Virus record (IMG/VR): IMGVR_UViG_3300021400_001516
Reading direction: 5' to 3' (one strand)
Length of the DNA: 20,000 nucleotides
Source: an uncultured virus (IMG/VR IMGVR_UViG_3300021400_001516)
Lineage: Duplodnaviria > Heunggongvirae > Uroviricota > Caudoviricetes
The translations under genes and the position numbers were made by a program. How positions within the stretch are numbered: position 1 is the stretch's first letter; each line of letters begins with the position of its first letter. The notes under the pieces were generated by a model, which had not been told where the DNA came from, did not search any database, and saw only the letters and a program-made list of their open reading frames with translations. Shown in pieces: positions 1 to 20,000 of this stretch.

Positions 1-153
1 TCCCTGACTCCAATATACAATATGTGCTTCTAGAGAATCTTTTGTATAACCTAGATATTTATAACAAAATCTTCGAATAGTACATATTTCATATCCTTCA
101 GATTTTAATAGTTCTATTCCAATCTTTTTATCTATATTGAAAGATAACGTCAT
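1..153 (-). CDS. Partial hypothetical protein (runs off window), paralog of 128..622
   Basis: Not in the ORF track. Hand translation from ATG at 153 gives MTLSFNIDKKIGIELLKSEGYEICTIRRFCYKYLG...VYWSQG, open to the window edge, preceded by GAAGGAA and similar to the N-terminus of 128..622. Confidence 0.75.
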   Translation of the reverse strand, partial: MTLSFNIDKKIGIELLKSEGYEICTIRRFCYKYLGYTKDSLEAHIVYWSQG

Positions 154-622
154 TTCCTTCTGGGGATTTAATTTGGTCCTTAAGTTTTCTTAACATCTCA
201 AGTTTAAATCTCTCTTTAAAATAGTATTTATGAGTTTCTAACCAAGAAAGATATTTATGAGTGTAGTAATAATTAATATATGCTCCCTCTCGTACAGGGG
301 ATTGTACTTCAAGACAGGACCAGATAAGTAAATCTGCCTCACAGGCTGATTGATGAAGATCGTGTCCTTTCTCTACTGATGTTTGAATTTTCTTAAAGAA
401 AACTTTTAATCGATTTTCAAGATCAGTCCACTCTTTCTCACTTCCCCAACATACTTTTTTTCTAAGTATTCTTTCTGGAATCATATCTCTTATATATTGT
501 TTGTAGTCGGGAAATAGAGAAAACAGTATTTTTCTAATACTCTTAGTCTGAATTCCGGCTTCCTTCAAAATCTCTTGTCCGTCTATATCGTCTATGCAAA
601 TCTTATAGCTGAACGTTGCCAT
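128..622 (-). CDS. Hypothetical phage protein (164 aa)
   Basis: ORF overlapping both neighbours in a minus-strand operon; no recognisable motif. Confidence 0.75.
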   Translation of the reverse strand: MATFSYKICIDDIDGQEILKEAGIQTKSIRKILFSLFPDYKQYIRDMIPERILRKKVCWGSEKEWTDLENRLKVFFKKIQTSVEKGHDLHQSACEADLLIWSCLEVQSPVREGAYINYYYTHKYLSWLETHKYYFKERFKLEMLRKLKDQIKSPEGNDVIFQYR

Positions 623-1097
623 AATCTCCGTAAAGTAATTGAATTAATAAAAATAACCGTGTTATAGTTTCATCGGCCCCTTTTACTGTACATCTAACCT
701 CTATGCCGTTATAGAGAATTACAGATTCATTATAGAAAGTAAAAGATCCTACAAGTTCTTCTACTTTATCTCGTAAAAAAGGAGTATCGCTTCTTGAAGG
801 GCCTATCCACTCCCCATTAGCAAATTCTAGTAGTTTGAGAATAATAGCCCTGAGATTATATTCTGCCACTTGTCTAAGACGTTTTCCCTTAAACCCCGTA
901 ATGAGGTATGTGGTTTTTGTTTTGAGATAAGTTTCAGTAGTATCTCCAAGATTTTCTAAGAAATCATATGCATCACGCACACTTCTGTTTCCACTTTTCC
1001 AGTAAAACCAGTAAAGTATCTGTAATACAAGTTTTTTAAAAAATAATTTTATCGAATTCATAACACATATAAGGAACTCGAGTGAATAATCCTGCAA
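603..1097 (-). CDS. Hypothetical protein (start uncertain, possibly ATG at 1061)
   Basis: ORF tiles within the operon; hydrophobic/aromatic N-terminal stretch LVLQILYWFYW. Confidence 0.65.
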   Translation of the reverse strand: MQDYSLEFLICVMNSIKLFFKKLVLQILYWFYWKSGNRSVRDAYDFLENLGDTTETYLKTKTTYLITGFKGKRLRQVAEYNLRAIILKLLEFANGEWIGPSRSDTPFLRDKVEELVGSFTFYNESVILYNGIEVRCTVKGADETITRLFLLIQLLYGDYGNVQL

Positions 1098-1107
1098 TAA
1101 AAGTAAC

Positions 1108-1635
1108 TTATGCGGGATAGTATGCTACCGACTCTACTCTTGAGTTTTTAAGAATATCTCGAAGAAGGTCCCAGTGTTGTCCCCCAACTACTTCTAGTCT
1201 TGGTTTATCCTGTTCATTTATTGGGGGATCAGTTATTGTTGGAAATTTTTCTCCAAATGATAATATAAGATCTCTAGTCGGTTCATCTACTTTAAATACT
1301 TCTACGTCCTGTTTAAAGTATTGTCGTATAATCTTATCTAGGTCTTCCATATTAGAAATTCCAGTGATAAGAATTTGATATGAAACTATATGATAGCTCT
1401 CTGTTCTGACGTGATATTTTTCATAGTTTGGATTTTCCCAATTTATTACAAAAATATCTTTTTTATTTGAGAGTTTACTAGTACTATTTGTATAATAGTC
1501 CATAATTTTTGTTCCACATATATCTCCAATAGTTTTAAGGGCAGTAAGTTCATCTGAAATACCCTCCTCTTTAATCATATCTAAAAGTATATTAAAGAGT
1601 TCTTCTATTTTGTTCTTAATTAAAGACCTAGACAT
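1108..1635 (-). CDS. Hypothetical protein, paralog family A
   Basis: Shares DIFVI, ITGISNMEDLDKII and VEVFKV motifs with the two upstream genes. Confidence 0.75.
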   Translation of the reverse strand: MSRSLIKNKIEELFNILLDMIKEEGISDELTALKTIGDICGTKIMDYYTNSTSKLSNKKDIFVINWENPNYEKYHVRTESYHIVSYQILITGISNMEDLDKIIRQYFKQDVEVFKVDEPTRDLILSFGEKFPTITDPPINEQDKPRLEVVGGQHWDLLRDILKNSRVESVAYYPA

Positions 1636-2156
1636 ACTACAGGAATGTAATCTACAAAAGAATGTTCTAATATTTCTGCCACTCTATCCTGGTCCCAAGG
1701 TTCAATTATAATACAGCTTGGGGCTCTATATTCATATTCCGATATAAAATCTCGTAAAGATGAAGTATATTCCTCTCTAACTCTGTATATATTTACTTTA
1801 TCAGTATTATAAAAGTTTCTATAAACTACTTTTTTTATATCTTCTACTGACTGTATTCCCGTTAAGAGACGTCCAGTCTCTACACAAACTCCATCGGGAG
1901 CCCAAACGCAGTCAGGCCTGTTTAGGTTAGAGGTTTGTGGTATTCTAGAAATTACATAAATATCTTGATAACTAAAACGTAAGTTGTATTCTCCCCTAAC
2001 CTTAAGTATTTTCTCCTTACATGCAGATCTGATAGAACTTAATATATCTATTCTAGTATAATCTGTATCTTCGAATACTTCAATTATATCTTCAATACAT
2101 TCAGATATAAGCTTTCGTTTTTTGACAAGTTCCAAAGTAGATTTATCCTCTATCAT
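1620..2156 (-). CDS. Hypothetical protein, paralog family A (start corrected to ATG 2156, MIEDKSTL...)
   Basis: ATG at 2156 forms an ATGA overlap with the upstream stop; motifs DIYVI, LTGIQSVEDIKKVV, VNIYRV. Confidence 0.75.
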   Translation of the reverse strand: MIEDKSTLELVKKRKLISECIEDIIEVFEDTDYTRIDILSSIRSACKEKILKVRGEYNLRFSYQDIYVISRIPQTSNLNRPDCVWAPDGVCVETGRLLTGIQSVEDIKKVVYRNFYNTDKVNIYRVREEYTSSLRDFISEYEYRAPSCIIIEPWDQDRVAEILEHSFVDYIPVVCLGL

Positions 2157-2578
2157 GCTTTTACAGTTAGTATTGGAGTTTTTTCGCAGGTAAGAATTAA
2201 TCCGGATAGCTGTATATCTCCCGGAAATGTATACCAATTTCCTTTAGGATTAGCACCGATTCTTCCTGTTTTCATAGTATCGGCGTCAATTTCATGTTTT
2301 ATCTTCAGTATACCATAATCTCCTGCTCGATCTACTCCCCTCAACACAACTCGTCTAAGTTCTTGAACATCCTCTATACCAGTAATAAAATCTTCGTCTA
2401 ATATTCCTCCCTTAGTTAAATCTTCTATTACAAAGACTTCATCAGGTTTAATGAGGACTAGACTATTGATTTCCTTCTCTAGTAAGTCTATTATTTTGAT
2501 TATGCTTCCAACCTTTTCACTTTCTGTGTAGTGATTCGGAAGTACATCTAATATTGATTCAACAATAGCTTTTTCCAT
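2153..2578 (-). CDS. Hypothetical protein, paralog family A
   Basis: First gene of the leftward operon; motifs EVFVI, ITGIEDVQELRRVV, YGILKI. Confidence 0.75.
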   Translation of the reverse strand: MEKAIVESILDVLPNHYTESEKVGSIIKIIDLLEKEINSLVLIKPDEVFVIEDLTKGGILDEDFITGIEDVQELRRVVLRGVDRAGDYGILKIKHEIDADTMKTGRIGANPKGNWYTFPGDIQLSGLILTCEKTPILTVKA

Positions 2579-2601
2579 TTTATTTTTTTTTTATCTCTAA
2601 G

Positions 2602-2646
2602 TGTAAGGATTTAAAAAGCCTTGAATTCCCCACCAAAGTCTTATAC
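2602..2646. promoter_or_regulatory. Divergent promoter region (CCTTACA on minus strand at 2602-2608; TCTTATA on plus strand at 2639-2645)
   Basis: Matches to the recurrent window motif lie upstream of both divergent operons. Confidence 0.5.
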
Positions 2647-2678
2647 AAAAGAAACAGTAATATAAAGAAAATAATAAT

Positions 2679-4694
2679 ATGAATGAAGAAGTAATTAGAT
2701 ACTTACCGTTTCCCGACAACGTAAGGAAAAGACCCTCTATGTATTTAGGAGGACTAGAAAATGCATCAGTCCCCTTACGAGAGATTTGTGATAATAGTTG
2801 TGATATTATTGCGGAATCTGGAATAGGGGATACGATTTTGGTAAGTAACGACTTTAATGGTTTTTTATTTGTTGCAGATAATTCTTTGGGAATACCAATC
2901 TCAATGAGTATTGATAAACCAGAGATGACTCAAGCTGCTCTTAGTATTCTATCTCTTCATTCCGGTTCAAAGTTTGAGGCAGGCGATACGACAAGAGTAG
3001 GACTTAATGGTGTAGGTTCTGCTGCGGTATCGGCTTGTAGTGAAGTATATTGCCTCTTATCTAAAATCCATGAAGGGAACTACACAGGTTCAACAAAAGA
3101 AGTTTATGATTGTTGGATGAATGCAGGTCCAAGAGATAGGAAAAATCTCTATTACATTGTAGTCTGTGAGAAAGGTATCAAGACTTATGAAGGGGCAGGA
3201 AAATTAAAAGACTTAGAGAAAATGATCTTTAGAGGAATTAAGAATTATATTGAAATTCCAAAAGGGATGAGTACAATAGTCTTGTTTAAACCTGATCCTG
3301 AAATTTTTGAATCAACGCAGGCAGAAATTCCAGAAAAAAATCTTCAGTATTACTTATTAATACAGGAAAAGTTTTATGGAAGAAAAGTAAATGTGGTAGT
3401 AGATGGGGGAAAACTTGGAAATTCTATGACACCTTATAAGTTCGAGGTACTTAGAACTATTATTCCAAAAGATACTTCAATGAATAAACAGGTTGGAGTA
3501 TATTTGACCTTTGAGGTAGATCCTTCACTTGGACCTAAGGTTGAAACGGGATCAGTGAATGGACTCGATACTAATAGAGGACAACATATAACTATTGCAG
3601 AGAGTGTTCTTAAGACAGCATTAAAAGATTATTATAAAATTAAACATGACTGTCTTTTGAATGGAATGCAATTTAGGATGGTTGTTTTAGCAAATGAATG
3701 TCAGTTTAATAGTCAGACGAAAGAAAATCTTAAGGCTATTTCAAAAGTAAAATTGACAGACTTTGCTCCTTTAGTGAAGGATATTGAAAAAATTTTTAAG
3801 AAGAATCCGGAGTATTGGGACTTAGTAGTAGAAAAGCTTAATCAATTAGCTGACTCTATGAAGTCTATTGGGGCTATGGATAAAGCTGCAAGAATGATGG
3901 ATTCTCTTAGTGGAGTTGCACAGTATAGAGCAAAAGCCGATTATCCAAAAACTTTTGCTGATGCGACTGGAAAGAATAGAGTCGACTGTGAATTATTTTT
4001 AGTTGAGGGTAATTCAGCACAAGGATCTCTGGTGATGGGAAGACCTGATACTAAAACTCATGCTATTTTAGGTTTGAGGGGTAAGATCTTAAATGTAACC
4101 GATAAAGGTGTAGATCGAGCACTTGAATCTAAAGTTATTGGGGATATATTTAATATTATAGGTCTTGGTCTTGATATTAATTGGGTTGGAAGTAATGCAT
4201 CTTCTTTTGATGAGGAGCATGAAATAATAATGAAGAAAACAAGATACGGAAAAGTAATTATTGCGACAGATGCAGATCCTGATGGATCTCAGATCTGTAA
4301 TGAAATTATGTATCTATTTTCGAAATTTGCACGATTCCTAATTGATCATGGAATGGTGTATAGAGCACTATCTCCGTTATTTAGAGGAATTAGTAAGACG
4401 ACTGGAAAAGTAACTTATTATTATCCTGACGACCCGATTGATCCTTCCACACAGTTTCCGATAGATCTTGATACAAAGAAGCACTACGATAGGTGGAAAG
4501 GACTTGCATCGCTATCGCCAGAAACAGGAGAAGTTTACGATGCATTCTTTAATCCAGCAACAAGGAGATTAGTACAGATAACTCCTGATGGCTTGGATTA
4601 TGGAAGACAGCTTAATGAAGATATTAACGAGAGAAAGAAATTATTGTTTAATCAGGGAATTCTTAGTAATCCCTATAACTTTACAGATCTCTAA
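2679..4694 (+). CDS. gyrB: Type IIA DNA topoisomerase ATPase/TOPRIM subunit (GyrB/ParE-like)
   Basis: GHKL motifs VRKRPSMYLG, LREICDNSCD, ADNSLGIP, LHSGSKF, GLNGVG; TOPRIM motifs LFLVEGNSA, LRGKILNV, IATDADPDG; RWKGL. Confidence 0.95.
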   Translation: MNEEVIRYLPFPDNVRKRPSMYLGGLENASVPLREICDNSCDIIAESGIGDTILVSNDFNGFLFVADNSLGIPISMSIDKPEMTQAALSILSLHSGSKFEAGDTTRVGLNGVGSAAVSACSEVYCLLSKIHEGNYTGSTKEVYDCWMNAGPRDRKNLYYIVVCEKGIKTYEGAGKLKDLEKMIFRGIKNYIEIPKGMSTIVLFKPDPEIFESTQAEIPEKNLQYYLLIQEKFYGRKVNVVVDGGKLGNSMTPYKFEVLRTIIPKDTSMNKQVGVYLTFEVDPSLGPKVETGSVNGLDTNRGQHITIAESVLKTALKDYYKIKHDCLLNGMQFRMVVLANECQFNSQTKENLKAISKVKLTDFAPLVKDIEKIFKKNPEYWDLVVEKLNQLADSMKSIGAMDKAARMMDSLSGVAQYRAKADYPKTFADATGKNRVDCELFLVEGNSAQGSLVMGRPDTKTHAILGLRGKILNVTDKGVDRALESKVIGDIFNIIGLGLDINWVGSNASSFDEEHEIIMKKTRYGKVIIATDADPDGSQICNEIMYLFSKFARFLIDHGMVYRALSPLFRGISKTTGKVTYYYPDDPIDPSTQFPIDLDTKKHYDRWKGLASLSPETGEVYDAFFNPATRRLVQITPDGLDYGRQLNEDINERKKLLFNQGILSNPYNFTDL

Positions 4695-6031
4695 TGGGAA
4701 GAAAAAAGAAAGTAGAGGAGAACTTACCCGAATTTAGACAGATAGAAGTTCTTCCGATAGGACAAGCAACAGAAGAAGCAATTCTTGATGCAGCTGGGTA
4801 TATTGATAATCATAGAGTACTTGCAAGTGTTTATGATGGATGTAAACCGTCGTATCGAAGATTAATTTGGTCTGGACTTCAATTTCCGAAAGGTAAGATG
4901 CAGCCCAGTGTTCAGATAGTAAGCACTGTATCCAACTACCATCCACATTCGACGGACTCAATGAAATTCTTATTGGGTTCTATGGTTAAAAGTGGAATCT
5001 TCAGTGGAGCAGGCGCTTTCGGTATGACTTCTATTCTTGGAGATACAAAAGAACCGGGTGCATTGAGATATACTAAGTCTTGTTTATCAGACTTATATTA
5101 TGATGCCCTAATGCCGCTTCTTCAGTGTGTCCCTAGAGTAGAATCTCCTGTAGGACCTGAAGAAATTCCTTACATACCTTTGCCTTTCCCCCTGGCATTA
5201 AGTTTTAAAGGACTTGTCAGCGGAATTGGCCTTGGGATTAGTACGGTGTATCCAAACTTTTCACCAAAGTCACTGTATCTGGCTTATGTGAACGATGACC
5301 CAAATCTCTTGGAACCTAATGTAAATTTGATTCTGGATAAACAAAATTCAGAACTTAAAAAACTTTGGGAGACGGGGAAAGGAAGAGTTATTTATTCATA
5401 TAAACTATCAAAACATACAGCAGAGGATGGAAAACAGGGATATCTGTTTGAAGGAGATACTGAAATCTTTACTCCATCCTTGAGGAGAATTAATAAATAT
5501 GTAGAGTCCGGTCATGTATTTATTGAAGACTTAACTGATATTCATGGACCTAAAATGTTTGTAGGTCTTGTTAATGGTAGGGGATTTAGTCTTCAAGATT
5601 TAGAGACTTTATGTAGACAGTGTTGTTATGATTCAACTGTTTACACTCTTAATGTGACGGATGGAAAGACGGCTTTTAGGATTCCTCTCAAAGATTGGTT
5701 AGATTTTACTTATAAAAATTACATTGATCTCCTACAACAAGTCAATGTAAGGAAGATAGATAAAGTGAAATTTGATATATCGGTTCAAGAAGCTTTACCT
5801 ATTATAGCAGATTATATACTCAATAAAAATCCAAAAGCGACAGACAAAGAGATCTGTAATGTCTTTGGAATGCCTGAAGAAATTGTTGAGGCCGTCATGA
5901 GTAAACCTATCAGTCAACTTAGAAAAAATAAAGATAATTCAGCAAGGATTAAAGCTTTGAAAGATAAACTAAAGGAATTGAAAAAATTTAATCCTGTAAC
6001 TTATGTAGAAGAACTTGTAGGAAAATTATGA
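4694..6031 (+). CDS. gyrA: Type IIA DNA topoisomerase breakage-reunion subunit (GyrA/ParC-like, no C-terminal pinwheel)
   Basis: DGCKPSYRR, YHPHS and catalytic ALRYT; TAATG overlap with the B subunit; only 445 aa. Confidence 0.92.
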   Translation: MGRKKKVEENLPEFRQIEVLPIGQATEEAILDAAGYIDNHRVLASVYDGCKPSYRRLIWSGLQFPKGKMQPSVQIVSTVSNYHPHSTDSMKFLLGSMVKSGIFSGAGAFGMTSILGDTKEPGALRYTKSCLSDLYYDALMPLLQCVPRVESPVGPEEIPYIPLPFPLALSFKGLVSGIGLGISTVYPNFSPKSLYLAYVNDDPNLLEPNVNLILDKQNSELKKLWETGKGRVIYSYKLSKHTAEDGKQGYLFEGDTEIFTPSLRRINKYVESGHVFIEDLTDIHGPKMFVGLVNGRGFSLQDLETLCRQCCYDSTVYTLNVTDGKTAFRIPLKDWLDFTYKNYIDLLQQVNVRKIDKVKFDISVQEALPIIADYILNKNPKATDKEICNVFGMPEEIVEAVMSKPISQLRKNKDNSARIKALKDKLKELKKFNPVTYVEELVGKL

Positions 6032-6315
6032 AATATTATAGAATATTAAACCCAGCAGATCTAAACTCTGAGGAAGAAGATGATTCTGTTTTCCTTGGGT
6101 GGAAAGAGATAATTAATCCATGTTTAGAATTTTTAATAGAGGAAAATATAGATTTCCTCTATTATTTATTGATAAACTTACCCTTTGTGGAAGAGGATGG
6201 AAAAATTGCAGAAAAAACCGTCTTAATGGCGCAACCTGTCTCAGAATTAGAGTTTTGTAATAGTGATATTCAAATCTCAATCTCAGATGATCTTAAAATT
6301 TGTTATGACTTATGA
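6028..6315 (+). CDS. Hypothetical acidic protein (95 aa)
   Basis: ATGA overlaps on both sides. Confidence 0.7.
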   Translation: MKYYRILNPADLNSEEEDDSVFLGWKEIINPCLEFLIEENIDFLYYLLINLPFVEEDGKIAEKTVLMAQPVSELEFCNSDIQISISDDLKICYDL

Positions 6316-6875
6316 TAAAACAATGGGTATCTGAAAATGGGATTGATTCTTTTCTGGAGGCAGCTTATCTTGGTATTCCAGTATCTGCAAGGGGAGAAGA
6401 ACGTTTTATTTATGTAAACCCCACTGCATATCACTATCTTCATGGAAATGTTGTGATAATAAGTAATCCCGACTACCCCAAAGAGAGGATTGAGTGGCTC
6501 CTAAAAGAAGAGATCAAAGTTATCTTCAGGAACGTTAATGAATTTTCTAAGCCCGATCCCTATATTCTTAGAATAGAATTTGGGGTAATGTGGAATGGAG
6601 ATGTATTAAAGTGTCCAGAAGGTTTATCTTTTTCTGAGGTATTGGAGTTTCTCAAGAAATGCTGTGAGGTAGATCCGGTTGATACTGGAATCCCGATGAG
6701 AGTATTCCTCCCCAAGATTTATGAGATTCCGAAAAATTATCTCTTAGATTCTGATGGGAACTTAACTATCTTAGGTTGGGCGATGCATCAGGTGGGAATT
6801 AATATGGGAAGTCAATTTCCTTATCAAGATTTAGATCTATATAAAACAGGAAAAATGCTTCCATTCCCCCAGTAA
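6312..6875 (+). CDS. Hypothetical protein (187 aa)
   Basis: ATGA-coupled ORF in the topoisomerase operon. Confidence 0.75.
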   Translation: MIKQWVSENGIDSFLEAAYLGIPVSARGEERFIYVNPTAYHYLHGNVVIISNPDYPKERIEWLLKEEIKVIFRNVNEFSKPDPYILRIEFGVMWNGDVLKCPEGLSFSEVLEFLKKCCEVDPVDTGIPMRVFLPKIYEIPKNYLLDSDGNLTILGWAMHQVGINMGSQFPYQDLDLYKTGKMLPFPQ

Positions 6876-6914
6876 TTCCTTAAATAAGAATAAGCGTATA
6901 TAAAAGCGTGAAAT

Positions 6915-7037
6915 TCTTATAAATACAAAAACAACTTTCTGGTGTGTGAAAGTTCTATATATATTTACACAATTTTATAAATTTTAAATAATTTTATTTT
7001 AATTTAATTTCAATTTTATTAATTTTTAGATTTTATT
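6915..7037 (+). promoter_or_regulatory. Promoter motif (TCTTATAAATA), H-type pseudoknot and U-rich leader: candidate translational operator
   Basis: Stem 1 AACTTTC 6933-6939 / GAAAGTT 6948-6954; loop TGTGT 6943-6947 pairs with ACACA 6967-6971; then about 65 nt almost purely A/T up to the ATG. Confidence 0.6.
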
Positions 7038-8321
7038 ATGTATACAGTTGATTCATTTTTAGAAAAACTTAGTTCAATTTCTCCCAGTACAAAGAAAAGA
7101 AATTTTGAGAGTAAGAAACTAATTCAAAGAGTTTACTGTAATTTCAAGGGAAATTTTGGAAAATATCAGATCCTTCCCTTCCCTAGTGCAATTACTAACT
7201 ATCCCTTTGTAGTTCTTGAGAATACAAGAGAGATCAATATTCCAAGAAAAAATATTGCAGCTGATGGTACAGTTTCGCAGTACAATGCTTGGATTAAGAT
7301 ACTTCCTGTATCTGCTTATCAGGTAAAAGATCCTTCAAGTGGTCGTGTGACTAATAGTCTTACGGCAGAGGAGGAAGCTCAGCTTAAACAAGTTTATGCT
7401 GTTTGGGAAGAGCTTTACAAAGAGGTAGATGGTAAGAATAACACGATCGATCCGGTAATCAGTAAGTTGATTCGTAGAAAGAATTATACGATTTTCCATG
7501 GATATTGTGTTAATATGTTCGAAGAAGGGGATCCTAGAAAAGCTGCTAGGCAGAATTTCAGCGCACTTTTCATTATGACCGCGAAGAATTTTGTTGACAT
7601 TGTAAGTAACAATATTGTTGACAATAACATTATGAACGGTAATAACCCCGGTTGGCTGAATGACATCTATAGTTCAGACCTTACCGGAAGAAAGGGTTTC
7701 ATGATGATGTCAGTATCTCAGAATGTAGGAGGTCCTGGTTTCAATATCTCGGTAAATCATGTTTTAAATGATACTTTCCTTCAGGGCGTAACGATTCCTG
7801 AGGAGGAAGCAGCTGAGATGCAGAACCCAGTGGAGACTTTTCTGGGATGGCAGGCACGTACAGAAGATGCTGATGTTCCTACAGAGGAAAGAAGACTGTA
7901 TAATGCTAAGATCATGCAGGAGGCAATCGATTATATGACTGATCTTCTTGCTCGAATTAGAATGGGTAAGCAGAATAACACTAGTATCCAGGAGGCTATT
8001 AGTGCTACTACTAAGTTGTTGATGGAAAATCAACAGCCCACCGATACGAGAGGAAATCAGTTTAATGATCCTGTCTTAGCAGACTTGGCTGAGAAACAGC
8101 AGCCGGCAGCAGGTTATGGATTTGCTAATGTACCTAATAATCCCGAACAAGTTCAAGAGAAGAACTTTAGTTCGGATCCCTTTAGCAATCCCGCAGTAAG
8201 CCATCAAGATCCTATTACGGGATCTCCGGTAGCGGCAGAGCCTACAAGAGAGGTACCTTTCAATAGGCCTTCATTTGCAGGTGGTACTGATTCTGGATTT
8301 CCATTTTCCAGTAATAAGTAA
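7038..8321 (+). CDS. Probable single-stranded DNA-binding protein (gp32-like)
   Basis: N-terminal GKYQILPFP resembles the gp32-type strand motif; long low-complexity P/Q/N/acidic tail ending DSGFPFSSNK; own promoter motif and terminator; replication context. The function is inferred. Confidence 0.55.
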   Translation: MYTVDSFLEKLSSISPSTKKRNFESKKLIQRVYCNFKGNFGKYQILPFPSAITNYPFVVLENTREINIPRKNIAADGTVSQYNAWIKILPVSAYQVKDPSSGRVTNSLTAEEEAQLKQVYAVWEELYKEVDGKNNTIDPVISKLIRRKNYTIFHGYCVNMFEEGDPRKAARQNFSALFIMTAKNFVDIVSNNIVDNNIMNGNNPGWLNDIYSSDLTGRKGFMMMSVSQNVGGPGFNISVNHVLNDTFLQGVTIPEEEAAEMQNPVETFLGWQARTEDADVPTEERRLYNAKIMQEAIDYMTDLLARIRMGKQNNTSIQEAISATTKLLMENQQPTDTRGNQFNDPVLADLAEKQQPAAGYGFANVPNNPEQVQEKNFSSDPFSNPAVSHQDPITGSPVAAEPTREVPFNRPSFAGGTDSGFPFSSNK

Positions 8322-8349
8322 TAGAATTTAGTTAGTTAATAAGAATTTG

Positions 8350-8398
8350 GACGAGGGAGTAATTTTTGGAATATAGAATCTACTCCCTCATCTTTTTT
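8350..8398 (+). terminator. Rho-independent terminator
   Basis: GAGGGAGTA 8353-8361 / TACTCCCTC 8381-8389 followed by T6. Confidence 0.7.
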
Positions 8399-8405
8399 AC
8401 AAAGA

Positions 8406-9467
8406 ATGATTGAAAATAAATTTAAGTATGCTATAATAGATCTTAGCATGCTTCTTTATAGGAATAGCTGGGTTGTTAGTAAAGGAAAAAACCCAGGTGA
8501 GTATTCTGCTGGTGAAATAATTCAGATGACAATATGGTCCCTGAATAAATTCGCTAGAGATTACGGAATTACGGCAGATAAATTTGTTTTTGCCGTAGAT
8601 AAATGGGATCCTGCTTGGAATGGATACTATACTACTTATCTTCTTGGTGGAGCTTATAAAGACTCTAGAGGAGATATTGAAAGTGCAAAGGGGAAAGCAG
8701 ATCCCCTCAGTACTTATATGACTCGAGAAAAATTCGAAGAACTTAAAAAAGATCCTTCAATTACTTCCGAGATCTTAGAAGAGGCAGAGAAGAAAGTATA
8801 TTTTAATGAAACAAAGCAGTCTGCAAAGTTCGCATTAATGTACGAGATGGGAAAGTTTGGTGTTCCGTCAATATTTCTTCCAGGATATGAAGCTGATAAT
8901 CTTATGTATCTCGCCTCCATGCTTTTATATGATCCAGCGGATAAACCGAGTGTGATGATTACTAAGGACTCAGATATTAGTTATTGTACTTCTCCAAAGA
9001 TGTTACAATTCAAGATGCCCGTAGGAAAATCAGAACCAAAGTTTATTACATACGAAGAGATGTATTCAGAGATGCCACAAGAAATAAAAGATATGGGTAT
9101 TTCTCTTTATCAATACAAAGCTTTTTTGGATTCTATGGGAGCCGAAGGTCATAATGGAATGAGAAAATCCGTTAAGGATAGAGTTAATGCAGTAGAGGCT
9201 ATTCAACATATCATGAACGGAGATTATTCAGACCTAGAAGATTATGATCTTTTTGCAAGACAGATGGAAACTTTTGATATTTCTAAGTATCCGAGATTTG
9301 AAGAAGCTAAGAGACAGATTCTTGATATTCTTCCGACTACAGGTAACTTAGGAACTCTTCAGGATTTCCATAAATTCTGTGATAAATACGGTATTACTAA
9401 AGTGAGTGATCGATATTACACAGAATTCATTAGTAGGTTTGATCCTACGTTATATTGTGGTCGTTAA
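8406..9467 (+). CDS. 5'-3' exonuclease / flap endonuclease (PIN fold, T4 RNase H / Pol I N-terminal-like)
   Basis: Acidic active-site motifs IIDLSMLLYR, YKDSR, GYEADN, ITKDSD. Confidence 0.85.
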   Translation: MIENKFKYAIIDLSMLLYRNSWVVSKGKNPGEYSAGEIIQMTIWSLNKFARDYGITADKFVFAVDKWDPAWNGYYTTYLLGGAYKDSRGDIESAKGKADPLSTYMTREKFEELKKDPSITSEILEEAEKKVYFNETKQSAKFALMYEMGKFGVPSIFLPGYEADNLMYLASMLLYDPADKPSVMITKDSDISYCTSPKMLQFKMPVGKSEPKFITYEEMYSEMPQEIKDMGISLYQYKAFLDSMGAEGHNGMRKSVKDRVNAVEAIQHIMNGDYSDLEDYDLFARQMETFDISKYPRFEEAKRQILDILPTTGNLGTLQDFHKFCDKYGITKVSDRYYTEFISRFDPTLYCGR

Positions 9468-9468
9468 T

Positions 9469-9681
9469 ATGGAAGAATTCGTAAGTGGAAAAGATTACTA
9501 TCAATTTGACCCAGAAAAGGAAAGAATTTATAAGAACAATACCCTCCTTCCCTCTTATGAAGTAGAGCCTGTCTATGATGGGGGAGGAGGATTTGTAGGA
9601 ATTCACTATAAAGGGTCTAGTAATTTAATTACTAAATCTGGAAAAGTGATTGTCTTAACTTCTGATGCAGAAATTAGTTAA
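9469..9681 (+). CDS. Small hypothetical protein (start corrected to ATG 9469, MEEFVSGK...)
   Basis: ATG lies 1 nt after the upstream TAA; 70 aa. Confidence 0.65.
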   Translation: MEEFVSGKDYYQFDPEKERIYKNNTLLPSYEVEPVYDGGGGFVGIHYKGSSNLITKSGKVIVLTSDAEIS

Positions 9682-9686
9682 ACATC

Positions 9687-10208
9687 ATGGCTAATATAAT
9701 TGATAAAATTTTTAAGCCAAGATATACAATTTCTGAGTTATTATCCATAGATCAGGGGAGACAGGCAAGAGCTGCAAATTGTAGAGTGACTTTGATAAAT
9801 ACTTTCTATTCCATTAAGGAGGAAACTCTGATGGATAAAGTTAGGTCTTTTTTAAATAAATCTCCAAGAAGACAAGTATTTTATATAACTTTTAAATTTC
9901 AAGTAAAATCAGATACTGGAAATGTACATAACGTATATATCCAGGTTGATCCAGACTTTGATCTTAATAAAGGAGGATCAAATCATGTAAGAATATATTG
10001 TGGTTGTGCAGATTTTAAATATAGATCTGCATATGCCCTTGGACAAAGAAATTCTTTATTTTTAAACGGTAGGACTCTAAGTGATCTAGGTGATTCTTGG
10101 AAAACTGCAGGAACTGGAAAAGCGGGACAATCTTTACTCTGTAAACATGCTTTTGCTTCGCTTAACTGGTTAATGAGTCACTACTCTAACATAATGAGAA
10201 ATATATGA
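9687..10208 (+). CDS. SWIM-type zinc-finger protein
   Basis: YCGCADFKYR ... LCKHAF (CxC...CxH) preceded by predicted beta strands. Confidence 0.75.
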   Translation: MANIIDKIFKPRYTISELLSIDQGRQARAANCRVTLINTFYSIKEETLMDKVRSFLNKSPRRQVFYITFKFQVKSDTGNVHNVYIQVDPDFDLNKGGSNHVRIYCGCADFKYRSAYALGQRNSLFLNGRTLSDLGDSWKTAGTGKAGQSLLCKHAFASLNWLMSHYSNIMRNI

Positions 10209-12952
10209 GTAAAATTCTGGCTATATCAGATATTCACATTCACGATTATCCACAGAGAAACCCAAGCGAAAAATATAGATTATATCAAACTAAATTAGTA
10301 ACTCAAAATATTTTAGAAGTAGCTCAACGAGAGGGGACTGAGATTCTTGTAATTGCAGGAGATGTTATGGATAAGTGGAACCCCCGTCCGTATGTGCAGG
10401 CGGAGATTAAACTTTTCCTTGATACTCTCATGTCTTATTTTAAAGAAGGTTACATTATTTGGGGAAATCATGATCAAGATAATAAAACTGAAAATTCTGA
10501 TTTCATAGATTCATGTTTGGCTGTAATGCTTCCTCCTAATTTATATTATGCTGATATGAAGGAGATTAATATAGATGGGTGTAGGATTGGATTTATGAAT
10601 TGGAGACCTAAGTTTGACTTATCGTGGATTCAAGGAAAACTTGATATTCTCTTCACTCATGCTACCATATGTTACAGTGATACAGATCAATTTACGAGTC
10701 AGAAATTAGATGAAAGTAAGTTTGATCTTGCTATATGTGGTGATATTCATAGACCTGCATCGAAGGGGAAGTATGTTAGTATTGGAATTCCACAAAGATG
10801 TAAGATGGGTGACGGAGAAGATAGCACCGGTATTATTCTAGATACTTCTACTAAGACTTGGCAGTGGGTAGATTTAAACCCTAACAAGAATCTTATGAAG
10901 TTTCAGTATACAAATAAACGTGATCAAGAAGGATGGGATCCAAATACAGGAACTTGGAATGTATATAAGCCAGATAATTTAAGTATTTCTGGAGGTATTA
11001 GAGATATTAAGATACCTGCATGGGAAGAAATTAATAAACTGACGGATCAAATAATTTCCTTAAATGGTCTCGAAGCTATTCATAGTGAGGTTCTCAAGAA
11101 TATCCAAAATCGTGAATCTCTGGAGGTTGATTTTGATTTTGTTTTAACTCATTTTCACTGTAAAAATTGGAGAAGTATTGATGATTGTGATCTTTACTTT
11201 GACGATCTTGATAGAATTCTTATTACGGGGGAAAATGGTTCTGGAAAAAGTAGTCTCTTAAGTGCTATACGATATGCTTTTATAGAAAATAGGAGTGTTA
11301 AAGATTTCTTACAATTTGGTACAAAGGAATGTGAGGCTACAGTTGAGTTCGTTTATCAAGGCAATCAGTATAAAATTGAACGTGGATATAAAGGACGTGG
11401 AGGTTATACTAAACTTTGGATGAACGGGGAAGAACAAAAAGCCAATTCTAAAACTGATCTTGACGAGGATATTCATACCAGATTTCCTTTCATAGATTAT
11501 ATGGATGTTTATTTCTTCGACTCAGATCATCATAAACTTATTGGTGGAATAACTCCTGAAAGAAAGTCTGAGATCGTTTCCAAGTTCTATAAGATGGATA
11601 AAATTGACTTGTATAATGAAGCAGCTCAATTATTATTCTCAAAAGAAAAAGAGGAGATAGATCGAACCAGGGGAAATATCGAAACGGGGAAAGAATTACT
11701 GAAATATATAGAAGGTAATCTTGCTAATCTTCACGTTCCTTCGCTAAGTGAGGCAGATCTCCAAAAGAAAAAACAAGAAGGTATCGTACTTCAAAGTAAG
11801 TGGAGAACTTGGAATACTTACATGACCCAAACAGCTAATTATCAAGCTAGTATAAAACTCTATAGAGAAAAAGTTACTGATCTTGAAAAACAAATTAGCG
11901 GATTTAGAGATGCAGCTCTTCTTCAATCGGAAATTCAAAGTTATCGTGATAAAATAACTTGGATACAGGGAGAAGTTCAAAAGCTTCAGGCTATAGAAAC
12001 TGAAGGTAGACAAAAAAGAGCCGAATTTGATAATATTAAAAGTTCTGGTATCTGTAGAGCATGCGGTAGACCTCTTGATAATCAGGAAGAAAGAAATGCA
12101 AGGCTTCAAGAATTAGATAAAGAACTACAAGATCTTACTATCAGGTGGACTACTCAGAATGACTATATTAAGTCTCATATAGGCAATCCTTCTAAAGTCA
12201 TAGAGGAATGTAATACTGCTATGGCAAGGGTTATGTCTGAGAAGAGTATTCAGGATAGAACTAGAAATGAACTCTCTCAAGCTAGAGTTAATGTAACTAG
12301 GGAAGAGAATAATCTTAAAAACTTAGGTCCAGCTCCCGAGAAGGTAGAACTTCCTCAGGGATTTATGGATGAGATGAGTAAGATAGAAACTTCTTTAGCA
12401 GAGTGGGCTCAGTATAATAAACTTCAGAGCGATAAGGCCTATAATGAAGGTCAGGTTCAGAAATGTGAAAATTACCTGAGAACCTTGCAATCTCAGTCTC
12501 AAAATCTCCAAGATTATATTAGACTTACCGGCCCTACGGGTAAAATTTATGAAGAAATTATGTCTCGTCTCGCCAGTCAGTTTAGTGATAATCAGGTAAT
12601 CTATAAAGTTGAAAGATCTACTTTTAGAAAGAAGGAACACTTAGATCTCTCATCTTACTACTTGAATAACGGTAATGAAGTTTCTTACCAGGCTTGTAGT
12701 AGTGGACAGAAAACTATTCTTGATATAAATTTCCTTAGTAAAATTGTAACAAGGATGGGACTCCTAGTAATGGACGAATTCTTAAAACACCTCGATGCTA
12801 AGAATCATGATATCTGTATTGACATGTTGAAGGAGATGAATATTGGTTGTATTCTTCTCAGTAGTCATATGGAGTCTGTTCCTGCTTTTAATAATAAATC
12901 TATAACTCTTGAACTTAATGAGAGTGGTGTATCTAAAATTCAAATGAAATGA
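10205..12952 (+). CDS. Fused Mre11/SbcD nuclease - Rad50/SbcC ATPase (gp47-gp46-like)
   Basis: Phosphoesterase motifs SDIH, AGD, GNHD, TH, GDIH; Walker A GENGSGKS (11228-11251); coiled coil with CRAC hook (12053-12064); signature CSSGQK; Walker B/D-loop LVMDEFLKHLD; H-loop SSH. Confidence 0.92.
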   Translation: MSKILAISDIHIHDYPQRNPSEKYRLYQTKLVTQNILEVAQREGTEILVIAGDVMDKWNPRPYVQAEIKLFLDTLMSYFKEGYIIWGNHDQDNKTENSDFIDSCLAVMLPPNLYYADMKEINIDGCRIGFMNWRPKFDLSWIQGKLDILFTHATICYSDTDQFTSQKLDESKFDLAICGDIHRPASKGKYVSIGIPQRCKMGDGEDSTGIILDTSTKTWQWVDLNPNKNLMKFQYTNKRDQEGWDPNTGTWNVYKPDNLSISGGIRDIKIPAWEEINKLTDQIISLNGLEAIHSEVLKNIQNRESLEVDFDFVLTHFHCKNWRSIDDCDLYFDDLDRILITGENGSGKSSLLSAIRYAFIENRSVKDFLQFGTKECEATVEFVYQGNQYKIERGYKGRGGYTKLWMNGEEQKANSKTDLDEDIHTRFPFIDYMDVYFFDSDHHKLIGGITPERKSEIVSKFYKMDKIDLYNEAAQLLFSKEKEEIDRTRGNIETGKELLKYIEGNLANLHVPSLSEADLQKKKQEGIVLQSKWRTWNTYMTQTANYQASIKLYREKVTDLEKQISGFRDAALLQSEIQSYRDKITWIQGEVQKLQAIETEGRQKRAEFDNIKSSGICRACGRPLDNQEERNARLQELDKELQDLTIRWTTQNDYIKSHIGNPSKVIEECNTAMARVMSEKSIQDRTRNELSQARVNVTREENNLKNLGPAPEKVELPQGFMDEMSKIETSLAEWAQYNKLQSDKAYNEGQVQKCENYLRTLQSQSQNLQDYIRLTGPTGKIYEEIMSRLASQFSDNQVIYKVERSTFRKKEHLDLSSYYLNNGNEVSYQACSSGQKTILDINFLSKIVTRMGLLVMDEFLKHLDAKNHDICIDMLKEMNIGCILLSSHMESVPAFNNKSITLELNESGVSKIQMK

Positions 12953-13608
12953 TATATATGGATGATAATGGATATGATTTAGGAGAACTGGTGAAGTTTA
13001 TTGAAGAGATGAAAAATCCAACTAAAGAAATTATAGAGAAAATTAAAGATAAATTTTATTTGTCTTTTGAACCTCGACCCAAAGACTATAAGCTTTCAGG
13101 AATGATTGTAATTGGGGAAGCAGGGATTGTCGGAAAAAGACTTTATGAAAAATTCTCAGAGCATTTCTTTAAGTCAAATGGAGAGGATGCCTGGTTATCT
13201 GAATTTGAAGGGATAGTATGTTCAGATGGCTTAATACTTCTTTCTCCTGGAAATATTTATACAGAATTTCCTGAACCTGTACTTGATAAATTGACAGAAG
13301 TATCAGAATGGTTAAAGGAAAAAGAGTGTAATACAGATTCATTCGATTGGGATAAATTTATAAAAACTCCAGAATATAAAGATATGTTCAATTCTTGGAT
13401 AGCTGGTGGTAATATGGATTGGATGACAGATTATAGTAATATACTGAGTAATCCAGCAAATAGTACTGCTACTAATACTTATACTTCTAGTAATATTAGT
13501 AATACAGTTACTTCTGCTAGTACAGGTGCGAATACAATAACAATCTGTACTGATGGTATTATGAACACTCTATTAGACATAACTGGAGTATCTAATTATA
13601 AAAATTAA
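12949..13608 (+). CDS. Hypothetical protein with S/T/N-rich C-terminus
   Basis: ATGA-coupled ORF of 219 aa. Confidence 0.75.
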   Translation: MIYMDDNGYDLGELVKFIEEMKNPTKEIIEKIKDKFYLSFEPRPKDYKLSGMIVIGEAGIVGKRLYEKFSEHFFKSNGEDAWLSEFEGIVCSDGLILLSPGNIYTEFPEPVLDKLTEVSEWLKEKECNTDSFDWDKFIKTPEYKDMFNSWIAGGNMDWMTDYSNILSNPANSTATNTYTSSNISNTVTSASTGANTITICTDGIMNTLLDITGVSNYKN

Positions 13609-13609
13609 T

Positions 13610-13987
13610 ATGTTACCAATGTATTATCAAGGAATGCCTTTTGCAGCAGTAAAAAGTATTCCAGATCTCTTCAAGGATAAGAAACTTGGAAAAATAAAAC
13701 AGATCTACGACGCTTCTAAGATTATTTTCAAGACAGGTCGAGATCCAGAAATGGAAGTATGTCAGGGTGCAGAAATTTATCGAATATTAATTCTTGAAAA
13801 GAGTTATAGAAAGATTCCTGTAGCTGAAATAGTAGTTATTCCTGCAGAAAAAAGAGTTGATTTGTTCGATGCAGGAAACTTATTAGCACAGTGGAGATCC
13901 CATAAAATAGAATATAAAGGATATTCACATCTCTTAGATTCAATGGGATTTGATAAAAATTTTGTTAAACTTTATAATGTATTATGA
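13610..13987 (+). CDS. Hypothetical protein (125 aa)
   Basis: Tightly packed ORF in the operon. Confidence 0.75.
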   Translation: MLPMYYQGMPFAAVKSIPDLFKDKKLGKIKQIYDASKIIFKTGRDPEMEVCQGAEIYRILILEKSYRKIPVAEIVVIPAEKRVDLFDAGNLLAQWRSHKIEYKGYSHLLDSMGFDKNFVKLYNVL

Positions 13988-14298
13988 TAGAGTTAGAGGA
14001 AAAAAATTGGGAAGAAGAAATTTCAACTCCAGGTATAATTGTAGCAGACTTTTTTGCAGATTGGTGTGGACCTTGTAAATCTTTGGCTAGAACTCTCGAG
14101 GAACTTAGTGAGGAATTAGATTCAGTTAAGTTCGTAAAGATCAATGTCGAAGATTGTGATTCTGCAGCCGAAAAGTTTGGTATTAGAAATGTCCCCACTT
14201 TGATAATCTTTAAAGACGGAGAAATGAAAAAAAAATCTGTTGGATCTATACCTAAGGATAAGATCAAGCAACTCATAGAAGAGGTTAATGAGGAATAA
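13984..14298 (+). CDS. trxA: Thioredoxin
   Basis: DFFADWCGPCK active site, FVKINV, cis-Pro motif NVPT; 104 aa. Confidence 0.95.
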   Translation: MIELEEKNWEEEISTPGIIVADFFADWCGPCKSLARTLEELSEELDSVKFVKINVEDCDSAAEKFGIRNVPTLIIFKDGEMKKKSVGSIPKDKIKQLIEEVNEE

Positions 14299-14351
14299 AA
14301 AGTTCCGGTAGATATACGAAAACTATCTACCGGTTCTTCATTTTTTTTTTT
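14299..14351. terminator. Terminator hairpin between convergent genes
   Basis: CCGGTAGATA 14305-14314 / TATCTACCGG 14324-14333, with an A-run upstream and a T-run downstream. Confidence 0.7.
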
Positions 14352-14598
14352 ACTTTTTGTTTTTGTTAAAGATTCCCTCAACTTCTTCAGGAGTTAATTC
14401 GAGAGTTACTCCTTTGATTCCAGTCTTAACTAGTTCCTCGAGGGCAGTATCAACTTCCTCCGGCGGAATCTGACTAGGAACCCTCCTTTTTATTGTACAA
14501 ACAATCTCTGTTCCATTATATTCGACTCTAACATAGCCGTATTCTCCGTTAGGATTCTTAAAATCCTGTTGTTTACTAGGATGCTTCTTTCTAGGCAT
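14350..14598 (-). CDS. Small hypothetical protein (82 aa)
   Basis: ATG start with its own CCTTATATAC motif on the minus strand at 14631-14640; converges on the terminator. Confidence 0.7.
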   Translation of the reverse strand: MPRKKHPSKQQDFKNPNGEYGYVRVEYNGTEIVCTIKRRVPSQIPPEEVDTALEELVKTGIKGVTLELTPEEVEGIFNKNKK

Positions 14599-14654
14599 AA
14601 TATTAAAAAATTAATAAATGTTAATAATACGTATATAAGGTTACTTCAGGAGTG

Positions 14655-14755
14655 AAAAAAATAGGTCCTGCCTTCTCAGGTGAGACCCACTTTGAAAAAA
14701 AACTGGATTAAAATTGGACTAAAATTGCTTTCTATTATCAGCCTATATATAAGAG
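14655..14755 (-). ncRNA. Candidate small RNA cassette (promoter motif, 11-nt tandem repeat, terminator)
   Basis: Minus strand reads CTCTTATATAT (14755-14745), CAATTTTAGTC/CAATTTTAATC repeat, then GTGGGTCT..CCT-GAGA-AGG..GGACCTAT plus T-tract; no ORF. Confidence 0.4.
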
Positions 14756-14807
14756 TTCTAAGGGTAAAGAATTCTTCTGAAGATTATATCAAATCCTTAT
14801 AGGTACA

Positions 14808-16322
14808 ATGTTAAATATAAATTTCAGCAAAGATAAAAATTTGTTAATTTTAGAGACAGATGACCCAAGTGCGGTCTGTTTCTTAGAAGCAAATCAAAAA
14901 AAGTATGAATATATTCCTTATCAAAAAAAATGGGGATATACTGAGAAGACTCTAAAAATTTATGAACCTAAGAGAGGAAGAAAGCCGAAAACTAATTCTA
15001 ATATTGAGACTTATGAAATAGGGCCAGGCTGGGTTGGATATCTCTTAGGGGTATTTAGAGGAAAACTAAGCTCTGAAAATTATAATCAAATTCTTAAAAA
15101 TGTAGTTTATTCAGATCTTAGTAGAGAAGTACCTTTTCCAGAACTTCGAGATTATCAAAATTCTGATGTATTGTTTCTTTTGAAATATAGAAGAGGTCTT
15201 ATGACTGTAAATACAGGCTATGGAAAAACTCAAACCATAGCTACTCTTACAAACTACGCACATGAAGAACTTAAGAAAAAGGTTCTTCTCGTATGTCCAT
15301 CTAATAAGGCAAGAGACGAACTTGTTAAGAGATGTAAAAGTGTTTTTAATCTCGATGTAAGTTACCGGGATAAAGACCTAAATGGACACCTCGACTGTAT
15401 TATCACTGCTGGCCTTATGAATTCTAAAAAAACTGAAGAAGATTGGTTCTCAGATCTTCTCAAGGAATATCAATGGGTACTTGTAGATGAGGTAGAATAT
15501 ACTATAAATCCCGGAGGTAATTTTATTTACAAGCATACAACGGGGGCAGAGAGGTTCTATGCTTTCTCCGGTACTGCTGATAAAGAGAATGGTGATATGA
15601 TTTCTTTTAATCAAGGACTGTCAGATGTAGTTCTTAGAAATAAAGATCTTATAAAATATTTTGGACCATCTCTTATCTATAGAAAACCTCTTAATATTCA
15701 AGTATCTTATACCTCTATTAAAACACGAGCTCTAGACAACTTAAAAATAGATATTCCGGAGATTCAGGAAGAGGGGGGAAATGTATATCTTGAAATCATG
15801 GCAAGAATATGGACTGATCCCGGAGTAGTAGCGGTTTTAATGGAGACTCTGAGACACTTCCCCCGTGCATTTCTTCCCATGAATAATCTTGTTAGTATTA
15901 TTAATATATGGATCGAACAATATTTTAAGGGAAACTTTAGAATTCTCCTGGTATGTGGTGAAGGATATCTTTATTATGATCTTGAAGGAAATAAAACAAA
16001 ACTTTCTCTTCAAGAAGCATGTGATTATATCTCTCAGGGGCTTGTTGATGTAATACCTTCTACTAGTGCTGGATATCGTGCACTAGACTTTCCTGGACTT
16101 GAAAATATAGTTTTAATACAGGGAAAAATAGGAGGAGTAGTTCTTCAATCTATTGGAAGAGTTGCAAGGGGAAGTCATATGAGAATTGTATGTTTTGAAC
16201 CTTTCTCTAAAAGATCAATCCCTATCTACTCTAAAGGAGCCGATGAAAGAAAGAAAATGATACAGGATTATTATCAGTACTGCGATATTCAATTCGAAAC
16301 CTTATTAGAAGATGAGCTATAA
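14808..16322 (+). CDS. Superfamily 2 helicase (UvsW-like)
   Basis: Q motif LRDYQ, Walker A NTGYGKT, Ia VCPS, Walker B LVDEVE, motif III SGT, motif VI QSIGRVARG. Confidence 0.88.
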   Translation: MLNINFSKDKNLLILETDDPSAVCFLEANQKKYEYIPYQKKWGYTEKTLKIYEPKRGRKPKTNSNIETYEIGPGWVGYLLGVFRGKLSSENYNQILKNVVYSDLSREVPFPELRDYQNSDVLFLLKYRRGLMTVNTGYGKTQTIATLTNYAHEELKKKVLLVCPSNKARDELVKRCKSVFNLDVSYRDKDLNGHLDCIITAGLMNSKKTEEDWFSDLLKEYQWVLVDEVEYTINPGGNFIYKHTTGAERFYAFSGTADKENGDMISFNQGLSDVVLRNKDLIKYFGPSLIYRKPLNIQVSYTSIKTRALDNLKIDIPEIQEEGGNVYLEIMARIWTDPGVVAVLMETLRHFPRAFLPMNNLVSIINIWIEQYFKGNFRILLVCGEGYLYYDLEGNKTKLSLQEACDYISQGLVDVIPSTSAGYRALDFPGLENIVLIQGKIGGVVLQSIGRVARGSHMRIVCFEPFSKRSIPIYSKGADERKKMIQDYYQYCDIQFETLLEDEL

Positions 16323-17727
16323 TATGAATTCAGGAATTAACAATGTAGATTTATTACTGGGATGTTTCTCGCCTTATGTATTTTCACAGGCAAAAGAAGC
16401 TATTTACGATTTAAAGTACTATTTTGATACTAATCCTGCAACTTCAGGAAATCCTATAATATCAGAATTAGTAAAGGCTATCAGAGACTATGATCTGGAT
16501 GCAATTGGAATACCGCTATTTAATAGTATTTTTGCTAGGTGCCAATTATCTCCGGCAGAGGGACAGCAAATTCTAAATCGAGTAGTAGAATATAAAAAAT
16601 ACTCGAAAGAACAAATGCTGCCCGTAAAAAAGTATGTTTCTGATGTTGTTGCTAGTGTCTGGTTATCAAAGGCGGAGAGGTATCAAAATAGTCCTTCAGA
16701 TTATATAAATTACATTAAAGGAATAAATCTGAAAAGCTCAGATAGGGAAGGGCTGAGTTCAATAAATTTTAATGATCTTGATATAAATTCAATCTTAAAA
16801 CAGGAAAGTGATAATATAGTTCAAAGTAAGTTTGATTTTATAAATAGGTCTTTTCCCAACGGTGGATATCCGAGAAGTTCAATTATTATTGTAAGTGCTC
16901 CTCCGGGTGTAGGTAAATCATTGCTCTTGACGGAAGAAACTTTATGGATGGCTCTTCATGGAACTAAGGTTTTGTATGGTATCTTTGGTGATATCGGAAT
17001 GAGGGACATGTTGATAAGAATGTGTGCCATCTATAGTGGGTTTTCTTTTAATGAGACTAATCGAAGACTTCCAGAGCTATATAAAAGTCTTAGGGATGCA
17101 TTAAGAGGGAACTTTGAAATATCCGTTAATCCAGCAGGACAAGTTAGTGTTGAAGAATTTGTAGAATTTTCAAAGAATTCTCCTGCGAAAGTTATTGTAG
17201 CAGACTATGATAGTAACCTGACGATGGAAGCTAAATCGGACTCTATGTACGATCTTTTTGGAACTATGTATCAGAAGTTTACTGAACTTACTGCTGAACC
17301 TTATAACAAACTTCTTTTTGTGGCAAGTCAACCTAAAATTGTCGCTTGGGGAAATTCAGTGATAGGTTTGACGGACATTGGTGAAAGTTCTAGAAAACAA
17401 CATGCGGCTGATATGATCATTACAAAGGGCAAAGAGGTTAATAGTCCAAACCATCTTAGTGTAATAAATATTCCAAAAAATCGTCGCGGTGAAGTTGATC
17501 TTCAGGCATACTCAATACGTCTTAGTAATGGTAGAACTAAGATTGTACCTAGGGCTGTTTATCAAAATCTTCTTCAGATTCCTGAAAAAAGAGAGTATCT
17601 TGACAGTGAAATTGATATGATGATAGATGGATGGAGAAAATCTCAAGGAAATATAAATGCTGCTGTAGAAAATCGTATGAATCAGCAACAACAAAGACAG
17701 GGACCTTTTCCCTTTCCGATGAGCTAA
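16312..17727 (+). CDS. dnaB: Replicative DnaB-like (SF4) helicase
   Basis: Walker A APPGVGKS, VADY, ASQ, GESSRKQHAAD, arginine-finger KNRRG. Confidence 0.85.
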   Translation: MSYNMNSGINNVDLLLGCFSPYVFSQAKEAIYDLKYYFDTNPATSGNPIISELVKAIRDYDLDAIGIPLFNSIFARCQLSPAEGQQILNRVVEYKKYSKEQMLPVKKYVSDVVASVWLSKAERYQNSPSDYINYIKGINLKSSDREGLSSINFNDLDINSILKQESDNIVQSKFDFINRSFPNGGYPRSSIIIVSAPPGVGKSLLLTEETLWMALHGTKVLYGIFGDIGMRDMLIRMCAIYSGFSFNETNRRLPELYKSLRDALRGNFEISVNPAGQVSVEEFVEFSKNSPAKVIVADYDSNLTMEAKSDSMYDLFGTMYQKFTELTAEPYNKLLFVASQPKIVAWGNSVIGLTDIGESSRKQHAADMIITKGKEVNSPNHLSVINIPKNRRGEVDLQAYSIRLSNGRTKIVPRAVYQNLLQIPEKREYLDSEIDMMIDGWRKSQGNINAAVENRMNQQQQRQGPFPFPMS

Positions 17728-17758
17728 AAATACCCCCGTTTTAGGGGTATTTTTTTTT
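17726..17758 (+). terminator. Rho-independent terminator
   Basis: AAAAATACCCC-loop-GGGGTATTTTTTTTT immediately after the helicase stop. Confidence 0.9.
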
Positions 17759-17790
17759 CCGTCTGAAAAGGCCTAAAAAGCCTTATATAT

Positions 17791-17972
17791 AGAGAGAGTT
17801 AGGAGAAGTTCTTAACGAATACTGAAAATACCGGAAAACCCATATAATTATAAATCCGGCAGAAAGTAGTTAGGAATAATATCTATCTCAACGAACACTG
17901 AAAATACTAGAAAACCTACATGATTATAAGAGCTAGTAGAAAGTAGTTGAGATGGAAATCTCTCTTTTTTTT
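17791..17972 (+). ncRNA. Structured ncRNA 1 containing two tandem copies of one module
   Basis: CCTTATA at 17781; terminal AGAGAGA/TCTCTCT stem plus T-tract; two modules 76 nt apart with compensatory changes. Confidence 0.75.
17809..17956 (+). repeat. Two-copy imperfect direct repeat (17809-17876 and 17882-17956)
   Basis: Consensus AACGAAYACTGAAAATACYRGAAAACC...ATTATAA...CYRGYAGAAAGTAGTT. Confidence 0.9.
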
Positions 17973-17995
17973 GTTCCCCTCAAAACCTTATATAT

Positions 17996-18153
17996 GAAAT
18001 TAAAAAAAAATATGTTGCCCGTCGCGGGATTCTTTCATCCCGCACCCCCGAGAGGAACTTCAATCCCACATTCATAGGCGACCTGATATCGGTCGTGGAC
18101 GACGCTCCGCTACTTTCCCGCCCGGGATCTCGAAGTTCCTCTCATTTTTTTTT
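17996..18153 (+). ncRNA. Structured GC-rich ncRNA 2
   Basis: CCTTATA at 17986; hairpin GCGGGAT/ATCCCGC; 12-bp stem 18050-18061/18132-18143; internal hairpins; T9. Confidence 0.7.
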
Positions 18154-18171
18154 CGCCTTATTTTCTTATAT

Positions 18172-18290
18172 ACAAGATTGATTGAGTTGGTCTCTGAACA
18201 AGGTCTTATAAACCTAACGTGACTTGTAAAAGTATTCTCCCCGTTGTAGTGTGGGTGAAGAAGACATCTTGATCAATCATTATTTTTTTT
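18172..18290 (+). ncRNA. Structured ncRNA 3
   Basis: TCTTATA at 18164; 11-bp terminal stem 18176-18186/18268-18278 with G-U pairs; two internal hairpins; T8. Confidence 0.65.
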
Positions 18291-18310
18291 GTCCCCTAAA
18301 AACCTTATAT

Positions 18311-18378
18311 ATGACTGAAATTTATATTATTGTGATGGAACAGCGAATGACTAAGATAAAAATTCGCTGTTCTTTTTT
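18311..18378 (+). ncRNA. Candidate short sRNA 4
   Basis: CCTTATA at 18303; unpaired 5' segment, then perfect 11-bp hairpin 18338-18348/18362-18372 plus T6. Confidence 0.55.
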
Positions 18379-18437
18379 ATTCTTTTCAAATCCCCCTGTT
18401 TTCTTATATTGGATATAAATTTTAAAGTTTAAAGATT

Positions 18438-19088
18438 ATGGCAGAAATTACAATTACGCAAGCTTTGAGTACTCTTAAGGTATTAGAGAAAAGACTTAAG
18501 GCAAAGTTAGGAGTTTCCGATAACGGTAGACGTACTTCAAGTGCTAACTTAAAGTTGGTAGCTGTATCACGTGGTTCACACCTGAGGGATCCTTATACTT
18601 CCTACAAAGAAGAGGATTTCATTGCTACGGCTAAATCTTCTATGCAGTCAATTGAAGATCTTGATGAAAGAATTATTACCATTAAAAATGCTATTGCTGC
18701 TAGCAATGCGGTAACGATGGTCAAGATTGCAGGGAAGGAGATGACTGTACAAGAAGCTATTATCAGGAAACAATACTCTGAGCTCAGAAAGCAAAAAATC
18801 GAAGCTTATAAGGCCGAACTAAAGCGTGCGAGGGAGGAGTTCCAGGAGGTGATTGATGAAAATCGATCATACGCAGAACGTCTTGCCAACGGAGAGAGCT
18901 CAGACTCTAAGAAGTTTAAGGATGCTGAAGAATTTGTCAGCAATACCTATGCTGCTTCTTTAATCGATCCCTGTGATCTACAGAACAAGATTGAGAAGAT
19001 GGAGCAGGACTTCGAAGATTTCGTTGCCAATATTGACTTTGTACTTAGTGAGTCCAATGCGACTACTAAGATTATTATACCCGATTAA
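18438..19088 (+). CDS. Coiled-coil protein resembling the DIP1984-like family
   Basis: ITITQALSTLKVLEKRL, AIAASNAVTMVKIAGKEMTVQEAI, LIDP, IDFVLSESNATTKI, with internal duplication of the SNAxT and TxxxA motifs. The family assignment is from recall and needs an HMM check. Confidence 0.7.
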   Translation: MAEITITQALSTLKVLEKRLKAKLGVSDNGRRTSSANLKLVAVSRGSHLRDPYTSYKEEDFIATAKSSMQSIEDLDERIITIKNAIAASNAVTMVKIAGKEMTVQEAIIRKQYSELRKQKIEAYKAELKRAREEFQEVIDENRSYAERLANGESSDSKKFKDAEEFVSNTYAASLIDPCDLQNKIEKMEQDFEDFVANIDFVLSESNATTKIIIPD

Positions 19089-19108
19089 AAAAAATAGTTC
19101 TTAACCGG

Positions 19109-19378
19109 AAACACTCAGAAATAACGCCATCTTTTATCTTGGATGTTAAATTAAGATAATCATTAATAGTACAGCATGTTAATGAAGAACTTATAAGTGT
19201 AAAAGTTCTTAGTATCTTAAAGCTCAAGGATAAAAGATGAAAGTTGAAAGCTCAAAGTTTAAGTTATTAAAGCTTAGAGTTTAAGACTTAAAGCTGATAA
19301 AATCCTCGGTTTATGTTTATCATATTCTTGGAGATATGTAGAGGTTTTGCAGTTGTATCCTCGAGTGTTTGTACGAGG
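19109..19378 (+). ncRNA. Structured RNA with heptamer-repeat core downstream of the coiled-coil gene
   Basis: AAACACTC 19109-19116 pairs with GAGTGTTT 19363-19370; several internal stems; repeat tract 19217-19294. Confidence 0.65.
19217..19294 (+). repeat. Degenerate ~7-nt tandem repeat, consensus TNAAAGN, 11 units
   Basis: Unit-final G at 19222, 19229, 19236, 19243, 19250, 19257, 19263, 19272, 19279, 19285, 19293. Confidence 0.85.
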
Positions 19379-19396
19379 CAGGTGTAGGAAAGATTT

Positions 19397-19431
19397 CAGT
19401 GTCGTCATTAGTTTGGCGACACTGTTTTTTT
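19397..19431 (+). terminator. Rho-independent terminator
   Basis: CAGTGTCGTCA / TGGCGACACTG followed by T7. Confidence 0.9.
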
Positions 19432-19463
19432 CCTTTTCCTTCCTTCTCTTTCCTTATAAGAGT

Positions 19464-19838
19464 ATGTATATAGCGATTGATTTTGACGGAACGTGTGTAA
19501 CACATGAATTTCCTAAAGTAGGAAAAGAAATAGGTGCTGTGCCTGTATTAAAGAAACTTATAGAAAGAGGTCATAAGCTTATTCTTCACACAATGAGAGG
19601 GAAAGATACTATTGATGATGCCAAAAATTGGTTTGATGAAAATAATATTCCTCTTTTTGGGATTAACTATAATCCAACGCAGTGGAGATGGACGAATTCT
19701 AAAAAAGTTTTTGCTCAACTCTACATAGATGATGCAGCTCTAGGGGTACCACTTAAATTAGATACTTCTCTTTCTAACAGACCTTTTGTAGATTGGGAAG
19801 AAGTTGAAAAATTATTAATCGACAGATATATTTTATGA
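19464..19838 (+). CDS. HAD-superfamily hydrolase, small capless type (start corrected to ATG 19464)
   Basis: Motif I IAIDFDGT, motif II LHTMR, KKVFAQLYIDD; the upstream extension in the ORF track crosses a terminator. Confidence 0.88.
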   Translation: MYIAIDFDGTCVTHEFPKVGKEIGAVPVLKKLIERGHKLILHTMRGKDTIDDAKNWFDENNIPLFGINYNPTQWRWTNSKKVFAQLYIDDAALGVPLKLDTSLSNRPFVDWEEVEKLLIDRYIL

Positions 19839-20000
19839 TAGACAAGAAACAGTTTAAAGATTTGTATGGATTTAATTCAGGATCTATTAAATGGGTCCCT
19901 AAAGGTGGAGAACTTCTTGAGTGTATTGGACAGAGAATAATTCGGGTCCATTTCAAGAAAGAGGGAGAGGACGGAGATTATTCTTCCACAGAAACTCAAG
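19835..20000 (+). CDS. Partial hypothetical protein (MIDKKQFKDLYG..., runs off window)
   Basis: ATGA overlap with the HAD gene; open to the window end. Confidence 0.65.
   Translation, partial: MIDKKQFKDLYGFNSGSIKWVPKGGELLECIGQRIIRVHFKKEGEDGDYSSTETQ

Follow-up and report, generated by a model that had tools for sequence, protein, structure and literature searches.

A gene-free island in an uncultured large phage that looks like an array of candidate small non-coding RNA genes

Introduction

What occupies 710 consecutive bases of phage DNA that carry no recognizable gene? This question is raised by positions 17728-18437 of a 20,000-nucleotide stretch from an uncultured virus (IMG/VR record IMGVR_UViG_3300021400_001516), hereafter called the window, in which four units are arranged head to tail on the same (+) strand. 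Judging from their sequence features and from comparisons with other genomes, this gap looks like an island of candidate small non-coding RNA genes from a large gut or rumen phage. Phage-encoded small RNAs represent an under-explored layer of phage-host conflict. To our knowledge, almost nothing is known about small RNAs in Bacteroidales phages of the gut and rumen, and we know of no function for any small RNA from a phage of gut Bacteroidales.

Results

The island lies directly 3′ of a DnaB-like helicase gene, whose terminator forms its left border (17726-17758, + strand; an 11-bp hairpin plus a T-run, -12.8 kcal/mol). The right border is a gene for a 216-aa protein (18438-19088, + strand) that matches phrog_1491, bears the label 'tail fiber protein' and has no Pfam family. 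A sequence-only reading of this DNA had described an ORF-free gap tiled by four units, each running from a short motif to a helix followed by six to nine T residues, and direct reading of the letters demonstrates this anatomy. Specifically, each unit begins at (C/T)CTTATATA, which appears as CCTTATATA at 17781, 17986 and 18303 and as TCTTATATA at 18164, and the unit T-runs end at 17972 (T8), 18153 (T9), 18290 (T8) and 18378 (T6). The next motif follows these T-runs after 14, 11, 13 and 24 nt, the last interval leading to a fifth copy, TCTTATATT, at 18402-18410, with the ATG of the next gene (18438) located 28 nt downstream. The genome had also been portrayed as otherwise composed of overlapping genes; the gap examined here is indeed gene-free, but gaps of 100-260 nt occur at four other places in the window (2579-2678, 6876-7037, 14599-14807 and 19089-19346).

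No open reading frame of 60 aa or more is present in the gap. Seven frames of 20-55 aa exist, and the units might therefore encode micro-peptides, for example from a 21-27-aa frame in unit 2 or a 35-aa frame that starts in unit 4. Genes of Bacteroidota are without strong ribosome-binding motifs, so a missing Shine-Dalgarno sequence says little about coding. Regardless, we find coding very improbable: all seven frames cross promoter or terminator signals, either beginning within a promoter or extending through terminators and the promoter after them, no stop codon closes the unit 4 frame ahead of the T-run, and the compensatory changes in unit 1 described below sit at helix positions.

Judging by its distribution, the motif behaves as the standard promoter of this phage lineage. 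The window holds seven occurrences of YCTTATATA where 1.42 are expected, and none of 200 shuffles reaches seven. The gap has five CTTATAT[AT] sites, every one on the + strand; elsewhere between genes the window has just two copies, both on the - strand (14753 and 14639). On that strand lies a possible fifth cassette (14641-14754), in which TCTTATATA (14754-14746) precedes about 85 nt, a weak hairpin and a T7 run, with a fold z-score of -0.5 that is not significant; the CCTTATATA copy that comes after it (14640-14632) heads an 82-aa ORF at 14598-14350.

Comparison with G001, the sole relative found (184 kb; its helicase shares 47% identity, E 2e-132), establishes the promoter status of the motif. 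In G001, CCTTATATA occurs 18 times on the gene strand, which bears 112 of the 121 ORFs of at least 150 aa, versus twice on the opposite strand, and the reversed control gives counts of 3 and 1. We assembled a set of 27 gene-strand copies of CTTATATA with a T-run no more than 45 nt upstream. An ORF of at least 35 aa starts 15-144 nt downstream of 23 of these 27 G001 promoters (at 15-72 nt for 19 of the 23), and TG directly follows CTTATATA in 21. Dozens of junctions in this genome combine a T-run, a C-rich box and CTTATATA.

The same architecture is evident in the island, where the promoters are named with reference to the G001 consensus. P1 (17768-17789) reads ..GGCCTAAAAAGC CTTATATA; P2 (17976-17994) reads CCCCTCAAAAC CTTATATA and P4 (18293-18311) reads CCCCTAAAAAC CTTATATA, each followed by TG; P3 (18154-18172), a weaker match, reads CGCCTTATTTT CTTATATA followed by CA; and P5 (18392-18410), which would serve the 216-aa gene, reads CCCCCTGTTTT CTTATATT, all on the + strand. 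The topoisomerase gene of the window carries a variant of the motif, CCCCACCAAAGT CTTATACA. Two junctions that had been singled out as near identical share 91% identity in register over 32 nt and are terminator-promoter signals. They form a family (D1) that includes P2 and P4 and has three copies with 69-100% identity to the reference copy. A promoter motif found throughout the lineage and terminator-promoter junctions common to the units together uphold the earlier proposal that the cassettes are independently built.

The promoter does not conform to the familiar sigma-70 pattern. A sigma-70 scan of the window yields 84 sites, with no excess over the 74.1 +/- 8.8 expected, and the consensus CCCCTNAAAAC-CTTATATA-TG lacks a TTGACA/TATAAT pair at 16-18 nt spacing. 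The cited part of a study of Bacteroides (Ryan et al., 2020; PMC7366714) gives the primary-sigma promoter of Bacteroidota as a -7 box, TAnnTTTG, with TTTG at -33. The sequence TATATATG, present in P2, P4 and 21 of the 27 G001 promoters, agrees with five of the six specified -7 positions, that is, with one mismatch, and the promoters of units 1 and 3 have TA or CA where TG stands at P2 and P4. TTTG, where present, is located just 14-15 nt upstream, and the conserved upstream box is C-rich rather than TTTG. G001 encodes phage multisubunit RNA-polymerase beta-like genes; a search of G001 for a T7-type RNA polymerase gene gave no match, a result shared by the control sequences.

An extended, 21-nt form of the motif occurs at nine places in 185,579 species genomes. 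Because all nine are in Bacteroidales, the host is probably a Bacteroidales bacterium. These chromosomal sites adjoin tRNA or tmRNA genes, and the motif heads prophage-like early operons with DUF3871 and Sak single-strand-annealing genes, beside Cro/CI-type HTH genes. A promoter is thus defined for a poorly known lineage of large phages, one held in common with prophage-like early operons in Bacteroidales chromosomes, and it should help to annotate related metagenomic contigs and to assign hosts to them.

Unit 1 (17790-17972, + strand; ~175-183 nt) is predicted to fold with a terminal helix, AGAGAGAG/CTCTCTCT, around two tandem stem-loop modules, and ends in a T8 run (17965-17972). Module M1 (17806-17880) consists of a stem, purine-rich internal loops, a CCGG/CCGG stem and an A/U-rich loop of ~20 nt; M2 (17881-17960) is its paralogue. 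Among 15 base pairs common to the two ~76-nt modules, three differ by compensatory changes and two by one-sided changes, and none is broken save for one gap, while long loop sequences are kept identical. The fold z-score is -3.5, and none of 200-300 shuffles is equally stable. Both the structure and the compensatory changes make the non-coding nature of unit 1 well supported. Beside the basal stem, GAA stands opposite AGUA in an arrangement that may resemble the S-turn of sarcin-ricin/loop-E motifs.

The modules are also direct repeats of 76-77 nt at the DNA level, and they occur together with several promoters immediately after a replicative helicase gene. This setting could indicate a replication origin or protein-binding repeats accompanied by promoter-driven transcripts. 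We consider such a DNA-level element highly unlikely, given that there are just two repeat copies and that these differ by compensatory stem changes. Moreover, in G001 a homing-endonuclease gene comes immediately after the helicase gene, leaving no comparable gap, and gene orientation in the window is unchanged across the island.

Unit 2 (17995-18153, + strand; ~150-159 nt) had been described as a 5′ hairpin followed by a long closing stem, and this arrangement is predicted: a hairpin at 18024-18045 precedes a 12-bp helix (18050-18061/18132-18143) that closes a branched, GC-rich core, with a GC content of up to 0.59 versus 0.345 for the window. Its T9 run (18145-18153) supplies a 3′ U9 that pairs with a 5′ A9. 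Fold z-scores range from -4.1 to -4.4, with 0 of 200-300 shuffles equally stable, and the structure makes a non-coding nature well supported for this unit as well.

The remaining units are less elaborate. Unit 3 (18173-18290, + strand; ~110-118 nt) has an 11-14-bp terminal helix (18176-18189/18265-18278) and a T8 run (18283-18290), but its interior is weakly structured, and its z-scores of -1.0 to -1.5, with 21-29 shuffles equally stable, are not significant. We therefore rank it as a weaker small-RNA candidate. Unit 4 (18312-18378, + strand; ~60-67 nt) opens with ~25 nt of 5′ sequence, followed by a 12-bp hairpin with a 13-nt loop (18337-18372) and a T6 run (18373-18378). Although its fold is far more stable than chance (z -3.9 to -4.9; 0 of 200-300 shuffles equally stable), this variable unit consists of little beyond a promoter and a terminator hairpin. 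These features do not support the view that all four units are functional RNAs.

Pairing between the 5′ and 3′ ends, proposed previously for units 1 and 3, is confirmed for both and extends to unit 2; in all three it persists whether the RNA is assumed to start 1, 5 or 8 nt past the motif. Relative to shuffles, the + strand of units 1-3 is more stable than the - strand, whose z-scores are also negative. The unit ends do consist of a helix and a T6-T9 tract as claimed, but a simple terminator scan flags none of the four. In units 1-3 these ends are long-range closing helices, and the local hairpins that precede the T-runs amount to only about -5 kcal/mol; therefore termination would rely on the long-range helices.

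Termination in units 1-3 may be leaky because it is reliant on such helices, and in unit 1 the M2 stem and a small GAGAU/AUCUC hairpin at the T-run compete for the same bases. Since all units lie on the strand of the gene at 18438 and face it, the four promoter-terminator pairs might, instead of making free-standing RNAs, constitute a stacked leader, a cascade of attenuators or insulators in which read-through sets the level or timing of expression of the 216-aa gene. This arrangement seems improbable to us. The gene possesses its own promoter copy 28 nt before its ATG, a series of four strong terminators would be a strange way to achieve read-through, and strains appear to lose or swap units while leaving the promoter of the gene untouched.

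This last point comes from assembled contigs of near-identical strains, which were used for both the strain and the RNA-library comparisons. Parts of the island are present in DNA runs X3-X16. In one X3 contig (depth 2.2), the T-run of unit 3 leads straight into a homologue of 18379-18403, without unit 4. In an X17 contig, the 3′ half of unit 3 is retained (95 nt with 3 differences), but what follows is a different junction and ~990 nt that do not resemble the window. X9 and X3 contain the junction at 17966-18011 as well, set in four or more further sequence contexts. These observations suggest that cassettes may be exchanged, as the sequence-only reading had ventured, although they come from a few contigs of low depth in which the tool itself called no joint.

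The possibility that the island is regulatory debris is best weighed against the same data. Recombination between junctions could leave behind empty or decayed promoter-gene-terminator cassettes, whose transcripts, if any, would be functionless. Unit 4, a promoter and terminator hairpin alone that is absent from one X3 contig, conforms to this expectation, as does unit 3 with its lack of significant structure. Similar ORF-less units of 70-150 nt lie between ordinary gene cassettes in G001: for 4 of its 27 promoters, no ORF of at least 35 aa starts within 150 nt and a T-run lies within 300 nt, and for three or four more a T-run is reached before the first ORF. GC-rich non-coding stretches are present in G001 as well, and together with the recurrence there of short ORF-less cassettes they also favor the small-RNA reading. 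In keeping with debris, the strain contigs show the island to be no better conserved than its flanks, with identities in X3 of ~95-96% for the island versus ~98-99% for the flanking coding parts, and with the start of unit 1 in X17 more diverged than the adjacent helicase gene. Nevertheless, decay is an unlikely explanation for the island. The helices of the unit 1 modules are kept through three compensatory and two one-sided changes, together with long identical loops; unit 2 is GC-rich and far above shuffle stability, which is unexpected for a decayed gene of an AT-rich phage; and the gap shows no remnants of reading frames.

RNA-library contigs cover 17400-17805 and 18192-18286 (X17) and 18395-18697 (X20) and do not trace the outlines of the units. 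One X17 contig reads through the helicase terminator, and these contigs may derive from DNA rather than RNA. Sampled words of the window make up small shares of RNA runs X17-X20 and near zero of X21, the RNA run from the probable source sample; neither these shares nor the uncovered parts of the island say anything about expression in either direction.

Searches for known RNAs place the units outside the families examined. Rfam 15 (4227 models, including 6S, SRP, RNase P, riboswitches, ribozymes, CRISPR direct repeats and tracrRNA) yields no match in the whole window at the gathering score. Under lax settings, the region 17650-18500 returns ten noise matches (E 0.42-9.4; 11-22 bits versus thresholds of 44-117). 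At E values up to 10, there is no match to tRNA or tmRNA models, nor to the CRISPR direct-repeat and tracrRNA models of Rfam. ARAGORN likewise reports no tRNA or tmRNA gene in the whole window, and relaxing its settings adds only a 'mitochondrial' call and two others that are implausible, with introns of 79-118 nt. The Rfam and ARAGORN results agree with the earlier statement that no unit reads as a tRNA cloverleaf.

A decayed cluster of phage tRNA genes is accordingly the least probable origin of the island. In its favor, a 102-nt X20 contig (depth 2) has what appears by eye to be a tRNA 3′ end directly before a junction like 17750-17794, and the tRNA region of phage T4 includes a pair of small RNAs, RNAC and RNAD, given as having unknown roles in the cited part of PMC3014915. 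The failure of ARAGORN and Rfam to find tRNAs under permissive settings, together with unit sizes of 110-180 nt and folds that are not cloverleaf, brings this explanation close to refutation.

Attempts to find homologues gave a consistent picture. A blastn search with 17700-18440 produced no match among 50,697 phage records, and the gap matched G001 at promoter junctions alone. A pattern for the unit 1 module hit at least 120 loci in viral_contigs, none of those listed having a second module half or the promoter, and a longer pattern gave one chance match in metagenome_contigs, in unrelated non-coding DNA. A covariance model of the module, run on 474 kb of loci, recovered its two training copies and one match at E 0.68. 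Unit 2 produced four short matches in 401 sampled Bacteroidales genomes, at about chance level (per-genome E 0.001-0.007). In searches by way of the flanking proteins, single-protein scans of viral_contigs returned nothing useful, tblastn against the phage records found only distant relatives (<36% identity), an alignment search with the helicase recovered G001 alone, and an alignment of the 216-aa protein identified 80 loci (28-41% identity), none with a comparable upstream gap or motif pattern. Within the collections searched, the predicted RNAs of units 1 and 2 are orphans with no homologue or Rfam family.

Evidence for base-pairing targets was also sought. Antisense duplex energies between the units and 21 translation-start regions of the window include no outlier (best z -2.4), and an 8-nt match between GAAAGTAG of unit 1 and CTACTTTC of unit 2 is equalled in 66 of 300 shuffles.

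Discussion

With moderate confidence, we favor the reading that the units are independently transcribed, orphan phage small RNAs carried in exchangeable cassettes. We infer that the units are transcribed, where their RNAs would start and end, which polymerase would read the promoter and what any function might be. Roles as decoys, anti-defence RNAs or regulators, put forward in the sequence-only reading, are conjectural. Each unit would start at a C-rich box, an A-rich spacer and CTTATATA, usually followed by TG, and RNA polymerase would initiate a few bases past the motif to yield an RNA of 60-180 nt. In units 1-3 the 5′ end of the RNA is predicted to pair with the 3′ end, such that the terminal helix and its U6-U9 tract could double as an intrinsic terminator and as end protection.

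The products themselves would differ. The unit 1 RNA, with two stem-loops of ~76 nt, would most likely act as a two-site protein-binding platform, sponge or decoy, because both copies keep the same purine-rich internal loops and A/U-rich apical loop. Unit 2 would produce a GC-rich branched RNA, whereas unit 4 may be a minimal and dispensable promoter-terminator unit. Recombination from junction to junction could add, remove or swap units because all cassettes have the same terminator-promoter junction. If the cassettes are freely exchangeable, the gain and loss of non-coding genes by phages could be studied in this island as a natural system. The island also supplies two well-structured orphan RNA candidates with clean predicted boundaries that are directly testable.

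This organization recalls the PeSL (promoter-early stem-loop) cassettes of T4-type phages. As set out in the cited part of Arbiol et al. (2010; PMC2839356), these are small conserved intergenic signals, each a strong promoter plus a terminator stem-loop, that recur among small genes; where copies recombine, the modules they flank are inserted, deleted or replaced. The compact, repeated terminator-promoter junctions described here (the D1 family, and dozens in G001) are similar. However, the PeSL promoter of RB49 and phi1 is given there as a sigma-70-like early promoter, whereas the promoter here has the form CCCC..A-rich..CTTATATA(TG), near the Bacteroidota -7 box. In addition, the flanked modules of this island are non-coding, and exchange is suggested here by only a few low-depth contigs.

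RNAC and RNAD of phage T4, as they are presented in the cited part of PMC3014915, resemble the predicted RNAs of the island in being clustered, stable-looking small RNAs of a large lytic phage that are neither tRNA nor mRNA and to which no role is assigned. Unlike the T4 region, this window has no tRNA genes, and each island unit has its own promoter and terminator; the island has no sequence similarity to any of the 50,697 phage records. In Bacteroides, intergenic sRNAs such as GibS are classed as 'high-confidence' when they have their own start site and an intrinsic terminator, according to the cited part of Ryan et al. (2020; PMC7366714). The island units are likewise intergenic, with a dedicated promoter and a Rho-independent terminator (here by sequence only), and their likely host is of the order Bacteroidales; in contrast to those sRNA genes, they are phage-encoded and stand four in a row. 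The cited part of PMC7318152 lists four annotated ncRNAs in the jumbo Pseudomonas phage PA5oct, which, by description only, is likewise a large phage with a handful of non-coding RNA genes.

A bolder proposal is that units 1 and 2 are founders of new classes of phage-made decoy RNAs, with unit 1 titrating a dimeric host protein. We regard this as quite unlikely. If true, the island would amount to an arsenal of counter-defence genes made of RNA only, with members swapped in and out, in phages of gut Bacteroidales. A unit 1 decoy might be aimed at a nuclease of host defence, at a toxin directed against ribosomes or at a transcription factor. What brings such targets to mind is the pair of identical purine-rich internal loops in the unit 1 RNA, along with its two large A/U-rich loops, which would be single-stranded.

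Anatomy of the island

The 710-nt gap at 17728-18437 lies between a DnaB-like helicase gene (16312-17727) and a gene for a 216-aa protein (18438-19088; phrog_1491). The surrounding window has a GC content of 34.5% and carries phage replication and recombination genes, including both topoisomerase II subunits, an SbcC-like protein, two helicases and thioredoxin. None of 50,697 phage records is a close relative of the window, which is present in sequencing runs of sheep and cattle gut or rumen metagenomes. The sequence-only reading had described an ORF-free gap of about 700 nt, in which units begin at a repeated motif, end in T-runs and meet at two near-identical junctions. These descriptions hold: no ORF of at least 60 aa is found in the gap, the coordinates of motifs and T-runs match, and the two junctions, taken in register, are 91% identical. 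The anatomy of the island is real and non-random.

We lean slightly toward reading the island as a set of four small RNAs, each with its own promoter and terminator, of which units 1 and 2 serve as functional structured RNAs. The strength of the promoter evidence makes transcription of the units likely. The gap does hold seven ORFs of 20-55 aa; all of them cross promoter or terminator signals, and we regard micro-peptides encoded by the units as highly improbable.

The repeated motif is a predicted promoter of the phage lineage

The sequence YCTTATATA occurs seven times in the window against an expectation of 1.42, and none of 200 shuffles reaches seven. Within the gap, all five CTTATAT[AT] copies lie on the + strand, the fifth of them 28 nt upstream of the ATG at 18438. 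As an explanation of the island, we consider a read-through leader stack serving the 216-aa gene quite unlikely, and an element acting at the DNA level, for instance an origin, very improbable.

Scanning viral contigs with the extended junction yielded G001, a related record that is probably a jumbo phage, given its 184 kb at an estimated completeness of 49%. Its helicase is 47% identical to that of the window, and its genes include those for topoisomerase II, an SbcC-like protein, a phage RNA-polymerase beta-like protein, GroEL, a CCA-adding enzyme and NAD synthetase. The gene strand of G001, which carries 112 of 121 large ORFs, has 18 copies of CCTTATATA and the opposite strand has two (3 and 1, respectively, for the reversed control). 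We defined a promoter set of 27 gene-strand copies of CTTATATA with a T-run no more than 45 nt upstream. An ORF of at least 35 aa starts 15-144 nt downstream in 23 of the 27, at 15-72 nt in 19 of those 23, and TG directly follows CTTATATA in 21/27. The consensus order is a T-run, a C/T-rich stretch, CCCCTNAAAAC, CTTATATA and TG(A/T)A.

A variant of this promoter (CCCCACCAAAGT CTTATACA) precedes the topoisomerase II gene of the window at 2630-2660, and thus the signal is not confined to small cassettes. Given the placement at gene starts in G001 and the topoisomerase variant, the unit-starting motif and shared junctions noted earlier are terminator-promoter signals rather than parts of the RNAs. 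Promoter and junction are in this way explained as signals predicted to be ordinary for this lineage.

Units 1 and 2 resemble structured RNAs

Units 1, 2 and 4 fold much better than dinucleotide shuffles (z from -3.5 to -4.9), whereas unit 3 does not (z from -1.0 to -1.5). Pairing between the 5' and 3' ends, claimed previously for units 1 and 3, persists in units 1-3 with assumed starts 1, 5 or 8 nt past the motif, and the long closing stem reported to follow a 5' hairpin in unit 2 proves to be a perfect 12-bp helix. A simple terminator scan misses the ends of units 1-3 because the closing helices that abut their T-runs are long-range and local hairpins there are weak, at about -5 kcal/mol.

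Unit 1 (17790-17972, + strand) is a tandem duplication of two stem-loops, M1 (17806-17880) and M2 (17881-17960). Long identical stretches are common to both (ACTGAAAATAC, AGAAAGTAGTT, AAAACC and ATTATAA). Among the 15 pairs of their common fold, three are changed on both sides and still paired, two are changed on one side via G-U, and none is broken except at one gapped position; the same helices recur in the single-sequence fold of unit 1. This compensatory pattern, together with the identical stretches, indicates selection on both the hairpins and the loop sequences. Because these loops are duplicated and conserved in sequence, they suggest that the unit 1 RNA could be a protein-binding platform. 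Among the window's 21 translation-start regions no target RNA for the units emerged, and the units pair with one another no better than expected by chance.

In each module, a GAA of the 5' strand lies opposite an AGUA of the 3' strand just above the basal stem (17811-17816 with 17866-17872; 17888-17893 with 17943-17949), which we take to be reminiscent of a loop-E/sarcin-ricin S-turn; in the minimum-energy fold, AGUA is paired with UACU instead. Separately, the apical part of M1 (CTGAAAATACCGGAAAACCCATATA, 17822-17846) is 76% identical to 17763-17787, just upstream of and into the promoter of unit 1. The module loops thus bear a promoter-like A-rich/CC/ATATA string, which may be chance in AT-rich DNA.

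Unit 2 (17995-18153, + strand; GC up to 0.59) has a 5' hairpin, a branched core closed by the 12-bp helix and an outer A9/U9 helix. Function is rather probable for units 1 and 2. It is more doubtful than not for unit 3, with its good terminal helix and unconvincing interior, and unlikely for unit 4, in which about 25 nt precede a classic terminator hairpin. Regulatory debris of cassette shuffling, on the whole an unlikely explanation, has its strongest case in units 3 and 4. Decayed tRNAs are the least credible origin: as the earlier reading held, no tRNA cloverleaf is present, with ARAGORN detecting no tRNA or tmRNA in the window even at relaxed settings and the island matching no Rfam family.

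A similar unit lies on the - strand (14641-14754), with about 85 nt between promoter and T-run, directly upstream of the promoter of an 82-aa ORF (14598-14350). Its degree of structure does not exceed that of its shuffles (z -0.5).

The island belongs with phage small-RNA genes in promoter-terminator cassettes, a kind already known. Its junctions would work like those of the PeSL cassettes of T4-type phages, but the promoter type differs (PMC2839356). It also resembles RNAC and RNAD, small RNAs of the T4 tRNA region that have no known role (PMC3014915), although it shares no sequence similarity with them and has no neighboring tRNAs. High-confidence Bacteroides sRNAs are defined by their own start site and an intrinsic terminator, a definition that the island fits in sequence architecture (PMC7366714). 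The RNAs are orphan candidates, two of which are convincing as predicted structured elements.

Host and polymerase

Across genomes from 185,579 species, the 21-nt pattern CCCCTNAAAMCCTTATATATG has nine matches, each of them on a chromosome of the Bacteroidales (Bacteroides, Phocaeicola, Paludibacteraceae, Muribaculaceae and Candidatus Colivivens; loci L227-L235, at about 3001-3021 in most). There it stands at the head of operons that contain DUF3871 and Sak single-strand-annealing genes, beside Cro/CI-type HTH genes; a tRNA or tmRNA gene adjoins it at two places, and one locus has a PD-(D/E)XK nuclease gene. In this they resemble the early regions of prophage-like elements that have integrated. 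These loci could be ordinary temperate phages with the same host promoter type or, alternatively, elements tuned for switching-on by the large phage. An integrated element normally depends on the host enzyme for the reading of its early promoters.

The Bacteroidota -7 box is TAnnTTTG, with TTTG at -33 (PMC7366714), and TATATATG differs from that -7 box by one mismatch. From the prophage-like early promoters and this near match, we infer a Bacteroidales host and, tentatively, recognition by host polymerase. Two points speak against firm assignment of the latter: the conserved upstream box is C-rich instead of TTTG, and G001 encodes polymerase subunits itself. Among the papers listed for the motif together with 'Bacteroides', no title deals with promoters.

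Cassettes in other samples and in the related phage

Comparison with other samples drew on assembled contigs, which say nothing reliable about transcription. Units 1-3 occur in samples X3 and X9 at about 95-97% identity, a little lower than the flanking genes, which reach 98-99% in X3. One X3 contig (401 nt, depth 2.2) spans 17915-18288 and its next 25 letters match 18379-18403 at 21/25, so unit 4 is missing there; a second arrives at 18374 from a different terminator hairpin. In RNA library X17, a contig of depth 111 covers 18192-18286 with three differences, then enters a different junction (C-rich..CCTTAT) and about 990 nt unlike the window. Another X17 contig leads from the helicase gene (14 differences and two gaps over 406 nt) to a start of M1 that is more diverged. 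By itself, the junction at 17966-18011 recurs in X9 and X3, where it has at least four further sequence contexts and depths as high as 16-21. Taken together, these low-depth and other contigs hint at cassette-wise turnover at junctions. A 102-nt contig of RNA library X20 has an apparent tRNA 3' end (T-arm and acceptor strand) directly before a T-run and a junction resembling 17750-17794, before unit 1, a hint that related phages may keep tRNA genes in the same cassette type.

G001 has no homologues of units 1-4. For four of the 27 promoters, no ORF of at least 35 aa starts in the next 150 nt and a T-run follows within 300 nt; at three or four more a T-run is reached ahead of the first ORF. A GC-rich, hairpin-rich non-coding stretch of about 600 nt on the - strand (L128 1700-2330, G001 about 178,700-179,330) follows a CCTTATATATG promoter; the gene for the CCA-adding enzyme (tRNA nucleotidyltransferase) is situated a few genes upstream. 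Rfam gives no match for this stretch, and the 184 kb of G001 contain no tRNA genes. An ORF-free unit of about 240 nt (L136 4456-4851, - strand), flanked by a TCTTATAAG promoter-like site and a T10 run, is possibly a further orphan RNA gene. With ORF-less cassettes in both genomes, non-coding cassettes are a recurrent feature of the lineage, and their contents differ, rather than being conserved, between window and G001.

In G001, a homing-endonuclease gene directly follows the helicase gene. The record also has four group I introns (Rfam RF00028, 53-64 bits) in two tandem pairs (L218 18571-19134; L219 918-1639) and, elsewhere, split topoisomerase and anaerobic ribonucleotide reductase genes and several homing endonucleases.

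Follow-up and report, generated by a model that had tools for sequence, protein, structure and literature searches.

The window, the 20,000-nucleotide stretch of DNA analysed here, is phage DNA. Its genes encode topoisomerase II subunits, an SbcC-like nuclease, thioredoxin, a superfamily-2 helicase, and a DnaB-like helicase ending at position 17727. The best named relatives of the helicase, at 30 to 35% identity, belong to large phages such as Rhizobium RHph_TM30, Ralstonia RP13, and Yersinia YerA41; other relatives lie on contigs of up to 389 kb, and a close clade comprises 11 helicase clusters at 66 to 82% identity. Sequencing runs that contain this region are, where labelled, gut, bovine gut, or sheep gut metagenomes. 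The source is a large phage of the ruminant gut. Start regions in the window are A-rich, with no evident Shine-Dalgarno motif before the starts, and a HAD-like protein encoded downstream gives a sub-threshold match to a BT0820-type HAD; together, these two features hint at a Bacteroidota host. A related jumbo-phage-like contig (L140; 370,971 nt) is filed in a Mycoplasmatota MAG, which may be a binning artefact or a clue to the host. Elsewhere in the window, a single 915-aa ORF (10205 to 12952) combines a metallophosphoesterase with an SMC/SbcC ATPase, forming an SbcD-SbcC (Mre11-Rad50) fusion. In the intergenic region 14299 to 14807, promoter-like motifs on the minus strand (14631 and 14745) accompany a short ORF on that strand (14350 to 14598), directed against the replication operon.

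At the end of the helicase gene lies a terminator-like hairpin (17726 to 17758, plus strand), consisting of an 11-pair stem (17726 to 17754) and a T run, whose core is identical in L033, the one full homolog of the locus. This hairpin would act as an intrinsic terminator, closing the upstream helicase operon and insulating the RNA described below. A phage-family promoter-like motif, AAAAAG-CCTTATATAT-A, occupies 17775 to 17791 on the plus strand and scores 20.9 bits against a training median of 21.5; transcription would start near 17791 to 17792. The CCTTATATAT motif itself lies at 17781, with further copies at 17986 and 18303. The three window copies score 20.9 to 23.7 bits on the promoter matrix, compared with at most 5.5 bits on the minus strand across 17700 to 18460. 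In three related phage records, with 14 to 26% of their DNA non-coding, 87 of 91 copies of the motif fall between genes, and a start on the same strand occurs within 150 nt in 36 cases, versus 8 for the opposite strand. Because of this intergenic placement and directionality, the motif behaves like a promoter, and we infer that this is its role. Its family-wide form is AA(A/T)N-CCTTATATG, preceded by C-rich and T-rich blocks (91 sites in 740 kb; G001, G004, and G006).

The predicted non-coding RNA is about 180 nt long (17791 to 17972, plus strand), with a closing helix (17791 to 17797 paired with 17959 to 17965) and a U8 tract (17965 to 17972). The closing helix appears in the minimum free energy (MFE) structure and is absent from the centroid, and this 3' end, a marginal helix plus U8, is not among the calls of a terminator scan. 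A T run and the next promoter-like repeat follow at 17966 to 17997 (plus strand), with a second copy, 91% identical, at 18283 to 18314. The 317 bp between these repeats are absent from L033, and the promoter-like repeats seem to be recombination points for variable cassettes. The orientation of the promoter motif and the purine-rich loops of the RNA place it on the plus strand. With a promoter motif ahead of it and a U-tract and fresh promoter motif behind it, the RNA reads as a stand-alone rather than a cis-acting element, as the original prediction had held, and 17791 to 17972 is likely transcribed alone. Two of seven RNA runs (X15 and X17) yielded no contig over 17854 to 18186, contigs being silent on absence, strand, and level. 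The prediction had further stated that no ORF lies downstream, which holds in the window but not in L033, where an ORF with its own promoter motif lies about 150 nt past the U-tract.

That ORF, together with the marginal closing helix, fits a cis-acting tandem aptamer that, in the manner of a riboswitch, would control whether transcription continues past the U-tract into the next gene, and tandem aptamers are common in riboswitches. Against this, a separate full-score promoter motif stands between the U-tract and the ORF in both the window and L033, and in the window the 317-bp cassette is inserted after the U-tract. We consider this the least probable of the readings weighed here.

The segment 17791 to 17972 is a tandem of two 76-nt arms, each built as stem, internal loop, and stem. 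A direct repeat (17810 to 17853 and 17886 to 17929) is 84% identical at a spacing of 76, and a second (17861 to 17888 and 17938 to 17965) has a spacing of 77. Each arm has an outer stem, P1, of 5 to 11 bp, an internal loop of 12 by 7 nt, an inner stem, P2, of 6 bp, and an apical loop of 21 to 22 nt. Arm 1 (17809 to 17876, plus strand) pairs 17809-17816 with 17869-17876 in P1 and 17829-17834 with 17856-17861 in P2, leaving 17835 to 17855 as the apical loop. Its internal loop reads GAA (17817 to 17819), a patch UACU (17820 to 17823), and GAAAA (17824 to 17828) on one side and GAA (17862 to 17864) and AGUA (17865 to 17868) on the other. Arm 2 (17882 to 17956, plus strand) pairs 17882-17892 with 17946-17956 in P1 and 17905-17910 with 17933-17938 in P2, with the apical loop at 17911 to 17932. 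Its internal loop reads GAA (17893 to 17895), a patch CACU (17896 to 17899), and GAAAA (17900 to 17904) opposite GAA (17939 to 17941) and AGUA (17942 to 17945). Tandem repeat, stems, and loops thus have the sequence and coordinates originally claimed. The inner stem, which had been given as CCGG/CCGG, is present but probably extends to 6 bp, UACCGG/CCGGYA, with an A·C cell in two of four arms.

The MFE fold contains both outer and both inner stems. On the plus strand the fold is more stable than all 200 shuffles (z = -3.42), and the minus strand is nearly equal (z = -3.15). Of the 63 core columns, 14 differ between the two arms of the window, and 8 of these lie in stems. Among the pairs affected, three are altered on both sides, two single changes repair a pair, and none is broken, so that all eight stem substitutions keep or repair pairing, as expected from the claim of selection on RNA structure. 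When eight transitions were placed at random (200,000 trials), all 11 core pairs remained Watson-Crick in 0.1% of trials and were kept in 4.4% with G-U allowed. Across four arms (window plus L033), 86.8% of cells pair, compared with 26 to 45% in slid registers, and 6 of 17 pairs are altered on both sides; 42 of the 63 core columns are invariant. The covariation among the four arms comes almost wholly from one divergence between arm 1 and arm 2, and hence from few independent events. These comparisons show, at the level of sequence, selection for pairing in both arms, and the predicted RNA fold is well supported. The wobble sites are tied, with two U-G favouring the plus strand and two A·C cells, which become G-U on the minus strand, favouring the minus; G-U pairs therefore do not decide the strand, contrary to the earlier claim that they favour plus.

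The loops had also been described as conserved. Among the four arms this is true of GAA, AGUA, and the apical-loop sequence AUUAUAA, all of which are invariant, but not of AAAACC, which is degraded in L033. The two apical loops could form a duplex of 9 to 10 bp with each other (-5.5 kcal/mol), which 1.2 to 1.9% of shuffles better.

L033 was found among 40 metagenome pattern loci and has the same flanks as the window; in the other 39 loci the stems are absent. The RNA is also covered by contigs from runs X3 and X11, which have 16 to 24 differing letters per piece, and a contig from X17 enters arm 1. Pattern scans of IMG/VR gave no matches, and none of 88 stretches had both stems; among 21 further IMG/VR stretches the best model score was 21.9 bits, with stems broken. 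With blastn, only short chance matches were seen in 50,697 phage records, and no match was seen in plasmids. The exact pattern did not occur in 401 genomes around G009, and loci anchored on the helicase (1 + 10 viral, 1 genomic; all 36 to 48% identical) have no copy of the RNA downstream. A model search (R1) of 11 records returned 14 weak matches (best E value, 0.011), none with the motif on inspection, and a loose GAA...AGUA descriptor gave 70 matches in 740 kb of three records, none of them like the arms. Within the collections searched, the RNA seems restricted to a single clade. In a distant relative (L135, 11300 to 11420), the extended promoter and GAGAGAG start are kept (80% over 49 nt) and are followed by a different, hairpin-rich sequence.

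No Rfam family matches 17791 to 17972 at gathering thresholds or at E values of ≤10, and ARAGORN calls no tRNA or tmRNA. Glycine, lysine, and yybP riboswitches, the L1 stalk, and hammerhead and hairpin ribozymes were considered as likenesses and gained no Rfam support. The segment has neither the rod-like hairpin with a central bubble of 6S RNA nor pseudoknot repeats ahead of a ToxN-like toxin, and it gives no Rfam match for 6S RNA or type III antitoxins. By these tests it is not a tRNA, 6S RNA, or type III antitoxin. A mimic of the last, whose repeat would be cut by and neutralise a host ToxN-like endoribonuclease, would suit the layout of promoter, tandem repeat, and terminator and the A-rich linkers. 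Type III antitoxin units are pseudoknots of 34 to 57 nt, and the unit here is a 76-nt element with two nested stems rather than a short pseudoknot. No Rfam antitoxin matches, and the next genes give no toxin or PADLOC match. Although phage PhiTE provides a precedent (PMC3475682), we regard such a mimic as very improbable. The arms share with phage RNA decoys such as the pseudo-ToxI of PhiTE a stand-alone, repeat-built form, a place in a variable region, and a plausible role in counter-defence, but they bear no likeness to ToxI or to CRISPR repeats, having a larger nested two-stem unit and a tertiary motif. RNA anti-CRISPRs are another class of phage RNA decoy. No phage RNA resembling that of 17791 to 17972 was found in the literature (open-licence PMC and bioRxiv), although the motif could be present in supplements to large RNA screens such as virus-wide candidate lists, and the main text of PMC10085705, on permuted RNAs, mentions neither T-box nor loop E. 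The segment is a real, undescribed structured phage RNA.

We next consider the internal loop. GAA, AGUA, and the closing C-G pair are invariant in all four arms. In the MFE structure, UACU pairs with AGUA by Watson-Crick pairing. Arm 2 of L033, which has AUCA after GAA, is unable to pair with AGUA, indicating that this pairing is not conserved and that a bulged-G reading is better. Comparison of the arms thus shows GAA/AGUA to be a bulged-G (loop E, S-turn) motif, predicted to stack on the outer stem, which bears out the earlier assignment.

Four of the 19 internal-loop columns vary, and three of these four fall within the four bases after GAA, a clustering with P = 0.016 over 19 columns and P = 0.067 over the 12 columns outside the S-turn. 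The patch reads UACU, CACU, UACU, and AUCA in the four arms, giving three distinct patches. AUCA lies in arm 2 in L033 and in arm 1 in the 23-letter end of a single contig from run X17, suggesting patch exchange. Read from the first base after GAA (offset 0), the triplets are UAC, CAC, and AUC (Tyr, His, and Ile), all ending in C; at offset 1 they are ACU, ACU, and UCA (Thr, Thr, and Ser), each followed by G.

The original prediction instead read the INTERDIGITATED strands as T-loops, with UGAAA and AGAAA interdigitating as a double T-loop that clamps tRNA elbows. The same kinds of pentamer, AGAGA and UGAAA or UGGAA, do occur in our T-box set as well, and AGAGA is present in arm 2 of L033. However, only seven to nine bases are unpaired on the 3' strand, where the AGAAA pentamer shares its last A with the invariant AGUA. 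The 5' pentamer begins with U in three arms but with A in arm 2 of L033, whereas U-A closure is typical of T-loops (PMC4810234). Elbow contact is, moreover, unspecific without prior contact, according to PMC7583486. A double T-loop is quite improbable, and we rate it low.

The position of the patch invites comparison with T-boxes. Our set comprised 30 T-box loci from 12 genomes, many of them orthologs; 11 loci were scanned for codon position, one transporter was left out, and position was scored for the 10 with a clear downstream gene. In 28 of 30 T-boxes, (N)1-3-AGUA lies opposite GAA-(N)4-6; in 24 of these 28, AGUA is preceded by three bases. The cognate codon starts at offset 0 after GAA in 3 of 10 loci and at offset 1 in 7 of 10; it is followed by a purine in all 10 and ends in C in 5. 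The arms resemble the Stem I specifier loop in having an S-turn of GAA and AGUA stacked on a helix, three purine-rich bases (GAA or GAG in the arms) before AGUA, and a variable, codon-sized patch directly after GAA. They differ from it in that the strand order is reversed, the GAA strand is 4 to 5 nt longer (9 versus 4 to 6), a 21- to 22-nt loop caps the arm where the K-turn would sit, and there are two copies. The S-turn of Stem II offers a second likeness, in which a single hairpin carries GAA in its 5' strand and AGUA-G in its 3' strand, an arrangement seen in 4 of 30 T-boxes under a strict filter; the reversed strand order fits Stem II, as would any S-turn. Unlike Stem II, the loop of the arms also bears the variable patch and GAAAA, and there is no IIA/B pseudoknot.

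The segment 17791 to 17972 is not a T-box. The T-box model RF00230 gives no match at its gathering threshold (93 bits) or at E values of ≤10, and no T-box sequence of the GGTGGNACC type is present in the segment by comparison with the T-box set. UGGA at 17953 to 17956 was ruled out as a T-box bulge, as it lies within a conserved stem. The arms also differ from T-boxes in having no elbow clamp, K-turn, or antiterminator and in not being a leader; the next genes, phrog_1491 and the HAD-like protein, stand behind their own promoter motif and include no cis-regulated amino-acid gene. By analogy, the RNA may nonetheless function as the portion of a T-box that reads the anticodon does. The earlier guess of tRNA binding falls with respect to elbow clamping but survives in the form of anticodon reading, from the match between the patch position and the T-box codon site.

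Our best reading is a trans-acting, two-armed phage RNA with two pockets that would read tRNA anticodons, to which we assign a probability of about one in three. The S-turn would present the patch as that of T-box Stem I presents the specifier, directly above which it sits in the structure described in PMC7583486. Pairing between the two apical loops would keep the arms next to each other, allowing one arm to latch, with its S-turn face, the codon-anticodon helix of the other. PMC7583486 also reports that the Stem II S-turn of T-boxes latches the codon-anticodon helix at its minor groove and imposes a C at the third position and that a U following the codon carries a penalty of only 2.4-fold when this latch is present. 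A reciprocal latch would explain both the tandem build and the C-ending triplets at offset 0, although the fixed C may simply be inherited, given the many invariant core columns. The bound tRNAs might be protected from a host defence that targets tRNAs, or kept back while it acts, and swapping of the patch between arms might let phages change specificity. Conflict between phage and host over tRNA-Tyr and tRNA-Lys is documented (PMC11555353). Phage tRNAs that counter retron-Eco7 and PrrC, described in the same source, could share the purpose of surviving tRNA-targeting defence, tRNA-Tyr included, but 17791 to 17972 is unlike them in not being a tRNA and in that it would bind tRNA rather than replace it. 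The full proposal, a stand-alone anticodon reader with a swappable codon patch and reciprocal S-turn latching, evolved apart from T-boxes and serving as a programmable tRNA sponge or shield, is more tentative.

Several observations temper anticodon reading, which draws on four full arms and one 23-letter contig end. The reading frame is ambiguous, as the purine-after-codon rule of T-boxes favours offset 1. The longer GAA strand and the lack of elbow or 3'-end contacts also count against it. The phage itself uses the Tyr and Ile codon boxes heavily (277 Tyr and 313 Ile AUU plus AUC among 5754 codons counted), so tight sequestering of these tRNAs would hurt the phage. To our knowledge, Bacteroidota is a phylum without T-boxes, and a probable host of this kind hints against anticodon reading. 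We know of no specific anticodon reading by non-coding RNA other than in cis-acting T-boxes. If true, anticodon reading by a free phage RNA, with specificity set by three patch bases that vary from arm to arm and strain to strain, would mean that phages and hosts contend for tRNAs by way of RNA as well, and would offer a small scaffold for targeting chosen tRNAs.

Nearly as probable, and likewise tentative, is a bivalent protein decoy, in which the S-turn, A-rich loop, and AU-rich apical loop would imitate the RNA that a host protein normally targets, with the patch as a tolerant spacer. The protein could be a ribonuclease of a defence system, a regulator, or a protein of translation or the ribosome. 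The invariance of AUUAUAA in the apical loops is consistent with such a decoy, tandem repeats suit multimeric proteins, and the cassette sits within a variable array of promoter-flanked units. The sarcin-ricin loop, in contrast, has the other AGUA-GAA order and a GNRA cap, which the arms lack. No candidate protein, known binding motif, or Rfam likeness was found, and a decoy explains the fold equally well but leaves unexplained the confinement of the three-base change to the patch. S-turn grooves contact protein as well as RNA (PMC7583486), and a phage RNA that mimics a defence RNA is described in PMC3475682. Should the RNA bind protein instead, it would nonetheless be a structured phage RNA not described before, clearly folded and with a possibly traceable origin in a duplicated promoter.

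This origin is suggested by the promoter and 5' leader (17755 to 17808, plus strand), which, when aligned to the arms, resemble a degenerate third copy. Global alignment to arm 1 scores 38, compared with a shuffle mean of 19.8, and none of 2000 shuffles is as good; for arm 2, 1.6% of shuffles are as good, the segment limits having been chosen by eye after the likeness was noticed. As the promoter and leader align to the arms above shuffles, the arms may have originated in a promoter region that was duplicated, although both now score at most 3 bits on the promoter matrix, where the 5th percentile of real sites is 16.9. Any T-box likeness of arms with such an origin would be convergent.

The alignment would also fit a promoter-derived repeat that functions as DNA binding sites or as a 6S-like promoter-mimic RNA titrating polymerase or a regulator. 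AAAACC-like and UAUAA-like letters occur in the apical loops, CCGG and CTAG are palindromic and hence paired dyads in DNA too, and the locus adjoins the replicative helicase; 6S RNA, at about 180 nt, is similar in length to 17791 to 17972. Yet the low promoter score of the arms and the degraded AAAACC of L033 argue against this reading, outer-stem covariation and purine-rich non-canonical loops are unexpected for a DNA site, and the RNA is two-armed rather than rod-shaped, with no 6S match in Rfam. We consider it unlikely. The remaining probability falls to a ribozyme or other roles.

Other structured cassettes lie nearby. A GC-rich folded cassette at 17996 to 18152 (z = -4.54), with 12-bp arms (18050-18061 and 18132-18143) followed by a T run, has its own promoter motif and lies inside the 317 bp between the direct repeats that L033 lacks. 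It has no Rfam match, and variants occur in runs X3 and X11. At 18438 to 19432, a 216-aa phrog_1491 protein is followed by 340 nt of strongly folded non-coding sequence (z = -6.39) with a nearly identical counterpart in L033, and one contig of RNA run X15 spans both (18395 to 19389). The family phrog_1491 is labelled tail fiber, probably wrongly. Among phage records, 741 contain homologs, and the one in Vibrio phage Chester lies within a tRNA cluster, with a 365-nt gap behind it. The phrog_1491 protein and the folded stretch are a candidate for a widespread pair of protein and RNA.

Follow-up and report, generated by a model that had tools for sequence, protein, structure and literature searches.

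We report here a large, so far undescribed module of phage genomes that consists of a gene for a helical protein of ~210 amino acids and an RNA of ~260-450 nt encoded directly downstream on the same transcript. Our comparisons support gene and RNA as one conserved module across very different large phages, coliphage T5 included. The starting point was a 20,000-nt stretch of DNA from an uncultured member of the Caudoviricetes (IMG/VR IMGVR_UViG_3300021400_001516), hereafter the window. The core of the RNA is composed of a long closing stem (P1), a 5' H-type pseudoknot (PK1), a long-range helix that makes a second pseudoknot (PK2) and the helix P5 (AAAUCC-NNNG...CNNNGG-C(U/A)G). This knotted core joins both ends of the RNA, and from it extends a stretch of UNAAAGN heptads that is largely unpaired. 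It is on balance probable that the pair constitutes a new ribonucleoprotein module of phages, whose protein would bind the heptads and regulate its own synthesis.

Table 1. Features of the module and its flanks in the window (nucleotide positions; position 1 is the first letter of the window).
Feature	Position	Strand	Remarks
Hairpin ACAGCGAAT...ATTCGCTGT, then T run	18331..18375	+	Read from sequence; probably terminates the preceding unit
Promoter-like site TTTTCA, 16 nt, TATATT	18383..18410	+	9/12 matches, from consensus only
Two to three UNAAAGN heptads, 5' leader	18416..18437	+	Candidate autoregulation operator; ends 3 nt before ATG
ORF, 216 aa, phrog_1491 family	18438-19088	+	Helical bundle with small beta cap
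P1 closing stem, 5' strand TTCTTAACC	19098..19106	+	Pairs with 19381-19390; in minimum-energy fold
PK2, 5' strand AAACACTC	19109..19116	+	Directly after GG/GAAA junction; pairs with 19363-19370
PK1, H-type pseudoknot	19128..19159	+	Interleaved stems A and B, read from sequence
Local hairpins, variable region	19161..19210	+	CATTAA/TTAATG 19161-19166/19179-19184; AAGAACTT/AAGTTCTT 19185-19192/19203-19210
Heptad array	19198..19296	+	8 exact AAAG, about 11-13 UNAAAGN units
Family-wide motif AUAAAAU, then P5 5' strand CCTCG (19304-19308)	19297..19308	+	
PK2, 3' strand GAGTGTTT	19363..19370	+	8 pairs with 19109-19116; register and covariation in relatives
P5 3' strand CGAGG (19374-19378), then C, A	19374..19380	+	Window version of near-invariant GGC(U/A)G
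P1 closing stem, 3' strand GGTgTAGGAA	19381..19390	+	RNA-library contigs end at 19381-19392
Terminator-like hairpin, then T run	19397-19424 (whole element 19397..19431)	+	11 pairs, 6 G-C

An earlier note on this DNA had proposed a single transcription unit with a 216-aa gene and about 300 nt of non-coding sequence, ending at a strong terminator and lacking a terminator in between. This layout is borne out by the features found in the window (Table 1). Between gene and RNA, the terminator scan lists a single weak 5-pair site, which lies inside the coding sequence (18938-18954), and the RNA begins 10 nt past the stop codon on the same strand as the gene. The hairpin preceding the promoter-like site, which escaped the scan because its loop exceeds the permitted length, likely terminates the upstream unit, so that the module stands as a transcription unit of its own. 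The TCTTATA named in the earlier note corresponds to positions 18402-18408.

Transcription of the module was followed in rumen metatranscriptome contigs from four studies, restricted to RNA runs. One 992-nt contig of run X16 covers both gene and RNA (18395-19389), in agreement with the proposed single unit, at a depth of 79, whereas the next gene is covered at about 6.5. Although expression is poorly measured by contig depth, in three of the four runs the depth of the RNA part exceeded that of the coding part by several-fold to as much as about 80-fold, at 214 versus 2.7 in X17 (about 80-fold), 188 versus 6-18 in X19 (10- to 30-fold) and 17 versus 3.6 in X15 (about 5-fold). Such an excess fits a stable RNA released by trimming of the mRNA 3' end. 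It speaks against a cis-acting 3' untranslated element serving solely to stabilize or regulate the upstream mRNA, an explanation that would account for the terminator-free co-transcription of gene and RNA, and for the single contig spanning both in X16, but that we consider very unlikely. The tRNA genes located within or against the RNA in relatives would sever such an element from its mRNA, and ~300 nt with two pseudoknots are far beyond the needs of a stabilizer.

The structured RNA of the window comprises ~293 nt (about 19098-19390). Positions 19095-19393 fold at -79.9 kcal/mol on the + strand (z -5.05, reached by 0 of 200 shuffles), whereas the opposite strand folds at -50 kcal/mol (z -1.87). 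All internal stems named in the earlier note were located. Its statement that the RNA ends pair was right about the complementarity of 19109-19116 and 19363-19370, but these strands form the conserved internal helix PK2, and it is P1 that closes the RNA outside of them. P1 of the window has 9 pairs and one bulge and is weaker than the family median. In PK1, stem A pairs CATCT (19128-19132) with GGATG (19141-19145) and stem B pairs TTATCTT (19134-19140) with AAGATAA (19153-19159); by reading alone, the same layout with different sequences is apparent in loci L004, L010, L013, L015, L025, L027, L037 and L052. Relatives carry unrelated hairpins, and even a tRNA gene, at the place of the variable region, and the helix AGCTG-AAAATCCTC/GAGGTTTT-CAGTT is restricted to the clade of the window. 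The 3' domain, a helix of the form AUAAAAUC-C NNNG ... CNNNGG-C(U/A)G followed by the closing-stem strand, is present in the window, which also has the further family hallmarks P1, a GAAA-type junction, PK2 and the 5' pseudoknot.

Covariation across 37 loci yielded a score of 0.777 as compared with 0.198 in shuffles (0 of 500). P1, with 15 pairs, was paired in 92% of cells with 14 pairs changed on both sides, and P5 was paired in 100% with double changes in three of its five pairs; both were first located through complementarity, so that these percentages partly reflect this choice, which is offset in part by the between-locus and sliding controls. PK2 was paired in 65%. With the partner strand slid by 1-3 columns, 34-44% of cells were paired. 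The P1 stem score had a median of 13 within a locus versus 7 between loci. For PK2 the excess was modest, with a median best ungapped stem of 5.75 versus 4.5 between loci and a score of at least 5 in 29 of 42 loci versus 37.5% in the between-locus control. Among the 596 pairs of P1, 106 are G.U (18%), including a conserved terminal G.U; these pairs fix the strand and argue for an RNA. With the window excluded, a covariance model of the 46 other loci matched 19290-19406 of the + strand over its full length (40.5 bits, E 3e-5), and its next match scored 23.7 bits.

Rfam 15 returned 11 rows at E <= 10 for positions 17700-20000, all far below gathering; those overlapping the RNA were GcvB (13.3 bits, E 7.8) and mir-3192 (17.3 bits, E 6.4). 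No Rfam 15 family matched the RNA itself at E 1 in L001-L003, where the matches obtained were tRNAs and, elsewhere in L003, one drum RNA. Literature searches found no description of the RNA and no paper on T5.085, the family gene of T5. The supplements of a survey that reportedly lists thousands of candidate RNAs in human microbiomes (PMC8040213) might contain the motif unnamed. The excerpted passages of a small-RNA study of T5 and PARIS (PMC11464382) do not mention the heptad RNA, and those of another report describe a different phage RNA array, linked to a reverse transcriptase (10.64898/2026.09.22.753630).

The protein family was detected by tblastn in 741 phage records. Clustered at 50% identity, it has 3,679 representatives, and 1,659 of these match at E <= 1e-30. 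The pair of gene and RNA recurs in T5-like, rV5-like, Lactococcus, Clostridium, Vibrio and metagenomic phages, with hosts spanning Proteobacteria, Firmicutes and rumen bacteria. In T5, the RNA occupies an unannotated gap (43141-43505) next to T5.085. The downstream stretches of four annotated phages were read, and all four have heptads and a covarying closing stem; three are unannotated gaps of 400-1230 nt, in T5-like SP15, Klebsiella KB57 and Clostridium phage D-1873, and the fourth is from Lactococcus AM2. The earlier note had named homologous genes devoid of downstream repeats or structure as evidence against its proposal. The homologs retain both the AAAG periodicity and the covarying closing stems across very different phages. 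Relatives were not found by blastn of positions 18300-19500 against phages or by a related-locus search with the single window protein.

The linkage holds in both search directions. In a set of 79 IMG/VR loci that extend 400 nt or more past the gene, the P5 motif is located downstream on the + strand in 75, compared with four upstream flanks, four opposite strands and two gene interiors. Locus L020, which the motif test missed, does carry the RNA, with GGCGU in place of GGCUG. Conversely, a protein-blind search with the 3'-domain pattern returned 36 loci. In 24 of them an ORF of the family precedes the match on the same strand at a distance of 209-413 nt; among the remaining 12, 11 read as matches in coding sequence without an array, and one is a true 3' domain with an insertion. 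The module is situated among tRNA genes in 21 of 46 loci, and seven of 45 neighboring ORFs encode RNA-repair or RNA-processing proteins (CCA/poly(A) polymerase, PIN, PhoH, HD, RNA ligase, NYN and exoribonuclease).

Within the array of the window, exact AAAG begins at positions 19202, 19219, 19233, 19240, 19247, 19254, 19269 and 19290. The 11 degenerate heptads of the earlier note were recovered as 11 units of T-N-A-A-R type, seven in one phase (19217-19265) and the remaining four shifted by one (19267-19294). In 2000 dinucleotide shuffles of 19195-19300, eight AAAG were reached in 0.15%, and none equaled the observed number of AAAG pairs spaced by 7, 14 or 21 nt. Across the family, 319 successive AAAG spacings include 75 of 7 nt, 49 of 14 nt, 13 of 21 nt and 8 of 28 nt, as opposed to a flat distribution in a coding control, and U is the middle spacer base in 59 of the 75 seven-nt spacings. 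Perfect AAAGNUN satellites also occur in many unrelated viral contigs, and the heptad alone is therefore no signature; a heptad-only pattern search matched at least 123 stretches, and the family was present in six of 80 loci among the matches listed. Arrays of the family contain 2-30 units (median 8), and strongly degenerate ones exist, as in L209 and Lactococcus AM2, which argues against a fixed ring. The proposal of one subunit per repeat, with 11 repeats as in TRAP, thus does not apply generally in the family, and the analogy to TRAP is a loose one.

A repeat array adjoining a gene within a replication module could also suggest a DNA-level element, such as origin iterons or a site of packaging or recombination, or else a type III toxin-antitoxin pair; we regard this group of explanations as highly implausible. 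The G.U content of P1, the strand-specific folding and the high depth in RNA libraries all point away from DNA, and a period of 7 bp does not put sites on a single face of a DNA duplex. ToxIN and CptIN do share with the present module a repetitive RNA adjoining a protein gene, a common transcript and a setting in phage-bacterium conflict. In type III systems, pseudoknot repeats of ~34-36 nt (~36 nt in ToxI) are encoded upstream of an endoribonuclease toxin and are cut apart by it, whereas the phage repeats are of 7 nt, lie downstream and are part of one large fold. Moreover, PADLOC families gave no match to the window protein at E <= 0.1, ToxN-like or other, and Pfam gave none either, so that the type III antitoxin analogy of the earlier note fails in every defining feature tested.

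Heptads are also present in the leader of the gene itself. TRF reports a period of 7 with 3.3 copies in the leader of the window, with double units at 18422 and 18423. With start codons assigned programmatically and 3 of 47 loci excluded for lack of the N-terminal motif, 20 of the 44 related loci have double units in the 60 nt that precede the start codon, as compared with 3.2 +/- 1.7 (maximum 9) in 500 shuffles and with 2 of 44 and 0 of 44 in controls. The other 24 loci have no leader heptads by this double-unit test, and the leader of Lactococcus AM2, where the gene closely follows a small ORF, has none. Triple units are nearly limited to the module: the 121,750 bp of T5 contain a single one, within the RNA, and in the record of L010 they occur in the array and in the leader of that locus, with scattered others at about the level of a reversed-pattern control. 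Double units over the whole window are not enriched (22 versus 16 +/- 4 expected), and nothing in these 20 kb hints at a broader regulon. The occurrence of heptads both in the array and in the leader of the protein points to a factor recognizing both places.

This recurrence outside the RNA, together with the near-obligate linkage to one protein family, weighs against a large structured RNA acting alone, in which the heptads would be a linker or an RNA-RNA contact and the linkage to the gene would reflect only shared transcription. We consider such an RNA quite unlikely, although its complex knotted core, strong covariation and an array that tolerates inserted hairpins and even tRNA genes would suit it. 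Like GOLLD, ROOL and the stable RNAs of the T4 tRNA cluster, the RNA described here is phage-borne, hundreds of nucleotides in length, pseudoknotted and adjacent to tRNAs, and ornate phage RNAs of unknown function assemble into multimers. To our knowledge, GOLLD, ROOL and the T4 RNAs have neither a dedicated neighboring protein family nor a heptad array.

The window protein matches the profile phrog_1491 (E 4e-41), and its predicted model is a compact helical bundle. It contains two conserved SNATT motifs (S89 N90 T93 and S206 N207 T210). Family members are mildly acidic (median pI 5.9, net charge -2), and no known RNA-binding domain was found by Pfam in the window protein or in the 35 members searched. 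The closest fold is that of DIP1984-like proteins (PDB 3kdq; Pfam DUF6847), which are ~60 residues shorter than the phage proteins. Foldseek placed 3kdq first (probability 0.91, E 0.03), and VIA gave Z 9.5 over all 152 residues (next 7.3), which is below the level regarded as safe by the tool for helical bundles. DUF6847 (PF20935) matched five of 35 relatives weakly (best E 0.001) and not the window protein itself; sequence searches of the PDB with protein and profile retrieved weak coiled-coil-type matches and not 3kdq, and the ESM Atlas returned hypothetical viral clusters with weak leads to DUF6847 and DUF7873. Downstream of the one bacterial DUF6847 gene inspected, the heptad RNA is absent. 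Foldseek rows for the ClyA-type pore formers XaxA and AhlC had probabilities of 0.21 or lower, and Bacillus_HBL matched three of 35 members at E 0.05; we did not build a pore-former reading on these weak rows. Among the septicolysin literature matches listed, DIP1984, DUF6847 and 3KDQ did not occur. The "tail fiber" label given to phrog_1491 in PHROGs and RefSeq is a mislabel, since tail fibers are fibrous trimers encoded in the structural module and the model here is a compact bundle. In the window it is located among replication genes, T5.085 belongs to the early region, and the KB57 and AM2 genes are found in tRNA clusters or beside gyrase.

We propose that the neighboring protein would be the reader of the heptads, and that several copies of it would load onto the array by way of their conserved SNATT patch. 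Any protein left free would also bind the 2-4 heptads of its own leader beside the ribosome-binding site, thereby matching its production to the RNA level; the synthesis of ribosomal proteins and of CsrA is autoregulated by similar feedback. Processing of the flanking tRNA genes present in many relatives would set the ends of the RNA. Large lytic phages carry the module in islands of tRNA and RNA-repair genes, a location that suggests a role of the loaded particle in takeover of RNA or translation, or in counter-defense.

An acidic protein without an RNA-binding domain, an RNA far above the level of its mRNA, as is usual for sponges, and surroundings typical of counter-defense islands would be expected if the RNA were a sponge or decoy for a host factor, such as a single-strand RNA-binding protein, a ribonuclease or a defense sensor, with the protein folding, processing or protecting the RNA or acting separately. 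We judge this to be unlikely. With hosts this diverse, a common target would have to be universal, and the strict adjacency, the shared strand and the leader heptads find a simpler explanation in the protein as reader.

With the protein as reader, a more specific possibility, which we advance tentatively, is a new class of ribonucleoprotein in which the knotted core would close a UNAAAGN loading rack or ruler for multiple copies of the co-transcribed protein, with feedback through the leader, and whose loaded particle would act on host RNA or translation, or against tRNA-directed defenses. Going by the motif only, the rack might hold or shield tRNA-Lys: AAA and AAG are the lysine codons, the heptad has the layout U-N-x-x-x-R-N of a partner for an anticodon loop, and tRNA-Lys is the tRNA most often attacked by bacterial defenses.

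Among known systems, CsrA/RsmA with CsrB/RsmZ similarly combines a non-coding RNA carrying many copies of a short purine-rich motif with copies beside ribosome-binding sites, which allows titration and autoregulation. In Csr, however, hairpin loops present a GGA motif, the sponge has its gene at a separate locus and CsrA is a small beta-strand dimer. By contrast, the phage motif is UNAAAGN with a 7-nt period, in a tract held by a knotted core on the transcript of the protein itself, and the phage protein is an unrelated helical bundle. TRAP and HutP are oligomers that read NAG triplets with short spacers, and TRAP also binds ribosome-binding sites; HutP sites, UAG plus 4 nt, have a 7-nt period. 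Both are small ligand-activated rings with fixed numbers of sites (11 and 2 x 3) that act on mRNA leaders, unlike the phage module with its variable unit number and its stable structured RNA. TRAP has an all-beta subunit of ~75 amino acids and forms an 11-mer ring on 11 (G/U)AG triplets. Membership of the phage protein in the TRAP family is ruled out by its 216-aa helical bundle model and the variable unit number, and by Pfam, where neither the TRAP nor the HutP family matched the phage protein and TRAP had no match at E <= 1 in any of 35 family members.

The protein of this module is routinely mislabeled as a tail fiber, and its RNA is absent from Rfam. If the protein reads the heptads, the two together would represent a widespread and overlooked RNA-protein machine of large lytic phages with a built-in feedback loop. 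Such a machine would sit in the tRNA and RNA-repair islands that are important to the conflict between phage and host.

The window is the replication region of a large phage, in which an ORF encoding a 216-aa protein is followed by approximately 300 nt without a credible ORF before a terminator. The features of the region are collected in the table. The SbcD-SbcC nuclease is one 915-aa ORF in which a calcineurin-like phosphoesterase (SbcD/gp47-like) is joined to an SbcC/gp46-like ATPase; these proteins are normally encoded on two genes. A strongly A+T-rich segment with overlapping 5-17-nt tandem repeats (6956-7063) begins shortly upstream of ORF 7038-8321 and extends into it; it is a candidate promoter cluster or origin-like region. 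The gene beyond the terminator (19467-19838) encodes a small HAD-type phosphatase (NCBIfam BT0820 family, E 3.5e-21), and its PHROGs label, phosphoheptose isomerase, is probably wrong.

Features of the replication region and of the gene-RNA unit in the window
Feature	Position	Strand	Remark
Topoisomerase II subunits	2679-6031		
Fused SbcD-SbcC nuclease	10205-12952		
Thioredoxin gene			within the replication region
Two helicases	14808-17727		
Hairpin with T run	18331-18375		upstream border of the gene-RNA unit, read from sequence
ORF, 216 aa	18438-19088	+	between the hairpin/T run and the terminator
Strong terminator	19397-19424		downstream border of the gene-RNA unit

No Pfam or NCBIfam family was found for the 216-aa protein. 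It matches phrog_1491 (E 4e-41), labelled "tail fiber protein", a name at odds with both genomic position and fold. A second misleading label in the family is that of the 210-aa member P0006, named "DNA repair exonuclease SbcCD nuclease subunit" in one source. An AlphaFold2 model of the window protein (mean pLDDT 87.8) predicts a bundle of long helices with a small sheet cap formed by an N-terminal strand, a C-terminal strand and two hairpins. Conserved residues group where helices and sheet meet, in two similar motifs, S89-N90-A91-x-T93 and S204-E205-S206-N207-x-x-T210. The closest structure is 3kdq, a C. diphtheriae protein without known function (Foldseek probability 0.91; VIA Z 9.5 over all 152 residues, runner-up 7.3). 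Pfam DUF6847 is weakly touched by 5 of 35 relatives. The protein is mildly acidic, and its family comprises 3,679 representatives at 50% identity, nearly all of 200-217 aa. One member, P0153 (409 aa), carries the domain twice in tandem, the other members listed being single-domain proteins of about 195-217 aa.

We regard it as established that the heptad RNA forms a family with a common fold and is tied to this protein. By tblastn the protein has matches in 741 phage records, and coverage reaches at least 80% in 715 of these; the phages include T5-like, rV5-like, Pseudomonas, Vibrio, Bacillus, Erwinia, Lactococcus, Aeromonas and Clostridium members. The first three relatives examined, T5-like SP15, Klebsiella KB57 and Clostridium phage D-1873, each have an unannotated gap of 400-1230 nt 3' of the homolog with a like heptad tract, whose end sequences differ from phage to phage yet are complementary. 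T5 itself encodes the homolog as T5.085, with the RNA inside the unannotated stretch 43141-43505; Lactococcus phage AM2 also has the RNA, with a degenerate array. In IMG/VR, 291 relatives were recovered by an alignment-based scan, and the 80 best loci among them were retained. On bacterial genome contigs the RNA is plain in five of seven loci, and the remaining two have long insertions.

Linkage was observed from both directions. Starting from the protein, the P5 motif of the RNA's 3' helix occurs downstream in 75 of 79 loci, compared with 4, 4 and 2 in three control regions. Starting from the RNA, the pattern ATAAAATCCTTG-N35-60-CAAGGCTG yielded 36 loci. In 24 of these a family ORF precedes the match in the same orientation, its end 209-413 nt away; the other 12 comprise 11 coding-sequence matches lacking an array and one genuine 3' domain that carries a large insertion. 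Two RNA copies are broken by long insertions, L250 with an apparent ORF after the 5' domain and L242 with ~200 nt of unrelated structured-looking sequence before the 3' domain; the RNA may be a target used by a mobile element or intron. Clostridium phage D-1873 (L003) also has a drum RNA (Rfam RF02958; L003:4407-4514; 47.7 bits, gathering score 43) about 450 nt downstream of its heptad RNA, within the same long unannotated gap.

The architecture of the RNA was derived from 47 non-identical loci after removal of 13 near-duplicates, mostly T5-like. It is closed by P1, a stem of about 10-20 pairs whose 5' strand usually has a CG end followed by a GAAA(A)C junction and whose 3' strand, in 29 of 39 loci, begins one base past the P5 helix. 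The long-range helix PK2 joins the bases that follow the junction to a segment located a few bases 5' of the P5 3' strand. The H-type pseudoknot PK1, recognised by reading the sequences of the window and eight relatives, combines a C-rich/G-rich stem A with a stem B of 5-8 pairs, linked by GGUUAA. A variable region with hairpins unrelated among loci leads into the heptad array, past which come a near-invariant AUAAAAUC, P5 (C-NNNN...NNNN-G) and C(U/A)G. The window's clade (L004-L009) has an extra helix, AAAAUCC/GGAGUUUU, and a differently placed PK2 strand. The stems listed in the earlier note are all present in the window at the positions it gives, but the pairing it took for the RNA ends is PK2, the closing stem being P1. 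The variable region of L025 and L068 holds a tRNA gene between pseudoknot and array (L025:1900-1974, L068:1913-1987), one encoding tRNA-Ser and the other tRNA-like, with an unusual anticodon loop; processing there would leave two RNA pieces joined only by P1 and PK2.

To evaluate this fold, complete RNAs of 37 loci were aligned with MAFFT, leaving out L014, L018, L023, L026, L028, L039, L045, L054, L056 and L057, which have atypical junctions or very long insertions. The named structure pairs 86% of cells compared with 56% in shuffles and P1 alone 92%, raw percentages biased towards structure because complementarity was used to find P1 and P5 in the first place, a bias that the controls and independent sequence anchors (CGAAAAC, GGCUG) reduce without removing. 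Cells changed on both sides number 326 compared with 109 in shuffles, and covariation is 0.777 compared with 0.198 (reached in 0 of 500 shuffles); with the partner slid, 34-44% of cells pair. Both-side changes occur in 14 of 15 P1 pairs, 106 of 596 P1 pairs are G.U, and the median P1 stem score is 13 within a locus compared with 7 between loci. A 3'-domain covariance model built without the window matches 19290-19406 at 40.5 bits, and the window RNA folds with a z of -5.05 on the plus strand and -1.87 on the opposite strand. Rfam returned no significant family for the window RNA, the overlaps being GcvB (E 7.8) and mir-3192 (E 6.4), far below gathering, and nothing overlapping the heptad RNA of L001-L003 at E <= 1. 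We found no Rfam entry for the heptad RNA and no description of it in the literature searched.

In the window tract 19195-19300, there are eight exact AAAG, and none of 2000 dinucleotide shuffles contained as many AAAG pairs spaced 7, 14 or 21 nt apart. The unit is N-U-N-A-A-A-G, successive AAAG spacings peak at multiples of 7, and the middle base of the spacer is U in 59 of 75 adjacent pairs. The 11 repeats claimed for the window are there, as T-N-A-A-R-type units (seven in one phase, four shifted by one), but their number is not fixed: conservatively parsed units per RNA number 8 in the median (interquartile range 6.5-10, range 2-30), and 11 is therefore no family constant. A frequent layout is a block of ~6 units, an insertion and 2-4 further units. 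Short perfect AAAGNTN tandem arrays (for example, AAAGTTC x 4-10) are intergenic in many unrelated viral contigs (IMG/VR loci L085-L164), 74 of the 80 fetched lacking the protein family; the heptad alone is thus no marker of this RNA.

The stretch was detected in metagenomes from gut and rumen, and six metatranscriptome runs contain parts of it. Expression was compared from contigs of four RNA runs from four studies. A 992-nt contig, ~91% identical, covers 18395-19389 at depth 79, the next gene being at about 6.5, and in the other three runs the RNA part is a separate contig (depth against CDS contigs 214/2.7, 188/6-18 and 17/3.6). Contig depth measures expression poorly, relatives may have been merged into one contig, and the comparison covers RNA runs alone. 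Nevertheless, DNA carry-over would hardly account for so large a difference inside single runs. The contigs end at 19381-19392, the end of P1 and 5' of the terminator. Of 46 loci in relatives, 21 have tRNA genes no more than 1.2 kb away, invariably on the same strand, and several of these genes begin 1-3 nt past P1; where a tRNA gene adjoins P1, tRNA processing would cut the heptad RNA free. Neighbouring ORFs encode RNA-processing or RNA-repair enzymes in 7 of 45 scanned.

Heptads also recur in the leader of the gene. The window has two to three array-type heptads in the 22 nt 5' of the ATG (18416-18437). In 20 of 44 loci, the 60 nt before the start codon contain double units, compared with 3.2 +/- 1.7 (maximum 9) in 500 dinucleotide shuffles and with controls of 2 of 44 (positions -200..-141) and 0 of 44 (gene interior). 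Leader units resemble the array of their own locus in type; those of T5 and KB57, for example, are AAAC-type. Triple units are almost confined to the module: the whole T5 genome has one, inside the RNA, and the 122-kb L004 contig one, in the array, while in the L010 record they occur both in the array and in its own leader, with scattered others at the level of the reversed-pattern control.

Because adjacency to the RNA is obligate and heptads stand in the leader, we infer that the phrog_1491-family protein probably reads the heptads. The main rival explanation is that a host factor reads them and the phage protein acts as a helper. Adjacency of this kind together with leader heptads is the classic mark of an RNA-binding protein that regulates its own production through a second copy of its principal site, as ribosomal proteins, CsrA and TRAP do.
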